Below are positions 1 through 64,000 of a stretch of 64,000 nucleotides of DNA, piece after piece (the stretch's first letter is position 1; each line of letters starts with the position of its first letter). The stretch is taken from IMG/VR virus record IMGVR_UViG_3300045921_000191, positions 32,001 to 96,000 of that record, one strand, 5' to 3'. The notes under the pieces are model-generated. The model made no database searches. It had not been told where the DNA came from and saw only the letters and a list, made by a program, of their open reading frames with translations. This stretch comes from a virus. Made by a program: the position numbers and the translations under genes.

Positions 1-463
1 TAACATCGGTGACGCAGTAAGTTCCTTCTGGATTCAAGCGAGACAAAACTCTATTAGAGAACGCTGCTTGAAGGTGCCAATCAGGATGTACTTTGTTGCG
101 AATAACTTCAGTTCCAACGAATTGAAGGATATGTCGAATAGACTTCATTGTGACGCCGACTACGCCATACTCTGTCACGGTATTGATGTTATAAGGAAAC
201 TCTTCTGTTGGAAGCGCTTGTACCATTAGGTTCAAAATTTCGCGAAGATGTTTTCTAGTAAAGGCGAACGGCTCTGCAAAAGGTTCAACCTTTTTAACTG
301 GATCTTCCATATCTTCACGCTTGATATTGAATACTTTGGCGCAAATATCTTTCATAGGGCCAGCGAAGCTGATCTTACCTTGAGAAAGTCCAATATCAGA
401 AAGTAGTTTTGCGGAAGCGTCTTTTCCACCACCAATAGGTGCAGTAAAGCTTACGATTTTCAT
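1..463 (-). CDS. Deoxynucleoside monophosphate kinase (3' end runs off the window)
   Basis: Not in the ORF track. Manual translation from ATG at 463: MKIVSFTAPIGGGKDASAKLL...KISFAGPMKDICAKVF...RHILQFVGTEVIRNKVHPDWH...CVTDV. P-loop variant plus the SFAxPxK, RxxLQxxGTE and V(T/S)DV motifs of phage dNMP kinases. Confidence 0.85.
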   Translation of the reverse strand, partial: MKIVSFTAPIGGGKDASAKLLSDIGLSQGKISFAGPMKDICAKVFNIKREDMEDPVKKVEPFAEPFAFTRKHLREILNLMVQALPTEEFPYNINTVTEYGVVGVTMKSIRHILQFVGTEVIRNKVHPDWHLQAAFSNRVLSRLNPEGTYCVTDV

Positions 464-651
464 TGATTATCTCGTTTTGCTGCTTGATAAATAGCGCGAG
501 GAGATCCCTTAGCATTAAAACGTTGATGAACGTTTTCTACCTTGCCATCTTCCATCAACTTACGACCGACTACTTTGTCGGTATATTGACGTGGAGCTTT
601 AGGGTCGAAACCTAATTCTTTACGAAGGGCTTTTGCCTTTTTGGTGCGCAT
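460..651 (-). CDS. Small basic hypothetical protein
   Basis: 63-aa ORF with a strong RBS (AGGAAAGGAAG), an upstream promoter and an ATGA overlap with the kinase gene. Confidence 0.7.
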   Translation of the reverse strand: MRTKKAKALRKELGFDPKAPRQYTDKVVGRKLMEDGKVENVHQRFNAKGSPRAIYQAAKRDNQ

Positions 652-683
652 TATTCTTCCTTTCCTATAGAAGTTCTAGTGTG

Positions 684-712
684 AGACTACCAAACTTGAT
701 GCAAAAAGTCAA
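684..712 (-). promoter_or_regulatory. Sigma70-type promoter
   Basis: TTGACT-N17-TAGTCT with TG upstream of the -10, in the intergenic gap. Confidence 0.6.
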
Positions 713-715
713 GTT

Positions 716-2023
716 TTATTTAACGTCTAGATCTTCCCTACGGAAAGGCTTGATAATCTTATCTAAAGAAGCATCTTTATCTGCATTTTTAACTTGAATC
801 AAGCGAATATCGCCTACTGCGTGAGACCTAGTAATTTCGAATAATTGCTGAGTAGGATGACTCTCGAAGATCGAGATAGACTGCGCATAAGGATCAAGAC
901 CGCTCAAACAACCGTTGATAATTAGCATACAACCGTTTTCCATAAGTTGCACGGTAGGCGTATGAACGTGACCTGCTAGAATGGCTGCAAACTTCACTTG
1001 ACCACCAATATCTGACACATTGAGCTTGTTAACTTGGGCGCTGATGGAGCGCATGTTAAGAGAGTTTCCAGGATTGCCAACGTTAATAATCGTATCACCA
1101 TGAGTCACAAAGAATTGATGCCCTTGCGCTTCTACGATTGCAAACGGAGCCATAGGAATGTGCATCTTAACATTCTTACAAGCAACAAGAGCTGCTTTAA
1201 CTGAATGATAAATGATGTTTTCATGTGAGTCGTATTTGTGAGTCGTTGCGCGAGTTCCGCTAGATTTATGCATCATACGACCGTGATTACCAGGCGTACA
1301 GTACACATCAACTTTATCAAACTGGGTAGCAAGATAGCTGATAAACTGTGTAAGCAAAGACATGGTTCCTAAATGTTGAACTGTCAAAAGATCTACGAAC
1401 CATTCTTGGTTGTGAATCATGCCAGCTATAATGTCACCATTAATGCACAGAACAAGGTCAGTATCTTTACGATAGTTACGTTTGTAATTTGCAATTTGTT
1501 GAGCAAAGGCCGCTAATCGACGAGAAGCAATTTCCCAGTTAAACTGGTTTGCTCCACCCATTTCAGCAGAATCAATGTTAGCCCCAAAATGCGTATCTGA
1601 GAGGTGAGCTAAAATTGTGCGTGATTTTTTAGAAGACTTGGCTACTTGAGTTACAGGCTTGTGAATATTAAATTTAATTCTACTAACTGCGTCAGTAATG
1701 GATCTAGATAGCTCTTCCATTGTATAGATGCGATTGCCGTATTGCTTGTCTAGTTTCTTTCGGTGTGCAGCGACTAGTTTAGAAGCCGTGTCTGCTACAA
1801 CGTCGGTGTCTGCATGAAAGTACATCTTCTTCATGTTCTCAAATCCGCCAGAGGATTTGATCGCCCAGGCGGTTAGTTCGTTAGGATCATTTGCAAAAAA
1901 TTCAGCTTGAGTAACTTCGGCTGGCTCTTTTCCTAGCATGGTGCCAACTTTCTTCATTGAGTCAACAAATTTCTTGTTGACTTCTTTAGGAGAGAGGGCT
2001 TTGGGTTGTTTTTTCTTAGACAT
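716..2023 (-). CDS. Calcineurin-like metallophosphoesterase / nuclease
   Basis: Motifs LSDTHFG, NGDII, PGNHGR, THGD and GHVH. Confidence 0.8.
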   Translation of the reverse strand: MSKKKQPKALSPKEVNKKFVDSMKKVGTMLGKEPAEVTQAEFFANDPNELTAWAIKSSGGFENMKKMYFHADTDVVADTASKLVAAHRKKLDKQYGNRIYTMEELSRSITDAVSRIKFNIHKPVTQVAKSSKKSRTILAHLSDTHFGANIDSAEMGGANQFNWEIASRRLAAFAQQIANYKRNYRKDTDLVLCINGDIIAGMIHNQEWFVDLLTVQHLGTMSLLTQFISYLATQFDKVDVYCTPGNHGRMMHKSSGTRATTHKYDSHENIIYHSVKAALVACKNVKMHIPMAPFAIVEAQGHQFFVTHGDTIINVGNPGNSLNMRSISAQVNKLNVSDIGGQVKFAAILAGHVHTPTVQLMENGCMLIINGCLSGLDPYAQSISIFESHPTQQLFEITRSHAVGDIRLIQVKNADKDASLDKIIKPFRREDLDVK

Positions 2024-2040
2024 TAGAACTCCTTAAATTT

Positions 2041-2069
2041 AGATTAGCAAATTCTTTAAAAATAAGCAA
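2041..2069 (-). promoter_or_regulatory. Sigma70-type promoter
   Basis: TTGCTT-N17-TAATCT, followed by an AAGGAG RBS. Confidence 0.5.
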
Positions 2070-2087
2070 CGACACTTTATTGTACCA

Positions 2088-4466
2088 CTATTTAGCTTCT
2101 GCAAAATTATCCCCAATTAAAGGTTCCGCTTTAATAGGAATATCAATTTGTCTGGTTACTTCGTTATTTTCCATAGCGTCTTTTAACATCTCAGCTACTA
2201 TCGAAGCTTGATCTTCCTTGACAATGCACGTTATTTCATCGTGGATGGTTAATGCTATCCAGCCATCAATATTGTGTTTTTTCATTTCTTTTGCAAGCTT
2301 AATCATAGCAGCATTACATACATGTGCTGCTGTTGCTTGAATGGGAAAGTTCTTAGAGTTATTTAAAAGATTACGATATTTGTAATAAATTTCACTGCCT
2401 AGCTGCTCGCCTAAGTGTTCTTTCATTAGTTTTTTACTTTTTAATAGGCCACGAAAACGTTCGTTTAACTCTTTGCATTTTGGAAGGTGACGCACTCTAC
2501 CAAATTTAGTTTTAACAAAGCCTTTTGTCGTTGCTTCGTATTCCTGATTACGCATGTATTTTTGCAATTCTGGATAAGCATTGAGATATCTATCAATGAT
2601 TTGTTGAGCGTCTTCTACTGGCACGCCCATAAGCTGGGCAATACGCCATGCGTTAGCGCCATAAACTACGGCAAGTGTAAACACTTTTGACTTCTGCCTG
2701 AAGTCGGGTTGAACTTTTTTTAGATAATTTTTGTCAGTCTCTTTAGCAGAAACGTCCTGCAAATCGAATACGTCAATTGCAATCTGCGAGTAAAGATCAA
2801 GCTCATTAAGCCAAACAGCCTTAAGTCCTGCATCACCTGATACCCACGAAAAGATCCTGGGTTCTAGTGCTGAAAAGTCGGCGTTGACAATCTTATAGCC
2901 CTCGGGGGCCACAAAGCCTTTTTTAATGCGTTTATCGTCGCGAGGCAAGGTTTGTAGGTTTAGTCCACCTGCGCATGAATAACGACCCGAAGTCGTTCCA
3001 AATTGAAGCATGGAGGGATACAGCCAGCCGTCAATCTGTTTTTCAAGAATGGGCTGAACGTAAGTAGACAATAACTTCTCTTGCTTCTTAAGTTCTGATA
3101 GTTTGGGAACAAATGGGAGATGATCGAAACCCTCTAAAGCTTCTTTATCAACTTTAGCGGCTCCAGTCTCTCGGGAATGGGATTTCGCCTTGCATCCATG
3201 ATGCTCAAAGAGCAACCAAGACAAGTGCGCATTAGATGACAAGTTGAATACTTCTGGTTTATCAGGATTCTTTTCAACAAAGATAGCCTTTTTCACCGCG
3301 TAAACAACTTCATCCTCGAGAGTGGGAGGATTTGGGTCCTCTAACACTCGCTTTACTTTTACAGGCATAATAGCTTTTGTGCCATCTTTTTGTTCAACTT
3401 CTTGCATCTCTTCGAACTCCTCGAAAGGAGGCTCGTAAAGAAGCCAAGTCAATGCTACATTGTCTGGATAATCAACTGCTAGAGACTGCAAAGCACTTTT
3501 AGCCAGTGTGGGCTTGCCCGTCTTCTTATTTGAAGGAATCGGGATCTTATAATAACGCAGCAACTCTTCAGCAAATCGTCCAGTCTTAGTGGCCTTAACG
3601 TGATCGTCGAGGTAAGACCGAATAAACGGCTGAATATCTTCTCGGATCAAGTCAAATACTTCGCCTGACAATCTCATTATATCAGAATTGATTTGCGTTT
3701 CCAAGTTTTTAAAATATTCTAGGTCAATCTTAAGTCCTTGAATTTTCATGGGAATTGTGACCAGCTTATAAAGGGGCATCACTTCTTGGTTATAAAAGAA
3801 GTCAGTCAGACCCTCTTTTTCCATCAATTTACTGAAGTACTCAAACAAGCGAAGGGTCAAATCCACGTCTGCACAGCAATACTTTCCGATGATTTCGACA
3901 TCAGCCTTGTAGATGTCCATTTGAGTCTTAGTAGCTTTACCGCCTGCCTTCGTAATAGACTCTTTAAGCTCGATCTGTTCTTGGTTGGCCACTTCCTCTT
4001 CTGGGATGCCAAGCTGCTCCTGGAGGTTCACAGCAACTTCTTTAAGGCCGAATGGACCCTCCTCATCGAGAGTATGCTTCATAAGGATCGTATCAGCGTA
4101 TAGGGCTGGTAAAAGGTTTACGCCGTAATAGTCTTCCATGACCGTGATATCGTACACGCCGTTGTGCATAATGAGCTTCTTTTTGATTAGAATCTCGCTC
4201 ATTGCCCAAATGAACTTTTCTTCGTCTTCCGCTGAAACAAGCCTAACTAGAGCTTGTGACGCGGCATCCCATTTCCAGAATGCCACATAAAAGCCCTGGT
4301 TAACATGACCAGTTACGCCAACGCCGATAACCCGCGCGCGCTTCTCCGTCGCAGAATCGGTTTCTAAGTCAAATGAAACATATTCACAAGTCTTGAGATA
4401 ACTCAAAACCTGTTGATACGTCTTATTTGTTAGAACGTTTACGTATTGCTTGCTCATCGATTTCAT
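2088..4466 (-). CDS. polA: DNA polymerase family A with 3'-5' exonuclease
   Basis: Exonuclease motifs FDLET, HNGVYD and YCCADV; GTTSGRYS..LNLQTLPR; motif A DFSALEPR; motif B RQKSKVFTLAVVYG; NFPIQATAA; motif C IHDEI. Confidence 0.95.
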   Translation of the reverse strand: MKSMSKQYVNVLTNKTYQQVLSYLKTCEYVSFDLETDSATEKRARVIGVGVTGHVNQGFYVAFWKWDAASQALVRLVSAEDEEKFIWAMSEILIKKKLIMHNGVYDITVMEDYYGVNLLPALYADTILMKHTLDEEGPFGLKEVAVNLQEQLGIPEEEVANQEQIELKESITKAGGKATKTQMDIYKADVEIIGKYCCADVDLTLRLFEYFSKLMEKEGLTDFFYNQEVMPLYKLVTIPMKIQGLKIDLEYFKNLETQINSDIMRLSGEVFDLIREDIQPFIRSYLDDHVKATKTGRFAEELLRYYKIPIPSNKKTGKPTLAKSALQSLAVDYPDNVALTWLLYEPPFEEFEEMQEVEQKDGTKAIMPVKVKRVLEDPNPPTLEDEVVYAVKKAIFVEKNPDKPEVFNLSSNAHLSWLLFEHHGCKAKSHSRETGAAKVDKEALEGFDHLPFVPKLSELKKQEKLLSTYVQPILEKQIDGWLYPSMLQFGTTSGRYSCAGGLNLQTLPRDDKRIKKGFVAPEGYKIVNADFSALEPRIFSWVSGDAGLKAVWLNELDLYSQIAIDVFDLQDVSAKETDKNYLKKVQPDFRQKSKVFTLAVVYGANAWRIAQLMGVPVEDAQQIIDRYLNAYPELQKYMRNQEYEATTKGFVKTKFGRVRHLPKCKELNERFRGLLKSKKLMKEHLGEQLGSEIYYKYRNLLNNSKNFPIQATAAHVCNAAMIKLAKEMKKHNIDGWIALTIHDEITCIVKEDQASIVAEMLKDAMENNEVTRQIDIPIKAEPLIGDNFAEAK

Positions 4467-6486
4467 CAGTTGACTTTCTAAGATTCAAACGGTCGGTCTG
4501 AACCACTTCTCCAGTGGATAATTTTTCCTTAAACATGGTAGGAGCTTTAAGCTTCAGTTGGGTGCAAATTTCTCGATATTCCACGTATTCTTGGAACGAT
4601 ATATCTCGGATTACACCCTTGATACCTTCCCACATAAATACACCTTCTTCAATTCGACCGCTTCGGTTTTTGCCGATGTAAAGGTGCATGTAATTATCAT
4701 AGTCTGGATTGGCCCCATCTGCAAGAGGTCTCCAACAGTTGATTACGCAAGTAGCGTTTTCTTCCCAAGCTCCTGATTCTTTTGCCACGCGAGAGGTACG
4801 CATTGGAGTCGTATGATCGCCTTGCTCTCTTGAGACCTGAGAAAGATAAATCAAGTGACAATTAGTGTTCTTAGCATTGTCGGAAGCCGTAACTGCGTTA
4901 TGAGTTGCGCTCATGTACGAGTTGTCTGCTTCTGAAGTTAGCTTACCCGCGTAATCGATGAAAGCAACTTCAATGCGAATGCCAAACTGCGCATTTGCGT
5001 TATTAATAGTTTCCACGATCTGCTCAGAAGTAACTGCTGAAGTAAAATCAAAAATGGTGTACGGAAGTCGCTCTTTAATAGCGGTCATCACAACTTGCAT
5101 GACACTTTCGTCGCGAGTGTGGATATTAAATGCTCTTTCTACTTCTTCTTGGGTATAGTTAGTGAATCGTGCTCCAAGCTTCTCGAACAAACTAGAATCC
5201 GCCATATCCATTGAGAACATGATGTTATAAATCTTCTGACGATTCAAATTCTCCATAATTTGAACTGCAAGACTAGTTTTACCAGAACCATTGGCCCCGT
5301 TGATAACCGAGAAGTTTTTGGGGCGAAGTCGGATACGCTCATCAAGCCATTTCAAACCCGTCTTAGGATACTGAAGCTGGGCTTCGTTACCGTATTTAAC
5401 GTAAATGTCACATAAGTCTTCTGCTCGAAACAATTTAGAAGAGCGCTGCTTATGTTCACATCCAGCGTGGCGACACCATTTCGCTATCTTAACGTCGTGA
5501 CATTTGTAAATGCCTCCGCGATAATTTTCGTTAGCATAAACCTGAGTAATAGGGCGCAAGAATTCCATTTCAGTAAAGTCTTTAACTTCGGGAAAGATAC
5601 GCTTTCGCTTCTCAAGTGCGGTGGCAATAATAGCCACACTCTGCTCTTGATCATATCCAGAGTATCGGTGGTAGGCCGCTAGATAGTTACAAGCTACTTC
5701 GCGTTCTCCAGGACCAAAATACCCATTCTCAAGCAAATGCACGCAACGACGCTTACCTTTGGGTACGTGAGCTAAAATCTCTTCTGGAGCTGGAACATCT
5801 TCTCCAGTTGCTGGCTTAACTAATTGGAGCTTGGTTTTAGGAGTCTCTGGGACTTTGTTGTAAGTTTCATACAACACGTCTACGTTCTGACGCTCAGTTT
5901 TGATCGCGATATCTCTAGGCTTAGCTGCCAAGAGTCTAATTTCTTTTTCACTCTTCTTCTCTACCTCAGAAAGGTCTAATTCGATTTTATACAAACCAGA
6001 CTTTTGATGCCTAGTGTTAGTGATTCGGAGGATGCGATTGACGTTGTAAACAGAAGCATCAAATACATCAGGATCTACATCTGCATCTTTGGCTAGGTTG
6101 TAGCAAATGTTTGCCGTCTCAATTGGAGTGAACTTTCTAGTAGTTTCCAGGAAAAGGTGAAACCCTTTATTGCCACTGAAGTAAACTCGAAGTCCTTTGT
6201 CCAAGCCAAGATCCGCAAGTTTATAAGCAAGCTTCATCAAGTTAGAATGAGCCTTCTTATAGTCGCCCTCTGCGTCCAAATCCCAATAAAGAGTATCTGT
6301 GTACACTTCTCCAGTGTACCCATTCACGCTATTGTTGTGAGTTTGAAAGTACTCAAATGCGTCTTCGCCGTAAATAAAAGTCGAGCAATACCAGTCAACA
6401 GTTCGGTCCAATACATTGGATTCGATCTGATCGATTGGCAGCAACTTGCCTTTATCTGCGACGGTTTTTGTCAACCGTCTGTACAT
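4423..6486 (-). CDS. AEP primase fused to a DnaB-like (SF4) helicase
   Basis: AEP motifs WDLD, FSGNKGFH and RILR; Cys-rich middle domain; Walker A GANGSGKT, FSMDM, FIDY, LSQVSR, SGAWEENA, IGKNRSG. Confidence 0.88.
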   Translation of the reverse strand: MYRRLTKTVADKGKLLPIDQIESNVLDRTVDWYCSTFIYGEDAFEYFQTHNNSVNGYTGEVYTDTLYWDLDAEGDYKKAHSNLMKLAYKLADLGLDKGLRVYFSGNKGFHLFLETTRKFTPIETANICYNLAKDADVDPDVFDASVYNVNRILRITNTRHQKSGLYKIELDLSEVEKKSEKEIRLLAAKPRDIAIKTERQNVDVLYETYNKVPETPKTKLQLVKPATGEDVPAPEEILAHVPKGKRRCVHLLENGYFGPGEREVACNYLAAYHRYSGYDQEQSVAIIATALEKRKRIFPEVKDFTEMEFLRPITQVYANENYRGGIYKCHDVKIAKWCRHAGCEHKQRSSKLFRAEDLCDIYVKYGNEAQLQYPKTGLKWLDERIRLRPKNFSVINGANGSGKTSLAVQIMENLNRQKIYNIMFSMDMADSSLFEKLGARFTNYTQEEVERAFNIHTRDESVMQVVMTAIKERLPYTIFDFTSAVTSEQIVETINNANAQFGIRIEVAFIDYAGKLTSEADNSYMSATHNAVTASDNAKNTNCHLIYLSQVSREQGDHTTPMRTSRVAKESGAWEENATCVINCWRPLADGANPDYDNYMHLYIGKNRSGRIEEGVFMWEGIKGVIRDISFQEYVEYREICTQLKLKAPTMFKEKLSTGEVVQTDRLNLRKSTDEIDEQAIRKRSNK

Positions 6487-6491
6487 TTTAA

Positions 6492-6944
6492 TTACCCCTC
6501 GATCAATGAAGCACTACCAACTACGAAGTCAGGAGATTCCTTGTGAGGTTTAAAATTGATATGAATCAAATCGCCATTGCGAAGTTCAAGTTCACGGTTT
6601 TCATCTTTTCCAAGATAGATCTGAAGACGAAGATCATATTCAAATTCTCTACCACCGCCGAGGTCTCTCAAATCATTAATGTCATTCTGACTAGTGCCTT
6701 TTTTCATGGCCATATTGCCAAGATAAAGACCCACATGACCTACTACGAAATCTGCGTCTTTTTCACGCGTTCCGAAGCGGAGATCAATACAAGCCCCGTT
6801 AGCCACCACAAGTTTGGTGTTAGGCATGTACAATTTAACATTCATTCCAAGACCCGATTTACGAAGTTCTTGAACAGCTTGCCTGTTTAGGCTCTTAGAA
6901 GCTGATACTGATCCAATATTAATAAAATTACCCTCTTTTGCCAT
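6492..6944 (-). CDS. Hypothetical protein with two internal repeats (possible ssDNA-binding protein)
   Basis: Halves align (NGACIDLRF..DFVVG / NGDLIHINF..DFVVG); located in the replication operon. Confidence 0.6.
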   Translation of the reverse strand: MAKEGNFINIGSVSASKSLNRQAVQELRKSGLGMNVKLYMPNTKLVVANGACIDLRFGTREKDADFVVGHVGLYLGNMAMKKGTSQNDINDLRDLGGGREFEYDLRLQIYLGKDENRELELRNGDLIHINFKPHKESPDFVVGSASLIEG

Positions 6945-6946
6945 GA

Positions 6947-7231
6947 CTAAACTCCTTCCTTAATGTGCGAAGACATAGGTTCTGTTGAGCGAAGAATTTG
7001 CTTTAACGCTGCTACAGAACTAGCATCCTTGAAAAGTTCTTTCCTGTCAAGTAGTGCTGCTGCTAAAATTGGTCCAGTGATATCTTCTTTACTTTTAGCA
7101 TCTTCTACTTTGAGATCTACGCCATTACGCAACAAGACAATAAGACCAGTCAAGGTAGTATAGCTAGACGCTTTGGTATCGTAGAGTTTTCGGTTAGAGT
7201 AACGCTTGATAACAACTTGTGTGTTTTCCAT
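6947..7231 (-). CDS. phaR: PhaR/PhbF-type (PHA accumulation regulator) DNA-binding domain protein
   Basis: IKRYSNRKLYDT..SSYTTL..L...G....V.DAKS.EDIT..IL matches the PhaR N-terminal signature. Confidence 0.85.
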   Translation of the reverse strand: MENTQVVIKRYSNRKLYDTKASSYTTLTGLIVLLRNGVDLKVEDAKSKEDITGPILAAALLDRKELFKDASSVAALKQILRSTEPMSSHIKEGV

Positions 7232-7233
7232 AA

Positions 7234-7884
7234 TTAAGCTCCTGCTCCGCGAGTAAATCGTGATCCACTCTTAAACGGACGCGATGAACGAAGTGGGGTT
7301 TTATCCTCGGATGAATCTTCGTTCGATGACTCTTCCTTTGCCTCTTCTTTTTCAGAAGATTTAGTTTCTTTGCTTTCTGACGATCTAGAAGAAAAACGTG
7401 AACTCTTTGGAGCTTCTTCTTCAGAAGCTTCTGGAGCTGCTACTTTTTCTTCTTCTTTCTTTTCTTTAGAGGAACGATTAAACCATCCACCTTTCTTTTC
7501 TTCTTTAGCATCTTCTTTTTTAGAAGAACCAAAACGAGAAGCGCCTTCTTCGCGTTCTTGGAATTGTTCAATCTCTTCAGCAGAAGCAAGACCTTTCTTA
7601 ACTTCATATCCAAGGATAGCAAGAGCGCGACCAATTGCTACCGTTTCGGCTTTTTCAGAAGCCTTTTTACCGTTCTCAGTCACATCTGCATGGCCTGAAG
7701 CAGCAGCTAGGCTAGGGAAAAGTTTAGCTTCTTCGTAGTTACGAAATACTACAGCCTTAAAATACTCGCCGTCAGCGGTTTTTTCTCGGAAGGTAGTAAT
7801 CATTCCTTGTTTGTGCTCTTCTCGGAACTTCGCGATGCGCTCATGCACACCCACGTAATTATCTTTATCGAAATATTGACTCAT
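7234..7884 (-). CDS. Single-strand annealing protein (Rad52/Sak/Erf-like) with a charged disordered tail
   Basis: YVGVHERIAKFR...SGHA...EKAETVAIGRALAILG; adjacent to an exonuclease gene. Confidence 0.65.
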   Translation of the reverse strand: MSQYFDKDNYVGVHERIAKFREEHKQGMITTFREKTADGEYFKAVVFRNYEEAKLFPSLAAASGHADVTENGKKASEKAETVAIGRALAILGYEVKKGLASAEEIEQFQEREEGASRFGSSKKEDAKEEKKGGWFNRSSKEKKEEEKVAAPEASEEEAPKSSRFSSRSSESKETKSSEKEEAKEESSNEDSSEDKTPLRSSRPFKSGSRFTRGAGA

Positions 7885-7885
7885 T

Positions 7886-9052
7886 TCAGTCTCCTTTTTG
7901 GTGCTTAGGTTTGATCTCTTTTATTTTATCAAGCGGCTTACCGTTCCAACAGTGATCATAAAATTCACAGCGCCGACCATATTGCATACAGCTATTAGGA
8001 TTTTTAAAGTTAATCTCGTTTTTCACTGCTACTAGAACATTTGAATAGTCTTCCATCTGGGAATCCAGCTCAGACTCTTTCATAGTTTTAGTAAGCAATT
8101 GACAAACAGCTTTTAACTTAGGGATCAAATAAGAGCCTTTACAATCTTTTTGAGTACAATTTCTAGCTTTGCTACCGTGAGGTCGAACGTGTCCGCAAGT
8201 GTCGCAGCTAACCGAGTCGTTCTTCAATTTCTTGACAAGAACAAGGTAGCCTACATCTAATGAACCGATCTTCTTACTAAGCGCTGAAGCGTACGTTTTT
8301 AATTGTTCACTCGTATTGATATTATGGGAAGTATACTCTGCTGCGGCAGTTTTGCAATCTAAAACTACAGGAAACTCTTTACTCTTAAATTTAACTACGT
8401 AATCCACGTATCCGACAATCTCATCGCCGTCGTTATTGGTAATAGAAACTCTATATTGACAAGCAGGGACTCCATCGATCTCTACCAGATATTCAAAATC
8501 TGGCATAATATCATTCCACAATGCGGTCAGCATTAGAGCTGCTCGTTCTGCTAGAGATAGCCAGTGAATTCTTGCATAAAAGCGTTTTCGTTCCAAGCTA
8601 ACTTTATATCCGTTATCGAAGTCTGAATAAATCTCTGCAATAATAGACTGCCAAGTAACTACTTTAGCTTTGCCGTCTTTATCTGGACGAGTAGCGTTAA
8701 ACTCTTCTGGAACTAATTCCGTTGCCCAATCTTTGATAAGATCGGCATGTTGAACCAATAATGACTCGTCTAAGTCTGATTTAAAGTATTCTACTTCTGG
8801 ATTATCAAAAATTGGAGAAGCTCTGGATGGCTGATCTACGTTCTCGGTTTCCCAGTTACGATCAAACTCTGCAATGGAATCTTTCAAATCGGCGCCCTTG
8901 AACATAGCAGTAACGCCCGCCTCGACAGCCGTTCCAAATGCAAAGTACGAGGGACGGCCAGTTGACTGGTACTGTTTTGAAAGATAGTACTTAGTAGGAC
9001 ACGCCTTAAACGTGTTGGCCGCTGAGTAGCTTAATTTGACTGGCTTACTCAT
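7886..9052 (-). CDS. Cas4/RecB-like PD-(D/E)XK exonuclease
   Basis: LSYSAANTFKACP; GYVD...VLDCKT; QLKTY; C-terminal C-x6-C-x5-C; extra CDTC..C..C insertion. Confidence 0.85.
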   Translation of the reverse strand: MSKPVKLSYSAANTFKACPTKYYLSKQYQSTGRPSYFAFGTAVEAGVTAMFKGADLKDSIAEFDRNWETENVDQPSRASPIFDNPEVEYFKSDLDESLLVQHADLIKDWATELVPEEFNATRPDKDGKAKVVTWQSIIAEIYSDFDNGYKVSLERKRFYARIHWLSLAERAALMLTALWNDIMPDFEYLVEIDGVPACQYRVSITNNDGDEIVGYVDYVVKFKSKEFPVVLDCKTAAAEYTSHNINTSEQLKTYASALSKKIGSLDVGYLVLVKKLKNDSVSCDTCGHVRPHGSKARNCTQKDCKGSYLIPKLKAVCQLLTKTMKESELDSQMEDYSNVLVAVKNEINFKNPNSCMQYGRRCEFYDHCWNGKPLDKIKEIKPKHQKGD

Positions 9053-10713
9053 TCCAGTCCCATCATAGCCAAGGGATTAGGCTTACCTTCGTTTGAGCTA
9101 GCGGCAAGAACTACCGCACCACCCGTGGTTAGTAGTAGGCCAGCAATTGATACTGCGTTCTCAAGAGCAGATTTGGCCACTTTTGCTGGATCAACAATTC
9201 CAGATTCCAAAAGATTGCAAAAGACTTTACGCCTAGCGTCAAATCCTTTGCCAAGTTCAGTCGATCCTAATTGATGAAGGATTACCGCAGGATCAAGGCC
9301 AGTATTAGTAATGATTTGTTTAATCGGTGCTTGAAGAGCTTCTTGCATGATCTTTCCAGCAATCGTATTGGTATTGATTTCTTTTGAAATCTCAAAGAAA
9401 GTCGATCCTCCGCCTGGAAGAATACCTTCTTGAATAGCCACGCGAGCTGCACAAAGCGCGTCCTCGATACGATCTTTTTTCTCAAGCATCTCAAGTTCGG
9501 TCTCACCGCCTGCGCGAATAATAGCAATACCGCCTACAAGCTTACCAATTCGGATACGAAGATTTTCTTGATCGAATTCGTATTGTTTAATCTCAAGGCC
9601 CTTTTTAAGATCATCCACGCGAGATAGAATTGCTTCCTCATCACCTGCACCTTTAAAAATCACAGTCTCTTCTGATCCAACTTCAACTTTATCGCAAGAA
9701 CCTAAATCGTCAGAAGAACCATCTTTTAGTTCTCTAATTCCTTTAGAAAAAACTTTACCGCCTGTAAGAACCGCGATGTCTTCCAAAATCTCAGTGATTG
9801 CATTGGGACTTCCGTCAAATGGAGCTTTGATAGCTACGATTGGAAGTTTACCTTGAACTCGGTTAGCTAGGAGCATGTTCTTTACGTCATCTGAGAAATC
9901 AGAAGCGATAATAAGAAATGGAACTGGTTTTTGAATTTGACCACTTTGAGGGTCAACTTCCATTACACTCATCATGAGTTTTGCAAGCTCATGAAGCTCT
10001 GAAAGTTTGCCGTTATAAAGAAGCACTGCTGGCTTCTCTAGCTGCGCACAGTCTTTAACCTTGTCAGTAACAAAGTGTGTTCCGAATGGTCCAAAAGACT
10101 TCCAGCCCTTTTTGTAGACCGCACCTTGTACGACACTCAACTCAGTATGACGTGAGTTGGCGTCCTCGACTGTAACGTGCCCATCTTCTCCGACTTGCTC
10201 TAGAGCATCGGAAACGATTTGAGCGATCTCTTCTTCTCCGTTCGCGGAGATTTTAGCAACGTTATAAACGTCCTTGAGACCCACTGGGATTTTACGCTCA
10301 TCGATTTTTGCGATGATTTCGTTTTTAATAGCTTTGAGTTCGTCGTAAAGCTGAATACCGTTCATTCCACGAGCGAGTTGCGAATAGCCAGCTTTAAAAA
10401 TAGCTTCGGCAAGTACAATGGCGGTAGTCGTTCCGTCGCCAGCTTGATTTACGGTATTCTTAGCAACTTGAAGAACGGCTTTAGCTATGGTGGACATAGC
10501 GTGATCTTTAAAATCTACAGATTCAGCGACAGTCACTCCGTCTTTAGTAATGAGTGGTCCGATTGGCGAGCCGTCTGAATTTTGCCCAGTGCGCTGGATA
10601 ATAATAGGATTCCCACCTGGGCCTAGGGTCGCTTTAACAACGCTTGCCATCTCTTCTACAGCAGCGAGAGCTTTCTTTTTGGAAGCATCAGAACTGAGAA
10701 TTGTCTTGCTCAT
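9049..10713 (-). CDS. groEL: Phage-encoded group I chaperonin GroEL
   Basis: TLGPGG, ITKDGVTVA, AGDGTTTA, KDRIEDAL, EGILPGGG, GIVDPAKV. Confidence 0.95.
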   Translation of the reverse strand: MSKTILSSDASKKKALAAVEEMASVVKATLGPGGNPIIIQRTGQNSDGSPIGPLITKDGVTVAESVDFKDHAMSTIAKAVLQVAKNTVNQAGDGTTTAIVLAEAIFKAGYSQLARGMNGIQLYDELKAIKNEIIAKIDERKIPVGLKDVYNVAKISANGEEEIAQIVSDALEQVGEDGHVTVEDANSRHTELSVVQGAVYKKGWKSFGPFGTHFVTDKVKDCAQLEKPAVLLYNGKLSELHELAKLMMSVMEVDPQSGQIQKPVPFLIIASDFSDDVKNMLLANRVQGKLPIVAIKAPFDGSPNAITEILEDIAVLTGGKVFSKGIRELKDGSSDDLGSCDKVEVGSEETVIFKGAGDEEAILSRVDDLKKGLEIKQYEFDQENLRIRIGKLVGGIAIIRAGGETELEMLEKKDRIEDALCAARVAIQEGILPGGGSTFFEISKEINTNTIAGKIMQEALQAPIKQIITNTGLDPAVILHQLGSTELGKGFDARRKVFCNLLESGIVDPAKVAKSALENAVSIAGLLLTTGGAVVLAASSNEGKPNPLAMMGLE

Positions 10714-10913
10714 TTGTCGCTCGCTTCCTCGACTTTAGTAGGTACGATAGCAGAAGCCATACGGTCGGCCATGGCCTGCATTTGGCGCTCGTTTAGAGTA
10801 TCAACGATGAATTTCTCAAAGTCCTCTACCATACCTTTTCGAATATGTGGAATGCTGCCTTTATTAACTTGCCCGTGAAGAAACTCTAGAACCTTAAGTT
10901 TAATATCTTGCAT
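10710..10913 (-). CDS. Hypothetical protein
   Basis: 67-aa ORF, ATGA overlap with groEL, first gene of the operon. Confidence 0.65.
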   Translation of the reverse strand: MQDIKLKVLEFLHGQVNKGSIPHIRKGMVEDFEKFIVDTLNERQMQAMADRMASAIVPTKVEEASDK

Positions 10914-10919
10914 ATCTTG

Positions 10920-10948
10920 CTTTTACACCCTTTCCTGTAGTGCGTCAA
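10920..10948 (-). promoter_or_regulatory. Promoter of the leftward replication operon
   Basis: TTGACG-N17-TAAAAG preceded by TG, ending 6 nt before the ATG at 10913; the -10 is imperfect. Confidence 0.45.
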
Positions 10949-10962
10949 CAACAATTTTGACA

Positions 10963-10991
10963 ATGACAACTTACGACTAATACGCTAAGCT
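10963..10991 (+). promoter_or_regulatory. Promoter of the helicase gene
   Basis: ATGACA-N17-TAAGCT ending 6 nt before the GTG at 10998; no SD in between. Confidence 0.45.
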
Positions 10992-10997
10992 GATCAT

Positions 10998-12650
10998 GTG
11001 ATAAAGATAACAGTTTCTAACTCATATTGTCAAGTGGAAAACTCGACGACTTTTCAGGATGAGAAGTTTGCGAAGGAATTGTCGTATCTTGATCAGAATG
11101 TTAATTTTCAATACAACAAAAACCTAAGATACATCAAAAGCTTAAATGACAAGATTTCGTCGGATCGTTATAACTCAGCCGCTAAAGTAGGCTTTCAGAG
11201 TGAACTAAAAAGAATGCTATTCTTAACTCGCGAGCTTGAAAAGGCTCGCGTTATCTTTCTTTATAAAAATAAGAAGTTCCCTTCTGGACTTTTGCCCAGA
11301 TTCCTTGACTATTTATATTCTGAAAAAATAGACGTAGAAGTTCTTGACAAACGTAAAAAGCCTAAAACTAATCAAATTAAATTCGTGACTCAAAAGCCTC
11401 TGCCACAACTTCGTTACTGCCAAAAAGATGCCGTGAAACTCGCTGTTAGCGAGGGTCGTGGAATTCTAGTAATGCCAACTGGAGTTGGTAAGACAGTAAC
11501 TGCGGTTAAGATTGTCTGGGAACTAGGTCTTCCTACTTTGTTCGTGGCTCCTAGTAAATCAATTGCTGAAATGATGTTTGACACTATGACTGAGTTTTTT
11601 GGTAAAGGGAAAGTGGAAAAGATCACCTCGAAGACCAAAGTCACTAAGAAGCCAATTGGCATCTGTAATATTCAAGGACTTATCAAGGTTCCACCTTCAG
11701 CCGTGAAACAGTTTCAAGTAGTTGTAATTGATGAATTTCATCATTGTCTAGTAGGTGGGACTAAGCTTTTTACTGATAAAGGGGTAAAAAGTATTAAACA
11801 AGTCTTTGATTTTGAAGAGGAGATTAAAGTATTAAGCTTTGACAAACAAGCCAAGCAGTTTGAATTTAAAAAGGTTTTGAATAAATTTGAATACAACGCT
11901 CCTACCAGCTTTATTAAAATCCATTTAGATAATGGTAAAAAGTTAGTTCTTACAGAAGACCATTTAGTATTAACGAATACAGGTTATAAAAAAGCAAAAG
12001 AACTCAAATGCACCGATATTCTAATCGACGGTAAATATACGTGCTTTATTTGCAATAAAAATTTTGAAGATGAGTGTTCTTTAGGCGGTCATATAGCTGG
12101 GCACTTGACTCCTACGGAAGTTAAATTGGAAAATGCTAAACGAATGCTAGCGAGTCCAAATTGGAATTCAGAAAAGGCTAGAAAATTAAATAGCAAATCT
12201 AAAATGGGTGATAAAAATCCTTCAAAAAGGCCAGAAGTTAGAAAGAAAAAAAGCGAATCTCAAAAGCGCTGGTTTAACTCCCTATCTTCTGAGGAAAAAG
12301 CTTGGAGAATTCAAACATTCGTAAATGCACCACTTCAAGGACTTAGAAAAGGTCCTACCTCTTTGGAAAGAAGAATCATAGAATTAAATATTAAGGATCT
12401 TAGATTTGTTGGAGACGGAAGTTTGTGGTTTAAATCTAAAAATAGATATCTAAATCCAGATTTCATAAAAGGAAATAAAGTTATTGAAGTAGGAGATGTG
12501 GAATTTTGGCATTCACAGGAAGATATAGAAGAAAGAATCAAATTACTAGCTAATGTAGGTCTAGAGTGTTTATATCTCACTTCTGATCAATTAAAATTGT
12601 TAAATAATGATGATCTTAAGAAAGTTGTACAGGAATATCTAAATGGCTAA
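10998..12650 (+). CDS. SF2 (DExH, UvsW/XPB-like) helicase N-terminal half fused to an N-intein and homing endonuclease
   Basis: LRYCQ, Walker A MPTGVGKT, IDEFHH, then intein block A (CLVGGT) at residue 250 and block B (LTEDH), followed by C2H2 finger, NUMOD3-like and Vsr-like nuclease segments. Confidence 0.9.
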   Translation: MIKITVSNSYCQVENSTTFQDEKFAKELSYLDQNVNFQYNKNLRYIKSLNDKISSDRYNSAAKVGFQSELKRMLFLTRELEKARVIFLYKNKKFPSGLLPRFLDYLYSEKIDVEVLDKRKKPKTNQIKFVTQKPLPQLRYCQKDAVKLAVSEGRGILVMPTGVGKTVTAVKIVWELGLPTLFVAPSKSIAEMMFDTMTEFFGKGKVEKITSKTKVTKKPIGICNIQGLIKVPPSAVKQFQVVVIDEFHHCLVGGTKLFTDKGVKSIKQVFDFEEEIKVLSFDKQAKQFEFKKVLNKFEYNAPTSFIKIHLDNGKKLVLTEDHLVLTNTGYKKAKELKCTDILIDGKYTCFICNKNFEDECSLGGHIAGHLTPTEVKLENAKRMLASPNWNSEKARKLNSKSKMGDKNPSKRPEVRKKKSESQKRWFNSLSSEEKAWRIQTFVNAPLQGLRKGPTSLERRIIELNIKDLRFVGDGSLWFKSKNRYLNPDFIKGNKVIEVGDVEFWHSQEDIEERIKLLANVGLECLYLTSDQLKLLNNDDLKKVVQEYLNG

Positions 12651-12786
12651 GATTTTGAAAATAGAAAGAATTGCAAATTCTTACGAACTAGATCAATACA
12701 GAACTCGTCGCATTTATTCTAAAGTATACGATATCGAAGTAGAAAAGAATTCAAATTTTGTTGCAAATGGAATAGTAGTTCATAAC
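11745..12786 (+). mobile_element. Split intein (IntN plus HEN 11745-12650; IntC 12643-12786) inserted just after helicase motif II
   Basis: Cys1 at 11745; VYDIEV..NSNFVANGIVVHN|S ends at 12786; removal restores DEFHH-SAAETY; segment is more AT-rich than its flanks. Confidence 0.9.
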
Positions 12787-13473
12787 TCAGCCGCTGAAAC
12801 ATATCAAGAGGTTAACGAGAAGCTTTTGAACGAGGCCTACTTCCGCATTGGTCTAACGGCCACTAACTTCAGGAACGACGGCGCAGATCTTGCACTAGAG
12901 GCTGTTTTGAGCGAAGTCCTTTATGAATATACGGTTAAGCAAGCTTTTGAAGATGGCTTCTTGGTTAGGCCCAAATTTAACATTATACCTATCTCATTCC
13001 CCTCTGAGGGCAAATATCAGGACGTTTACCGCCAAGGTATCGTTGAGAACGTTCAGCGCAACAGAGTCATCTCAGAGCTTGCTATAGAGCATAAGAAAGA
13101 CTCTGTGATTATTTTAGTTCAACAAATTGAACATGGGGAATTGTTAAAAGGTTTGATTCCAGGTTCAGAGTTTATTAATGGTCAGGAAAAAGACACCATG
13201 CGTCAGAAGGCTATGGCCGACTTTCGTAAAGGAAAGCTCAAGTGTTTGATTGGTACTTCAGTGATTGGAGAAGGTGTTGACCTTCCAATTGCAAACGTGC
13301 TCATCATGGCTGGTGGTGGAAAGGCCAGGAGTCAGATCATTCAGAATATCGGTAGAGTATTAAGACTTTATCCTGGTAAAGATGGTGCTTTGATTTACGA
13401 CTTCACAGATCAAGATGGCTCGTTTCTTCAAGAGCATTCAATGCTTCGTCGTGAAGTTTATTCAGGATATTAA
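12643..13473 (+). CDS. C-intein fused to the SF2 helicase C-terminal half
   Basis: 48-aa IntC, then motif III GLTAT, motif V GEGVDLP and motif VI QNIGRVLR; AGGA RBS at 12631-12634. Confidence 0.9.
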   Translation: MAKILKIERIANSYELDQYRTRRIYSKVYDIEVEKNSNFVANGIVVHNSAAETYQEVNEKLLNEAYFRIGLTATNFRNDGADLALEAVLSEVLYEYTVKQAFEDGFLVRPKFNIIPISFPSEGKYQDVYRQGIVENVQRNRVISELAIEHKKDSVIILVQQIEHGELLKGLIPGSEFINGQEKDTMRQKAMADFRKGKLKCLIGTSVIGEGVDLPIANVLIMAGGGKARSQIIQNIGRVLRLYPGKDGALIYDFTDQDGSFLQEHSMLRREVYSGY

Positions 13474-13773
13474 AAGGTAAGCTATAGCTTTATTTAGAAG
13501 CTTTTCGCTGTCTTTAAACATTCCTAGACCTACGTTGCATTTTCTGCACAATAGGCCTCTAGTTTTGCCAGACTGGCGATTGTGATCTATACAGATCTTA
13601 TCTTTTGGAACAAAATCTTCGCAGATAGCGCATTTTCCTAGCTGAATTTCATACATTTTTTCAAAGTCTTCAAGACTGATCTTATATAGGTTTTTTAATT
13701 TAGACTTCCTGGCAGCTTTGGCTTGCGCAAGCGCAGGACGTTTGGAACACGATTTACACCAAGACTGTAAACC
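13462..13773 (-). pseudogene. 5'-truncated endonuclease VII-like HNH homing endonuclease
   Basis: Frame reads GLQSWCKSC...KLKNLYKISLEDFEKMYEIQLGKCAIC...IDHNRQSGKTRGLLCRKCNVGLG. In-frame TAA at 13774-13776, and the first ATG is internal (13656). Confidence 0.7.
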
Positions 13774-13777
13774 TTAC

Positions 13778-13822
13778 AAAAAGCAAAACCCCCGATCACT
13801 CCTTCCTAGGATGATCGAGGGT
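13778..13822 (-). terminator. Rho-independent terminator closing the tail operon
   Basis: ACCCTCGATCA...TGATCGGGGGT stem followed by TTTGCTTTTT. Confidence 0.75.
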
Positions 13823-13851
13823 CGCTGTCCTTTGCCGAAGCTTAGGAGGGA

Positions 13852-14259
13852 TTACGGCTGTTCAGGCCATTCAGGGTTCAGAGGATCTAGAGTATTCTCA
13901 GGAAGATCGCGAAGGTTTTGACGATAGGTCGCCCAAAGAGCTTTATCTTCAACTGAAAGAGGTGAATCAGGCAACTGAGTCCAATCACAAGCGCTCAAAC
14001 GCGTGTTGCGTTCTGCACGAAGTGAGTTCATATCTTGCTCAGCAGCAGCCTCTTGAAGTGCAGCATCGACTTGCAGTTCCAACTCGTTTTCTTCATTTAG
14101 AACAGCTTTCATTGCTCTGGGATCGCCAGAAGCTAATTCCAAGTGAGCAAACTGTTCAGGTTGACCCCAAGGTCCACCATACATTCCCTGATTGGCTTCT
14201 TCGGCATCATACCAGCTTGCGATTTCGAGGGTTTCTTTGTTTACGATTGCTACTTTCAT
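13852..14259 (-). CDS. Tail fibre assembly chaperone
   Basis: LRAERNTRLSACDWTQLPDSPL...WATYRQNLRDLP...WPEQP signature. Confidence 0.85.
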   Translation of the reverse strand: MKVAIVNKETLEIASWYDAEEANQGMYGGPWGQPEQFAHLELASGDPRAMKAVLNEENELELQVDAALQEAAAEQDMNSLRAERNTRLSACDWTQLPDSPLSVEDKALWATYRQNLRDLPENTLDPLNPEWPEQP

Positions 14260-14318
14260 TTCTTTTCTCCTTCGAGCTACTAGCTCTTAATTAAACCCAC
14301 TAATTTTGTGGGCGTTGT

Positions 14319-15383
14319 TTACAATTCTGCGTCGAACCCAAAATTTGATATACTTATAAGAGCAGCGTCAGTCAGACCATGACCACTTTTTGTCGCAGTA
14401 ATTTCCAAGTCACAAGCATTAAGAGATGCCGTGTAAGCACTTAGACTAAGTGAAAAACCACTTTGGGCAGTATTGCCAACAGTTCTTACTTGCCAGTTAG
14501 TTCCTTCAACATTGTTTATAAGTGTAGGGGTTGCTCTCATTGGGACTGGAACACGCAATCCGAAGACGATGGTGTTAGCGGTAGGCACACATCCAGCGCG
14601 GTTTCCGAGGTTGCCGTTAGTGAGGAAGGAACAATATCTCTGACAAAGAGCCAGTTCATCAGCGTAGCTTTCTCCAGCCAAAGAGAAAGGAGCCGTCTCA
14701 GTTCCAACATTTAACATTACTTGAGCAATTCTAAAATTAGTCGCTCCAGTATTAACGCCGTTGACCTGATTGGATGTGGCGTATAGGTTTCCAGATTGCC
14801 AAACGTCTTGTGCGGCTTGAAACGAAGTTCCTGCGGCTAATATAAAGCGTAGCCAAAGGCCGACGCCGTTGGAATAGTTCCACGTTCCTGCGGACGGAGT
14901 GGCTTTTAAAGGTATTACAATCTTTTCCCAAGTATTGGCTGAAGTGATTGTGTACTCTTTAATGTAATTCAAATCTAACGCAGAATTAGCCAAAGAGACG
15001 CAATAAATTCCAGGAATAGTTGCTTTTACCCAAAAACTGAGTACCATTGGTTTTTGAGCAATTCTTGCAAAATTAAAACCTTCAATTTTTTGAGCAAGAT
15101 ACATGAGATCGCCAGCAGCAATTGAAGTATCTGGGGTTGTCAAATTTAGTCGAAGTGATCTAGTAGATACTACTCCTGACTCGGCAAAAGTTGGAACGTC
15201 GGTATCCTGAGAAACCGTATGAACCATTGCTCCAACTTTATGATATACCCATCTATCCAAAGAATAAGCCCCATTTGCTATTGCTGCAAAACTAGTTCCT
15301 CGCTGGGCGAAGTCCATATTACCGTTAATAATAAAATTTTGAAGAGGATTATCTCTTAGATCTAAATTTAAAATTTTAGCCAT
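14319..15383 (-). CDS. Tail fibre / receptor-binding protein, paralog 1 (CBM-like)
   Basis: NFIINGNMDFAQRG...LSFWVK...ELALCQRY...DAEL; next to the fibre chaperone. Confidence 0.7.
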   Translation of the reverse strand: MAKILNLDLRDNPLQNFIINGNMDFAQRGTSFAAIANGAYSLDRWVYHKVGAMVHTVSQDTDVPTFAESGVVSTRSLRLNLTTPDTSIAAGDLMYLAQKIEGFNFARIAQKPMVLSFWVKATIPGIYCVSLANSALDLNYIKEYTITSANTWEKIVIPLKATPSAGTWNYSNGVGLWLRFILAAGTSFQAAQDVWQSGNLYATSNQVNGVNTGATNFRIAQVMLNVGTETAPFSLAGESYADELALCQRYCSFLTNGNLGNRAGCVPTANTIVFGLRVPVPMRATPTLINNVEGTNWQVRTVGNTAQSGFSLSLSAYTASLNACDLEITATKSGHGLTDAALISISNFGFDAEL

Positions 15384-15392
15384 ATATTCCTC

Positions 15393-16481
15393 TTAAAGTT
15401 CCGCGTCCGCAGTCCAATGCATTTTAATTTGTGCTCCTGCCGTTTGACTGTTAACTAATGCACCAAAATTTCGGTCGTTGGATTCAGAACCTATTGTAAG
15501 AGCTACATCAGAGGCGCCGACTCGGATTTGGTTGACCGCGCCCGTATCTGCACTATAAAGAATAACAGAAGGTGAAGCTCTCTTGCGTACAGCATAAGTA
15601 TTTCCAATTCTAAGTTGACCAGTCGAACCTACGCTGCCCCAATCAGGACCAGCATTGCTTATCGCTGCTGGAACTACATCGATTGCGTAGCTTTTTTCAT
15701 AGTAACGTTGGCAAAGAGCAAGCTCTTCTTGAATGGTTCTTCCTGCGCGAGAAAAGCCAGTGGCCCCCATGCTGGAACCTTCAACCAGAGATACTTGAGC
15801 AAATAGCATATTGTTAGTATTCAAATCCATAATATTTGCAAATGCTGCAGCAGTAGTCGTGTAAAAAGTACCAGTTGACCACGCGTTTAGGCTTCCACCT
15901 TGCCAAGTTGTTCCTTGGGCCGCTGGAGCTAATGTGATTTCCATTGCAAGTTGATTATCAAACAAGTAAGCCCCAGTGCTTTCAAAAGTCACTGCTACAG
16001 TTTTGAATTCCCAAGTATTAGCGGCGCTGATTGCAAATGTTGAAATTAAATTTCTATTTGGGCCAGAAACCGTATTAAAAGCTACTGGAAAAGTTCCTGT
16101 CTTAGAGGACTTGACCCAGAAAGATAAAGTACAAGCTTTTCCATGAAGACGTTGGTAGTCTTGACCTTCCATGCGGTAGGTAAGAGGACGCACAAGATCT
16201 CCAGCAGCAGGAGAGGTAAGAGCAGTTAAACAATTGAAGCGGTAGCTGTATAAAGACGCGTTTCCCGATTGTGCAGGAGTAGGAACATCAGTAGATCGCA
16301 GAATTGAAAAGTTTTTAGAAGTAGCTCCAGTGCCGTAACAGCTCATGCGATCTGCCGTATAAAGGTATACCGTAGAAGCCGTATTCACTGTAGTAGTTGT
16401 GCCTACCACTCGTTGCCAAAAATCAAAATTACCATTTATGATAAAGTTTCGATCATTTCTATCAATTCTAGGTGTTCCCAT
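15393..16481 (-). CDS. Tail fibre / receptor-binding protein, paralog 2
   Basis: NFIINGNFDFWQR...LSFWVKS...ELALCQRYYEKSY...HWTADAEL. Confidence 0.7.
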   Translation of the reverse strand: MGTPRIDRNDRNFIINGNFDFWQRVVGTTTTVNTASTVYLYTADRMSCYGTGATSKNFSILRSTDVPTPAQSGNASLYSYRFNCLTALTSPAAGDLVRPLTYRMEGQDYQRLHGKACTLSFWVKSSKTGTFPVAFNTVSGPNRNLISTFAISAANTWEFKTVAVTFESTGAYLFDNQLAMEITLAPAAQGTTWQGGSLNAWSTGTFYTTTAAAFANIMDLNTNNMLFAQVSLVEGSSMGATGFSRAGRTIQEELALCQRYYEKSYAIDVVPAAISNAGPDWGSVGSTGQLRIGNTYAVRKRASPSVILYSADTGAVNQIRVGASDVALTIGSESNDRNFGALVNSQTAGAQIKMHWTADAEL

Positions 16482-16494
16482 TACTCATCCTTCC

Positions 16495-17742
16495 TTAAGG
16501 CACAAACGTAGGCTTGCCATTTAATTGAACATCTCCAGAAACGACCCACTCGGTGGCTGCGGCATTTGCTGCCACGAGCATAGTCGCAGCATTATTGTTT
16601 GCTACGGCGTACCATCCGATAGATCCGCCATTGTTTCCAGCAGCGCAGCAGGCCTGACCAGATGTAAAACCATTTGCAAATGTTAACCCAGTAAATGTTA
16701 AGGTTGTTGAAGTGGCGGAAGCAGTTGTGCCTCTTAGATTAAACTTCATCCTCCATGAGCCATCCCGAGTTCTATAAGGAACTCCGACTCCTTTTGTCAG
16801 GGAGAAAGAGTTGGTGCCAGAAACAGTCAAATCATACTGAGTCAAGGCTGAAAGATTATCTCCTACGTAATTATCAATACTCTGCTTATTGCTGAGTACA
16901 GTATCACCAAAAGCTTTACGCTCCACTTCCGTAGGCGAAGCGGTCAAGTAATCCGTTACTGGATTACCAAACGCAATCGCAGCATCTTCAGCTAATCGTT
17001 GAATGATCCCTTGTTGACGCTCAAGATCTGAAAAGATCTGAACATCGCCACTGTAAATCTGAAATCCGATCTCAAACTGAATCAAATCACTTTGAACAGC
17101 AGGAGCGTTATTGAGTTCTATAGTAGTTCCGTACCCATTGCCAGCATCAATTTCTTGATAGTTACCATCAGCGCTAGGAGAGGCTGTAGCGTTACCTGTG
17201 TTACGAACTTGTAATACACCGTTACGCCAGATCTTAACTGCTCCAATTTGCATTGCAGCATTTTCGTTAACTTTGAAAATAGATCCCAAGTTGACAGTAG
17301 TGTTTCCTACGGGAACTTCTACAGTTCCTTTGATATTACGGCCTTCGCTAACGATTAGATCGCTAACAGGCACTTGATCAATCACACCTTCAAAAATCTC
17401 ACCATCAGCAGCACCTACGTTTAAGTAGTTACCAATGAGCATGATAGTTGTTGCGGTTACTGGAATAAAATCTAGATCTTGAATGAGCATTCCGCCCAAA
17501 GAAGATTTAAGTGAGAGGTTCTTTTTATTGATGGTTAGACGCGCAGCAGCAATTTCAGCAGCCGAGGCGTTAACAAAACTTGGCATTTCAGGAGGAGTCG
17601 TAAGAGCGTTCAAATCGATAGTCGTTTGCCCCAGAGTTGCCTTATGAGCAAAACGAATTTTACGCGTTGCGACAGCAGGAGAACGCGAAGGAGCAACGTC
17701 CTTCTTCCTGATCGAGATAGCTTGTTTTCCGAAAGTACTCAT
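16495..17742 (-). CDS. Tail-associated structural protein
   Basis: Beta-rich; contains the RNGVLQ module seen in neighbouring tail proteins; tail cluster context. Confidence 0.55.
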   Translation of the reverse strand: MSTFGKQAISIRKKDVAPSRSPAVATRKIRFAHKATLGQTTIDLNALTTPPEMPSFVNASAAEIAAARLTINKKNLSLKSSLGGMLIQDLDFIPVTATTIMLIGNYLNVGAADGEIFEGVIDQVPVSDLIVSEGRNIKGTVEVPVGNTTVNLGSIFKVNENAAMQIGAVKIWRNGVLQVRNTGNATASPSADGNYQEIDAGNGYGTTIELNNAPAVQSDLIQFEIGFQIYSGDVQIFSDLERQQGIIQRLAEDAAIAFGNPVTDYLTASPTEVERKAFGDTVLSNKQSIDNYVGDNLSALTQYDLTVSGTNSFSLTKGVGVPYRTRDGSWRMKFNLRGTTASATSTTLTFTGLTFANGFTSGQACCAAGNNGGSIGWYAVANNNAATMLVAANAAATEWVVSGDVQLNGKPTFVP

Positions 17743-17770
17743 ATTCCTTTTACCTTATTCTAATCAAAGA

Positions 17771-17926
17771 TTACAAGTCCTTGATGGGAGTATTTGACCA
17801 ACCAGTAATTGGTGCTTCGACCTCTACCGTATAATTTGTTCCATCAAAATTGCAAGTAATAATTCCTGCTGAGTGAGAAAGAACGATCCTAGGTTTGTAA
17901 GTAGATCTAGTAATTAATTGTGCCAT
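17771..17926 (-). CDS. Small 51-aa protein (below the ORF-track cutoff)
   Basis: ATG 1 nt after the stop of 17928..18914: MAQLITRSTYKPRIVLSHSAGIITCNFDGTNYTVEVEAPITGWSNTPIKDL; fills the gap. Confidence 0.5.
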   Translation of the reverse strand: MAQLITRSTYKPRIVLSHSAGIITCNFDGTNYTVEVEAPITGWSNTPIKDL

Positions 17927-17927
17927 C

Positions 17928-18914
17928 TTATAGCTCCGCGTCCGCGGTCCAATGAAAAGCTACTCGGTTTCCAGAAACAGTTGTGCCTGTAAATATAACA
18001 GAGTCTCCAGATTCAGATGGATCGTTAGTTCTAGCACATGCTATGTTTGTGCCTGCGGTAATGTCCCTACCTGAACCTGAAGCTCCAGTTGCGGTATTAT
18101 ATGTTAAAAAAGTATAGTTTGAAGTTCTTTTAAGAACCCTAAAATACACATGATACGTTACGTTAGTTGTAGTTGGGCTTGTTTCAAAATGTGCTCCATT
18201 TAAAACTGCGGTTCCAGGAGCATCATCTAATCTATAACTTTTCTCATAGTAACGTTGGCACAATGCTAATTCGCCAGAAACATCTTCTCCAGCTAAAGCA
18301 AAATTAGCTGGCGCAGCGCCTTCATTGAGCATCACCTGAGCCAGATCAATAGTCATTGTGGTATTTAGCGGTAATGCTAATATTAGTCGAATATAGTCAG
18401 AACTAGTTCCTAATGTTTTACCTGCGATTGAGGGAATAGAGAAAGTTAAAGTAAATTTTTTCCAACTGGTAGTTAGGTTTACGGTCTGAGCTGCGGTTGA
18501 AACAGGACTTGAGGGAGATCCTCCTGAACCAAACACTTGTTGAAAACTAACGTTCACGCTGCGTGCTGCATCTGCTTTTGCATAAAAACTAAGGGTTGCT
18601 TGTTTTCCAGCTAGAGTTCTGACAGATTCAATTTTGTGTTGAATTTGTCTAGCAGTAGACCCAGAGCCAGCTACAGTCTGCGCCCATCTATAAAAATAAG
18701 TAGGTTCTCCTGGAACATCTGTTTGGCCAAGAGTAAAAGCTTGTCTGGAAATTGTAAATGTTCCAATTGAACCGTCGTAGAAATGCGTAAAACGATCAGC
18801 CGTGTACGCTCCAGAAGAAGGGGTGGTAAACGACGTGCCGCGTTGCCAAAAGTCAAAGTTACCATTTATGATAAAATTTGGACTTGAATTTTTAATTAAT
18901 CCTATTGTCGCCAT
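17928..18914 (-). CDS. Tail fibre / receptor-binding protein, paralog 3
   Basis: NFIINGNFDFWQRG...LSFYAKA...ELALCQRYYEKSY...HWTADAEL. Confidence 0.7.
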   Translation of the reverse strand: MATIGLIKNSSPNFIINGNFDFWQRGTSFTTPSSGAYTADRFTHFYDGSIGTFTISRQAFTLGQTDVPGEPTYFYRWAQTVAGSGSTARQIQHKIESVRTLAGKQATLSFYAKADAARSVNVSFQQVFGSGGSPSSPVSTAAQTVNLTTSWKKFTLTFSIPSIAGKTLGTSSDYIRLILALPLNTTMTIDLAQVMLNEGAAPANFALAGEDVSGELALCQRYYEKSYRLDDAPGTAVLNGAHFETSPTTTNVTYHVYFRVLKRTSNYTFLTYNTATGASGSGRDITAGTNIACARTNDPSESGDSVIFTGTTVSGNRVAFHWTADAEL

Positions 18915-20860
18915 TAGGTGCTCTCAAAAATGATGTTGTTACTGTTGTCTAGTCTCATTTCCACTAGAGTTCCATCGGGCCTGCGAAGAAGCACGCCACG
19001 ACCAGCTAACGATCTATCCACAGAAGGATCTGTTGAACCCAAATGATTGGCTGCAATCGTTGCCGCATTGTAGTCCGAATTATCAAATCCGCTTCCTTGA
19101 GATTGATCAAATATTAATTTAAACTTTTGACCTGCGTGTACAAATTGTCCACTTGGGAAAGTTACAGCATTACCATTGAGTCCGAACATTCCATAACGAT
19201 ATACTTGACCAGTAAATCCGTCATAAACTTTCAGATAACGAGCATCAGGTAGGAAATTAGTAATAGTAAAAGAGGTAGTATTTGCGTCCCCGTCTACTTC
19301 AAAGGCTTGAATAGCGTCATCGCCTGTTACTACGTTTGCAATCTTCTCTGCGTAAAATACTGCGTATCCGTTTAACTTACGATTCGCAGCACTCGAAATA
19401 ACCTTGACTCGTAGATCATACACATGACCTCTAAGTAGATAGGTAAGAGATACGCCAGAAGAAGTAGACCAAGTCGTGCCGTTGAAAATAGAACTGTTAT
19501 TAGGACCTGCACTATTAGCTCTCCATCGCAATGCGGTTGTGGAAGTAACAAAACTATTCTTATACGCTGCGTCAGTAATTACTGATAACCAATATGTGCC
19601 AGCGGGTAGAATTGCTTTTAAATCGCTAAGAACTACGGTATTGTCGCCTGCTGACAAAGATGAAATGCTTTGAGGAGACGATTCGTAAATCAGATCTGTT
19701 TGAGCAGTGGAGGGTTGTCCAGCACTGTCTCGCACCAATCTAACTCTAAAAGTACCAAGAGGAGATCCTACCTTATTCAGGTAAGTAGTGATTTCTCTGA
19801 CGGCAGTTTTAGTAGATAGTGTAAAAGGAGTAGCTCTGCTTTGCGCTGTTGAAGCGTTTAACTCTTGATCCGAGTTTTCGTTAACTGCTGCATACTCGTC
19901 TTGGTTAGCTAAGGCTGGTTCTGCTAGAACTTTATATCCACGAAAACGCTCAGTGGTTCCAAGGCGTTCCATGTCTAAAGTCTCAAAGTTAGTGCCATCA
20001 ATTGCTACAGATACTTGCGAAGCGCTGGTTTCTTCTGAACCAGAGAACCAATCCGTAATGACTTCGATTTGACGAGAGTCTTCTTCGGTCAAAAGCCATT
20101 CTGCGTCAAACATTTGAACAGATAACAGGAACTCTGTATTGTCCATATCATAAGTGTTGTCGACTAGGTTATAACTTCCAGTGGAAGCTCCGTCGATCAA
20201 AGTATCAGTAGATTGAGCAATAACGTTAGGAGTAAGATACTCGAAGTATGAATCGAAAAGGCGAATCTTCATCTCTTCGACGAATTCGTTTGCATTTCCA
20301 GATCCAGAACCTCCTCCGCCGCCTCCGACCATTTGAAAGATCGAAGTGTTAGTGATGTTTTCTATTGTTCCAGCGTTGTTAAAGATTGAAACGTATCCAA
20401 TCTTAAAAGTGCCAGAGGGAGCAGGAGGAACGGGGGCAGACGCTTCTACAGCGTTCGATGCTCCAACTACTACTCCTAGGTTTCCGATAGCAGTCAAGTA
20501 AATAGTTACTTTGACGTATTCGTTAGGAGGACAAGTTAGAATTCCGTTGTTTCCAGGAGAAACTGTGATAGTTCCGCCAGTAGAGGCAGGAAAAGTAATG
20601 GTTCCAGAAGTGAAAGCTGGGAGTAGGCCCCCGATATGAGGAATCGTGCGGTTGCGAAGAGTTACAGGATTTTGTACTTTGATGCTGCCGATGTTAAGAA
20701 CTAGGTTAGGTGTTGCTGTTGCAAACATGTGCAGAGGCGGAGTCGCTTCTGCGTTAAGTGATCTCAAGAGATCGTCTAATTCTGTTCCAGAAGCGAGGGC
20801 AAGGCGGTTCAAGGTATCCCTTGAAATTACTTGACGAGCATCAAATTTCGTGATAGCCAT
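18914..20860 (-). CDS. Tail/baseplate-associated structural protein
   Basis: Multi-domain beta-rich protein with a poly-Gly hinge; tail cluster. Confidence 0.55.
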   Translation of the reverse strand: MAITKFDARQVISRDTLNRLALASGTELDDLLRSLNAEATPPLHMFATATPNLVLNIGSIKVQNPVTLRNRTIPHIGGLLPAFTSGTITFPASTGGTITVSPGNNGILTCPPNEYVKVTIYLTAIGNLGVVVGASNAVEASAPVPPAPSGTFKIGYVSIFNNAGTIENITNTSIFQMVGGGGGGSGSGNANEFVEEMKIRLFDSYFEYLTPNVIAQSTDTLIDGASTGSYNLVDNTYDMDNTEFLLSVQMFDAEWLLTEEDSRQIEVITDWFSGSEETSASQVSVAIDGTNFETLDMERLGTTERFRGYKVLAEPALANQDEYAAVNENSDQELNASTAQSRATPFTLSTKTAVREITTYLNKVGSPLGTFRVRLVRDSAGQPSTAQTDLIYESSPQSISSLSAGDNTVVLSDLKAILPAGTYWLSVITDAAYKNSFVTSTTALRWRANSAGPNNSSIFNGTTWSTSSGVSLTYLLRGHVYDLRVKVISSAANRKLNGYAVFYAEKIANVVTGDDAIQAFEVDGDANTTSFTITNFLPDARYLKVYDGFTGQVYRYGMFGLNGNAVTFPSGQFVHAGQKFKLIFDQSQGSGFDNSDYNAATIAANHLGSTDPSVDRSLAGRGVLLRRPDGTLVEMRLDNSNNIIFEST

Positions 20861-21159
20861 TAAGCACTCCTATCTACTCTGAATCTTACAGCATCTCCAA
20901 CTAGTAAGTCAAAGGTAAAAGATACCTCAGTCCTAGGCGGAGATCCTTCGTAATTATAATCAACCAACTGCTCTAATCGTTGTCCACCCAAATACACTTC
21001 TAGTTCATCAGCGGAGTAGGTGCCTGATGCGGGAAGTTCTACTGGGGTTCCAGTTAAAATGGGAGACGCTACTATGAAACTTTCATCGTAAATGGAGATC
21101 GAGCCTGCTTCATCGAAGGATCTCGGAACTCCATTTGAAAGTCTTAGAAACTTACCCAT
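20860..21159 (-). CDS. Small virion structural protein
   Basis: LEVYLGGQRL...DY module also present in 24965..27469. Confidence 0.55.
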   Translation of the reverse strand: MGKFLRLSNGVPRSFDEAGSISIYDESFIVASPILTGTPVELPASGTYSADELEVYLGGQRLEQLVDYNYEGSPPRTEVSFTFDLLVGDAVRFRVDRSA

Positions 21160-21175
21160 TCATTAATCCTCTCTC

Positions 21176-22630
21176 TTAGTTAACGCCCATTATTTGAATT
21201 TGAACTTCAAGGTTGTTGGCATCTCGTGCCATAGCAACTTTGACCACGGCTTCGTCAGCAGCGGAAGGAGCAGTGTTTGACAAAGCTCCAGCAGCGTTCA
21301 AATAAATAGGCGCGCCTACTGTAAACCCGTGTGAAGGGGCGTTCAGCAAACCAGCCTTAGTTACCGTAACAGGATCTCCTGCGGCAAGCGAGGTAGAAGG
21401 ACGAACAAGTCCCATAACATGGAAATTATCCACAGAACTTGCATCTTTGTCCGCCTTATAAACTCTACCAGCTACAAAACCTGCGTCGGCGGCTTTAGCC
21501 CATCGAACTGCGAACAGAGTTGCAGAAGCCATTGCTTCCCCAGCGTTAAGCGTTTCTTTAAGAGACGCGGAGCCAGCTTCGACTGTAACAAGGCGATCGG
21601 CCAATTCGTCCAAATGAGCGGCAATCGAAGAACCGTCGGCAACGGTCCAATCCGAAGCATCAGCTTGGGTATGGTTAAGATCTGCCGAATCTTTTGTGGC
21701 AAAACGAGTATCAAATCGAGCATTTGTGTAGTAAAGGTTAGTCGAACCTTCATCCAAGTCGTCTGTGTCTTTAGCAGCAAAAGCTGAATCAAATCGAGCT
21801 TGTGTGTAGTAAAGGTTAGCAGCGCCTTCAGCGATATCATCAGAATCTAGCACAACAACGCCAGTCATGCCGTTTACAGACATTACTGCGTCAGCATTAT
21901 CCGTTTGTTGCCAGATCGAACCATTGTAAACTACCCAATCTCCAATAGAGAAAGTTTGGTTTCCAGATCCAAGATCTTGAGTTCCAGCAACGCTAACTCG
22001 GTAAACCATACCAGCATCGCCAGTACCGTCTTGAAGTTGGGGATCATTAGCAGAAGCATCCCAAATACCTTCGTAGGTCATTACCGCAGAAGGAAGTTGA
22101 GCTACAGGAATCTTGCCACCACCATCAAGGGTAGCAACGCCGTTTGCTGCGCCTTTTTCGGTAAGTGCAATCTTTTCAGAATCAAGTTCGTTAAGAGCAG
22201 CTTGAACGTTAGTGGCCGCTAAATTGCCAGCAGGAACAGAGCTGATTGCAGAAGCGTCGTGCGCGTCTGCTGAGTCTGCAAGGTGGTCATCGATGTCTTG
22301 TTGAGCGTCAGCAGCGTCAGACAAAGCCTGAGTAGCGTCTGCTTGTGCGGCTTGTGCTGCGTCCAACGACTCTGCCAAAGCAGCTTCTACGTTAGTAGCG
22401 GTAAATTGTGCTGCTGCGTCTTCAATGCCAACTAGCGAAGCGCCAAGAGCGTTCGCATTAGAAGCAAGGTCTGTACGAATTGCAAGAAGCGAATCGAGTA
22501 ATGCTTTAGTCAGTTCAGTGGGAGACGAAGTTCCTACTTTAAGTGACCCAACAATAAGGGAGTTTTGAGAAAGGTCCACATGACGTTGTATGCCTGCGAC
22601 CAGTCTTGAGAGTCTTGAAATATCGGCCAT
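21176..22630 (-). CDS. Fibre-like virion protein with repeats
   Basis: ATNVEAAL/ATNVQAAL repeats, KGAANGVATLD..GKIPVAQLP, and two DD(I/L)xEGxxNLYYTxARFD repeats. Confidence 0.6.
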   Translation of the reverse strand: MADISRLSRLVAGIQRHVDLSQNSLIVGSLKVGTSSPTELTKALLDSLLAIRTDLASNANALGASLVGIEDAAAQFTATNVEAALAESLDAAQAAQADATQALSDAADAQQDIDDHLADSADAHDASAISSVPAGNLAATNVQAALNELDSEKIALTEKGAANGVATLDGGGKIPVAQLPSAVMTYEGIWDASANDPQLQDGTGDAGMVYRVSVAGTQDLGSGNQTFSIGDWVVYNGSIWQQTDNADAVMSVNGMTGVVVLDSDDIAEGAANLYYTQARFDSAFAAKDTDDLDEGSTNLYYTNARFDTRFATKDSADLNHTQADASDWTVADGSSIAAHLDELADRLVTVEAGSASLKETLNAGEAMASATLFAVRWAKAADAGFVAGRVYKADKDASSVDNFHVMGLVRPSTSLAAGDPVTVTKAGLLNAPSHGFTVGAPIYLNAAGALSNTAPSAADEAVVKVAMARDANNLEVQIQIMGVN

Positions 22631-22635
22631 TTGGG

Positions 22636-22839
22636 TTAGTTTCCTTGTTTCTTATCGAAATCTTTGGGTTTGATTTCAAACTGCATCATGGCTTTCATAC
22701 CGTAAACTTCCAAGATGCGGTTTGCTTGTTCGCATGCGTTATCGCATAGTTCTCGTAGTTTCTGTCCGATTGCTTCACTAAGTTGTTGAAGTTGTTCATC
22801 AGATAGATTCTCTGCATTTACGCGGCGTTCTCTGTTCAT
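22636..22839 (-). CDS. Hypothetical protein
   Basis: 67-aa ORF with a GAGG RBS. Confidence 0.6.
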   Translation of the reverse strand: MNRERRVNAENLSDEQLQQLSEAIGQKLRELCDNACEQANRILEVYGMKAMMQFEIKPKDFDKKQGN

Positions 22840-22884
22840 AGTATACCTCGATTCTTTCTGGGTTTTCTTTCCTATGTAAATGTA

Positions 22885-23958
22885 TTAAAGTTGTCCAACT
22901 AGTTGAATATTAACATGTAAATCCTTCAAAGATGGGTTAGAAGAATTCTCCATAATAGTTCCGATCTTTATTACAAAATCGCCCTCTTCAAATCCTCCTG
23001 ATCCAATATCAGGCTCTACGTCTGTTATTCCGCCAGTTTTGGATAAAAACACTGGAGATCCTACTGCAATGGCAGTACTAACGTCCTCTAAAATGCCACT
23101 CAAAACTACCACACCAGAGGCAGAGTCCGCTGTATTAGCTTTAACTACTCCAATGGTAGATAAGGCTTCGGCTTCTACGGAAGGATCTATCTCGTCCATC
23201 TCACCGTCTGAATTAACTCTTACTGGAGTGAGTTTGGTAATAGTGGACCCAGAGTTGTTATCCATCTCTTTTTCAAGAGCATTTGACGCACCGCCTCCAC
23301 CACCTGCTTCTTGAATCGCTGCGTCAATTAAGAAATTATCCCTATTTCTTATAACAGTCCTAGCTGCATCAGAAATAGGAGATCCTTGAAATAAAGCAAA
23401 ATTAGAAGTAGATCTGTATAAACTGGCCTGCCCTGCGGCTGGAGTAATTCCTACTTTCTCAACCTCCTGTATTACAACAGTAGTTGCCCATTTTGTTGTG
23501 GGATTAGAAAATGACAAAATCTTGTACTCTTTTCCTGTCGAATCAACTACTGAATCTCCTATCTCGGAGGCATTCGCCGAAGAGGAAGAGTCCCAACTAG
23601 CGGTCACAGTATAACTAAAATTTGGACCAGAAAGTAAAACAGCAGAATTTAAAGTTCCAGCAGTTCGCACAGCAGGTCTAAGATCGACTTGTCCTGGAGT
23701 AGCTATTGTAGAGTTGTAGTCGTCATCTTCTACTGGGAGTACATTGTTAGATAAGGCCGTCACGGTTACTACGTCGCCGTCTCCTACGGGTAGCGAAGTT
23801 GAGTTCGCTATCTCGTAAGTATTCATCGCTGTGTCCGTTATTACATCACCGTGTCTTGTAAATTTGGCGCTTGAGGCTGGGGAATAGTACAGTTCGATTG
23901 TATAAGTATTTCCTGCTATAAAAGTCGGATTAAAAATAAAAACAGATGTTGATAACAT
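22885..23958 (-). CDS. Virion structural protein
   Basis: Poly-Gly hinge; C-terminal domain (GSPVFLS..G.IT) resembles the C-terminus of 21176..22630. Confidence 0.55.
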   Translation of the reverse strand: MLSTSVFIFNPTFIAGNTYTIELYYSPASSAKFTRHGDVITDTAMNTYEIANSTSLPVGDGDVVTVTALSNNVLPVEDDDYNSTIATPGQVDLRPAVRTAGTLNSAVLLSGPNFSYTVTASWDSSSSANASEIGDSVVDSTGKEYKILSFSNPTTKWATTVVIQEVEKVGITPAAGQASLYRSTSNFALFQGSPISDAARTVIRNRDNFLIDAAIQEAGGGGGASNALEKEMDNNSGSTITKLTPVRVNSDGEMDEIDPSVEAEALSTIGVVKANTADSASGVVVLSGILEDVSTAIAVGSPVFLSKTGGITDVEPDIGSGGFEEGDFVIKIGTIMENSSNPSLKDLHVNIQLVGQL

Positions 23959-23968
23959 TTTTAAACTC

Positions 23969-24952
23969 TTAAGCTAAGCTTACTAGTTTTACAAAAATTA
24001 TTACTTTAAAAGACGCGTCAGTAGAGGCTACCAAATCTGCTATAGAAAAGCTGTTTAAAGATATATTAGCTTTAACGTTTGCGTCAGCAAACTTGTTAAC
24101 TAAATCGTAACGTTGAACAGCAGCAGGACCTGAGTCTCTGACTTGCATTATCGAAACTAAAGCAGGCATCATGGCTAAACCGTGAGTTACAGCTAGATCT
24201 GCTGCCGTAGAATGTATGCCAGTAATGGCTGCGACTGATGCTGGTTGAACTGACCATCCAGCTGGAACTGAGGTAAAGCCGTCAGCAATTCTAGTTGCTA
24301 AATCTGATCCTGCACCTAATTTAATGACAAATTCATTAGAAGATCCACCGCCCTCCGCTAAAGCTGCAATAGCCTGTGCAGTTCTAAGAGGAGTCATGAG
24401 TTTATCATTCACTGCTCCAGCTTCCGCTTCACTCTGTGAAGCAATAGACGCAGAGATTGTAATATCGTTAGCGTTTTGAGCTGTTGCAAGAGGGGCAGAA
24501 GCGATCAAAGATCGCATCTCAAAATTTACTCCAGTCTTTTGTTTAAAAACTTGAGCTCCTGAGCCAAGGTTAGAAGCGGTATTAGCTTCGCCGCTTCCTC
24601 CGCCAGAGGCTGAGATTTCAATATCATCAGCATTTTCAGTAACGGTTACGTTAGCTCCAGCTTTAATTTTTCTAAATTGAAGTTGAACGCCTGACTTTTG
24701 TTTAAAAACTCCAGCTCCAGTAGCGCCTACGTTAGAGCCTGTGTTGGTTTCCCCGCCACCTCCGCCGCCTATAGGAGATCCACCGCTAGTAAGCTGGACC
24801 TCGTTTCCATTGCTGTCGATATACATACCTTCAGCAACTCCGTTAATTACTTTAACGCCCCAAGCGCCTTTGCTTGCGCCAGTGGTTGGTGCAGACGAGT
24901 ACGCGCTTTGTGAAAGCGGTTCTGGAGAAAGTTGATTTGGTTTAATGGCCAT
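23969..24952 (-). CDS. Tail fibre-like protein with tandem repeats
   Basis: Two GExNTxSNxG..VFKQKxGV..R...A repeats, also found once in 24965..27469. Confidence 0.6.
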   Translation of the reverse strand: MAIKPNQLSPEPLSQSAYSSAPTTGASKGAWGVKVINGVAEGMYIDSNGNEVQLTSGGSPIGGGGGGETNTGSNVGATGAGVFKQKSGVQLQFRKIKAGANVTVTENADDIEISASGGGSGEANTASNLGSGAQVFKQKTGVNFEMRSLIASAPLATAQNANDITISASIASQSEAEAGAVNDKLMTPLRTAQAIAALAEGGGSSNEFVIKLGAGSDLATRIADGFTSVPAGWSVQPASVAAITGIHSTAADLAVTHGLAMMPALVSIMQVRDSGPAAVQRYDLVNKFADANVKANISLNSFSIADLVASTDASFKVIIFVKLVSLA

Positions 24953-24964
24953 GATAATCCCTCG

Positions 24965-27469
24965 TTACTTCCTGATGAAAGTAAAGACTTCCGAAACTGT
25001 TGCGGCGGAAGCCAATGTTATTGAAGTTGTACTAGTTTCTTGATAGCGATCAGTCGCTGAGCCAAGAGACAGCGAGTTAAACATAAGAACTCCGTTTCTA
25101 TAAACAAGTAGTTCACCAGTACCCACTGTATAAGTAGGAACTGAAAGAACGGTTCCGCTCAAACCAGATTGATCATATCGATATTGAGGAACATCTTCAT
25201 ACATTACCACAAGAACATCTGAAGCTACTAGAGCAACTGCTAAAGTAATTGAAGTGGCCGAAGTTTCTGTGTACTGATCTACAGCAGAACCTAGAGCCGA
25301 AGCGTTCATCAAAACCCCGTTTCTAAAAACCCTAAGAGAGTTGTTTCCAACTGTATAAGCTGGGACTGAAATAGAGGTTCCAGAAAGTCCCGTCATTTCG
25401 ATTCTATAGTTTGGTTTATCGTAATTATGAATTAACGAGAACACGTCGGTTCCCACTGCTGCTGCTCCGAGTTTCAAAGTTGAATCGCTGAGTTCAGTAT
25501 AACGTGCCGCTGCAATGTCTAGAGTCGCAGTATTAACCATTAGTAGTCCGTTTCGATAAGCCTCTAACCTATTAGAACCAGTATTGTAATCTGCTCCTGT
25601 AGGAATAATGTTGCTAGTCTGACCGCTAACTAGGTTATGAAAGAAGTTGTAATTCTGACTTCCAGATTGAGCAATAACAATATCATCGCCAACTTGAGTG
25701 ATACTAATTCCAGCTCCAGCCAACAGTCTGCGAAGTTCCATATTAGAACCAGCGACTTGTTTAAATACGTTTCCAGTTCCAGTTCCAACGTTAACTCCAG
25801 AAGTTACGCCTGCGCCGCTGCCTGCATTAAAGCCTCCAAGAGTACCAATGCGGAAAGTAATAACATCATCGACCGTAAGGTCCATGTTAATTTCGATTTC
25901 ATTACTGAGGGTATCAACTGCGCCGACCTCTAACCAATCAGTTCCTAATCGAAGATACTGACCATTAAGGAAGAGTTCTAAAATACCACGACCAACTACG
26001 TACTCTTCAATCGTGTTAGAGTCTCTACTATCTAACGGAAGAGTAATAATGGTTCCAGCAATTACTGGTCCAGTAATTTCATGGTCGTCAGCAGGCGCTC
26101 CAGAAACAACTGTTACCGTTTCGTCGTAGATGTTACCTTGAATAGCAAGTCCAAGAGCGTTAATGTTATCGGTGTTGGTGGAGATCGCTTCTACTAAATG
26201 ATCGCTAGTAGAGAATGTATTAGTGAAAATATTAGGATTAGGTGTGATCGAGTATGGAACGCTAGTGGCTGTCTCGGGATTAAATCCAAGTAGCATTTGA
26301 AGAGTACGAGTCGTCTCGTCATTAATTTGTTTTTCTTCGCCAGGTTCCAACTCACCCATACCGCGAAGATATACGCGAGTACCTTCTCGGTAAGCAAGCC
26401 AGTATGTTTGTTCTGAAAGAGGAACGCTTCCACGAGGAGAAACTTTGTAATTAGTGGATAAAGCTCCGACTCCATCATAAACAATGTTTGCGGTGGGGCT
26501 AGGAAGGGATACGTATAAAACTTCTTGGTCAGAAAGTGCAATGGCGTTTGCGCCATCTTGACGAGTAAGGAATATGTTCGAACTATCATTGAGTGCTCGA
26601 ATAGCAGATAGTTGATCGGAATCTAAAGGAGTTCCAGAGTCATCAGTGATACTAAGAGCTGAACCGTCCCAAGAGAATCTAGCGCTAGAAGATAATCCTA
26701 CTAAAGTACTGAGTCCAGTGTTTTGAAATACCGCAGGTGGTGAAACGATAGAAGCTTCATACCAATAATTAGTACCTTTAGACTCTCGAATAGAGTCCAT
26801 AACGGCATCAGCCCATTGTTTAAAGTTTTTAAGATCTTTATCGGCACCAGTAAATTGAGTGACTGGGGGTTCGGTTCTAGAAGCCCAAGGATGAGAGTAA
26901 CCAGCGTTGCCGCTTCGCCCAAGTCTCCAGAACATGTTTCTGGAATCTCTAATTGCAGTAATGATACCGCTTCCGTTTACGTCAACTTCACAAATTCTAA
27001 CTTTGTCAGGATCGCCAGTAAAGTTAGTGGTTGAAATGTTTAGAGAAGCTTTTAAAAAGATAAAAGTATCTACGATCTGAGAAAACTCTCCGCCAGCTCC
27101 GCCATTAGCTGTTTGGTCCCAAAAAGCACGAGAGTCAGCACCACCAGTATCCTGGTCTACGGATATTTCAATGTAGTTTGTTGCGCTAGGCGTCAAAGAT
27201 GCAGTGGACAGGTTTGAAAGGCTTGGAGCCCCGATGTACATTACCCCGTCATCCTCTCCAATGAGAAGGGTAGAGCCAGCTAAAACGATGTCGAGAGTGT
27301 CAGTGCCAATCCCAGAAGCTTCAAAACCAGAGATAACAAAGTTGCCGCTGGTCCAAACATTCTTATGAATAGCTTTAAAATCGGCGCAAACAAAGTCCTC
27401 AATATTATTGAAGTCTGGGCGATCCAGGCGCTCGTTTGGAAGAATTCTGACGCGTTGCAATAAAGCCAT
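24965..27469 (-). CDS. Baseplate / fibre-attachment structural protein
   Basis: Three C-terminal L.V.RNG.LM.N...Y.E.S...I.L repeats; follows the baseplate genes. Confidence 0.6.
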   Translation of the reverse strand: MALLQRVRILPNERLDRPDFNNIEDFVCADFKAIHKNVWTSGNFVISGFEASGIGTDTLDIVLAGSTLLIGEDDGVMYIGAPSLSNLSTASLTPSATNYIEISVDQDTGGADSRAFWDQTANGGAGGEFSQIVDTFIFLKASLNISTTNFTGDPDKVRICEVDVNGSGIITAIRDSRNMFWRLGRSGNAGYSHPWASRTEPPVTQFTGADKDLKNFKQWADAVMDSIRESKGTNYWYEASIVSPPAVFQNTGLSTLVGLSSSARFSWDGSALSITDDSGTPLDSDQLSAIRALNDSSNIFLTRQDGANAIALSDQEVLYVSLPSPTANIVYDGVGALSTNYKVSPRGSVPLSEQTYWLAYREGTRVYLRGMGELEPGEEKQINDETTRTLQMLLGFNPETATSVPYSITPNPNIFTNTFSTSDHLVEAISTNTDNINALGLAIQGNIYDETVTVVSGAPADDHEITGPVIAGTIITLPLDSRDSNTIEEYVVGRGILELFLNGQYLRLGTDWLEVGAVDTLSNEIEINMDLTVDDVITFRIGTLGGFNAGSGAGVTSGVNVGTGTGNVFKQVAGSNMELRRLLAGAGISITQVGDDIVIAQSGSQNYNFFHNLVSGQTSNIIPTGADYNTGSNRLEAYRNGLLMVNTATLDIAAARYTELSDSTLKLGAAAVGTDVFSLIHNYDKPNYRIEMTGLSGTSISVPAYTVGNNSLRVFRNGVLMNASALGSAVDQYTETSATSITLAVALVASDVLVVMYEDVPQYRYDQSGLSGTVLSVPTYTVGTGELLVYRNGVLMFNSLSLGSATDRYQETSTTSITLASAATVSEVFTFIRK

Positions 27470-27528
27470 TTTATCCTAAATCCTTATTATATATTCCAGT
27501 CCAGTTTATCATATAAGTCTTCATTTTA

Positions 27529-29418
27529 TCAGAACACCAGAGGTCCCGAACCAGAAAGACTTCCGACTTGATCTGGACTAGTTGATGGTTCACAGCCTCG
27601 ACAAACACACTCAAATAACACTTCGGGAAACTCAATAATGAATCTAACGACTACGCCTGCCGCTAATAACGATCTTATCAGAGATTGAGCGGCTGTTCTA
27701 GCTTCTTCTGTTCCTACTATGTAGACTGGATAATCGTCCCCTGTTACGCGAGGGAGTGTAGGTTGGTCTGAAATAAAATTTACTTTACTTCCTGGCAAGT
27801 GCTCTTTACCAAATACATAACTGGCGTCAATTAGTAGGGTGGAGTTATTAGGCCTACTGTTGTATGTAATTGGTCCTTCTTGTTTAGATCTGCCAAAGTC
27901 TAATAGTATCTTTCCACTTTGATTTGGAAAAATACTAGCATTATTAAGTACTAAGCTAGGAGATACTTGACCTTCATTTACAGTTGCGGCTAGTTCTGAA
28001 GCAATTCCAGTAACAGTGAATAACTGCCCAACAGGATCGAAAATATAAGCAGAAGGATAGTTAGTTTGGATCAAATCGGGATCTTGCTGCAATGCGGTAT
28101 CAAAAAGCAAAACCGTATTAGAGGTGCCGCCCGTGATTTGGTATTCAGAGCTGCCGACGGTAGTTCTAAGTCCGACTCGTTTGTAGTTTCCCGCAATTCC
28201 ATCAGTAAAAGCTTGCAAAAAGCTAAGTTGAGAGTTTATTTGAGCAACTATCTCTTCAGAAGTTACAGCGGATACGTTTCCAAACTCTGAATGAGTAAAG
28301 GTTACTACATAAGGTGAACCATCAATATCTAGGTTTAGAGTTGAGGAAGCGCCTAGAGCGCTAAAGTCGAATACTTCTTTTTCGGAGAAGATCTCAGTTT
28401 TGGTTTCTTTTGGATGAACGGAGCCCTTTAAGCTTCTACGAAGAACTGGAACAGAACTAGGAATCTTAATTACAACTTCGTTAGGGTTAAGCTCATATAC
28501 GGCAGCTCTTACTTCAGTCATTTTTTCTAAAGAGAAATTTAGTCTAGATGGCGAGTTTGCAGTTCCACCATGTATCTGAATGCTTCCGAGTAGTCCAGGT
28601 GTATTGGTTCTAAGGTTTAATTTATTTCCAGACAAAGGGTCCACAAACACGCTAGCAGTAATGTTCCCATTATGCTCTACGTTTGAGTTGATAAAATTAA
28701 CAAGTTCTTGAACAGAGATGTTGGTAATATCCTCGAATGCGTTTGGAATGAAACGAATCATTCGACGGTCTCGACCATTATCGACTTCATAGTCTAGCTC
28801 TAAGGGATCTACTATAGCCACTGTAGCAGCTACTGCTACTAGATTTTCAACTACTTTAGATAGAATAATCTCAGTATTTGAGACTACTGCTGAAACTTTG
28901 TAGTAGTTTTTATCAGAAAATCCGATAGGTTTTATATATTGGCCAACAGTTACTTCGCTTAAAAACGCAGAACCAACTCCGATGACTCGGTTTGAATTCT
29001 TTTTAAAAGTTGCAGTTCCAGAAAGAGTTCCTGCGGGTCCAAAATTAAAACTCTCTTCGTTACCGCTATTGATATTAGGTCTAGTAAATCCACTTCCCCA
29101 AAATACGTCTAACAATGCTATTAAAGTTTTACGAACCTGTTTAGGATAGTAAGACAGAACTGGAATTAGTTTTCTAAAGTCGGCATCTTCTATGCCAAGT
29201 TCTGGACCACGAGATACTCCAACGTTGCTAGCTAGCATGTCTAGATATCTTGCCGAAGCAGTGTCTACAAAGATTTGATCTTTAGTTTCTTTAATCTGCA
29301 CTTCTACTTCATCGTCACTTACAGCCCAAGCCTTAAGCAAGCCGCGAATCATAGTGTTCACCTCCGCTTTGTAAAGCGAGGGTAATGACTTACTCATCCT
29401 GGTAAATTTATCCGCCAT
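27529..29418 (-). CDS. Baseplate wedge protein (gpI-like)
   Basis: TASARYLDMLASNVGVSR...DADFRKLI N-terminus and LLAAGVVVRF C-terminus; follows baseplate J. Confidence 0.7.
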   Translation of the reverse strand: MADKFTRMSKSLPSLYKAEVNTMIRGLLKAWAVSDDEVEVQIKETKDQIFVDTASARYLDMLASNVGVSRGPELGIEDADFRKLIPVLSYYPKQVRKTLIALLDVFWGSGFTRPNINSGNEESFNFGPAGTLSGTATFKKNSNRVIGVGSAFLSEVTVGQYIKPIGFSDKNYYKVSAVVSNTEIILSKVVENLVAVAATVAIVDPLELDYEVDNGRDRRMIRFIPNAFEDITNISVQELVNFINSNVEHNGNITASVFVDPLSGNKLNLRTNTPGLLGSIQIHGGTANSPSRLNFSLEKMTEVRAAVYELNPNEVVIKIPSSVPVLRRSLKGSVHPKETKTEIFSEKEVFDFSALGASSTLNLDIDGSPYVVTFTHSEFGNVSAVTSEEIVAQINSQLSFLQAFTDGIAGNYKRVGLRTTVGSSEYQITGGTSNTVLLFDTALQQDPDLIQTNYPSAYIFDPVGQLFTVTGIASELAATVNEGQVSPSLVLNNASIFPNQSGKILLDFGRSKQEGPITYNSRPNNSTLLIDASYVFGKEHLPGSKVNFISDQPTLPRVTGDDYPVYIVGTEEARTAAQSLIRSLLAAGVVVRFIIEFPEVLFECVCRGCEPSTSPDQVGSLSGSGPLVF

Positions 29419-29420
29419 AT

Positions 29421-32400
29421 TTATCCAATAATCAAATCCACATCATCAAGACGGGCTAATTCGCCATCTGCGATGGTGATGTTTTCGGTATGGTTAGAAA
29501 TCTTAACGTCAAATACTCCAGGAATTCCTTGGGCTGCAAATATAATTTCAGACAATACCACGTCTTGACCAACATCCCTAGAGTTCACGTATCCAGTGAT
29601 AGCGCTTGCGATGCTGTTTGTGATTGCGCTTAGGTTAACGCCTTCCTCGGTAGTCACGTCGACGATCAACTTAATCTTGATAAGAACTGGGGAAATTACT
29701 TCAAACTGAGTTCCAGCGGCACCAAGACCAGGAAAGTTATTAGAATCTCGATCTAAACCGTCAATAGTCCACTGAGCTAATTGAATCAATCCAGTGAAAT
29801 ATTTGTAACCGTCAATACCCTCTATTTGAGTGGTAGAGAAATTTAGACCATTCAAGTCACGAATTGCCGCACTGAGTTGAGGAGTAAATCCAGAAACATC
29901 AATCGGAGTATTTGTTTCGTCGTTTAGGGAAATAGTGTAAGGGGCTGAAGTTCCTACTACGTCTACTATAAATGCTCGCTTAGAAATTCTAAAAGACGTT
30001 CCAATAACTAATGGGTTTGGAGCACTATCGGTTAAAACTATTTCTCCAGTAGCATTATTATATGCTGCCACTGTTGTAACATGTCCTGCGTTTAGTCCTG
30101 ACAAAATCTCTAGTTCTAATCCGTCAAAATATGCGGGTAGTCCAGAAATCAAAGAGGTCGCGATTAAAGTGTCGTATGGCGCTACTGCATCACCAGTGGT
30201 AATTGTAGAGTCTACCGTTAACAAGACTGGTAAACCTTTTGCTAATCCAGCTTTTGAATTGGTAGTAACGTCGTTTACTGGAGCGCCTGCAACAATGCTT
30301 TCGATAGCAATGCCGATTCTATTACCAGACCCGCCCGTAACAAATACTTTTCCAGAAGAGCCAGGAGTCTTAGTGGATAGCTGTACCAGGTCGCCTTTAA
30401 TACCAGTAGCTTCTGCTTTAGCGACTACCGATATAGTGGTAGTGTTTAGATCGTTTAACAGCGTTACCACGTTGCTCGCAGTTCTGGGAACTATAGCAAA
30501 CGTATCCCCTGCCGCGATTGTGATCGGTGCTGTTGAAGGGAATATAGAAGTCGTGGTAAATAGTCCAGTGACCCCAGTATAAGTAAGTACGTATTGAAGT
30601 GTTCCTTCATTTGCTCCACTAGTCCAATAAATCCAAAAATCGGTAAAGAAGTTTGAGGTTAAATATTTTGCGCCCAAAGCTGGAACTGCAAAAGAATTTG
30701 ACCCACCAGTAACAACCTCTTCAGCAATACTCAAAGGAACTGAAAAAGTTTTATTAGTATTGTCGCCATCGAAAATCGCAACTAGAGTTTGATCGGGTCC
30801 GAGAGTAAAGCCTAATGCTCCAACGACTCCATCTCTATCTGAGTTAGAGGAAGTTAGATATGCAGTATTAGTTTCTTGGTTGTTTTGTTCTTCGGTAGAA
30901 AAGGCAAGAACTCCATTTGCCGAACCGCCAAGAATCTGAATAGAGCCAGCATCCGTAAAATTAGTTGTGCGAAGTCTTACTTTTCCGTTAGACAGTACTT
31001 CTGAAGTACCGCCGAGTAGTTCATCATTGATGGCTGCCACAACTTCTAAAGCGAATACGTTAGTGGGATCTGCAAAATCAGAAGCGTGTACAAATTGAAC
31101 TACTTGAGACAGTATGAACCTGTCTCCTAAAGCAATAGGATTAGTAAATCCAGTAGTGGTTTGAAGCTGGCCGTTACTAGGATTATATGCGGCTACGTAG
31201 CTTACTTCTCCCAAGTTATTCCCACTGATCCATTCGATATGGAATCCAACAAAGAAATTAGTATCAAAATCAATTAAAGAAGTTGATCTGAAAGTATCAT
31301 AAGCGGCTACAAAATCTCCAGTAGTAACAGTGGCTTCGATTCCGCCATCAATTCTTACGATGAGAGATGAAGAAGCTCCTAGGATAGAAAAATCAAAAGT
31401 TTCAATAGTAGAATCTACGAACGCACGAGTATTCACGCTGCCCGCAGTTAAACTATCTCCGACGACAAGTGGGACGGCTAGTTCGATCTGACCGTTAGAT
31501 CTATTAAGAGTATAATCTTTGTTCTGGCCTTCAACTAACTCGCTAAAGTTCATTTTAGTGCCTGCAACGTTAGTGTGAGTACCGCCTCGATAAACTTCTG
31601 TAAGATATAATTGCGTATCACTTTCTATAGATTCTATTTTAGTCCACGAGCCTGTTCCGTCTAGCCCAGCTTTAATCCATTGGCCTTCTTCTAACTCGGT
31701 AGTGAATTGTGTTCCAGTTCCGCTAATAGATTTGTTGCCATAAGTTGTGGATATTTGACCAGAGATAGACTCGGCTGTGCAATAACCCATAGCTACTGCG
31801 CCAGCGCCTCCAAGAACTTGAATCTTAGAATCTGCGCTATTTTCTTTTTCAGAAAGCAAAAGCACTCTAGTACCGTTTACTGCGAGTTCGGCTGAAGACA
31901 AATTGAGTTCTGTTTGAATCCTAATCAACGCTTCCGAAGCTAATCCTTGAGCTGGGTTTGCAAAGTCGGTTGGAGCAAAACTAATTACTTCAGTTTCTAC
32001 TTTATCCCCGTTTGCTGCAATTTCCATCTGAGGAGAATTCCAAATAACTAAATCCCCAGTGCCGCCGCCAGTTGGTGCGTAATCTGTTTCTAGGATCAGT
32101 TTAAAATTATCTACTACGGTCTTAACTTTTCTATATGATGTATCTGGATCAGATGAAAACTTAACATAATCTCCTGGAGATACTATAGAAGGAAAAGGTT
32201 CAGTTCCAGCTACTAATTTAGTAACAATTCTGGAACTAGGAGTTACAGTAAAATCGTTATCAGAGGTTGTGACAACTGATGCTGAGAAATCGAAAGGTTG
32301 CGCTGCACTAATTAAGGAAGCAGTTAATCCGTCTTTATTGAGAATTTTATCATTCTTATAAAGTTTAAGAGTAAATACCTGTCGTTCTGGGAAATTTAAA

Positions 32401-33776
32401 ATAGCCTGCGCTGTGGAAGATTTATTGATTTGAATTTCTTCGTTCTTATCTGCTATAGGAGTAATAAGGAGTTTTCTTCCTGAAGCATCTGTTAAAGTTC
32501 TGGCCTCGAAGATAGTAGAGCGAGCATTAATAGCTTGCGATACTTCCGTTGCTTTAGCTGTACCTGGAATTGAAAAGTCGGATGCTAGGAAGGTAAAAGT
32601 CTCTTCGTTAGTTCCAACCCTAATAATTAGGGTCTCTCCGCCAAACAAATTAAATGGTTCGACTTTCTGAGAAATTAATTGAGCTTTTACTAAAGGGAAG
32701 TTTTGTAATTGAAAAAACTGTTCTCCTCCAGTAGCAGAAGTTATCAACGTTTCCAACCCAGTTGGGGACAAGGATGGCTCAAGGCCTCTGCCATTATCGA
32801 TATAAACTTTAGTGGGACCATCTGCCAATACAACGGGAGGAACTACGTTTGCAGACACAATGCTGCTGTTAGTCTCGCCATCGATCAAACCGATGACACC
32901 TGTCTTAATGGAACGTCCAGTTCCTCGCGAAAGAGCTTGAATAGTATCTCTAATACGGTCTCTTAAGGCTTGGTCTGATTCTTCATCCCTACCGTTTACA
33001 AAAGGTAAAGGGTTAAATACGCTAGCTCCAGTAAAAGGGGCATTTACAAAATTAGAAATTGAATTAGAAGGAACTGAGAAAGCTCCAGGATCTAGAGCAG
33101 TAACCAGTACATTGCTGACTATATTCTCTCCATCCAAAAGAACTACGGTTTGATTGAGTTCAAATAATACTTGTTCACTAAAATCGTTGGCAGGAATCTC
33201 AACTTCAGTACCAGCAGTAATAGTTCTATCTCCGAACTGGGATAAAACTACAGTTTCGTCTGTGCCGTGATCGTTCAGCAAAGCTGTATCCAATGTAATA
33301 GTCCAATAAGATGTATTATTGACTGGTGCAGAAGAATAGGCAATGGGGCCTTCAGAATTGGAAGTTCCGCGACCTAAATATACCGAACCAGAAGCAGGAA
33401 AAGTGCTAGCGTCGTCTACGTTAATTACGGTGGTTCCTGCTGTGGGACCTGGAAGGCCTGCGAATATCTTAGAAGCTATTTTAGAAAATCTAGCATCTTC
33501 GATTGTAACAAAGCCGCTATGTGGACGAGGTTGTAATCGGGTCAGACCGAATTCAGAAGCGCGAGAATCTAGATCGGCTCCCTCAGTTGTATCTAGATTG
33601 TAATTCCTGATGATATTAATCATCTGGATGTATTGTTGAAAGTCTTCTTGAGCTGCTGTTTCTAGCAAGGTAAGAATGTTAGAACCTGGATTAAAGTCAG
33701 TGATCGGAGTTTCTGCGGCAACTTTTGCTGCCATATCCGCTACGATTTGAGGGTGTGATTTTGGAGTAAAAGCCAT
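29421..33776 (-). CDS. Baseplate J-like wedge protein with large insertions (1451 aa)
   Basis: ITDFNPGS..LTLLE, GADLDSRA..FGLTR, NGRDEESDQALRDR, and C-terminal AAGTQFEV...VGQDVVLSEI....IPGVFDV. Confidence 0.85.
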   Translation of the reverse strand: MAFTPKSHPQIVADMAAKVAAETPITDFNPGSNILTLLETAAQEDFQQYIQMINIIRNYNLDTTEGADLDSRASEFGLTRLQPRPHSGFVTIEDARFSKIASKIFAGLPGPTAGTTVINVDDASTFPASGSVYLGRGTSNSEGPIAYSSAPVNNTSYWTITLDTALLNDHGTDETVVLSQFGDRTITAGTEVEIPANDFSEQVLFELNQTVVLLDGENIVSNVLVTALDPGAFSVPSNSISNFVNAPFTGASVFNPLPFVNGRDEESDQALRDRIRDTIQALSRGTGRSIKTGVIGLIDGETNSSIVSANVVPPVVLADGPTKVYIDNGRGLEPSLSPTGLETLITSATGGEQFFQLQNFPLVKAQLISQKVEPFNLFGGETLIIRVGTNEETFTFLASDFSIPGTAKATEVSQAINARSTIFEARTLTDASGRKLLITPIADKNEEIQINKSSTAQAILNFPERQVFTLKLYKNDKILNKDGLTASLISAAQPFDFSASVVTTSDNDFTVTPSSRIVTKLVAGTEPFPSIVSPGDYVKFSSDPDTSYRKVKTVVDNFKLILETDYAPTGGGTGDLVIWNSPQMEIAANGDKVETEVISFAPTDFANPAQGLASEALIRIQTELNLSSAELAVNGTRVLLLSEKENSADSKIQVLGGAGAVAMGYCTAESISGQISTTYGNKSISGTGTQFTTELEEGQWIKAGLDGTGSWTKIESIESDTQLYLTEVYRGGTHTNVAGTKMNFSELVEGQNKDYTLNRSNGQIELAVPLVVGDSLTAGSVNTRAFVDSTIETFDFSILGASSSLIVRIDGGIEATVTTGDFVAAYDTFRSTSLIDFDTNFFVGFHIEWISGNNLGEVSYVAAYNPSNGQLQTTTGFTNPIALGDRFILSQVVQFVHASDFADPTNVFALEVVAAINDELLGGTSEVLSNGKVRLRTTNFTDAGSIQILGGSANGVLAFSTEEQNNQETNTAYLTSSNSDRDGVVGALGFTLGPDQTLVAIFDGDNTNKTFSVPLSIAEEVVTGGSNSFAVPALGAKYLTSNFFTDFWIYWTSGANEGTLQYVLTYTGVTGLFTTTSIFPSTAPITIAAGDTFAIVPRTASNVVTLLNDLNTTTISVVAKAEATGIKGDLVQLSTKTPGSSGKVFVTGGSGNRIGIAIESIVAGAPVNDVTTNSKAGLAKGLPVLLTVDSTITTGDAVAPYDTLIATSLISGLPAYFDGLELEILSGLNAGHVTTVAAYNNATGEIVLTDSAPNPLVIGTSFRISKRAFIVDVVGTSAPYTISLNDETNTPIDVSGFTPQLSAAIRDLNGLNFSTTQIEGIDGYKYFTGLIQLAQWTIDGLDRDSNNFPGLGAAGTQFEVISPVLIKIKLIVDVTTEEGVNLSAITNSIASAITGYVNSRDVGQDVVLSEIIFAAQGIPGVFDVKISNHTENITIADGELARLDDVDLIIG

Positions 33777-33781
33777 ATTAT

Positions 33782-34204
33782 TTACCTAGTTACCGCAAAT
33801 TGCAAAGGAACTTCAATACCAGTGTTACTAAGTGTTACTCGCATATCCACCACGATAGTTCCTCCAAAAACTGACACGTTTACAAAAACCTTATCAAAGC
33901 GAGGATCAGTGCTAAGAGAATTCAAAATCTGCATTTTGATCTCAAAAGCGCTGAGCGTTTTCTCGCCAATCCTTAAATTAGTTCCAATCTCAGGATGATA
34001 AACCAAACCTCCTGGTTCTATTTCCAGTTTGAGTCTAACAGCTTGAGCTGCGTTTTGTCCACCAGCAATTAGCTTTAAATCTTTAAGATTGCTGATTTCT
34101 AGATCCCCGTCCTGACTGATTTTAAGATCAACTCCGAGATTCTTCTCGACTTCAGATAAGTCTTTAGTTATATTGTACTCTTTGTTTCGGATCAAGTTTG
34201 CCAT
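33782..34204 (-). CDS. Baseplate wedge gp25/GpW-like protein
   Basis: DLKLIAGGQNAAQAVRLKL.IEPG...HPEIG...LSTDPRF. Confidence 0.75.
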   Translation of the reverse strand: MANLIRNKEYNITKDLSEVEKNLGVDLKISQDGDLEISNLKDLKLIAGGQNAAQAVRLKLEIEPGGLVYHPEIGTNLRIGEKTLSAFEIKMQILNSLSTDPRFDKVFVNVSVFGGTIVVDMRVTLSNTGIEVPLQFAVTR

Positions 34205-35958
34205 TAGTCTACTCCGATCAAGAGTTTATCGCCAGGAATCTTAACGCCATCTCGACGCACCGTGTCTATATAAGGGGGTTTTAAATTGTTCAAAACAACG
34301 ATATCTACCCAACGGGCGGCATCTCCATACTCTCGTTGCGCAATACGTTCTAGGATTTCGCCTCGCTCGATTACAATCTCTCGTACTGCGGTGGGAGCTG
34401 TGAGAGATAAAGAGCCTGCAAAGGGCGCAGACGCTTTGTCAAAGGCAGTTTGAGCGTCAGATTGAAACATACCATTAGTGGCAAGTACGGCTTGTAATGA
34501 GGACTGTATCGTTTGTAAAGCTCCCAATAGAAGCATCTCTTCGTCACTAGCAACCTTTAAAGGGTTAGGCTGTGACGTGGAGACGCGGCGTACAATTTTA
34601 TCGTAATTGGGATCTCCTAGGTTAAGGGAGTCTGCTATATTTTCTGATAACGAACGTGCTTGAGTAATGACGTTTTCTACAAAAGATCTAGGTAGCGGGA
34701 CTCTGTTATCTGTTTGTATTTTATTAAGAATCTCTCTCGACTCGTTAAATTGTCCAGGAGTGAGTGCGGACGAAGAACCTGATGTAGCGTTTTGAGTTGA
34801 TAATGAAGTCGAGGAAGTTGATGAAGCCCTTGATCCAGATGCAGTGCTGCCAGTGAGAGAGAAGTTGTTTACAGAACTAGCAATTTCTCCAGCAGATTCG
34901 CGAATATCTAATACCGAGGCTTTAACGTTTCTAACCAAAATTGCTGGCAAAGACAGGGTAGTAGCTACTCCGTCCGATATGTCTTCTAGAGCAAACTGCA
35001 ATTGACGCAAAGGTCCAAGAAAGGTTTGATCAATAGCTTGTGAAAAACGTTGTAATAGTTGATTAGAAGCGCCAATCACTGCTCTAGCTTGCCTAATGGC
35101 AGCGGTAGAATTCGCAGCAACGTTTGCTATTTTATTCAATAAATCCGCTGAACTACCTTCAGATCTACCGACTCCGTCAAGGGCTGCATCTGGAGTTCCA
35201 ATAGCCTTCAGTACGATTCTATAATTATAAGTCATGGGAGACTTTGAGTTACGTTCCATAACAAACTCAAGCGGTTCCACGATCAAAGTCTGAGAATCTT
35301 TTTCATTTACAAAAATAAGAAATCGATCCCCATCAGAATCGACTTTCTCTTTTGCGTATCTAAGAAAGAATTGACGGAGGCGAATAAACTCTTCATATCC
35401 TGAAAGAGTAGAAGTACTTTGGGATAGAGACTTACCGTCCTCTACTTTAACTCCCGCTGGTTCTCTGGGAGGAGCAGTAAAGTCTGAGAAATTTGCTTGA
35501 GGAGAATTAGATCCACCGCGAGGGCCTGGCATGATACCAGTGGTCCCTTGTATAACAATGTCTTTAAATACAACACCTTCCGACTCAACAATTACCCCTT
35601 TTCGGGTGGCAGAAATATTAGTCGCGAAGATTTCTTTTTGAGAAATTGCTTGAGGAGGGATATCCAAGTAGTAGATATTTTCTTTAGGAATATTCTTACC
35701 TACAATTTTAGAGGCAGTTAGAATAGCGAAACCGTATTTAACTTTATTCTTATTTGAACCAGCATTACCAATCCAATTAGACTTCTCATAAGCTAAAGCT
35801 CCGCCAAGTTTTGGATTGAATAAAGCGACATCTTTATTGTCGTTCCTGACAGATTCGCCTTTATTGTTGCCTTTGGTTGAGCCGAGGCCAAAGATTTGCT
35901 TGATGGACGAACTGAAATCATCCACAATCTTCGTAAATGGTCCTAAACTCAAAGCCAT
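34204..35958 (-). CDS. Baseplate / tail tube initiator with a C-terminal LysM-like (gpX) domain
   Basis: C-terminal RGEILERIAQREYGDAARWVDIVVLNNL..PY....PGDKLLI. Confidence 0.7.
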   Translation of the reverse strand: MALSLGPFTKIVDDFSSSIKQIFGLGSTKGNNKGESVRNDNKDVALFNPKLGGALAYEKSNWIGNAGSNKNKVKYGFAILTASKIVGKNIPKENIYYLDIPPQAISQKEIFATNISATRKGVIVESEGVVFKDIVIQGTTGIMPGPRGGSNSPQANFSDFTAPPREPAGVKVEDGKSLSQSTSTLSGYEEFIRLRQFFLRYAKEKVDSDGDRFLIFVNEKDSQTLIVEPLEFVMERNSKSPMTYNYRIVLKAIGTPDAALDGVGRSEGSSADLLNKIANVAANSTAAIRQARAVIGASNQLLQRFSQAIDQTFLGPLRQLQFALEDISDGVATTLSLPAILVRNVKASVLDIRESAGEIASSVNNFSLTGSTASGSRASSTSSTSLSTQNATSGSSSALTPGQFNESREILNKIQTDNRVPLPRSFVENVITQARSLSENIADSLNLGDPNYDKIVRRVSTSQPNPLKVASDEEMLLLGALQTIQSSLQAVLATNGMFQSDAQTAFDKASAPFAGSLSLTAPTAVREIVIERGEILERIAQREYGDAARWVDIVVLNNLKPPYIDTVRRDGVKIPGDKLLIGVD

Positions 35959-36027
35959 GATTTTCCCTTTATTTTATAATAGTTAGACCGTTTTACGGAT
36001 CTTACTCATTTATTATAGCACTTAACC

Positions 36028-36516
36028 TTATGAGATTACACCGCTAACTACTTGAGCATTTGTCATGATGTGATTAGCGATTGCAGTACATTTTGCAATC
36101 AAAACTGGAGTCGTTCCAGGATAACCTGCGGAGGATGCTACTAAAGTCGCCATAGCTGGACCGCTTAGTCCTGAGATAGTTCCTCCTAAAAAATAACTAG
36201 GACCAGGAGGAGTCGGGCCAGTATAGGTAACTATGCCAGACCCTTGTATATGTGCAACTATTCCAGTACAATAGCCTATTAGTGTTGGAGTAGTTCCTGG
36301 GTATCCCGCATATCCTGCAATCTTAGAAGCCATACTTAGGCCTGTCATTCCCGAAATCGAGTGTGGTCCTGGGATGCCTCCAAAAGTAGCTACGCCATTC
36401 TGCGTCAATTCTTCCAATAATCCAGTGGCCCAACCCAGAACTTCTGCTGTGACATCTCCAGGATGATTTAAGGCAGTAGCAACTTCAGAAGCTAGGAGAG
36501 TTGGAGATGTTGCCAT
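36028..36516 (-). CDS. Hypothetical protein with an internal duplication
   Basis: ISGxxGxxMA....AGYPGTTPxLI..CT.I..HI occurs twice. Confidence 0.6.
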   Translation of the reverse strand: MATSPTLLASEVATALNHPGDVTAEVLGWATGLLEELTQNGVATFGGIPGPHSISGMTGLSMASKIAGYAGYPGTTPTLIGYCTGIVAHIQGSGIVTYTGPTPPGPSYFLGGTISGLSGPAMATLVASSAGYPGTTPVLIAKCTAIANHIMTNAQVVSGVIS

Positions 36517-37123
36517 TAATCCTCCGCATACTCAAAGTAATAACCTTTATGAGTCTTACGTTTTCCGTTTAAACAATTACAAACTTTTGATCGTGATAAA
36601 CCTAAAGAGTCTGAGGCATCTGCTTGCGTTTCAAACAATCCAACAAAATCTCCCTTTTCTACCACAGACTTTCTCTTGCTCTCAAATCCTCTAGCAGGAG
36701 ATACTAAAATCGCCTTAAATACTAAAATAGCTTTTCCTCCGCGTTCTCTGGAATGTTTTACTCTTGTTCCTGGAAGTTTATAATAAATATTTCTAAGAGT
36801 CTTTGATATCTTATTTTTAACTTTTTGGGTTCCAGCAAAACCATCTCCACCTAGCGATTCATTGTATCCAATTTTCATAGCATTTAGTTTCTTTATCCAA
36901 TAACACTCTCGTTTGCAGGCTTTATACCTAGAACCGTTTACTTCCTCTATAATTTTCCATTTTATATTTTCAAAACCATATTTACGAATAGCACGATGGA
37001 AGGCCGTAGTTTGTCCTTTTTCAGCTTGATACTTGTGTCCTCTCTTTCTATTGTTTAAATTTTTAGTTAATCCTATATAGAATTTCCCAGATGGAGAAGT
37101 TGCTTTGTATATTAAAATCTCAT
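36516..37123 (-). pseudogene. GIY-YIG homing endonuclease with NUMOD1-like tail, frameshifted at codon 3
   Basis: The frame upstream of ORF 36516..36878 reads LIYKATSPSGKFYIGLT...RKRGH...AIRKYGFEN...RECYWI...GYN..GGDG. The coupled ATG at 37123 reads ATG AGA TTT TAA, one T short of this frame. Confidence 0.8.
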
Positions 37124-38274
37124 AGAGAGCCTTTTATGCCATCTACTAGGCTTTTAATAGCGGATAAAGCTCCAGAGGCTGAGGACCAATCTCCTGCGGT
37201 GTCTGGAGGTGCGCTGGGATATCCGAGGTTAGATACGTGAGTATGTGTAGCTACCGTTCCAAATAAAGTAATTAACTCCTGAAGTGCGTCTGATATCTGC
37301 TGTAGTAATTCTGCACTTGAAGCTCCCAGAGCAATTTTGTCTCCAGTTATCTTCAGTTTTCCAGTGCCGTTATCTTTCAATTCGATGGTTCCAGAAGAGC
37401 CGTCTGCTAGAATTTTAGTTCCTCCAGCAGTCTGAATCAAAACCTTATCTCCAGCTCCATCACAAGTAATGACTAATCCTGATTGAAAAGTCAGAGTAGT
37501 TTTTTCTGCCGTGCCATCTAAAACTTCAACTACTTTAGCTGTTCCAGCTTTTCTAGTGATTTTTTTAGCTGGACGATCAAACTCCATCTGATTAATAAGA
37601 GTAGAACCCTCTTTTTGTTCTAAGGTAACTTTCTTAGTAACTCTGTCAACCAGTAGGGACTGGTTTTCATTATCTATGATTTTAAATCGACCTTGATTAT
37701 CGATTGTAATTTGAGTTGGTCCAGTTGGTTGACGTACAAGTTTTGTGTCTGGAGTTCGGTTACTATTATAGGTAAGAATAAGAGCGCCCTCTTTATCTAT
37801 CTCAAAAGTAAGACCCCTGAATTCAGCAATATTACGAATTCCGTCTGCTCTCTTTGCTCCATTCTTTTTAGGATGAGACAAGCTTCCGATGATTAAAGGC
37901 TTATCTATACTTGCATTTAAAAAAGCCAAAACAACAATAGTACCGTTTTTGTTTTTAAATAGATTGCTAGGATCTAGTTTTCCTTCAAAAGCAAACTCAT
38001 TAGACTCTAGGATTTGCTCTGAGAAGTCATTCACTCCACCTAACAATTCCATTTTTCGAACATTTAGGAACTTACTCTGTCCACCTTTAGCATCTCTAAC
38101 ACTAACGTCGTATTCAACATATTGCTTAGATCGATTTGCAGGATCGTCTACGAAATGGATCTTCTCGACTTGGCCGAGCATAAGTTGTGCTCCACCGTCG
38201 TAAACGGCGTCGCCATTAGGAGCTTCTTTGAAATTAAAATAACTACTTAAAATTGAACCGTCTCCAGATTTCAT
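37120..38274 (-). CDS. Baseplate central spike (gpV/gp5-like)
   Basis: N-terminal OB-fold-like region (VVLAFLN...KPLIIGSL), beta-strand repeats, and a C-terminal HTH (His-x-His) tip motif. Confidence 0.75.
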   Translation of the reverse strand: MKSGDGSILSSYFNFKEAPNGDAVYDGGAQLMLGQVEKIHFVDDPANRSKQYVEYDVSVRDAKGGQSKFLNVRKMELLGGVNDFSEQILESNEFAFEGKLDPSNLFKNKNGTIVVLAFLNASIDKPLIIGSLSHPKKNGAKRADGIRNIAEFRGLTFEIDKEGALILTYNSNRTPDTKLVRQPTGPTQITIDNQGRFKIIDNENQSLLVDRVTKKVTLEQKEGSTLINQMEFDRPAKKITRKAGTAKVVEVLDGTAEKTTLTFQSGLVITCDGAGDKVLIQTAGGTKILADGSSGTIELKDNGTGKLKITGDKIALGASSAELLQQISDALQELITLFGTVATHTHVSNLGYPSAPPDTAGDWSSASGALSAIKSLVDGIKGSL

Positions 38275-40016
38275 CTGTTATTCTCCAAGATAGAAGTAGA
38301 AACACTAACAGGATCTTTATACCGACTAGAGGGTCCAATAAAGAATGCTTGTTCATTAACTAATTTTTGTCCACGAGACACGCGTAATTCCGTAAGATAT
38401 GATCTTGCTGCTGATAAAGAATCCACCTCATAAGTGTGTGTATATCCTTCGATGTGAAATAGCTGCTGCATATCGGAGATATATAAATTAGTCCCAAGTT
38501 CAACGTGCTCATCTATTCCATCAATTATCAAACTTCCATTAAACAATTGATGACTTAAAAAGAACCAATCTGCAATCAAATTCGTACAACGCTCGCAGTA
38601 GTTTTTTATACCCTCGGCTTCATCCAATACGTAAGCCGTCTGCGCCTGAATTGTCTTAAAGCCGTATCGTTGAATAGATGGAGTGTTGATTATCGACACA
38701 AAGGCAATGTCGTAAGTTTGAGAATCGACCCTAGGAACCACGATCACGTGGTTCACTCTTTCAAAATCACTCTTTCCAATATTCTTTTGTCTAATTTCAG
38801 TGCTAGGAATAGTGTAACGAGGTAGATCTATAAAATAAGTTTTTTGATCGTCTGGAATTTTATCGTTAAATTTTGCGCCGTTGCCCCCTTTAGAAGGAGC
38901 GCGTGAACTGGCGTTAAATACGTTAGTCTCGTGGGCGGCTTTATTAGAAAAAGGTATCTGACGATGAATAACGCTGGGTACTAGATTTCCTTTTGAATCC
39001 ACAGTAAGATCTGTAAACAGCTCATTTACCGCTGCATTAGATAAAAAATGCATTACAGACCAAATCGTTCCCGAAGCTGGCAAAGATTTTACCAGGCAAG
39101 CTCCTGGCAAGGCCCCTACTCCAGTAAACTTATTTTTTGAAAACTTATGCATTCCTATTTTAGAAGTGCTAAGAATATCTACAAAAGAGACCCCTTTGGA
39201 TTTTATCTTTTCTCTAGGAAGAAATCTTTGTGCCAACTCTGCTGGTACATACCAGGCTTGATTATTCATGTTCAAAGAATCAAACTTTCCGCCCATATAA
39301 AAACTAATAACGTTCTTCATGACTGCATCTGGAGTAAAATTGCTTACAGAAGCTCTTTCATTTCCTTTTAGGATCTTGCTAGAATCAGTAAGAAAGTTTG
39401 CTCCGAGAAGTGTCTGGTAAGTTTGCTGGTTCAATTGGGGATTAAAAAATATGTCATTATCAAACACTTTTCCCCAATCTCTTCCAGTAACCATATACTC
39501 TACTCTAGGTTTTCCTGTAGAAGGATCGTCAAATTCTATTAGACGAACTGTTTCTACAATACCTAAAAACTTAAGACCGCTAGAGGGTTTTACGCTATCA
39601 ACGTCAATAGATTCGTCGGCTCCGTTCTTTTTCATATAAATCATGATCCAGTCTCCTGGATGCACGGCTTCTATGTAATCTACTTTATCTTTTTGAAGTT
39701 GACCTTGCTTGATTTGCTTTCCTTGCTTTAAAGTTACCGAAAAAGTTCCGCTAGAGCCTTCCTTATCTTTACTTATTGTGCAACGAACTACGTCACTCTT
39801 AATTACTAGACGACTTCTAGTAGAGAAGTTTCCAGAAGCATCTCCAGAACCGCCTCCAGATATGCTGCGATCATTGCTTGCATTAACGCGAGTGAGTTTA
39901 GTAATGTCGGTTTGATCATAACGATAAATAACCACAATACACGAGGATCTCTGAGATACGTTCATAGGAACTATCTTAGAAGCGTCTCGTCTTTGATCTT
40001 GAAATTTGACGGACAT
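38271..40016 (-). CDS. Baseplate hub protein
   Basis: Lies between tape measure and spike; GTFSVTL, VTGRDWGK, RYG, FHIEGYTH. Confidence 0.7.
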   Translation of the reverse strand: MSVKFQDQRRDASKIVPMNVSQRSSCIVVIYRYDQTDITKLTRVNASNDRSISGGGSGDASGNFSTRSRLVIKSDVVRCTISKDKEGSSGTFSVTLKQGKQIKQGQLQKDKVDYIEAVHPGDWIMIYMKKNGADESIDVDSVKPSSGLKFLGIVETVRLIEFDDPSTGKPRVEYMVTGRDWGKVFDNDIFFNPQLNQQTYQTLLGANFLTDSSKILKGNERASVSNFTPDAVMKNVISFYMGGKFDSLNMNNQAWYVPAELAQRFLPREKIKSKGVSFVDILSTSKIGMHKFSKNKFTGVGALPGACLVKSLPASGTIWSVMHFLSNAAVNELFTDLTVDSKGNLVPSVIHRQIPFSNKAAHETNVFNASSRAPSKGGNGAKFNDKIPDDQKTYFIDLPRYTIPSTEIRQKNIGKSDFERVNHVIVVPRVDSQTYDIAFVSIINTPSIQRYGFKTIQAQTAYVLDEAEGIKNYCERCTNLIADWFFLSHQLFNGSLIIDGIDEHVELGTNLYISDMQQLFHIEGYTHTYEVDSLSAARSYLTELRVSRGQKLVNEQAFFIGPSSRYKDPVSVSTSILENNR

Positions 40017-42247
40017 TATTTCACTGGACCTTTAGTTAAGTTAGTTCTAGAACTTTCACTTATCATTTTTTTAAAAGCTTGTTGAGATTCTAAAAATACT
40101 TTGGTTAATTCTACTAATCCTTGAGCGGCACCTCTAATACCGTCATCGAAGGCTGAGAAACCTTGTTCAAACCTTTCCTGACTAATTCTGGACTCTACCT
40201 TAGCCATTTGTCCTTCTTTAGAATCAATCACTTCTTTTCTCATTGATTCGATTCCAACAGGTACATTTAAACTTGGTTTAGAGGATTGTGCGTCTCTAAC
40301 TCCAAGACGTTGCTCCGTAGTAATACCTTGACTGTATGCTCCAAAAGCTAGACCCATAGAAGAGTCTGGATCTATACCAGCCAGTTTTAAACCTTCATTT
40401 AAATTATTTCTTTTTCGCTCAACCAATTGTTGTGCTTGTTCTTTAGTTATTCCTAAAGCTTTTTGAGTATCTTCTACTGTGGCGTCTTGAGACAGATTCA
40501 TAGCTGCCATAATTTGGCCAGGCGTTGCATCTTTTCCTAGAACATCTTGTATAGCCGTAATGTTTCCTATTCCAGCAAAACCTGTGGTAGAAATAGACTC
40601 TGATTTAGATAACTCACTCAATGACTGCGCTTGCTGCATTGCTTGGGAAGTGATGGGACCTCCAGCCGCAAAGCCTTGAGCCATATCTATCATTCGGTTA
40701 GAAATACCGCCAGTGTCTACTCTTCCAAAACCAGCGCTTGATTGTACATAATCGGCGGTAGTTCTCATGAATTGAGAAGTTTTACTTCTATCTAATCCAG
40801 CGCTAATTGCTCGTTCTATGATTTGAGTTTGTTGAGTTGCCGCTCTTGCGAATCCTTGTCCTCGTTGACCAGTTCCAGCGAAGGTTTCAATTACGGAAGC
40901 TTGAGAACCGACATCCATACCCGTTGCTCTAGATATATCTTGCATTTTTGCTAAGTTATCTTTTGCTCCTTGATTTCCTAAAAAGCCCCTAGCTTGTGTA
41001 AATTGACTTAAAGTTTCTTCGGGAGAAAAGGCATTCCTATTGCCTGTAGATTGCATGCTTGTCAAGTCCGAGGAATTAATTCCTCCACCTTGCAAAGCAT
41101 TTAGTCTAGAAGGGTTTAAACTTTTAGCATATTGAAAAGATCTAGATAATGGGGCTACTTCTTGGTTTCTCCAATCTCCTTGAAGATTAGATCCTGTCAT
41201 ATATCCGCCTATGCCACCAGCTACCCCTCCTATTGCTCCGAGAGCTAACATTCCAGGTATTCCTAGAAAAGCTCCAACTTTAGCTCCCGTAGCTGCTCCT
41301 ACTGCAGCTCCGCCTGCTGCTAAACCCCACTTAGTAGGGCTATTCTCATCCCTACCAAATTGAGTTGCTTGAGCGCCTATGTAATCCCCGCTCTCTATAT
41401 CTTGAGCAAATCGTTGTTTTCTCTCTAAATCCATAGTACGAAGTTTATGTAATCCCAAAACTGTTCCAGTAATGACTGTTCCAGCAGCTCCCATTCCAGA
41501 ACTAATAGATCCAGCATTTACTCTATTTGATTTTTTTGCTAACTCTCTAGCGTCTTCTGGACTCATGCCAACAGTTCTACCTATAGAGGCTACGGCTGAT
41601 CTATCTAATTTAGAATTTTCAGTGGCTTGCTCTAATCGTTTTTGACGCAAAGTTTCAAGATTCTTAATGTTTTGATCAAGATCTTTTTTACGATCTTTTT
41701 CTTTTTGAGATTCAAGTTTCAGATGATCTCTTTGTTGAATTTTAGAAAGCTTTTCTTTTTCTCGTTTTTCTAGTTCAATGCCTTTCAGTTTTTCTTTTAT
41801 AGACGCGGCGAGTTCTTTATCATGTTGATCCCAAGACTTCTGATTTATTTTTTCAAGAGTTTGACTAATCCGAGCTTGTTCTCGTAACTCTTTATTGCGA
41901 GCTTGATCGGCAAGTTTTTCCTGCTTAGCCATTCTTCTAGCTTCTTGCCTTGAAGAGTCACGATTAATATCGTAATCTTCTCCTAGCATTGAATGGCGAC
42001 GACTTGAACGTCTTCCACTAGAACCACCACCGCCGACGCTCATATTAGAGCCTTGCACTGCTTTCTTAAGCTCTTCTGCAAAACCTTTCGCAATATTTTT
42101 AAACTCATTCTTAATAGAAGTAGTATCTTGAGAAGAAAGGCTGAGGCCAGCTTTCAATTCATTTTTGAGAGTTGCTATCTCTTTTTTTAAGGCAGCAGAG
42201 TCTAGCGTGGCCTTGATAACTAGTTGTTTTTTAATATCATTTGCCAT
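40016..42247 (-). CDS. Tape measure protein
   Basis: About 743 aa, helical, with a Gly/Ala-rich hydrophobic segment; follows the chaperones. Start taken at the ATG overlapping the upstream TAA (the track starts at 42262). Confidence 0.75.
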   Translation of the reverse strand: MANDIKKQLVIKATLDSAALKKEIATLKNELKAGLSLSSQDTTSIKNEFKNIAKGFAEELKKAVQGSNMSVGGGGSSGRRSSRRHSMLGEDYDINRDSSRQEARRMAKQEKLADQARNKELREQARISQTLEKINQKSWDQHDKELAASIKEKLKGIELEKREKEKLSKIQQRDHLKLESQKEKDRKKDLDQNIKNLETLRQKRLEQATENSKLDRSAVASIGRTVGMSPEDARELAKKSNRVNAGSISSGMGAAGTVITGTVLGLHKLRTMDLERKQRFAQDIESGDYIGAQATQFGRDENSPTKWGLAAGGAAVGAATGAKVGAFLGIPGMLALGAIGGVAGGIGGYMTGSNLQGDWRNQEVAPLSRSFQYAKSLNPSRLNALQGGGINSSDLTSMQSTGNRNAFSPEETLSQFTQARGFLGNQGAKDNLAKMQDISRATGMDVGSQASVIETFAGTGQRGQGFARAATQQTQIIERAISAGLDRSKTSQFMRTTADYVQSSAGFGRVDTGGISNRMIDMAQGFAAGGPITSQAMQQAQSLSELSKSESISTTGFAGIGNITAIQDVLGKDATPGQIMAAMNLSQDATVEDTQKALGITKEQAQQLVERKRNNLNEGLKLAGIDPDSSMGLAFGAYSQGITTEQRLGVRDAQSSKPSLNVPVGIESMRKEVIDSKEGQMAKVESRISQERFEQGFSAFDDGIRGAAQGLVELTKVFLESQQAFKKMISESSRTNLTKGPVK

Positions 42248-42690
42248 TACTCTTCTTCCCACTGTCGTAATTGACTGAAATCAGTAGTGATTTTGTCAGG
42301 CAGTTCTTCTGTCTTGATCTTAGCTTCTTCTTCTGCTTGTTCCCGTTTGTCAGCAGAAGCTTTATCATATTCTAACACTTGCTCGACCATTTGTTCATCA
42401 CTGATGTAGGAATCGCCCATCTCCTTTCTAAGCCATTCTTCATAGCTCTTAACATCTGGATTGAACGTTTCTTCAACAATCTCTGGATTATCTTTGACGC
42501 GATGCATCTGATGAAGCACAAGAAGTTCTTCTAAAGTCAAATCAAGTAATCTAGGATCTTTGAGCGTAGTGTTGAATTTGAAAGCGAACCAAGCTTTTAG
42601 CTGCCTTTCCAGGCCATCAAAAGTAGTAGTGTCCGCATTCACGTGCGCGTCGGCGATCCTTAAGAAGTTAAGGAGACCGTACTTAGACAT
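42247..42690 (-). CDS. Tail assembly chaperone (second)
   Basis: WF..KFN....DPRLLDLTLEEL; directly upstream of the tape measure gene. Confidence 0.6.
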   Translation of the reverse strand: MSKYGLLNFLRIADAHVNADTTTFDGLERQLKAWFAFKFNTTLKDPRLLDLTLEELLVLHQMHRVKDNPEIVEETFNPDVKSYEEWLRKEMGDSYISDEQMVEQVLEYDKASADKREQAEEEAKIKTEELPDKITTDFSQLRQWEEE

Positions 42691-42693
42691 TGT

Positions 42694-43110
42694 TTACTCT
42701 TTCTTTTTTTGCTTTTCTTTAATTTCTTTCTCGGCTTCTTTTTGGGCTTCTTCTTGCCCGCCCCAAACCTTATCTTTCCAAGCTTTCTCAAACTTCATAG
42801 TTTCAGCATAAATAGCTAAAATAATATTAAAATCATATAGTTCCATTCCTGAATCACTTTTCTTCCACCAATCAGGGGAATCTATGATCGTATAATAAAG
42901 CCATGCGATTGCGAAATGCAAGTCTCGCACGTCATCTGGAAGGAATTTGATATCTTCGTTGAGTTTGGATTCGAGCTTAGCAATTTGCGATTTGGCTCGT
43001 AGATTAGGACGACGATAAGTAAATGATCCCTCGTAAAGGGCTACTCCGCTTTCGTGTTTACCTTCAATCTTGACCGAAAAGGTGTGTTCCATTGATGGAA
43101 GCTCTTTCAT
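42694..43110 (-). CDS. Tail assembly chaperone (first)
   Basis: YEGSFTYRRPN...IIDSPDWW; lies between tube and tape measure genes. Confidence 0.65.
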   Translation of the reverse strand: MKELPSMEHTFSVKIEGKHESGVALYEGSFTYRRPNLRAKSQIAKLESKLNEDIKFLPDDVRDLHFAIAWLYYTIIDSPDWWKKSDSGMELYDFNIILAIYAETMKFEKAWKDKVWGGQEEAQKEAEKEIKEKQKKKE

Positions 43111-43158
43111 AATTTTCTCCTTATTTTCGTATACTTATATAATTGCGTTACCGCTCTT

Positions 43159-43187
43159 ATATTATACCACAAAAGTAAAGGAGTCAA
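43159..43187 (-). promoter_or_regulatory. Promoter for the chaperone/tape measure/baseplate genes
   Basis: TTGACT-N17-TAATAT overlapping an extended -10 TGGTATAAT, just after a terminator. Confidence 0.55.
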
Positions 43188-43194
43188 GTACTTG

Positions 43195-43235
43195 AAAAAG
43201 AAATAGGCCCTGACCCGTGCAAGGGATCAGAGCCT
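43195..43235 (-). terminator. Rho-independent terminator after the tail tube gene
   Basis: AGGCTCTGATCC..GGGTCAGGGCCT stem followed by ATTTCTTTTT. Confidence 0.7.
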
Positions 43236-43276
43236 CCAGGAAATCGTATTACTCAGACTAGCCGAGGGTCGAATTT

Positions 43277-43690
43277 TTAAGCGCCAGCTTCAGTAGACTG
43301 TTTGATGCCGACAAACGATAGGGTCAATTGGCCCAAGTTACGAGCGTCGATGTTCAAGTCTTCTTGAGTACACTTAACGCGTTCGATCAAAAAGAGCGAA
43401 GCGCCAGTAATACGGTCAATCAACTCAGCAGTAAGTTCTGGCTGAGTAAGGATGTTTTGCAACTTAGGACGAAGGCCCAAGCTGATAGCATCTTGATTTG
43501 ATACGCGGAAAAGCGTCGCAGTGAAGTTTACAGTGTATCCAGTTTCAGCGTATTCTGCTGGTTCCAACTGATCGAGAACATCGACTGGTTGGTGAGCATG
43601 AGCTACGGTGTAGCTGATAGCGTTTGCGAAGGCGATCTTAGTTCCGTTAACTCGGAATACTACTCTTGCGCCTGTTGAAGTTTGACTCAT
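43277..43690 (-). CDS. Tail tube protein
   Basis: 137 aa, TGARVVFRVNG.KIAFA...PVDVL...PAEY; downstream of the sheath and followed by a terminator. Confidence 0.8.
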   Translation of the reverse strand: MSQTSTGARVVFRVNGTKIAFANAISYTVAHAHQPVDVLDQLEPAEYAETGYTVNFTATLFRVSNQDAISLGLRPKLQNILTQPELTAELIDRITGASLFLIERVKCTQEDLNIDARNLGQLTLSFVGIKQSTEAGA

Positions 43691-43746
43691 CTTATATCTC
43701 CTTTACTACCCCATATTTCAGGCAGGGGGTTAACGATCTTTTTGCC

Positions 43747-44592
43747 TTATTCTTCAATTGCCGCTTTCAATTCGGAAGCAGCTTCTTTATCCGCTAGGGC
43801 AATTGCCATAACGTCTTCGGAACGTTTAGAAACTTTGTTTTCATTTGATGCAGCTTTGGCAGCAGCAAGGGCTGCTTGAGCTTCAGCGAGAGCTTCTTCA
43901 AGTTGCTCTAGGTCATCCGATTCATCGGCTCCGTTAGCAAAAGTTGCAACTTCTCCATCGCCTTCTCCTGCATCAGCAAGCGCGGTAGCATCTCCACCAG
44001 CGGCAGTTTGAAGTTCTCTCAATGAACTGGAATCAGCAAGAACAACATTCTTACCAACGACAGCTCCAGTATTGATAAGTTCCGCTAACTCGGCAGTAGT
44101 AAGATCTACGGGAGTGGCGGAATTATTAGTTCCATCATTAGGAGTAATTGTCAGTACAATAGCGTCAGCCGTGCCAGTGAAAGCTGCAAGAACTTCATCA
44201 TCATCATTGGCAGCGGCGGCAAGTACTTGTAGAGTAAAGGTGTCGCCGTTTCTGGCAGCACCTTTGGCAGCAGAGGTCAGCGTAATGTCAGCAGTAAGAT
44301 CAAGAACAGCTTCAGCGGCCACAGCAGGCTCATACGCGTCCAAGGCATCTTGAGCAGCCTCAACTGCGTCTTCTGCGTCAGAAATATTAGAAATATCTTC
44401 CGCTAGTTCTGCGAGAAGATCGCGAGCTATTTCAGCAGCGGCTTTTTTATCAGCCATTGCAATTTCAAGTTCTCGCAATTCTCTTTTACTAAGGACTGCG
44501 TTTGCTTCAATCTTGGCAAGCAAAGCATCAGCAGCTTTATTGCTGCCCATTGCCATGTCCAATCGGTATTTAGTATCTTTACTTAGTGCCAT
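43747..44592 (-). CDS. Acidic Ala-rich virion protein between sheath and tube genes
   Basis: Three (L/V)SK....(I/M)A(M/L)...AA.E repeats and coiled coils flanking a beta domain. Confidence 0.6.
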   Translation of the reverse strand: MALSKDTKYRLDMAMGSNKAADALLAKIEANAVLSKRELRELEIAMADKKAAAEIARDLLAELAEDISNISDAEDAVEAAQDALDAYEPAVAAEAVLDLTADITLTSAAKGAARNGDTFTLQVLAAAANDDDEVLAAFTGTADAIVLTITPNDGTNNSATPVDLTTAELAELINTGAVVGKNVVLADSSSLRELQTAAGGDATALADAGEGDGEVATFANGADESDDLEQLEEALAEAQAALAAAKAASNENKVSKRSEDVMAIALADKEAASELKAAIEE

Positions 44593-44601
44593 GTTTATTC
44601 C

Positions 44602-46413
44602 TTACGCCGATTGACGGATGTTATCGAGCGTGATTCGGTTAAGGATGAAGTCGATACCTTGAACTGGGGTAATGGTGATGTCAACAAAAGCGGTATTACC
44701 GTTAATCGTAACAACAAGATCTTTCCAGCCTAGGCCTTCGTTTGTATCATCGCCGACAATGATCTCATCCCGAAGAAATAGAGACATAATCGAGATAACA
44801 GTGTTTTTAATAGCGACAGCCGAACCAGTACGAACTTTATCACCGACAAAGATAGCTTCAAGTTGTTGACGTAAGTTGTAAGCAACATAGTCAGCAGCAT
44901 AAAGAACCGATACTCGGTTAAATACAAAGTTAGCATCAAGGCCGTAAGTAGTGTTATGAACAACTACTCGGAAACCGCCAGTATCGCGCTCTTCGAGAGG
45001 CAATAGACCAGCGTCGATAGCAAGGTCAACTTGCGTCTTAGGGTTGTAGTCTTGGTGACGAAGACCGCTTGCATTGATCCCTTTGAAAGTAGCAGGGGTT
45101 CCAACGTCAGTTCCTGACTGAATACCAGCGAGCATAGCGCCTGCTGCCCAAGGATCAAGAAACACTAGATCTCCAGAGGAGTTAGTGGTTTCAACGTCTT
45201 GGAACAACATCGAAGCTCGTTCGTGCGACAGATCTCGAGCGGCTTGTTGAGTTGCTGCAAAAGAAGCTTTCTTAGAAACGTAACAGTTACGTTCAGAACG
45301 GTTCTTAGTATTAGATGCTACGATACAGTGTTGAAGCGCTTGCGCGTTTACAGCATCAACTGTAAAAGTAGAAGCGGGGTCAGTTTCGCCAATCGAAATC
45401 AATTCCGATGCGTCTCTAGAAACTAGAGGAAGAACGGTATTGCAACGAGTGGCAAGAAGTGCGTCAAAGCCTGCTTGAAAGCTAGAGTTTGCAGATGCTC
45501 CGCGAGAACCTCCTGCCAAGAATGCAGAAATGTTCACAGGAAGGCCTTCAACATCCGCCGCTATAGAGGCTTCTACAAGTTGAGATTCTGTGGCAATAAT
45601 GTCCAGAAGCTCTTGTTGTGCTCGGCGCAAAGTCTTAGCAGAAGTGATGTCTAGAGCAGTGCTAATCCAATCTAACGAATTAGCTGGAGTTCCAGAAGCT
45701 TTGCTGTAAGTAGTAGTACAAGTATATGATGGGTGGTTTTCGATAATATCTACAAGACTGCGAACTGTTTTTCCAGAAAGTACGATGCTAAGATTGTCGG
45801 CTGGAATGGAAGCAGAAGCAGTGGTAGTTACCAATCGTTTTTGACCACTTACTGTTTTAATTTCAAGATCGCAAACAGTTGCAGCGCCAGTGTATTGAAT
45901 GCTTAGAATAGCGTCGTAAGCGTTTTCAGAAAGGTTTTCAGTGACGCCGCCTTTTTTAATCGTTAGAACTTTGTTATTAGCAGAAGTACCATTTGCAATA
46001 GTAACTTGGATAAGATTTTCATCTTCGCCCCAGTTTGCTGAAGTAAGAGTCAGCAAGTTAGCGGAAGCTGCGTTTTGAAAAACCCTAGAAGCTTTTGTGC
46101 TTGAGTTGGTTTTCCAAACTCGAATTTGAGATGCACCGTTAGTTACGCGATTATCACGAGCAGGAGAAACAAGAATTCGAGCTGCATCTACGATAGGACC
46201 CTCTTTGTAAAGTTCTACGAGAGCTGCGATGTCTTCGCTAGTAAAGGTTTGAACTCCAGCACTTGAACCAGGTTCACCGCCAGAGGCTTCGCCCACAATC
46301 GCAACTACTCCAGTAGGAGATAGCGGAAAGCCGCCAGTAAGATTTACTCGTGTTCGCGAGTAAGCTCCAGGCTTCCTTAGCGATGCTCCATTAAAATTTT
46401 GACTAATAGCCAT
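44602..46413 (-). CDS. Contractile tail sheath protein
   Basis: KPGAYSR, AIVGEASGGEP, PATFK, RVSV..AADY, ITPVQGIDFI. Confidence 0.9.
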   Translation of the reverse strand: MAISQNFNGASLRKPGAYSRTRVNLTGGFPLSPTGVVAIVGEASGGEPGSSAGVQTFTSEDIAALVELYKEGPIVDAARILVSPARDNRVTNGASQIRVWKTNSSTKASRVFQNAASANLLTLTSANWGEDENLIQVTIANGTSANNKVLTIKKGGVTENLSENAYDAILSIQYTGAATVCDLEIKTVSGQKRLVTTTASASIPADNLSIVLSGKTVRSLVDIIENHPSYTCTTTYSKASGTPANSLDWISTALDITSAKTLRRAQQELLDIIATESQLVEASIAADVEGLPVNISAFLAGGSRGASANSSFQAGFDALLATRCNTVLPLVSRDASELISIGETDPASTFTVDAVNAQALQHCIVASNTKNRSERNCYVSKKASFAATQQAARDLSHERASMLFQDVETTNSSGDLVFLDPWAAGAMLAGIQSGTDVGTPATFKGINASGLRHQDYNPKTQVDLAIDAGLLPLEERDTGGFRVVVHNTTYGLDANFVFNRVSVLYAADYVAYNLRQQLEAIFVGDKVRTGSAVAIKNTVISIMSLFLRDEIIVGDDTNEGLGWKDLVVTINGNTAFVDITITPVQGIDFILNRITLDNIRQSA

Positions 46414-46426
46414 GTGTATTCCTCAC

Positions 46427-46687
46427 TTAGTATGTCTTCAATATCTGCTCGAACTTCTCTTTCGATACTTCATTCATTATACCTTGAGATTCAACATACT
46501 TTCTCATAGGCACTTTATGATGTTCCAGAACTTTTCCTTGTCTAAGGAGACTCTGAAAGAAGGCGTCAAAGCTGATAAGTTCTTCTGTTTCGACTTCTTC
46601 CGAAGTCAGGTTAAGTTCTTGTTTTTCTTCTAATTCTTGTAGCTTATCAGCATTATTTTCGTAGCGTCGAGATTTTCGGTTTTCCAT
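46427..46687 (-). CDS. Hypothetical protein
   Basis: 86-aa ORF with an AAGGAG RBS. Confidence 0.6.
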   Translation of the reverse strand: MENRKSRRYENNADKLQELEEKQELNLTSEEVETEELISFDAFFQSLLRQGKVLEHHKVPMRKYVESQGIMNEVSKEKFEQILKTY

Positions 46688-46716
46688 ACCAGATTCTCCT
46701 TCAAATCTATCACATT

Positions 46717-46739
46717 AAAACCCTTTTTTTTCAAAAGGG
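46717..46739 (-). terminator. Possible weak terminator
   Basis: CCCTTTT/AAAAGGG stem followed by TTTT. Confidence 0.4.
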
Positions 46740-46745
46740 ACTGTT

Positions 46746-47678
46746 TTAATCCTCTTCAGGGCTCGTATTTATATTTGTAGCAGTGGGACTATCTGGGTTT
46801 GGATTAGGCGCTTTAATAGTCAGATCGAAGCAATCTACCAGATTAACCTCGGTTTGGTTCCAATCAAATTCTGATATACAAGACATGTCTAAAAACCTAC
46901 TGAAGATATTTTCGCCTTGATATTGATCGGCACGATCATACATACCGCCTGTGCCTTTATCCAAGTGAATACCACGAGCAATCATTGAATCTTTTCGAGA
47001 CTTTAGAATCCATACTAGTATATAATACAAGTACTTAGACAGGTGTACATCATCTTTAGAGTGGCAACCTATACTTACGACCTCTTTTAGTCGGATCATA
47101 TTACGTTCAACTCGGCTGATATCAATTCTGCTTACGATTTGACCCGCTGCGTTAAGAGTTGGCTCTTTTCCCGAACCGATATTAATATATTTGTCCCCAG
47201 ACATATTACTGTTGCCTGATCCGATGTCGAACTCAACAGAGTTCGCATCTATAAAAATCATACCAGGACAAATGCTCTCTAAATTAGCAGCAGGATCAAT
47301 TGTAAGCTTGCCAGTGACTGTATCATACGCTGTTGGAACTACAGGGTCGGCATATACTTTAGGGTCTTTAGGGCTATCTCGGTCTTCCAGGTAGTCGTCG
47401 AATTGTTGTAGATCCTCGCTCTCATCGGAGCGAAGCATTTGTATGGAGTAACACGGCATTGTGGTTGGAACCATTGCCCAAGATTGAACAATCCGAATTT
47501 GATTATTTGTGATATATGTTTTTAACTCGTCAATCTTAGATTGACCATATTGATTGTTAAAATGGGCAGCAGTGAAACGGCTAAACAGGTCGTCAAGAAT
47601 CGCTGGATTGGAGCGAATAAGTCCCAGTCCATCCCTAATTACAGATTCAAGTACAAACTCACTTAAAGGAAATCCCAT
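46746..47678 (-). CDS. Neck / tail terminator protein
   Basis: Upstream of the sheath gene; PCYSI..SDES and D....LYYIL.WIL patterns. Confidence 0.55.
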   Translation of the reverse strand: MGFPLSEFVLESVIRDGLGLIRSNPAILDDLFSRFTAAHFNNQYGQSKIDELKTYITNNQIRIVQSWAMVPTTMPCYSIQMLRSDESEDLQQFDDYLEDRDSPKDPKVYADPVVPTAYDTVTGKLTIDPAANLESICPGMIFIDANSVEFDIGSGNSNMSGDKYINIGSGKEPTLNAAGQIVSRIDISRVERNMIRLKEVVSIGCHSKDDVHLSKYLYYILVWILKSRKDSMIARGIHLDKGTGGMYDRADQYQGENIFSRFLDMSCISEFDWNQTEVNLVDCFDLTIKAPNPNPDSPTATNINTSPEED

Positions 47679-47680
47679 AT

Positions 47681-48373
47681 TTAAAAATACCTTGACAACA
47701 TTGTATCAAATATCTCAGATACTTCAAGCTCTAAATCATCTAAAACTCTAGCGCCCTCTCTAGGAGTGGCTGGCCACTTTTTACCCTCTGATAGGCGCAC
47801 TATATTCAAAAACTGAGTCGAAGAGTTAGATGGATTGACGGATTTGATGACATCTTTAACACGTTGCACTATTCTATTCTCAATTTTGACTCCGCCCCTT
47901 TTAACATCAGAGAACTTGTACGGTCTTTGTGAAAACTGCTTTATTAGGTCATCGGCGCTTTTAAACTGCTTAACGTTGTAGATATCTCCTTTGACTGAGA
48001 TATTTCCTGCTGCGTCAGCGTCACGCGACATTGGAACGTCTACATAACGCTTGCCAGTTTCTTTGTTATACTTAGCTCGATTGCCTTTTAGGATCATGTC
48101 GGAGATCTCTCCAGCGGCAATTTGATCCTTTTCCATTAAATGGGCAAGTTTGCCTTCAATAGTAATAATGTAATTTCCATCTTCAATTTTATGAAACTTA
48201 TATCCACTGTTCCAATGTTTAAGTCCATTTCTAAGACGCTGAGATGCTAGTTTTTTACCGCGAGCGTAAACGGCTTCGGTAGTGGCAGCGGTGGCTGCGT
48301 TTAATTGACTCTTGAAAGCGTCAACAATTTCTTGCTCATTAAAATCAGATAATTCAAATTTAAGCTTTAACAT
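47681..48373 (-). CDS. Neck / tail completion protein
   Basis: Neck module context; G.LAHLME, GKRYVDVP. Confidence 0.5.
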   Translation of the reverse strand: MLKLKFELSDFNEQEIVDAFKSQLNAATAATTEAVYARGKKLASQRLRNGLKHWNSGYKFHKIEDGNYIITIEGKLAHLMEKDQIAAGEISDMILKGNRAKYNKETGKRYVDVPMSRDADAAGNISVKGDIYNVKQFKSADDLIKQFSQRPYKFSDVKRGGVKIENRIVQRVKDVIKSVNPSNSSTQFLNIVRLSEGKKWPATPREGARVLDDLELEVSEIFDTMLSRYF

Positions 48374-49137
48374 TATGACTCATTAGGGTCATAGTATTGA
48401 TTTGCAGCTATAGTTTGACCCTGACCGTCCTTTCTTTCTAAAAGGTAATCACGTTTCAAAATCCAAGTTTCAGGCATTTTGACGTAAGTTTTACCATTCA
48501 CAGTCTTAGATCCAGGGGTAGCTGATCTTAAATTAAACTGTGAATATCTATCTCGATGTACTGCTTTGATTGCTCGATACACTGGATGATATTTATAATA
48601 GACCGAGTAGATTTTTTTATCGGCTGGTTTGTGAGTTCCAATCCACTTAATAGAGCCGTTTTGGTCTAGAGTGAAATCTGTTCCAAAATGAAAACGTTCT
48701 TGTGTTGTACTATTTACCGCTATAAAAAGCCCTAGCACATCACAAGCAGGATACTTTAATACGTCCGTATCTGTTCCAACTTGCCGCTGAACTGCTTCGT
48801 AAAAGTCTTCAGAGAAGTCTAATAAAGCTACTTTGGTATAAATATGTAGAGTCGTGCCTGTAAGAAACGAGACTAAGATCTCGTCCATGTTAAAGGTGCC
48901 TTGTAGTTTATACTGCTCTATCAGATCTTGTTGCTGAAACAGAGCAATAGTCTCCTGGCAATCGAAATCGATCATGTTATTTCTGCAAAGTTGGCAGTTA
49001 ATATCGTGATCCATTGATTCTAAACTTTTAAAATTTGGGCAAACGGTTGACTTCCATATACGAACGCGAACACCTAGATCCCTAATAAGTTGATCTAGAC
49101 GGTCTACGTTAATACCAAAAGTCAGCGGCTTGCCCAT
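48373..49137 (-). CDS. Head closure / neck protein
   Basis: W.S.VCP....H...CQLC N-terminus and YSVYY..HP.Y, as in neck proteins of SPO1/Twort-like myoviruses. Confidence 0.6.
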   Translation of the reverse strand: MGKPLTFGINVDRLDQLIRDLGVRVRIWKSTVCPNFKSLESMDHDINCQLCRNNMIDFDCQETIALFQQQDLIEQYKLQGTFNMDEILVSFLTGTTLHIYTKVALLDFSEDFYEAVQRQVGTDTDVLKYPACDVLGLFIAVNSTTQERFHFGTDFTLDQNGSIKWIGTHKPADKKIYSVYYKYHPVYRAIKAVHRDRYSQFNLRSATPGSKTVNGKTYVKMPETWILKRDYLLERKDGQGQTIAANQYYDPNES

Positions 49138-49146
49138 AATTACCTT

Positions 49147-49527
49147 TTACTTCTTTTGAGAAAGTTTTTGAATATCTTCCGCACTCATAACCGTGTTGCC
49201 TTTGTTGCGAGCGTTAGCTACATAATCTTGAGGAGACTCTTTAAAGTTACTTAAAACTGTCCCTCGTGGAGTCTGAGCCACAGAGCTACCGAGAGTAAAG
49301 CCGCTAAAAAGGCCAGGTGCAAATTTGACCTTTTTCGGCGCAGGTTCGGATTCTTGCGTTTTATTTTCTTCAGTTTCACCAGTAACTCCCTCTGCCTTTA
49401 CTTCGGCAGGAGCTGGAGTAGAACCAGGGATTACTGAAGTTTCAACTTGCTTAACTTCATCACCTGGAGACGGAGGAGTAGCATCCTCATATCCAGCAGT
49501 CATTGCTTTTTTAAGTTCTTTGCTCAT
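49147..49527 (-). CDS. Putative internal head protein
   Basis: LKKAMTAGY resembles the capsid LNKALSAG site; low complexity. Confidence 0.5.
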   Translation of the reverse strand: MSKELKKAMTAGYEDATPPSPGDEVKQVETSVIPGSTPAPAEVKAEGVTGETEENKTQESEPAPKKVKFAPGLFSGFTLGSSVAQTPRGTVLSNFKESPQDYVANARNKGNTVMSAEDIQKLSQKK

Positions 49528-49868
49528 TTCTGTTCTCCCTTTTTCCGTTTTACAAAACTCTTAATTAGATCAAAGCTTCCTTGAATGAAGCTTTCTAAAG
49601 ATTTCTTGGCTTTTTCGTCCTTAGTTTTATAATCATTTTTACCAGAAGGTCCTATATTAAATTGTCCACCATAAGGACCATACATAACGGGCTTTTTAAT
49701 ATGTTTGGGTCCATATTCTTTTTTCTTAGACTCGTCCACATGTTTAGCTTTTGGCTTTTTAGGATCAGGTCTACTAACGCTGTCAATTTTAACATCGCCT
49801 TCGGTTTTTCTCTTTTTACGATGCCTCTTAACGGCGTCTAAAATTTTCTTCTTTTTAGCATTATCCAT
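49524..49868 (-). CDS. Basic putative internal head protein
   Basis: Lys-rich; contains LIKSF. Confidence 0.5.
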   Translation of the reverse strand: MDNAKKKKILDAVKRHRKKRKTEGDVKIDSVSRPDPKKPKAKHVDESKKKEYGPKHIKKPVMYGPYGGQFNIGPSGKNDYKTKDEKAKKSLESFIQGSFDLIKSFVKRKKGEQK

Positions 49869-50622
49869 TTTGTTTTCTCTCCTTAAGTTTGTTATGAGAG
49901 TTTTTTAGAGCAGTTTGGAGAGACTTAAAACTCTCCTTATACTCATTTTGAACATTAGTAATTTTTTCGGCAGAGGTTTTTACGCCTTCTTGGTTGCCGC
50001 TGGCGGCATGTTCTTTTCCAAGTTTCTTAAGGTTATCGACTCGGTTTTTGATCTCAATCAACTTATTAAGTCTTTTTTCGATTTCGGGTTTGTCTTCTGG
50101 AAGAATTCTACCGTTTAACTTTTTCATAAACTGGTTTACTTGTGCTTTTCCATGTTCAGTCGAGAAATCGCGTTTATCTTTAGTCTCGTGATCGCCGTAG
50201 TAATGTCCCGTAGATACGTCTACCCAAACACCCTCGTTGATTTTCTTTCTACCATTGCGGATAGTTCCAATGGGAAATCTTCTAGCAGACCGCTTACCAG
50301 AAATCGATTTAGGCGTGGCTCCTGTACTTTTAGGAGTAGCAGAGGTCACTGGTTTTGGGCCAGTTCCTGGTAATGCTTTACTTACAGAATCAAGATTAAC
50401 CATCAAGCCGTCATCTAGCAAGTTTAAAAGTTTATCTCTAGGATAAGCTACTTTATTTCCATGTGAATCTTCCAAAATACAAATCTCGGAATCAGATTTA
50501 GTCAACATCTTGTACTGATTATTGAACATAGAAACTTTACTATTTTGAGCAGGCAAGCGACTAGCTTTAAGATTCCGCCTCTCTGACATATATTTGCTAA
50601 TAAAGTCTTTATGCTTGCTCAT
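49861..50622 (-). CDS. Basic putative internal head protein
   Basis: LTKS and VSKALPG motifs; FPIGTIR..RKK...G.W. Confidence 0.5.
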   Translation of the reverse strand: MSKHKDFISKYMSERRNLKASRLPAQNSKVSMFNNQYKMLTKSDSEICILEDSHGNKVAYPRDKLLNLLDDGLMVNLDSVSKALPGTGPKPVTSATPKSTGATPKSISGKRSARRFPIGTIRNGRKKINEGVWVDVSTGHYYGDHETKDKRDFSTEHGKAQVNQFMKKLNGRILPEDKPEIEKRLNKLIEIKNRVDNLKKLGKEHAASGNQEGVKTSAEKITNVQNEYKESFKSLQTALKNSHNKLKERKQNG

Positions 50623-50625
50623 AAA

Positions 50626-51414
50626 TTATTTTTGATTTTGCTGCACTGCAAAAAGGATTTGATTAAAACGTTCTTTTTCTTGTTCCCAGTTGCTTAAAAT
50701 GAATTTAGCAGCTTCAGTGTCATTTGTAAATTGCTGAAACTGGTTATTACGTCTCCACGACTTAATGGCTTTTTTCATCAAATCTTGAGGATGTTGTCTT
50801 GCATTTCGAAAGTCAGAAACAAAGTCTTTAATGGACTTTTGCATTTCAAATTCAAAATCTCCCATTTTAATTCTAACGGATTTGGGACCGTCTGAGGGAG
50901 CTTCTATAATAACTGGAGCAGGTGCTACTGGGGCAGGGGTTGAGGCTAGGATTGGTTCGTAGTCTGCTTTTTGGATAAAGCCTTTGACCATTAGAGTTTT
51001 AGCAGCAATCTCTAAAGTTACATCAGATAATTTTTCTACTACCTGACCTTGGATATCTGAAAAATCGCAATTATATAAATTGTCGGCCTTTTGAGCAAGA
51101 GTTAGAGTCCCTTTTAAAAAAGGAATCTTATAAATGCCTTGATGTCTTTCTGCGTCAGTATTTTCCTTAGAATCGTGGCCTTTATACATGCAGTTTCGCA
51201 TGTAATCTAAAAGAGAAGAAGGAGTACCCTCCTCCGCTGCCTGTTGATCTTTAGCGTCAATAGACACAAACTGATCTTGATAATCGTAAGATTTTTTGAC
51301 TTTAATGCCAGCACTTAGCTGTTCTTTATCAAAATCTTTTGGACTCTTATTGTCGGCAGTACCCCCTGGGAGTCTGTCTTTATATGATTTAAGGAAGGTT
51401 TTAACTTTACTCAT
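50626..51414 (-). CDS. Putative internal head protein
   Basis: Multiple xxKS/KA motifs; DUF5661-like N-terminal fragment. Confidence 0.5.
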   Translation of the reverse strand: MSKVKTFLKSYKDRLPGGTADNKSPKDFDKEQLSAGIKVKKSYDYQDQFVSIDAKDQQAAEEGTPSSLLDYMRNCMYKGHDSKENTDAERHQGIYKIPFLKGTLTLAQKADNLYNCDFSDIQGQVVEKLSDVTLEIAAKTLMVKGFIQKADYEPILASTPAPVAPAPVIIEAPSDGPKSVRIKMGDFEFEMQKSIKDFVSDFRNARQHPQDLMKKAIKSWRRNNQFQQFTNDTEAAKFILSNWEQEKERFNQILFAVQQNQK

Positions 51415-52208
51415 TATGGCACCACAAATTGGAAGCCGTTATAATACTTCCTGACAGTTTCTACATAATCTTTCAATTTCTTTCTATAGCCGTCTATTCT
51501 AGCCGAATAAGCGCTGTACATGGCCGAAGCGGTTAGGGTTTTGCCGACGCTTGCGCCGTCTAAGCCTACACTCTCACTAGCTACTCCAGGCCCGAGTACA
51601 ATGTCTCCTAAGATCTCAAATATACCAATGGAAGCTTGAAGTCCAATCATGTCGTTAATAATTACTGGAATTTGGTCAGCACAAAAGCCTGCGGTATAGT
51701 CTACCTCGAATAGATGTGGCCACGACTCTTTAGATCCATACATCAAAGGAGCGTAAGCTCCTCCTGAAGTGGTAACGATACTGTTGTAACTTCCCGTTGA
51801 CGGAGACAGTTGAAGTTGTCCTGATTCTTTTTCTAAAACAAACCATTCAGGTGGATAGTCAATTAATTCTTGACTGTTTGCTAATTTGGCTTTTAAAGAA
51901 TGGACTTCGGCGGCGGGTCGCTTCTTCAAATGAAGAAGGTTAAATTCAGTATAATCCACAGCTCGATAATCGTATCGTTCTAAAAACCGTGCAGGGGTGA
52001 TACAGATATCTAGCTTATGTTGTAAATAAGATATTGCCGTATTAATCTGATGCTGAATGGTTTCTAATGGAAGCTCGTTACCATTGCTGTCGGTCAGGTC
52101 GATTCCGAACAAATACCTAGCCTTTAATTGCTCAGGGGTCAGCATCGCCTCTGTTTGTGTAAAAGCATTGCTGCTAATTTGATTTGGAAGAGTTCCTACT
52201 CCGCTCAT
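51414..52208 (-). CDS. Head-tail adaptor protein
   Basis: LTPEQLKARYLFGIDL..SNG, EVDYTAGF, GVAS.S.GLDG.S, TASA....YSARI. Start taken at ATG 52208 (the track starts at 52232). Confidence 0.7.
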   Translation of the reverse strand: MSGVGTLPNQISSNAFTQTEAMLTPEQLKARYLFGIDLTDSNGNELPLETIQHQINTAISYLQHKLDICITPARFLERYDYRAVDYTEFNLLHLKKRPAAEVHSLKAKLANSQELIDYPPEWFVLEKESGQLQLSPSTGSYNSIVTTSGGAYAPLMYGSKESWPHLFEVDYTAGFCADQIPVIINDMIGLQASIGIFEILGDIVLGPGVASESVGLDGASVGKTLTASAMYSAYSARIDGYRKKLKDYVETVRKYYNGFQFVVP

Positions 52209-52209
52209 T

Positions 52210-52461
52210 TTATGCCTCGAAAAAGAGTCCACCTTTCTTGGTGATTACTCTTCCTTTAAAATTCTCTGCCATCAACTGCATGAATCGTTTTGGTTGATTA
52301 TTAAACAGAATAGCTTCTAGATAATCTTTTATGTCTTTTTGAAGTTGTTCAGAAGAGTTAAGAACTCGGTTCCTAATGCACACCAGGGCCGCCTTATCAT
52401 TAGGATGTTTCCTAACATAATCTACATCTTTGAGAGCCTCTTCCATGGTTTCATATTTCAT
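52210..52461 (-). CDS. Hypothetical protein
   Basis: MKYETMEE start lies 1 nt after the endolysin stop; the longer track ORF overlaps the endolysin. Confidence 0.55.
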   Translation of the reverse strand: MKYETMEEALKDVDYVRKHPNDKAALVCIRNRVLNSSEQLQKDIKDYLEAILFNNQPKRFMQLMAENFKGRVITKKGGLFFEA

Positions 52462-52462
52462 A

Positions 52463-52861
52463 TTATTTATTCTTTCTAAAATTCCAACGAGCTTTTGAGC
52501 CTCTACTGTCGATATGAGTAAAGGTATCATATCTCCCGAGGCCGTCAAAATGCTCGCACGAGCTTGCTACTTGTTCTGGAGTCATACCAGACACTACAAT
52601 ATCAGTTGCGTCAGAGATTAAATGCCTAGATTTTGACGAGCCGCCTTCAGCAGCATTGTGTTTTGGACATCTAAAACCTGAAGTAATTTTAACAGGTTTG
52701 CCCCATTTATCTCTCATTAATTGTAGCTTCTCAACGTGGTCCAAGTCAATAATAGTTTGCTTGCATTCTGCATTCTTACAATTACAGTCCCACTCATTTG
52801 ACCAAAAATTCTTGGTCATTTGAACTTTTTCGCCTCGTTTATAAATTCTGATTTTAGCCAT
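52463..52861 (-). CDS. Endolysin, peptidase M15A family
   Basis: ITSGFRCPKHNAAEGG...SRH....ATDI...GLGRY..FTHIDSR. Confidence 0.88.
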   Translation of the reverse strand: MAKIRIYKRGEKVQMTKNFWSNEWDCNCKNAECKQTIIDLDHVEKLQLMRDKWGKPVKITSGFRCPKHNAAEGGSSKSRHLISDATDIVVSGMTPEQVASSCEHFDGLGRYDTFTHIDSRGSKARWNFRKNK

Positions 52862-53241
52862 TAGCAGTTCACCAAGCTCACTTTCTGAAGTCCCATCTGA
52901 AGGATGGCAATAGACACGTTAGGGCCTTCTGTAACTTTTAGAATTAGATTTTGGCTAATTAAAACAGCGGTTTCTGACGCCGAAAGAGACAATAAAAGCA
53001 CTGATCGGTCATCATCGGGAAATTTAAGAGTGGGGACCTTTACAAGAACCGTGCCGTCTGATCTAAGCAAATCCACAGAAAAGGTAGCTCCAGCGGCGGG
53101 AACATATCGTAGTTTTTTACTAGGTTGCCATAGTTGCATTACAACTTCGGCAGTTTCTCCGCCTACGACAGAAGCGGACGACATGATTTGAAACGCATTC
53201 AGCGTGCAATCACTATTAAGTATATTTAAAGAAAGTGACAT
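52861..53241 (-). CDS. Hypothetical (probably structural) protein
   Basis: Beta-rich 126-aa ORF with RBS, coupled to the endolysin gene. Confidence 0.55.
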   Translation of the reverse strand: MSLSLNILNSDCTLNAFQIMSSASVVGGETAEVVMQLWQPSKKLRYVPAAGATFSVDLLRSDGTVLVKVPTLKFPDDDRSVLLLSLSASETAVLISQNLILKVTEGPNVSIAILQMGLQKVSLVNC

Positions 53242-53294
53242 TTAAAACCTCTACCTACATTATATACTAAGCTCTTGAGAATAAAAGCTAATTC

Positions 53295-53678
53295 TTAGCT
53301 AAACAGGTTGTAGATAGCTGCTATAGCCCCTGCTAAAGCTCCTAGGCCAATAATCCATTGTCCTATTGTTTTTATAATCTTTCTTGGTTCTTCTAATGCA
53401 GCAACTCTAGAATCTACTTTTCGTATTTCAAGTTTTAAAGCTTCTTCTCTAAGCTCGTTGTCCCGCTTTAGTTGAATACTTCTATCGTGGTGTTCTTGCA
53501 GAATTTCGTTTTGCTGTTTATCTAGGGATCTAATTCCCTCTAGCTCAAATTCGGTCTTTTGGATATGAAGATCTAAATCTCTGCGCAAATAATGCACTAA
53601 GTTATTTGTGTCTTCAGACTTTTCAAGAACTTTCTTTAAAAGTTCAAGGTAAATGCCTGATTTATCTTCTTGATCCAT
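53295..53678 (-). CDS. Coiled-coil protein with a C-terminal transmembrane helix (holin/XhlA-like candidate)
   Basis: Hydrophobic tail WIIGLGALAGAIAAIYNLFS; near the endolysin. Confidence 0.5.
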   Translation of the reverse strand: MDQEDKSGIYLELLKKVLEKSEDTNNLVHYLRRDLDLHIQKTEFELEGIRSLDKQQNEILQEHHDRSIQLKRDNELREEALKLEIRKVDSRVAALEEPRKIIKTIGQWIIGLGALAGAIAAIYNLFS

Positions 53679-53687
53679 TTTAATTCC

Positions 53688-54185
53688 TCATTTACTACTC
53701 AGTAGCTCATATATGTCTTTTGGGGTAATTTCGTCTAGATTTTGTGAAATAGAGTATCCAAGTTCTATTAAAACTTCGGCCACCAATTCACAGCATATGT
53801 AATGCGATCTTCCGTCTTTAAAGGGGTTTGATCCCTTAAAACCCAAAAAATTCATTAATTTAGCTAATCCTAGCCCTACTAGTTGCTTAACGGAATATGG
53901 TGCTCCAGCTTGATCCATAGCAAACTGGATGACTTTCTTTCTCGTAGCATCTGACAACAGTATATCAAATTTATCGACTGTTTGGTTTATGGAATCGAAC
54001 CTTTTTCCCTCCATAAAATGGACCATACTGCCAGAAGCTTGATATATCACATCTCGCTGTAAATATTCAGAATTCCATCTAATAAACACATGAGAGAACT
54101 CGGTTCCCTCTAGCCAGCGAATTAAGGTAGAAAGGATCTTCCACTTTGATTTTGCCTTGGAAAATCCAATAGTTAGAGTCTGCAT
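53688..54185 (-). CDS. Permuted papain-like amidase (YiiX/YebB-type NlpC/P60)
   Basis: His (FSHVFI) precedes Cys (YICCELV); GAPY; ITP.D. Confidence 0.8.
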   Translation of the reverse strand: MQTLTIGFSKAKSKWKILSTLIRWLEGTEFSHVFIRWNSEYLQRDVIYQASGSMVHFMEGKRFDSINQTVDKFDILLSDATRKKVIQFAMDQAGAPYSVKQLVGLGLAKLMNFLGFKGSNPFKDGRSHYICCELVAEVLIELGYSISQNLDEITPKDIYELLSSK

Positions 54186-54190
54186 GAGTA

Positions 54191-54859
54191 TCAGTCTTTT
54201 ACTTCATTCATTATCAAGTTTATGCCAATAGTTTTGGCAGAAACAGAATTATAAGTAACTTTTAGCATCATCCCTTGATAAAGGTCTGCATCAAACTGGG
54301 AAGTTCTGATGTAATAGTCTTTTGGAACATTTACGCTGTATGCAAATTGATTTAGTTTTAAATTTGGATATCCAGAATAAGAGCCTTGAGCATCATCATA
54401 AACTTCAAAATCGCAATAATCAAGAGTTTCGGCTCCAATAACCTCTACTCCTAAAAGCTTTACCCAAGGATAATTTATTACATAGGTAATGGTATTTGTG
54501 CCTTGATCTAAGGCTTGTTGAATACCTGTGTTGCGGGCATATAATTTCTTAACTACACCACCTACCACCAGCGTTTTTGCGGCAAAAGACGGTATGCTTT
54601 GAATGTTTAAATCGGGTTGAGAAGTTATAGCTACTTGCTGAACTGAATTTTCTGGCAATGGAGTGTTGTCGTGTGCAGCAACAAGTGCATTGAGTATAGT
54701 CTCATCGCCTTCCGATAGTTCCGATTTAAACCATATATCTGTTTTTGCTGGCGAGGAAGCTGTTTCAATGTGGTCTAGCGCTATTATTATTTCGGATTGC
54801 GAGATTTCTAAAGCAATTTTATCCGAGTCACAAAGAACATCAAATGTGTATTTTTTCAT
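54191..54859 (-). CDS. Virion structural protein
   Basis: Beta-rich ORF; start taken at the ATG overlapping the upstream TAA. Confidence 0.5.
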   Translation of the reverse strand: MKKYTFDVLCDSDKIALEISQSEIIIALDHIETASSPAKTDIWFKSELSEGDETILNALVAAHDNTPLPENSVQQVAITSQPDLNIQSIPSFAAKTLVVGGVVKKLYARNTGIQQALDQGTNTITYVINYPWVKLLGVEVIGAETLDYCDFEVYDDAQGSYSGYPNLKLNQFAYSVNVPKDYYIRTSQFDADLYQGMMLKVTYNSVSAKTIGINLIMNEVKD

Positions 54860-55671
54860 TATGCAATCCTCCAAATAAACATTCGCGCCTGTTGCACAAA
54901 AATTGTCGTCGAGCTACCTGTCCATTTAAAGTCAAAAGTGTAGGTATTCACCCCCGAAATGCCAGGAGTCCTCTTAAAACCAGAAAGAAGCTGCCTATCC
55001 TGGGTTCTAGCTGTTGAAGGACTCCAGGCGACGATGTCGGAACCGTTCAGTTGAAACCTGAAATCAGCTTCACGGTTTGCATTGGAAGATCTCCAGATGA
55101 ACTGGAAGTTTAAAAGATAGTCTCCAAGAGGAAGACTCGCGGGAGTTGTGAGTGTAAGCTTGTTCGCCCATGTCGTGCCAGAGTTGTTTGAAGTTTCTGA
55201 CTCATCTACAACATCATAAATCTGGGTTCCGAACACGTTTCCGTTATCAAGAGTGTATGTAAGTGCCCAGTTTCCATTTGATGTTCCGTTATCTCTCAAA
55301 AGCACGAAAGTCTGTCCATTGGCTTTTAAAGTAGCCAAAGTAGTGCCGCCTGCGTTTTTAATTAAAACAGATTGAGAGGATAAGTTCCAAATTTCATAAT
55401 GATGACCTTTTGTTAAGGTAGTTGCATTTGGTAAAACCAAGGAATGACCAACTGCTGTTCCTATGAATACCTGCAAGCTATTGCTGGTCGCCGTTAATGT
55501 GGTGGTTCCTGCTGCTGATGTTGTTATCTCAGATTGATCGAGTGCTATTCTTTGTCTGACTTCTTTAAGAGCAGATTGTACTTCAGTTGATTGAAATGAT
55601 GAAGCTGTATTATCAAATGGAACAGAACCCGCTACTGGAGATTTATAGATGGGTCCGAATCCTTTTGACAT
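54859..55671 (-). CDS. Fibre-like structural protein
   Basis: STEVQSAL.EV, LVLPNATTL..G..Y.I.N.S. Confidence 0.55.
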   Translation of the reverse strand: MSKGFGPIYKSPVAGSVPFDNTASSFQSTEVQSALKEVRQRIALDQSEITTSAAGTTTLTATSNSLQVFIGTAVGHSLVLPNATTLTKGHHYEIWNLSSQSVLIKNAGGTTLATLKANGQTFVLLRDNGTSNGNWALTYTLDNGNVFGTQIYDVVDESETSNNSGTTWANKLTLTTPASLPLGDYLLNFQFIWRSSNANREADFRFQLNGSDIVAWSPSTARTQDRQLLSGFKRTPGISGVNTYTFDFKWTGSSTTIFVQQARMFIWRIA

Positions 55672-55672
55672 A

Positions 55673-55981
55673 TTATGCGAATTCCTGAACTATAACAGTG
55701 GCGCTCCCGCTATTCTTAATCATAAAGACTCCAATATCGCCTATAGGAAGAGAAACCGATTGATCCTTTTTCAACTCGTCGCCAGTAGAAGTAGTTACTC
55801 CAGCGGGGCCAAACCAAATGCTGCCAGGTCCTTGATTGGTTATAGTCAGAGCTTCTCGATTGGTTAATCTAGAGCCTCCGACCTTAGCTTCTATAGCGGA
55901 CGTAGACACTGTTACGGGTCCTGAAACGTACCCGTCTTGCATTACATCAGAATATTCTCCAGTACTACTTAGTCCCGACAT
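55673..55981 (-). CDS. Small beta-sandwich decoration-like protein
   Basis: Paralogous to the C-terminal domain of 56291..57172 (GPxGVTTSTG). Confidence 0.55.
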   Translation of the reverse strand: MSGLSSTGEYSDVMQDGYVSGPVTVSTSAIEAKVGGSRLTNREALTITNQGPGSIWFGPAGVTTSTGDELKKDQSVSLPIGDIGVFMIKNSGSATVIVQEFA

Positions 55982-56216
55982 CTTTTTTTGCTCGCTTCTT
56001 TTTAGGTTCTTCCAAAACTGCTGCTGGTTCTTTTGGCATTTGAGGGGCTGCTAATTTTGGTGACAAATCTTCTTCAATACGTTTTTTAAGTTCGGCGGCC
56101 CAGTCCATTACTCTCGCAACAGCTATAACCTCATTACCTTTTAACTCATGTTGTGCTTTTGCTAGAACTTCAATTAATACATTTGAGCAAATCGCATCGC
56201 GTTTATTTACTAACAT
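55965..56216 (-). CDS. Hypothetical protein
   Basis: 83-aa ORF with a GGAGG RBS. Confidence 0.6.
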   Translation of the reverse strand: MLVNKRDAICSNVLIEVLAKAQHELKGNEVIAVARVMDWAAELKKRIEEDLSPKLAAPQMPKEPAAVLEEPKKKRAKKDVGTK

Positions 56217-56225
56217 TTATCCTCC

Positions 56226-56266
56226 AAAAACAAAAAAGGGTAGTAGAGCATTACCCCTACTACCCT
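56226..56266 (-). terminator. Rho-independent terminator
   Basis: AGGGTAGTAGGG/CTCTACTACCCT stem followed by TTTTTGTTTTT. Confidence 0.8.
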
Positions 56267-56290
56267 ACATCTTATCCTAAGTGTTAGGAT

Positions 56291-57172
56291 TTAGGCAAGT
56301 TCAAATACGCGAACGTTTAGTGCTGCCGTTCCAGCGATAGCAAACAAGGACACGTTGGGACCAATTTCAAGTGCCAAAGATCCGCCTGCGCCAATACGAA
56401 GACCAGTAGAAGTAGTTACTCCAGTGGGTCCTACGTTGATATCTTTGTTTGACAAGTTCTGAATAATCATTCGGCGGCGGCCTGCTAAAGGCGAGCTAGA
56501 CAATGCTACTTCGGTAAGACCTACTGTTACGGCTGTCGAAGCGACACCGATATTAGGACTATCGTTGATGTAAATACGACGGTAGAGATCTGAGATAACA
56601 TCGGCTCGATCACCAGTTGCCGATACGGCTGCTAGTGCGCCAGAAAGGGCTCGTGAACCAACTTTAAGAGGATTTCCAGAATCGGGAGCATCATCAGCGA
56701 TATCACCACTAACAGAAGCGGCGGTCCACAAACGGCCAACTGAATCTACTTTCAGAGCGGCATAATCGCCGTCTGCGGAAACAGAATTCGCAAGAGTATC
56801 TTGGCGAACAGCCAACATAAACGATCCAATATCCCCGCTGGTGTGGGCTGCGTCTTCAGCTTTCTCATGACCGTTAACTACTGAAATATCAGCATTAACG
56901 TTGATGCTACCATCAGCGTTAACAAGCATAGTGTTACCGCCTTGGGCGATAGCTACGTTGTCTTGAGCGTGATTAAGATTACGAATATCAAGATCGGTAG
57001 CTGTAACTGCGATACTGGTATTGGCAATACTAACGTCGAGAGCTTTTTTAGCCCCCTCGGTAGTATGCGTCAACAAAGTACCGTCAGACGAACGAAGGTA
57101 TGCTCCTACGTTATCTGAGCTATTTGCCTCAGTTGCATCAAATACCAACAATTCTTTACCTAAACCGCTCAT
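56291..57172 (-). CDS. Head fibre / decoration protein
   Basis: Triple-beta-like repeats (VNADGSINV, KVDSVGRL) and a C-terminal jelly-roll-like domain. Confidence 0.55.
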   Translation of the reverse strand: MSGLGKELLVFDATEANSSDNVGAYLRSSDGTLLTHTTEGAKKALDVSIANTSIAVTATDLDIRNLNHAQDNVAIAQGGNTMLVNADGSINVNADISVVNGHEKAEDAAHTSGDIGSFMLAVRQDTLANSVSADGDYAALKVDSVGRLWTAASVSGDIADDAPDSGNPLKVGSRALSGALAAVSATGDRADVISDLYRRIYINDSPNIGVASTAVTVGLTEVALSSSPLAGRRRMIIQNLSNKDINVGPTGVTTSTGLRIGAGGSLALEIGPNVSLFAIAGTAALNVRVFELA

Positions 57173-57185
57173 TTAATTTCTCCCC

Positions 57186-57629
57186 TTAAGTCCAAGCCAA
57201 GATCTCTATCGTCGTAGCTTTGGTGGACTGTACGTATAAAGTTTTTTCAACTAATAATAACCCATCTGATTCGTAAAATGTACCAAATGGGACAGTAATA
57301 AAGTTTGTTGCACTTTCTCCATTCTCAAAAGAAAATTGGAGCGTTGCGTTATGAATCCTAGATTTAATGAGTAACTTCTTAGTATTATTGGGTAATACTT
57401 GTGAATACTCTGTATTTGGATTCGGCACGTCTAGATTATAAATCGTGGGCGTGTCAGCAGAGTCTACTGCTACGCTAATTGTACCACTTATTGAAAGTGG
57501 ATTTTGATCGTCTATTGGATTTCCATCAAAGTCAACTAAAACGACGCGACGAGCCGAGGCATTATCTTCATGCTCGTGCTGCTCAATCGCTCCTATAGAG
57601 CGAATTTGTCGTTTAGGTAAACCAACCAC
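57186..57629 (-). CDS. Decoration-like structural protein
   Basis: C-terminal beta domain loosely similar to its neighbours; AGGAGG RBS with GTG start. Confidence 0.5.
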   Translation of the reverse strand: MVGLPKRQIRSIGAIEQHEHEDNASARRVVLVDFDGNPIDDQNPLSISGTISVAVDSADTPTIYNLDVPNPNTEYSQVLPNNTKKLLIKSRIHNATLQFSFENGESATNFITVPFGTFYESDGLLLVEKTLYVQSTKATTIEILAWT

Positions 57630-57662
57630 AGAACCCTCCTAGATTGTGTCTGAGAGTCTTGA

Positions 57663-58046
57663 TTAGTGTTCGAGAATCACAACTTGAACGGTTGTAGCGC
57701 TAGTTTTGACTGCCATTGAAATTTTAGGATCACTTGATTGTCCCAAGAAAATTACTTCAGCGGAGTTTGGAGGAAGAGCAAATCCGTTAGTAATGTCTAC
57801 AGTTACAGGCGCTTCGTCAGCAGGTCCTGTCCAAACAAATGCAGTTGTTCCAGAAGTATTACAAGCTCTAATCATTGCGAAGTTTTCTAACGGCTTTAAA
57901 GTCGTAGAATTTGCAAGAATTTCTCGAATAGTTCCAGGCATTCCTTTAGTGCTTTTTGCAGACCCACTTTGATCATGATGTTCCATATTTGTGATGGAAC
58001 CTGGACTGCGAGATGTTTTTAATCCCAATCGTGAATTTTGGCTCAT
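57663..58046 (-). CDS. Decoration-like structural protein
   Basis: NGFALPPNS..I and VQVVILE, similar to its neighbours. Confidence 0.5.
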   Translation of the reverse strand: MSQNSRLGLKTSRSPGSITNMEHHDQSGSAKSTKGMPGTIREILANSTTLKPLENFAMIRACNTSGTTAFVWTGPADEAPVTVDITNGFALPPNSAEVIFLGQSSDPKISMAVKTSATTVQVVILEH

Positions 58047-58360
58047 TTGTCTTCCTCTTCTTCACCAGAAACATATTGTTTTTGGCTTCGATATTCTTTA
58101 GCTATTTTATCAAGCTTTTTTACGGATCTCTCAAGTTCGTTACGAAAAAAGAACCAAGCGTCTCGGTACTTCTTTTCATCACTGCGCATGAAATCCATTT
58201 GCAAGTCTCTGCCGACGCCGAGTGGATCTTCAAATAAAAAGACTGCCACAAGTCTATCGTTTTTGCCAAGAGAATGTTCCATACCCAAATACTTAAGACC
58301 TTGCCCAAGTAAGTATGGTGCAAGTGCTAAATTATCTGTTCTAAAGACTTTTTCCGACAT
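58043..58360 (-). CDS. Hypothetical protein (DUF5659-like)
   Basis: FRTDNLALAPYL...G.....FLFED pattern; AGGAG RBS. Confidence 0.55.
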   Translation of the reverse strand: MSEKVFRTDNLALAPYLLGQGLKYLGMEHSLGKNDRLVAVFLFEDPLGVGRDLQMDFMRSDEKKYRDAWFFFRNELERSVKKLDKIAKEYRSQKQYVSGEEEEDK

Positions 58361-58415
58361 TGCTTCTCCTGATAGCAGGATAACCTAATAATAACACACA
58401 AGCAAGGGGATTTAT

Positions 58416-58499
58416 AAGAGAAAGGTGCCCCTAGGAGAACCCTAGGGGCTTTAGGAAAGGAAGGCCAGAAAGACCTTACAAGGAGTTGCACCTTGCAAC
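58416..58499 (-). ncRNA. Candidate small RNA with three hairpins and an anti-SD-like linker
   Basis: Extended -10 TGaTATACT (58504-58512); hairpins CAAGG-TGCAACT-CCTTG, AAGGTC-TTTCT-GGCCTT and GCCCCTAGG-GTTCT-CCTAGGGGC; pyrimidine tail; no plausible ORF. Confidence 0.5.
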
Positions 58500-58516
58500 T
58501 TCGAGTATATCAGAAC

Positions 58517-59125
58517 TCAGAGAAACTTTCTCCATGACTCGTTTTGATACGTTCCGTCAAATCGGTTGCCTTTGGAATCGTTCTCAAAGGCTGATAAATA
58601 TTGGAGATTAGCTGGAACATGTAGGCCGCAAACATCATCGCTTTCCAAGGGAATTATGTGATCAACGTGATATCCTTTTGGGCAATTGGCATAAATCTCT
58701 TTTAGTACTTTACGGTCAATCCAAGGAGGGGTGGCTTGTTTCTTAAGGGCTCTACGGTAGGCTGATTTTTCTCGATTAACAGCTTTACCTTTTTCAGTTT
58801 TGATATATTTTCGGTTGTGTGCGTTTATCCTGTCTTTATTAGCTCTTTGATAAATTCTGTGAGAGTCTTTTATATGTTGAGCGTTGTCTTTTCGCCAAAC
58901 TTCCATGATTAGTTTCTGTTTATTTTTATCGCGAGTTTCTACGGCATATTTCAAATGCTCTGCACAACGGGTACGACTTGTTAAACATTTATTTTGACAA
59001 CCAGTAGTAGCTGTACATAGTCCTAACTCTTTCTTCCATAAAACCATAAACTTAGATTTAGTTAGACCAAGTGCTTCTGCGGCTTTTCTTATAGATCCTG
59101 TTTCTTTTAATTTTTCATCATACAT
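58517..59125 (-). CDS. Free-standing HNH homing endonuclease
   Basis: ATPPW...YHVDHIIPL...VCGLHVPANLQYL...N..KGN. Confidence 0.88.
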   Translation of the reverse strand: MYDEKLKETGSIRKAAEALGLTKSKFMVLWKKELGLCTATTGCQNKCLTSRTRCAEHLKYAVETRDKNKQKLIMEVWRKDNAQHIKDSHRIYQRANKDRINAHNRKYIKTEKGKAVNREKSAYRRALKKQATPPWIDRKVLKEIYANCPKGYHVDHIIPLESDDVCGLHVPANLQYLSAFENDSKGNRFDGTYQNESWRKFL

Positions 59126-59131
59126 ACGATT

Positions 59132-59160
59132 ATTATTACACGAATTGCATCCAAAGTCAA
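59132..59160 (-). promoter_or_regulatory. Promoter of the HNH gene
   Basis: TTGACT-N16/17-(T)AATAAT ending 6 nt before the ATG. Confidence 0.45.
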
Positions 59161-59161
59161 C

Positions 59162-59198
59162 AAAAAAGAACCCCCGATATCCGAAGATACCGAGGGTT
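59162..59198 (-). terminator. Rho-independent terminator after the capsid gene
   Basis: AACCCTCGGTATC-TTCG-GATATCGGGGGTT followed by CTTTTTT. Confidence 0.85.
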
Positions 59199-59230
59199 TG
59201 AATTAGTTAATATTATTAACTAGTTACCTA

Positions 59231-60682
59231 TTATGCCGCACGGCCAATGTTTTCAAAAATGAAACATTTACGGGGAGCAAACACAATTGGACAACCGTAA
59301 AGCAGTTGCATCCAACGGTAAGACGTTGCAATGATTGCCAAATCCATCTTCATCAGAGGAGCCAATTGCTTAAAGCGCATGACTTCTGAATCATTGCTCA
59401 ACAAGAAGGCTTGAGCCAGACCAGGCAATTTGTGGTTTGCGTCCACGAAGGTAGCAGCGCCGCCAACAGCAGCAGGAGCAACATAACCGATAAACTCATG
59501 ATTAGCACCAGCGCCGTCTTTAGGAGAACGGTACACAGCGTAAGCAATAGCGCCAGCGGTAGCAGCAATCGTAAGAGTAACAGCGTCACCAGCGGCAACA
59601 GTTACGTCCGACGTAGCGGCGCTGGCAGGACCTTCGCCAGCGTCAGTAAGTGCAGTAATGCGGTAATCGTAATCACCAGCATCAGCGGCAGCAAACTTGC
59701 TCAAAGCGTTAGGAGCAGCAGCAACAGTAGGAACAGCGGGAGTGGTTGCATGAACGGGAGCACGGGGAGTGCGAAGAGGACGCAAGAACACGTCGCTCAT
59801 AAGTTGGAATTCGCCAGCAGCAGCCACAAAGGACTGAAGCACAAAACCAGCTTTACCGTTTTGAACGCCCATAGGATTAACGCGCTCTTTAGGATAAAAT
59901 TGACGACCAAGATCGCTATGCGATTTAGTGTCAAGCATCATGAGGTTGGCCAAACCGAAGTTCTCGCTAACTACTCGTGCGCCGTCTTCCAAAGCATCTT
60001 CGTCAAGAACGTCAGCGCGTTGATCGCGAATAACGTCTTCAGCAATGCCATATCCAACGAAAGCTTTTGCTTGAGCCGAAGCATCAGCGTTGCCTTTGCG
60101 AATTTGTTTGTCAAGACCATCCCAAGCGTTATCAGCATCAAGAACGGCAGCGTCAGAACCATTAAACTGACCAGCCGAGCTGTAGTGACCACGACCGTCA
60201 AACAAAGCTCGCTCAACGATTTCGAGGATACGCATAGTACCGTTACGAATTTCACGAGCGATGGCGTCACCGTGAGCGTTTCGAACTAGCGTGTAAACGT
60301 GAGTCAATTCACGGGTAACACCCACAAATCGAACGCGTTGGATTTGACGGCTGTAGCTAGCGTCTTCAGAACGGGGCAGAGCGCCTTCGTTAATGAAGCC
60401 ACGACCTTGATCGCCGAAAGCGTCAACTCGATTGTATTGTTCAATCGTGTTGTAAGCTTGATCTTTAGCAATGATCGGCCACAGTTTGATTTGTTTCATT
60501 TCATAGGTAACGGATTTCAAGCTAGAATCCAGAGATTCTACCTGAAGGACGCCGCCGCCCGAAAGGGCAGTCGGAGCACCAGCGTACCCAGCGCCAGCAC
60601 TAAGGGCTTTGTTCAGTTCTTCTACTTCAGCAGCAGAAGCCTGTCCAGTTCCTTCGCCAAAGTTTACAAAATTATATTCCAT
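59231..60682 (-). CDS. Major capsid protein (SPO1/Twort-like HK97 fold with an Fn3-like insertion)
   Basis: ELNKALSAG...GGGVLQVESLD, EQYNR, F..EG, ERALFDG, WDGL, QLAPLMKMDLA; strong codon bias; follows protease and scaffold. Confidence 0.92.
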   Translation of the reverse strand: MEYNFVNFGEGTGQASAAEVEELNKALSAGAGYAGAPTALSGGGVLQVESLDSSLKSVTYEMKQIKLWPIIAKDQAYNTIEQYNRVDAFGDQGRGFINEGALPRSEDASYSRQIQRVRFVGVTRELTHVYTLVRNAHGDAIAREIRNGTMRILEIVERALFDGRGHYSSAGQFNGSDAAVLDADNAWDGLDKQIRKGNADASAQAKAFVGYGIAEDVIRDQRADVLDEDALEDGARVVSENFGLANLMMLDTKSHSDLGRQFYPKERVNPMGVQNGKAGFVLQSFVAAAGEFQLMSDVFLRPLRTPRAPVHATTPAVPTVAAAPNALSKFAAADAGDYDYRITALTDAGEGPASAATSDVTVAAGDAVTLTIAATAGAIAYAVYRSPKDGAGANHEFIGYVAPAAVGGAATFVDANHKLPGLAQAFLLSNDSEVMRFKQLAPLMKMDLAIIATSYRWMQLLYGCPIVFAPRKCFIFENIGRAA

Positions 60683-60705
60683 TTGAATGTATCTCCTTTG
60701 ACAAA

Positions 60706-61473
60706 TTATTGATTACGTTTTTGAGTTTCGCTCATTACGAGAGCTTTGATCTGACCATTGGAGATATTTCCAGTGGCCTCAAATTCTGCAACATGATGCG
60801 AGGTTACACCCTTACCAGATTTTTGAAGGTCGAGCATAGTGTCAAGCACTTGAGATTTGCTGATAGTAACGGAATCTTGTGTTCCGCTCTTAGCAAGAGT
60901 TTCAAGAGTATCAATGCTGCGTTTATCGTAGGCAGGTTGGGATGAAAGTTTTTTAATTTGTTCAGAAAGACTCTTAATAAGGTCATTCTGAGCATTCATA
61001 GATTTTTTAAGTTCTTCGACTTGAGCGCTAGTAATGTCACTCACTGCTTTTGCAATATCTTCAGATTTCACCACTGTTTCCTCTTCTTGTTCAGCGCGCC
61101 AAGCTTTGACGAGTTCAAGTTCGTCTTCTTCAAGAATATCAGAAAGCTCTTCGATAGACTTTTTCATGGACTTTTTCTTTTCCATTTTTTCTTCGTCTTT
61201 ATCTTCTTTCTCGTCTTCTTTGCAAGCAGAGGCTTTTTCCATCTCGTCTTTCTTTTTCTTTTCGTCTTCTTCAGACTTCTTAGCTTTCTCTGCTTTATCG
61301 TCTTCTTCTTTTTTCTTAGCAGCAGCTTCAGAAAGCTTCATCTCTTCGGTCTTCGGTGAGCCCGATTTGATTTCATCCTTTCCACCATTTTGAGCTTCGT
61401 TGTTCAACCCTTTTTCAAGAGCGTCGTCAACGAGAGTCTCGATGGTTTCCTGGATTTCTTGTTTATTTGCCAT
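60706..61473 (-). CDS. Capsid scaffolding protein
   Basis: Highly charged coiled coil with many xxKS/KA sites, between protease and capsid genes. Confidence 0.75.
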   Translation of the reverse strand: MANKQEIQETIETLVDDALEKGLNNEAQNGGKDEIKSGSPKTEEMKLSEAAAKKKEEDDKAEKAKKSEEDEKKKKDEMEKASACKEDEKEDKDEEKMEKKKSMKKSIEELSDILEEDELELVKAWRAEQEEETVVKSEDIAKAVSDITSAQVEELKKSMNAQNDLIKSLSEQIKKLSSQPAYDKRSIDTLETLAKSGTQDSVTISKSQVLDTMLDLQKSGKGVTSHHVAEFEATGNISNGQIKALVMSETQKRNQ

Positions 61474-62311
61474 CTTCAGTCTCCTTAAACTTTGTGAAAG
61501 TATCTAACACTGCCTTGACGAGATCTTTAGGATCTTCTTCAGGAAATAGTTCAATTACTTGCTCACAGATTGATTTTAGCATTGCCTTTTGACTTTTTTT
61601 GTCTGCTTTGTTAATTTTCTTAACCTTTCTCTCCAAAGACTCTTTCATTAGAGTAGATCCACCAGTCTTTTGACTCGGTGCGCTAGAATCGGCTCCTGCC
61701 GACATAGCTTTCACTACAGCGTCCTGGATTAGAGCAGAAAGTTCAGCTTTATTGATAGTGATGCTCTCTTGAGCTGGGTCAATATCAGGTTGTAAATTGG
61801 GATCATTCATCGATTTTACCAAATCAACGTATGTATATGGATTTACAGGGTCTAATGTGAGGGCTACCTTCTCGACGCGAGCTTTCCGAATGGTGCTTTT
61901 GTTCATCGCGTCTCGTTGGAGAATTTTACCCTCAATGCTCAAATGAACACGAGGACCAGCGGACTTTTTGATAGACTTCAAGATATTGAAGAAAGCTTTA
62001 GATCGATCCTGGTGCTTAAACAGATAGCCATCTACTTCTAGAACCGTCTTACCATCTTGGGTTTTAAAATTCGCATCTTCAATGGCACCTAGAATATTCT
62101 CAGGACCTTTTTGATGATCGTAATTGAATATGCCACGACCTGCCTTCAAAAGGCTAATGTCGAGACCGCTTTGATCAACGTTCTCACCTTGAAGATCTAC
62201 GTCTGGAGTCGAAGCAATGCCCCTAATTCTCCAGTCACCATCTTCATCTTCGGCTTTCACAAGATCAACAGGCATGTGAAATTGGAATGATTTCAATACT
62301 TTATCAGACAT
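61463..62311 (-). CDS. Prohead protease
   Basis: IRGIAST..VDLQGE....GLD, FNYDH (His), LSIEG (Ser), VALT..PVNP.T. Confidence 0.88.
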   Translation of the reverse strand: MSDKVLKSFQFHMPVDLVKAEDEDGDWRIRGIASTPDVDLQGENVDQSGLDISLLKAGRGIFNYDHQKGPENILGAIEDANFKTQDGKTVLEVDGYLFKHQDRSKAFFNILKSIKKSAGPRVHLSIEGKILQRDAMNKSTIRKARVEKVALTLDPVNPYTYVDLVKSMNDPNLQPDIDPAQESITINKAELSALIQDAVVKAMSAGADSSAPSQKTGGSTLMKESLERKVKKINKADKKSQKAMLKSICEQVIELFPEEDPKDLVKAVLDTFTKFKETEDGK

Positions 62312-62367
62312 ATTTCCTCAAAGCGTTCAACGCTAGATTACAGAATAGCACGGAAGAAGTTGATTTT

Positions 62368-62646
62368 TCACAGATCGGTGGTTTGGCGTAGCTTCTCTAT
62401 GGCTTTCTTTTCGATAGTAGTCACGGCTGAAATCGACATGTGCAATAAGCTGGCGATTTCTTGCAAAGTGTGTGGACGTAGGTTTGCTTTTAAATACGTG
62501 AAGAAGCAATTAAAATGCTCAGGCGAGTCTACCCACCATTCTTCAGGACTTTCATTACAACGACAGCCATCTAAGTGCTGTACGACTTTTTCACTCATAT
62601 TTTTAATTTGACAGAAATTCTTAATAAAGTCAATCAAATTAATCAT
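62368..62646 (-). CDS. Stand-alone sigma-70 region 4-like HTH protein
   Basis: HTLQEIASLLHMSISAVTTIEKKAIEKLR. Confidence 0.75.
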   Translation of the reverse strand: MINLIDFIKNFCQIKNMSEKVVQHLDGCRCNESPEEWWVDSPEHFNCFFTYLKANLRPHTLQEIASLLHMSISAVTTIEKKAIEKLRQTTDL

Positions 62647-62707
62647 TTATGCACAGCGTTATATGGTGTCTAATATTTATACATTGACAAAATGATTTTT
62701 TTATGAT

Positions 62708-62728
62708 ACTAGTAAGCAAGTTACTAGT
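62708..62728. promoter_or_regulatory. Inverted repeat, possible operator
   Basis: ACTAGTAA-N5-TTACTAGT, just downstream of TTGACA (62684-62689) in the divergent intergenic region. Confidence 0.4.
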
Positions 62729-62938
62729 CTTTAAACGCAATACCCTTTTATAAAAACAAAAGCTACCGTTAAGTGTAGCACTTTTCTAGCCTAGTGACTA
62801 CGTATTATTTAACTACGCGCTCGCATTCACACTAAAAGCCAAAGCTCTGTCTAAAATAGACCCTCTCCTAAGATAAAAACTTTTATGTTAATTAAAATTT
62901 TTTACAAAAGCTCAATAATGTTCCGCTTTTAAAAGTAC

Positions 62939-62967
62939 TTGACAAATCTAGTTAAGTTAGCTATAGT
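62939..62967 (+). promoter_or_regulatory. Strong sigma70 promoter (leaderless configuration)
   Basis: TTGACA-N17-TATAGT ending 6 nt before the ATG at 62974; AT-rich upstream. Confidence 0.75.
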
Positions 62968-62973
62968 ATCGAG

Positions 62974-63171
62974 ATGTTACTCGATTACCAAGACGAAATC
63001 GTAAAACTAGAAGATGAAAAATTTAAAGTTATTTTACGTTACGGAGAGTGTGAATTCGTAGCGGAGCGTCTAGCTTCGCTGGATAAAAAATTAGAAAGGT
63101 TATACGAATGGCTGGCAACAGAGAAATCAAAGGACTCTTTGGATCGCCTAAACCGAAAGCTGATGTCATGA
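62974..63171 (+). CDS. Hypothetical protein
   Basis: 65-aa ORF behind a near-consensus promoter; ATGA overlap with the next gene. Confidence 0.65.
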   Translation: MLLDYQDEIVKLEDEKFKVILRYGECEFVAERLASLDKKLERLYEWLATEKSKDSLDRLNRKLMS

Positions 63172-64000
63172 GGGTTTGGTCGGACGGACATATCATTCAT
63201 ACCAAACGGCAAATCGACTCCTTGAATTTTGTGATGCATTACGGTTCTCCTGCGTGTTGGGAAGGAATTCGTTCATATCTACAAAGTAATGGCACCACTA
63301 AAATTTGGAAGCTAGAAGAACATGTCAAGCGTTTGTTCGATTCCGCGAAGATCCTAGGAATAGAAATTCCATTCACTCAATACGATATACAAGAAGCCTG
63401 CCGCCGCGTAGTGGAAGCAAACGGTAATGGCGATTTATATTTGCGTCCTATCGTTTACTCGACCCAGGACGCGGAATCAGTTCGTCAAGTAGATTATAAA
63501 ATTGCAGTAGATATTTATGCATTCCCAATAGCTAAATTAGGCCGAGAAGAAGGTATTACTGCTAAAATTGCTTCTATGGCCCGCGGCTATCCACAATTTC
63601 AAATGCAATGTAAGAATCCTGCAAATTACGCAATTTTAAATAATCTTAAGAATGAAATGGCAGGAGTGGACGAATTACTATTTTGTGACAATCAAGGATA
63701 CGTAGTTGAGGCCACCGTGGCAAATCTTTTCATAGTTAGAGGTGATCAAGTGTTTACCCCACCCAATGAAGGATCAATTCTTCCTGGTATAACTCGAAGA
63801 ACTGTGGCCGAGATTTTGGGGGACAACGCTATGATGTTTTCAAAATATAATAAACACGTAAAAGTTATGGAAAAGCGCATAACACGCCCAGATCTTTATA
63901 CCGCAGACGAAGTGTTTATGTGTGGTACTTTTGCTGAAATTGTCCCAATTATACAAATCGATGGAAGAATTATTGCTGACGGAAAGCCTGGATTTTATAG
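63168..64000 (+). CDS. ilvE: Branched-chain amino acid aminotransferase (PLP fold IV); runs off the window
   Basis: Not in the ORF track. Manual translation: MRVWSDG...MHYG..CWEGIRSY...EEHVKRLFDSAKI...YLRP...CKNPANY...EATVANLF...ILPGITR...ADEVFMCGT.AEIVPI..IDG. Confidence 0.9.
   Translation, partial: MRVWSDGHIIHTKRQIDSLNFVMHYGSPACWEGIRSYLQSNGTTKIWKLEEHVKRLFDSAKILGIEIPFTQYDIQEACRRVVEANGNGDLYLRPIVYSTQDAESVRQVDYKIAVDIYAFPIAKLGREEGITAKIASMARGYPQFQMQCKNPANYAILNNLKNEMAGVDELLFCDNQGYVVEATVANLFIVRGDQVFTPPNEGSILPGITRRTVAEILGDNAMMFSKYNKHVKVMEKRITRPDLYTADEVFMCGTFAEIVPIIQIDGRIIADGKPGFY

Follow-up and report, generated by a model that had tools for sequence, protein, structure and literature searches.

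How does a phage obtain a helicase from a gene that is broken inside an intein, and what is to be made of an endonuclease that is still joined to one half of that intein? Both questions are raised by a helicase gene in the window, by which we mean the whole stretch of 64,000 nucleotides analysed here (positions 32,001 to 96,000 of IMG/VR virus record IMGVR_UViG_3300045921_000191). The gene is cut inside its intein into two overlapping genes on the same (+) strand. In sequence, ORF1 is a single chain of helicase-N, N-intein (IntN) and zinc-finger/EDxHD endonuclease, and ORF2 consists of the C-intein (IntC) and helicase-C. The best explanation, which we hold to be very probable, is a naturally split class 1 intein in the phage's sole XPB/UvsW/D10-type helicase gene, one that would depend on coupled translation and trans-splicing and would spread by homing.

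A helicase gene in two overlapping frames

ORF1 (10998-12650) begins with GTG, encodes 550 aa and ends with TAA at 12648-12650; its homologues share the start position, M-I/A-K-I. The N-extein (10998-11744, aa 1-249) spans helicase motifs I to II, with PTGVGKT as Walker A and DEFHH (aa 245-249) at its end; it is recognised by Pfam as ResIII (2.8e-21) and DEAD (9e-10) and is colinear with uninterrupted helicases. The Cys250 codon (11745-11747) comes straight after DEFHH and opens IntN (11745-12032, aa 250-345, 96 aa; Pfam Intein_splicing and Hint), whose block B is T319-E-D-H322. With no stop, start or Shine-Dalgarno sequence between them, IntN runs in the same frame into the nuclease, which consists of a DNA-binding arm (12033-12317, aa 346-440) and an EDxHD, or Vsr-like, core (12318-12647, aa 441-550). 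ORF2 (12643-13473, 276 aa) lies in the +1 frame relative to ORF1. A Shine-Dalgarno-like AGGA (12631-12634) inside the 3' end of ORF1 precedes its ATG with an 8-nt spacer, and its start overlaps the ORF1 stop by 8 nt, ATGGCTAA (12643-12650), as read directly from the sequence. A TAA in the ORF2 frame immediately precedes this ATG, making a longer N-terminus impossible. The 48-aa IntC (12643-12786) contains blocks F and G and ends VYDIEV...VVHN, with His-Asn as its last residues; Ser49 of ORF2 follows as the +1 residue and opens the C-extein (12787-13473, stop included), 228 aa with motifs III-VI (Pfam Helicase_C, 2e-15, and ERCC3_RAD25_C).

The two exteins make up, by Pfam, the RecA1 and RecA2 domains of an XPB/UvsW/D10 SF2 helicase, and among PDB entries the family profile comes closest to XPBII, Rad25 and UvsW. 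One helicase, one intein and one EDxHD-type nuclease are present in the phage genome, which is complete at 110.7 kb. Joining of the exteins (249 + 228 residues) predicts in silico a helicase of 477 aa with the junction DEFHH-SAAETY. A preliminary description of this DNA had proposed that product, as well as the anatomy of ORF1 from the helicase N-half through Cys1 at 11745, TEDH and the endonuclease to the stop at 12650, and that of ORF2 from its frame, start, overlap and AGGA through IntC to motifs III-VI. The sequence bears out every part of both anatomies, and the in silico product agrees with an intein-free allele.

This allele, P0155, matches the spliced product at 452 of 465 positions (97%) with 0 gaps, aligning to ORF1 residues 13-249 and ORF2 residues 49-276, and its C-terminal part is 100% identical to the C-extein. 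Given that the match is free of gaps, it fixes the boundaries of the intein and of the complete element, the 1,042 bp (11745-12786) that are missing from the allele. Across these positions the G+C content is 0.28-0.36, as against 0.40-0.44 in the exteins. The helicase of Vibrio phage JSF10 is likewise colinear across the insertion site, and an uninterrupted homologue, L090, 55% identical over aa 1-477, reads IDEFHHSAAETYQEV verbatim across it. L090 came from a search with the empty-site pattern and was rejected as the 97% allele, being only a 55% homologue.

The break between the genes is conserved

A break of one frame at a run of A residues may be an artefact. Sequencing or assembly might have added one A to the run at 12641-12643 and in this way split a truly contiguous intein, and removal of one A from CTAAATGG does give a single frame, ...Y-L-M-A-K-I-L-K.... 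The junction as assembled is AAATGGCTAA, and the independent Logan assembly yields ORFs identical to those of the JGI assembly, with products of 538 aa and 276 aa. Moreover, ten homologues or fragments from other samples (P0002-P0006, P0008, P0009, P0011, P0101 and P0116), which with the window form the split clade, have the same Gly as their last residue, and the same stop/start is present in the DNA of L042 and L085. An error of this kind is therefore scarcely credible.

All members of the split clade, of which five full-length homologues were aligned (35-43% identical overall), end ORF1 with (N/Y/D/H)-Gly, that is NAT GGN, a constraint that preserves the ATG of ORF2. The junction DNA was compared at three loci (the window, L042 and L085), and the other homologues were compared as proteins. 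In L042, which is ~40% identical, the junction is AATGGCTAA (...AAT GGC TAA / ATG GCT AAA), with AAGGAG 7 nt upstream of the ATG and a 293-aa ORF for IntC and helicase-C; L085 has AATGGCTAA too. Four of the five matches to the junction pattern (L086-L089) arose by chance, in an unrelated 57-aa ORF beginning MAKILKIET. Among GenBank phages megablast gave no match to the region, and the cellular genome contigs scanned held no relative. On these sequence comparisons the split appears genuine and conserved; the break in the helicase, which the preliminary description had left to be confirmed by further reads and homologues, recurs in the second assembly, in two further loci at the DNA level and in the ten proteins or fragments.

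The same junction may be read in a different way, namely as a recoding site. If ribosomes underwent a programmed +1 shift at GGC-TAA, they would make one contiguous precursor, running from helicase-N through IntN, nuclease and IntC to helicase-C, that splices in cis, and the appearance of two ORFs would be due to the recoding site itself. Skipping of the T of TAA yields ...L-N-G-K-I-L-K-I-E..., close to the N-H-D/E-x-K-I-L-K-I-E of contiguous inteins and thus a plausible cis precursor, and the nine bases of AATGGCTAA are identical at three diverged loci, as a recoding signal might be. A frameshift site needs no ATG, however, whereas the ATG is kept in every member through NAT-GGN. The purine-rich box stands 7-8 nt before the ATG, the spacing of initiation, and 9-10 nt before the GGC codon; in prfB, the box that stimulates the +1 shift is roughly 3 nt away. 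There is no slippery run, and neither the junction nor the AGGA shows RNA structure (z = 0.43). The classical fractured gene L041, of the same nuclease family, uses a different overlap with an ATG of its own. Altogether we consider frameshifting very unlikely, and favour initiation of ORF2 at its own ATG. Between the ORFs, neither a promoter nor a terminator signal rose above that of shuffled sequences.

Two intein halves of class 1

Judged by sequence, the halves together have the hallmarks of a class 1 intein: Cys1, T-x-x-H, a terminal Asn and Ser at +1. Cys250, the first residue and nucleophile, is invariant among 6 homologues, as are the T and H of block B. The Pfam Intein_splicing model is divided between the two proteins, positions 3-96 falling in ORF1 and positions 133-155, its last 23, in ORF2, which means that the intein is interrupted between blocks B and F, where endonucleases canonically insert. 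By sequence, the nearest solved relatives of IntN are NrdJ-1 (E 0.0013) and gp41-1 (E 0.08), and phmmer matches IntC to the C-terminus of the Spl DnaX mini-intein among PDB sequences (5.7e-5). The preliminary description likened the start of IntC to that of gp41-1 IntC; gp41-1 is absent from the phmmer matches of the C-intein against PDB sequences. A word-index search with aa 1-60 of the C-intein returned the window's own protein alone.

The AlphaFold model has a mean pLDDT of 86.9, and its IntN part superimposes by Foldseek on the Npu DnaE N-intein (4lx3_A/4qfq_A; rmsd 2.3 A, TM 0.68-0.69) and also matches NrdJ-1 (8ubs). The predicted complex of IntN (aa 240-350) with ORF2 (aa 1-62) scores 0.68, the best of 3 controls scoring 0.00, with at least 93% of contacts shared between runs and a partner pLDDT of at least 66. 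Of 78 solved complexes 51 attain this level, as do 2 of 108 mismatched pairs, and it speaks for likeness to split inteins rather than for binding of this particular pair, since complexes of split DnaE and NrdJ-1 are already solved. The IntN model and the IntN/IntC complex model thus both point to the HINT fold of inteins.

Do the halves still splice? If the activity were lost, the helicase might consist of two chains joined by mere non-covalent docking of the halves, or its gene might be broken and decaying. The intein-free allele indicates that the phage lineage can do without the element, and L042 is without the penultimate His (...LVSN followed by S). Against this, the contiguous relatives, which are obliged to splice in order to have a helicase, end in SN as well, so that a terminal Asn preceded by Ser is usual in this family. 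C1, T-x-x-H, the terminal N and the +1 S are all present, and invariant where comparable. Even between deeply diverged members, conservation is higher in intein and nuclease than in the extein (within the split clade, nuclease 58% and IntN 47% as compared with 31% for the N-extein), and this helicase is the only copy in the genome. Loss of splicing is accordingly improbable in our view. The conservation of nuclease and IntN, together with the low G+C content and the presence/absence polymorphism at 97% identity, indicates by sequence an element that behaves as mobile and selected.

If the split intein is active, as we think, ORF1 and ORF2 would be co-transcribed and ORF2 initiated, probably by translational coupling, at its own ATG, formed within the last two nuclease codons (NAT GGC TAA) behind the AGGA. 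IntN and IntC would then dock at the canonical endonuclease-insertion site, and trans-splicing by Cys250, Thr319/His322, His47-Asn48 and Ser+1 would yield the 477-aa helicase, releasing IntN-nuclease bound to IntC as a by-product. The tethered nuclease may cut intein-free alleles, presumably where they encode DEFH(H/N)-SAAETY, resulting in homing of the whole two-ORF element.

A nuclease tethered to the N-intein

The DNA-binding arm of the nuclease combines a C2H2-type zinc finger (12036-12104, aa 347-369) with basic helices; it has weak C2H2 matches in Pfam, and C349 and C352 are invariant among the aligned homologues. Pfam recognises no family in the nuclease core, and a profile search of PDB sequences for the nuclease was swamped by helicase matches, the alignment holding whole proteins; the nuclease was therefore assigned by fold. 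The core is modelled with pLDDT above 90 and matches the catalytic domain of I-Bth0305I (3r3p_A) in Foldseek with prob 1.00 and TM (target) 0.60 over 100 columns. Across 39 members of the nuclease family E457, P487-D488-F489 and W504-H505 are invariant and E497 nearly so; E457, D488, H505 and E497 are candidates for the conserved catalytic residues, which in I-Bth0305I include D196/H213/D222. Free-standing homologues (P0078 and P0103) begin M-Y-x-C where ORF1 reads K346-Y-T-C. On the strength of the model and this correspondence, the nuclease appears to be a complete zinc-finger and EDxHD (Vsr-like) endonuclease of the free-standing type, read in frame after IntN.

A recA group I intron encodes I-Bth0305I, the free-standing prototype of the EDxHD homing endonucleases (Taylor et al. 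2011, PMC3239194; PDB 3r3p). The window nuclease shares its C-terminal nuclease fold and its modular order, an N-terminal DNA-binding arm and then the nuclease, and differs in being part of the N-intein chain and in beginning with a C2H2-type finger.

Comparison with known split inteins

The closest known arrangement is that of the fractured genes of Dassa, London, Stoddard, Schueler-Furman & Pietrokovski 2009 (PMC2677866), in which the endonuclease is a separate gene between the halves at 26 of 26 loci, just as the preliminary description had stated for fractured phage genes. Like the window, these genes (gp41-1, NrdJ-1, IMPDH-1 and others) are phage DNA-metabolism genes broken at the canonical site within one locus; their nuclease is Vsr-like (EDxHD), and its 3' end overlaps and starts the IntC gene, by 6-69 bp at 15 loci. 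Unlike the window, they consist of three ORFs with a free-standing nuclease; here, where IntN is not followed by a stop and the nuclease lacks a start of its own, there are two, the nuclease being tethered to IntN. The halves in the window are adjacent and nuclease and IntC gene overlap (8 nt); since the nuclease is not a free-standing gene, we regard the locus as a close variant, and not a member, of the fractured genes. Its host gene, an SF2 XPB/UvsW-type helicase, is unnamed among the fractured enzymes listed by these authors (gp41 helicase, IMPDH, DnaE, NrdA, NrdJ, DNA ligase and terminase).

A uvsW-region SF2 helicase split after motif II is also found in the cultured Salmonella phage S16 (NC_020416; gp114, gp114.1 and gp115), to whose gp114 the helicase-N and IntN part of ORF1 (aa 83-344) aligns at about 24% identity. 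Unlike in the window, the S16 locus is divided into three ORFs; the middle one is a separate gene of 291 aa, which the EDxHD nuclease query did not pick up. ORF1 matches PHROG family phrog_16259 and ORF2 matches phrog_9690. The split intein of Npu/Ssp DnaE resembles the window in split site and N-fragment fold; its halves, however, are in distant loci and carry no nuclease, whereas those of the window overlap by 8 nt and a 205-aa nuclease sits on the C-terminus of IntN.

Origin and spread of the half-split layout

The same nuclease also occurs in frame within contiguous inteins (L003, L004, L005/L040, L030-L033 and L035; P0014, P0015, P0024 and others). These have the order of the window, namely IntN, zinc finger(s), EDxHD core and IntC, in the same region of the helicase, and differ in that the nuclease-IntC border is read through in one chain: they show F-x-x-N-H-D/E-x-K-I-L-K-I-E where the split forms read F-I-N-G-stop / M-A-K-I-L-K-I-E. 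The family further includes the classical three-ORF fractured gene L041 and nuclease-less derivatives. The split clade is monophyletic (SH-aLRT 95-99) and falls inside a cluster of mostly contiguous intein-borne nucleases, next to contiguous P0024/P0029 (support 89-91). The trees are quick and unrooted and the sister relation of the split clade is not starred, so that the direction of evolution is one that we infer. The ancestor of the layout was probably a contiguous intein with an EDxHD nuclease, in which a stop/start came to lie where nuclease and IntC meet; alternatively, a free-standing nuclease may have been captured in frame.

By sequence, then, the window has a conserved half-way layout, IntN-nuclease / IntC, between two known arrangements. 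We found no earlier description of it, or of any natural IntN-nuclease fusion, in the searchable literature, which largely excluded subscription journals. According to a 2025 preprint, Vsr-like nucleases with inteins are reported only in the split loci of Dassa et al., to which it adds an antisense case (10.1101/2025.01.02.630785); from this statement, a contiguous intein with an in-frame EDxHD nuclease seems undescribed as well. Step IIIa of the model of Dassa et al. 2009, loss of the flanks of the nuclease gene, implies a half-step and shows no example (PMC2677866). Given that contiguous, three-ORF and nuclease-less forms exist in one nuclease family, the layout of the window would be that half-step. 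The preliminary description called it an intermediate, which holds for the layout; as a one-off transitional accident it does not, since a diverged monophyletic clade shares it.

A wider reading, for which we see slightly less than an even chance, is that the half-split layout is a stable mobile architecture. Translation of the downstream half would be ensured by a portable restart cassette at the very end of the nuclease gene (purine box ... NAT GGC TAA followed by M-A-K-I-L-K-I-E), and homing would carry the two ORFs together, even from one helicase gene to another with only ~30% identity. It would derive from the large family of contiguous in-frame EDxHD inteins and would itself be the source of nuclease-less split inteins (P0101-like) and re-fused mini-inteins (P0012-like), with repeated origins. 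Large terminases, too, contain similar IntN-nuclease chains with the nuclease at their very end (P0019 and P0037, as proteins only), which suggest such repeated origins; with these two as queries, no related loci were found in viral contigs.

Models of the interconversion of split and nuclease-bearing inteins (step IIIa of Dassa et al. 2009; the 2025 preprint of Gosselin et al.) rely on half-way states of which no example had been shown. The full series, contiguous, IntN-nuclease / IntC, IntN / nuclease / IntC, and nuclease-less, is now found in one nuclease family, which together with the 97% intein-free allele allows direct tests of the homing site and of the order in which events took place. 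The locus also offers a naturally evolved candidate split intein with a 205-aa cargo on IntN, a Cys1/Ser+1 pair and the native junction HH/S, and its approximately ten natural variants are raw material for orthogonal protein-ligation tools.

Organization of the split helicase genes

An SF2 helicase of the XPB/Rad25-UvsW type is the host gene of a split intein in the window and is encoded by two genes, ORF1 (10998-12650, plus strand, 550 aa) and ORF2 (12643-13473, plus strand, +1 frame, 276 aa); both are as given in the preliminary description. A single ORF1 chain carries helicase motifs I and II (DEFHH at aa 245-249), then an N-intein (IntN; Cys250 codon at 11745, block B T-E-D-H) and then about 205 more residues before the TAA stop (12648-12650). 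The ORF2 start is an ATG within ATGGCTAA, with AGGA 8 nt upstream, and as an in-frame TAA lies immediately 5' of it, no earlier start is possible. Residues 1-48 of ORF2, the C-intein (IntC), finish in VVHN; Ser comes next, and then helicase motifs III-VI. Pfam detects ResIII/DEAD and Intein_splicing (positions 3-96) in ORF1, Intein_splicing (positions 133-155) and Helicase_C in ORF2, and PHROGs already holds phrog_16259 and phrog_9690, families of 'helicase-N + half intein' and 'half intein + helicase-C'.

One extra A in an AAA run would suffice to break a contiguous frame, yet that the split is such an artefact is extremely unlikely, because a second assembly, protein homologues and the DNA of two other loci all show the same break. 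In the separate Logan assembly the ORF1 product is identical across 538 aa, as is the 276-aa ORF2. Five full-length metagenomic homologues (35-43% identity overall) have the same chain of helicase N-terminus, IntN and nuclease and a common terminal Gly, and an exhaustive HMMER search adds further members of this split clade, as well as fragments. The C-terminal tails of the clade read YLNG, FING, FIYG, FIDG, FLHG and FLNG, the penultimate residue being N, Y, D or H only. These are the four amino acids with NAT codons; hence NAT-GGN always gives ATG in the +1 frame, and the restriction is selection on a start codon, visible from protein sequences alone. Homologues with the same stop/start overlap, proposed as a check on the layout, are found at the DNA level in L042 and L085. 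Locus L042 (about 40% identical) reads ...ATT AAT GGC TAA / ATG GCT AAA... at the junction, with AAGGAG 7 nt upstream and, downstream, a 293-aa ORF of IntC and helicase C-terminus whose intein ends ...LVSN|S; in L085 the same nine junction bases stand before an IntC of 36 aa, for which the site is DE|CH.

Intein boundaries and an empty allele

The proposed intein ends, and the 477-aa helicase obtained by joining the exteins, are consistent with three helicases. The 465-aa protein P0155, which falls in ORF2's 90% cluster, is an allele of the window helicase that lacks the intein: it aligns to ORF1(13-249) joined to ORF2(49-276) with 452 of 465 residues identical and 0 gaps, and reads DEFHN-SAAETY at the site, the predicted spliced product reading DEFHH-SAAETY. 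The uninterrupted helicase of locus L090 is more distant (55% identity over all 477 residues) and reads IDEFHHSAAETYQEV verbatim; in T5-like Vibrio phage JSF10 the helicase stays colinear through the insertion site. Because these helicases are uninterrupted and colinear, the element is exactly 11745-12786 (1,042 bp), precisely the extent over which G+C drops to 0.28-0.36 (flanks 0.40-0.44). The site is empty in a closely related phage. The 13 positions at which P0155 departs from the spliced product are all N-extein positions (P ~1.6e-4 if evenly spread); five belong to the 17 residues that immediately precede the insertion site (P ~0.0015), among them the -1 residue (H249 in the window, N in P0155); the 228-aa C-extein is identical. 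Such one-sided differences may represent a one-sided co-conversion tract, or else target-site divergence, a cleavage-resistant target.

Nuclease domain and half-intein docking

The AlphaFold model of ORF1 aa 250-550 has a mean pLDDT of 86.9 (>90 in the last 100 residues). In Foldseek its first 90 residues match the Npu DnaE N-intein (TM 0.68-0.69) and NrdJ-1, and its C-terminal part matches the catalytic domain of I-Bth0305I (3r3p; prob 1.00, TM 0.60), the prototype EDxHD/Vsr-like homing endonuclease. Across 39 members of the nuclease family, E457, P487-D488-F489 and W504-H505 do not vary, and the ORF1 nuclease is intact-looking. Two free-standing family members, P0078 and P0103, start M-Y-x-C-x-x-C, aligned exactly to K346-Y-T-C-F-I-C of ORF1; thus ORF1 aa 346-550 amount to a complete free-standing nuclease that lacks only its Met and is read in frame with the preceding IntN. 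The window comes from a virus record that is complete (110,655 bp, terminal repeats) and has a single helicase of this type, a single intein and a single such nuclease. The full class-1 catalytic residue set is present in ORF1 and ORF2. Complex prediction docked ORF2 aa 1-48 on IntN with a score of 0.68 (best of three controls 0.00), a level attained by 51 of the 78 solved complexes and by 2 of the 108 mismatched pairs; the runs had at least 93% of contacts in common, with partner pLDDT of at least 66. Given that split-intein complexes have already been solved, the docking shows likeness to split inteins, not binding.

Proposed mechanism

In the mechanism that we propose, ORF1 and ORF2 would be co-transcribed, ORF2 would be initiated by translational coupling at the overlap, IntN would dock with IntC and trans-splicing would yield the 477-aa helicase, and the nuclease would drive the 1,042-bp element to home into empty alleles. 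Between the two genes no terminator or promoter signal rises above background, and the junction RNA is unstructured. The conserved ORF2 start codon sits within the last codons of the nuclease, and the joined exteins are exactly colinear with uninterrupted helicases. A +1 frameshift at GGC-TAA, producing a cis precursor, would yield a plausible protein sequence, but the conserved ATG, the purine box at initiation-type spacing and the lack of a slippery site make it highly improbable. That the halves form a non-splicing clasp, or that the gene is decaying, is improbable given that every catalytic position, and the nuclease itself, is conserved. Trans-splicing of separately initiated halves, the interpretation of the preliminary description, is as a whole supported, with splicing, separate initiation and nuclease action standing as predictions.

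Origin and relation to known fractured genes

The same nuclease family is found in frame within contiguous inteins of helicases and other genes (L003, L004, L005/L040, L030-L033 and L035; P0014, P0015, P0024 and others), and also in free-standing genes. At the border, contiguous forms read F-x-x-N-H-D/E-x-K-I-L-K-I-E, and the split clade F-I-N-G-stop / M-A-K-I-L-K-I-E. L041/L046 is a classical three-ORF fractured locus: IntN is closed by a stop of its own, the 311-aa nuclease is free-standing, and the IntC gene overlaps the nuclease end by 14 nt. P0012, a contiguous helicase of 720 aa, keeps in its intein the zinc-finger arm and a window-like IntC, with the nuclease core deleted; P0101 (helicase N-terminus, IntN, only 28 further residues, same ...EFING end) is a split form with the nuclease lost. 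In nuclease-module trees the clade of the window is monophyletic (SH-aLRT 95-99) and sits within a cluster mostly of contiguous intein-borne forms, next to contiguous P0024/P0029 (support 89-91); a separate cluster takes most free-standing genes. Derivation of the split clade from a contiguous intein is probable, though as the trees are quick and unrooted it is only the likelier reading. Mean identity within the clade is 58% for the nuclease, 47% for IntN and 31% for the N-extein, the pattern that movement of the two-ORF element among diverged helicase genes would be expected to produce. In P0019 and P0037 (also P0013 and P0041) a large-terminase N-terminus is followed by an N-intein and an EDxHD nuclease and ends a few residues after it; proteins of the P0019/P0037 type take a different place in the nuclease tree, pointing to an independent appearance of IntN-nuclease split forms in genes for terminases.

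The 26 fractured loci described by Dassa et al. 2009 (PMC2677866) all have, in line with the preliminary description of such genes, a free-standing endonuclease gene that separates the two halves of the intein; Vsr-like nucleases occur in half of them, and in 15 the nuclease and IntC genes overlap by 6-69 bp. The window fits their definition except for the free-standing nuclease gene, and because that gene is absent it is a variant, not a member, of these fractured genes. Its layout is a half-step of their proposed step IIIa, in which loss of the nuclease gene's flanks could bring the nuclease in frame, or the reverse of IIIa. In Salmonella phage S16 uvsW is split at the same region, but in three ORFs. 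According to a 2025 actinobacteriophage intein preprint (10.1101/2025.01.02.630785), which contributes an antisense case, the split loci of Dassa et al. had been the only reported instances of Vsr-like nucleases associated with inteins. A natural split intein with the nuclease fused to IntN was not found in the literature searched, whose coverage leaves out most subscription journals. The locus is a variant of the known fractured-gene/split-intein type and does not represent a system of a new kind. Its real interest is for specialists in inteins and homing endonucleases, and as a source of split-intein tools.

Additional observations

At L003:4800-8423 two inteins lie in one helicase ORF, which runs off the contig: the first at DE|CH with an EDxHD nuclease, the second before S-A-T-P (motif III) with a different long insert. 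The contiguous intein of a Ski2-like helicase at L004:3831-7385 has at least four C2H2 zinc fingers arrayed before its EDxHD nuclease (Pfam zf-C2H2_4, four stretches); zinc-finger number differs widely across the family. At L057:631-1737 a 369-aa nuclease-family ORF ends ...FANGS-stop, and AAT GGC again provides the ATG of a downstream ORF (MALEDLYIG...) without an intein motif; the restart trick may also be used by intein-less fractured genes. Four viral contigs (L086-L089) were rejected as junction relatives: their 57-aa ORF (MAKILKIETGT...) behind the same AATGGCTAA has no intein or nuclease nearby and is taken to be a chance match.

Convergent with ORF2, and overlapping its last 12 nt, is a 64-aa ORF (13462-13656, minus strand). 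Its similarity to endonuclease VII profiles is confined to their C-terminal half (phrog_2914 positions 90-152 of 190, E 5.5e-22), and it may encode an HNH/endo VII-type nuclease, truncated or minimal, beside the fractured helicase. Directly upstream of the helicase is a full-length GroEL-type chaperonin gene (9049-10713, minus strand; phrog_5725, E 7e-117), and the next gene (7886-9052, minus strand) specifies a Cas4/PD-(D/E)XK-like exonuclease that has a cluster of Cys at its C-terminus; a chaperonin gene also adjoins the helicase in L090. Two adjoining paralogous tail-fibre-like genes (14319-15383 and 15393-16481, minus strand; phrog_4492), alike in their N-terminal motif NFIINGN-DF-QRG and in their C-terminus ...DAEL, are followed by a tail-fibre assembly gene (13852-14259).

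Follow-up and report, generated by a model that had tools for sequence, protein, structure and literature searches.

A structured RNA element with an anti-Shine-Dalgarno-like linker beside the capsid gene of uncultured phages: a candidate family of phage-encoded small RNAs

Results

The capsid locus

The window analyzed here is a stretch of 64,000 nucleotides, bases 32,001–96,000 of a 110,655-bp IMG/VR record with direct terminal repeats, which probably represents a large, virulent phage. The protein of its major capsid gene shares ~35% identity with the capsids of SPO1-like Bacillus phages; against a small group of uncultured contigs the figure is ~72–76% in most cases and 65% for L005. Downstream of this gene, a 156-nt gap on the minus strand (58361–58516) between an ORF for an HNH homing endonuclease and a DUF5659-like gene holds the predicted RNA element. 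The features of the locus, in minus-strand order, are:

59231..60682, minus strand: major capsid gene
59198–59169, minus strand: strong terminator of the capsid gene
59160–59132, minus strand: sigma70-like promoter with TG, for the HNH gene
58517..59125, minus strand: HNH/endonuclease VII-like homing endonuclease ORF, 202 aa (PHROG 1035, 7091, 12400)
58512–58504, minus strand: predicted extended −10 TGATATACT (TGaTATACT)
58497–58491/58483–58477, minus strand: hairpin H1 of the minimum-free-energy fold, 7 bp, loop UGCAACU
58477–58472/58466–58461, minus strand: hairpin H2, AAGGUC-UUUCU-GGCCUU
58460–58450, minus strand: linker CCUUUCCUAAA, unpaired and pyrimidine-rich, the proposed seed
58449–58427, minus strand: hairpin H3, terminator stem of 9 G+C-rich bp, GCCCCUAGG-GUUCU-CCUAGGGGC
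58416–58426, minus strand: 3' tail ACCUUUCUCUU, a weak U-tract
58405–58377, minus strand: promoter-like TTGCTT-17-TATCCT, upstream of the 105-aa gene
58370–58365, minus strand: Shine-Dalgarno (SD) sequence AGGAGA of the 105-aa gene
58043..58360, minus strand: conserved gene for 105 aa that weakly matches DUF5659 and is the downstream neighbor of the RNA in all members

The promoter-like sequence ahead of the 105-aa gene is homologous to TTGCCT-17-TAGTCT/TAACCT in related phages. The insertion point of the HNH ORF lies after the capsid terminator and ahead of the RNA promoter. Homologous ORFs are found at this site in L013, L026, L015, L009, and L018, and the gene is absent from the locus in L014, L016, L017, L019, L020, L029, and L008. 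It lies upstream of the element in the window, L013, and L018, and elsewhere the element directly follows the capsid terminator. Because the HNH gene is found at some loci only, and also occurs in relatives that do not carry the element (L009 and L026), the element is best regarded as backbone DNA and not as a part of the mobile endonuclease.

Sequence and fold of the window copy

The individual features on which an earlier note had based its proposal of a phage small RNA, namely the −10, the hairpins, the linker, the 9-bp hairpin, and a 12-nt match to a ribosome binding site (RBS), were all found on the minus strand where that note had placed them. In the window, the HNH frame ends 4 nt before the TG and so leaves no recognizable −35 for the RNA gene. 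The −10 itself is homologous in position to a near-invariant TGTTATATT in the relatives, and the window shows no enrichment of the extended −10 pattern taken alone (7 matches vs 4.3 expected). This −10 resembles the sigma70-type early promoters of the phage and lends no support to the late expression that had been suggested.

The predicted fold consists of three hairpins and an open linker. The core of H1, CAAGG/CCUUG (58495–58491/58483–58479), can be extended to 7 bp, and its loop includes the GCAA that is conserved in the family; an alternative hairpin, AGUUGCA-AGG-UGCAACU (58500–58484), is mutually exclusive with H1. The linker has an unpaired probability of ~0.9. H3 is directly followed by ACCUUUCUCU; a simple terminator scan lists 58449–58427, where just 3 U come after ACC, and in the core relatives the G+C-rich stem-loop runs directly into a full U-tract. 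With so weak a U-tail, some transcripts from the window copy may read through into the downstream gene. Over its 87 nt the window RNA folds with z = −3.7, and none of 200 shuffles folded as well. A 54-aa GTG frame that covers the element is not kept in the relatives, and the loop indels seem on inspection to be non-multiples of three; the coding reading was rejected.

A family of elements in related phages

Loci were fetched from viral and metagenome collections by means of two anchors, the capsid and the downstream protein. Homologues of the element stand at the same place in L008 (the same contig as L005), L013, L014, L016–L020, and L027–L029, at least 11 contigs, and L002 carries an architectural variant. 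The element shares the strand of its two neighbors, the capsid gene (or HNH insert) on one side and the DUF5659-like gene on the other. Several close relatives (L003, L004, L009, L011, L012, L025, and L026) do not have it, and a capsid-based rescan returned no further members.

The core members share an organization that is more complete than that of the window copy. Upstream of the RNA, TTGAAA is followed after 17–18 nt by TGTTATATT; H1 has 5–6 bp and the loop GCAAN; H2, which directly adjoins it, has 6–11 bp and a C-rich loop (CCCCUCC); the unpaired linker is UUCCUCCUCCUUGG; and H3 has 10 bp and the loop GUUCU and leads into U6–U7. After the element there is a second promoter, for the downstream gene. 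The core members thereby carry UUCCUCCUCCUU, the anti-Shine-Dalgarno sequence of the ribosome. Across the family the linker is 12–15 nt long, unpaired, and C/U-rich, and the GUUCU loop of H3 is invariant in 12 of 12 members. L008 and L027 are intermediate types, and in L002 the unpaired part of the linker is UCCUUUCG, which together with the preceding stem reads ACCUCCUUUC. In L013 and L018 the promoter is complete even with the HNH ORF inserted as in the window. The window copy is atypical in its H2 loop (UUUCU), its linker (CCUUUCCUAAA, not CCUCCUCC), its tail (ACCUUUCUCUU), and the missing −35; it does not have the CCUCC or CCCC motifs of the core group, yet its linker is still pyrimidine-rich and anti-SD-like (CCUUUC). 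The comparison does not bear out the label of T-loop that had been given to H1: the family loop is GCAAN (GCAAU, GCAAG, GCAAC, GCAAA), closed by C-G and with no U1/A5, and among the H1 loops of the family only the UGCAACU of the window could fit a T-loop.

The structure is conserved through changes on both sides of its stems. RNAalifold applied to a plain MAFFT alignment recovered three hairpins in which 15 of 20 pairs show double changes. In the model-based alignment A5, 94.6% of the cells pair and compensatory changes are again seen in 15 of the 20 pairs, with a covariation score of 0.595 vs 0.312 in shuffles, and none of 500 shuffles reached the observed value by any measure; these figures come from a small family whose members are partly closely related. 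Fitting to the model favors the structure in A5, but the same alignment mis-aligns H1 and H2 of the window and of L008, which works against it. When the 3' partners were slid by 1–3 columns, pairing fell to 34–53% and the number of covarying pairs to 3–4. The stem sequence of H2 is wholly different among members and always pairs (GUGAUC/GAUCAC, GUAACUGA/UCAGUUAC, GAUGAUUAAAU/AUUUAAUCAUU, and others), and the changes in H2 and H3 of the window relative to L008, the closest copy, are compensated. On the gene-sense strand, G.U pairs occur frequently (e.g., columns 17/31 and 86/94), and the fold therefore appears to work as a gene-sense RNA and not as a DNA cruciform. Folded one at a time, the members shared one shape, with z between −3.2 and −4.4 (−7.3 for L002). 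Mean pairwise identity among the nine core members differs by region:

H3 loop: 1.00
−10: 0.91
Linker: 0.77
H1 stem: 0.58
5' leader: 0.52
H2 loop: 0.41
Adjacent 3' end of the capsid gene, third codon positions (six of the nine core members): 0.70

Conservation of sequence is thus seen in the −10, the linker, and the H3 loop, and the H1 stem varies with its pairing kept.

A covariance model (R1) built from the family finds one copy in this genome, that of the window, which ranks last among the members at 54.8 bits (E about 1e-11), the others scoring 66–107 bits. Three more probable members on unrelated viral contigs (L064, 45.9 bits; L127, 43 bits; L154, 39 bits) were recovered with a stricter terminator pattern and have pyrimidine-rich stretches ahead of a GUUCU-loop terminator; the same pattern also returned many plain terminators after ordinary genes, and a loose pattern gave mostly noise among the viral-contig matches listed. 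In 185,579 bacterial genomes the same pattern matched 48 times, in each case a generic terminator except for L217. This is the same contig as L029, and it is binned in a MAG labeled Proteobacteria bacterium SG_bin7, which is weak evidence of a host; a search of 20 relatives of this MAG turned up no copy of the element, and the 16S rRNA gene of the MAG is partial, without the 3' end.

Searches for known relatives of the RNA gave no match. Near and distant DNA searches (blastn) of cultured phages returned nothing for the window region or the L018 copy, and Rfam at gathering thresholds gave 0 matches over the whole window. A permissive Rfam search of the region found no sRNA up to E = 10, with chance-level matches on the opposite strand only, and ARAGORN found no tRNA, tmRNA, or tRNA-like gene. 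On these comparisons the element is a real, conserved RNA feature, predicted to form a discrete structured unit with its own promoter and terminator in the relatives, as had been proposed. The family is, by the same searches, a previously undescribed group of predicted phage-encoded small RNAs of ~80–95 nt, of which the window copy is a diverged member.

Complementarity to ribosome binding sites

The earlier note had assigned the element one particular pairing partner:

656..667, minus strand: UAGGAAAGGAAG, RBS of a 63-aa ORF (460..651), 4 nt before the ATG

The stretch CUUCCUUUCCUA (58463–58452) is the exact 12-nt complement of UAGGAAAGGAAG (667–656, minus strand), and the match takes in 3 nt of the 3' arm of H2. 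The 63-aa ORF is preceded by a promoter, TTGACT-17-TAGTCT. Viewed genome-wide, a 12-nt match is unremarkable, because 69% of 1000 dinucleotide shuffles of the RNA had a complement of at least 12 nt somewhere in the 110-kb genome. A second site, AGGAAAGG upstream of gene 10913, is present as described (10936–10929, minus strand), but its distance of 15 nt to the ATG at 10913 is long for an SD.

The comparison with RBSs used 182 start regions, called crudely as the longest non-overlapping ORFs with the start chosen by an SD rule; duplexes were scored with a 14-nt linker and cofolds with an 81-nt RNA, as the ΔΔG against each start region. By duplex energy, 656–667 was the best of the 182 (−19.0 kcal/mol). 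The next five duplexes were with plus-strand genes at 2.1–7.9 kb of the genome, which have (U/A)(A/G)GGAAAGGGA ~9 nt before the ATG and include genes for a DUF932 protein, a zincin-like MPTase-PolyVal protein, and a HATPase_c protein. The leaders of the candidate targets are of the AGGAAAGGGA type, and three of the six top targets have TTGACA/TTGACG-type promoters with an extended −10 (TGaTATTAT, TGaTATTAG, TGcTATGCT). When the linker was shuffled with its composition preserved and scored against the 182 start regions, the best duplex was reached in 5 of 1000 shuffles and the top-5 sum in none.

Cofolding, which includes the intramolecular structure, placed 656–667 at rank 12 of 182 (−12.3), because three of its 12 pairs must open H2. 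Genes of the left arm made up five of the top 9 (hypergeometric p = 0.0012) and seven of the top 15 (p = 0.00036) in this ranking. With the 11 unpaired linker bases shuffled in situ, the best cofold value was reached in 6 of 44 shuffles, and neither the top-5 sum nor the top-10 sum (−147 observed vs a shuffle mean of −119) was reached in any of the 44. The linker is complementary to the commonest special RBS type of the phage, the left-arm (A/G)GGAAAGGGA, and the idea of an anti-SD-like seed held up to this extent: the unpaired pyrimidine stretch fits an RBS class of the phage beyond shuffled controls. It should be noted that the left-arm RBSs resemble one another and are therefore not independent targets, and that any anti-SD-like sequence matches many RBSs, so that a specificity for early genes is weak evidence.

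The same relation is seen in coarse form across genomes. The motif GGAAAGG occurs in 9 of the 182 start regions here vs 2 of 200, 0 of 72, and 1 of 138 in three relatives. The sums of the five best duplexes, in a comparison of linkers and genomes to which G002, being half a genome, contributed no information, are:

Window linker: own genome, −80.7; relatives, −61 to −69
Core linkers: core genomes, −78 to −83; this genome, −69 to −75

The shuffle test applied to the complete relative G001 was not significant for either the linker (57 of 100) or the loop (48 of 100). A search of five related records (G001–G005) gave no orthologue of the 63-aa ORF, and the corresponding region of G001 holds other, translationally coupled genes. 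Conservation of this specific pair of RNA and target was therefore not found in these records, and what is seen across genomes is just the coarse match of linker type to RBS type. The proposed pairing at 656–667 is thus exact and gives the best duplex, but it ranks twelfth by cofold and its gene was not found in the five relatives; it is not accepted here as the target of the RNA.

Discussion

The conservation of the element suggests an RNA that has been maintained as a stand-alone transcription unit, predicted from its sequence to follow the major capsid gene or the HNH insert. A predicted extended −10 promoter would drive an RNA that folds into H1 and H2, leaves the linker open, and ends in the terminator H3. 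We infer that this RNA is made, that it pairs, and that it represses by pairing, and we put at about even odds that it is a trans-acting RNA whose open linker occludes SD regions. In this mechanism, the linker would pair in trans with purine-rich SD regions and so hinder ribosome binding, and in the core members the C-rich loop of H2 may pair as well. The 16S rRNAs of many bacteria end in GAUCACCUCCUUUCU/CACCUCCUUUCU-3'. If the host 16S ends in this way, the core linkers, in which UUCCUCCUCCUU would be a copy of the ribosomal anti-SD, reproduce the CCUCCU part of that tail, and the linkers of the window and L002 reproduce the CCUUUC part. The putative window seed CCUUUCCUA best fits the left-arm (A/G)GGAAAGGGA RBSs and the RBS of ORF 460..651, and on the strength of this fit the RNA may damp the messages of the left arm, which are presumed to be early and accessory. 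Host messages may equally be targets.

The neighboring promoters bear on a related proposal, in which SD-led messages are silenced and leaderless ones escape. Each of the nine core members has TTGCCT/TTGTCT-17-TAGTCT or TAACCT ahead of the downstream gene, and the −10 hexamer lies 6–7 nt before the ATG, a spacing that implies a leaderless message, as predicted from the promoter, beside a CCUCC-bearing RNA. In the window, L008, and L027, with linkers that do not contain CCUCC, the downstream gene has an SD leader. This division follows the phylogeny and so amounts to one event. It would fit an RNA that mimics the anti-SD, is made abundantly from a strong promoter, and competes with the 30S subunit for SD sequences, so that host and early phage translation would be shifted down and leaderless messages spared, though we consider this wider role unlikely. 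On the same reading, and with an equally small chance of being correct, the linker would track the RBS type to be silenced, which here would be CCUUUCC against GGAAAGG.

The pairing mechanism must be weighed against functions in which the linker does nothing in trans. The three hairpins may simply punctuate transcription, terminating and stabilizing the 3' ends of what would be highly abundant capsid or HNH transcripts and insulating the next operon. Such a passive role would suit the position of the element between two transcription units and the terminator-like H3, and terminators with a GC stem and a GUUCU loop do follow ordinary genes on unrelated viral and bacterial contigs. The capsid gene, however, already has its own strong terminator upstream of the element, in the relatives as well as in the window, and a conserved promoter stands ahead of the RNA. 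H1 and H2 would not be needed for termination and are nonetheless kept by compensatory changes, and it is the linker and the GCAA and GUUCU loops that keep their sequence, in contrast to the drifting H1 stem, leader, and H2 loop. We regard a purely passive role as improbable.

A contact with a protein would also account for the invariant GUUCU and GCAA loops, which suggest protein or tertiary contacts. The element may act as a decoy resembling the 3' end of 16S rRNA, with a hairpin and a (GAUCAC)UUCCUCCU or ACCUCCUUUC tail that titrates a host factor (e.g., a ribosome-maturation factor, S1 or S21, an RNase, or an rRNA-cleaving defense toxin) and with no pairing to mRNA. Six members have GAUCAC, the 3' arm of H2, directly before CCUCCU, and the L002 variant contains ACCUCCUUUC, which is to be compared with the GAUCACCUCCUUUCU that ends 16S rRNA in many bacteria. 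Against this, GAUCAC is replaced elsewhere by unrelated sequences with compensating 5' arms, so that it would seem to be a stem and not a recognized sequence. The window copy has neither GAUCA nor CCUCC, and no candidate partner protein was identified. A decoy role is therefore doubtful for the element.

The state of the window copy has to be considered apart from the function of the family. With the lowest model score of any member (54.8 bits), a −35 lost at the end of the HNH frame, a tail of ACCUUUCUCU and not U7, no C-rich H2 loop or CCUCC, and several close relatives that have no element at all, it could be a decaying relic crippled by the HNH insertion that serves at most as a leader or 3' UTR. 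Its three hairpins are nevertheless intact (z = −3.7), its changes in H2 and H3 relative to L008 are compensated, and L013 and L018 have the full promoter despite their HNH insertion. Further, the linker fits the RBS type of its own genome beyond shuffles (top-5 sums reached in 0 of 1000 duplex and 0 of 44 cofold shuffles), and decay has, in our judgment, a low probability. The last alternative, that the palindrome AGTTGCA-N3-TGCAACT (58484–58500) is a DNA operator for a dimeric regulator, which the earlier note had raised as a caveat, is highly improbable, for although this perfect 7+7 inverted repeat overlaps the predicted transcription start, it has no other copy in the window beyond chance expectation even with 3 mismatches allowed, it is absent from all other family members, and the H1 hairpins of the family contain G.U pairs and would therefore work only as RNA.

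A small RNA that occludes SD sequences by pairing would have parallels in bacteria and their phages. Among these are RsaE/RoxS of the Firmicutes, in which C-rich motifs pair with the G-rich SD of several mRNAs and block translation (PMC2790875, PMC4409812). The element shares with them a short length, hairpins, C-rich motifs in unpaired or loop positions, and a predicted intrinsic terminator, but it has no Rfam match, is phage-encoded beside a capsid gene, and in the window has CCUUUCC and not CCCC/UCCC. Among phages, the c4 antisense RNA of P1 and P7 uses exposed sequences to pair around the RBS of ant and block translation (PMC12197685). Both c4 and the element are phage-encoded small RNAs with an exposed sequence, in our case a candidate for pairing with RBSs. 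However, c4 is processed from the operon of its target and belongs to an immunity circuit of temperate phages, whereas the element is predicted to be a stand-alone promoter-terminator unit with a generic anti-SD-like seed, is carried by a large, probably virulent phage, and has no Rfam match. The regulatory RNAs known from virulent phages are few. The review cited covers mainly those of prophages and temperate phages (PMC12197685), and in the literature searched no phage RNA family was described as displaying an anti-SD sequence.

The family, which keeps a constant position next to the capsid gene, offers a concrete candidate for an RNA that controls translation in the infected cell. In phage T4, early phage messages are inactivated by RegB, an endoribonuclease that cuts GGAG and thus acts through the SD sequence. 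The outcome proposed here for a pairing RNA would be the same, with the difference that RegB is a protein nuclease and the agent here a candidate base-pairing RNA. Additionally, the linker varies among the phages roughly with the RBS type, which amounts to a natural series of compensatory mutations, and model R1 allows the element to be annotated in further genomes of uncultured phages.

Further resemblances are found among proteobacterial RNAs, of which sX13 and related sRNAs with C-rich seeds also act by occluding SD regions (PMC3771888). The element has in common with sX13 of Xanthomonas (PMC3771888; RF02232), ar14/'cuckoo', mmgR (RF00519), anti-hemB (RF02837), and the Betaproteobacteria toxic sRNA (RF02278) a two- or three-hairpin form and C-rich or CCUCC-type motifs, but these are chromosomal RNAs of proteobacteria. 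The window copy gave none of these Rfam matches; the L018 copy, at sub-threshold scores of 12.6–25 bits vs gathering thresholds of 41–59, matched C-rich/anti-SD sRNAs only (anti-hemB, CyaR, mmgR, Betaproteobacteria toxic sRNA, sX13, and ar14).

Genes flanking the RNA

Between the capsid terminator and the candidate small RNA gene lies another gene, which has a promoter of its own:

Window 58517-59125, minus strand: HNH/endonuclease VII-like gene.

This gap is repeatedly filled by an HNH/endonuclease VII-like gene, in the window and at loci L013, L026, L015, L009 and L018 on related contigs. Copies within the phage group share 43-65% identity with one another, and other members carry no such gene after the capsid terminator, a patchy presence of the kind that free-standing homing endonucleases show. 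At L013 and L018, the -35 element of the RNA promoter falls inside the final codons of the HNH gene.

Translation starts elsewhere in the phage

Candidate leaderless genes, predicted from sigma70-like -35/-10 elements with an ATG 6-8 nt after the -10 hexamer, include the DUF5659-like gene downstream of the RNA in all nine core relatives (L013, L014, L016-L020, L028 and L029). Further candidates are several small genes in the window's own phage:

Genome 13,895; 22,054; 94,974; 104,081: candidate leaderless genes.

A stereotyped ribosome-binding site, (A/G)GGAAAGGGA about 9 nt upstream of the ATG, is common to a set of left-arm genes:

Genome 2,079-6,990, plus strand (locus L225, which lies outside the window): six genes, among them those for DUF932, zincin-like MPTase-PolyVal and HATPase_c proteins.

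Half of these (three of six) are preceded by TTGACA/TTGACG-type promoters with an extended -10 (TGaTATTAT, TGaTATTAG and TGcTATGCT). Another reading frame precedes the dNMP kinase gene and has a promoter of its own, TTGACT-17-TAGTCT:

Window 460-651, minus strand: very basic 63-aa ORF.

This ORF had no match in Pfam or PHROG and no counterpart was found in five related phage records.

Variant and distant units

A unit of 120 nt is located downstream of a 554-aa insert and upstream of small zinc-ribbon ORFs:

L002:7269-7406: TGaTATAAT promoter, two long hairpins, U7 terminator.

The hairpins bear C-rich loops, and the unit contains ACCUCCUUUC and folds with z = -7.3. Its architecture differs from that of the family RNA, but the principle is the same. 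Short hairpin units also occur in unrelated viral contigs:

L064:5127-5217
L127:12553-12639, minus strand
L154:5004-5103

In each, a hairpin is combined with a stretch rich in pyrimidines (UCUCUCUCCUUGA, ACUUCCUCA and CCUUUUAUUCCUU) and a GUUCU-loop terminator. These units may belong, as more distant members, to the same class of RNA. A weak match to the covariance model (30.8 bits) was obtained at L228:1500-1640 in bacterial genome G024, a relative of the MAG that contains a family member's contig; here, a C-rich stretch, UCAUUCCCCUUA, lies downstream of a structured-looking region and upstream of a terminator.
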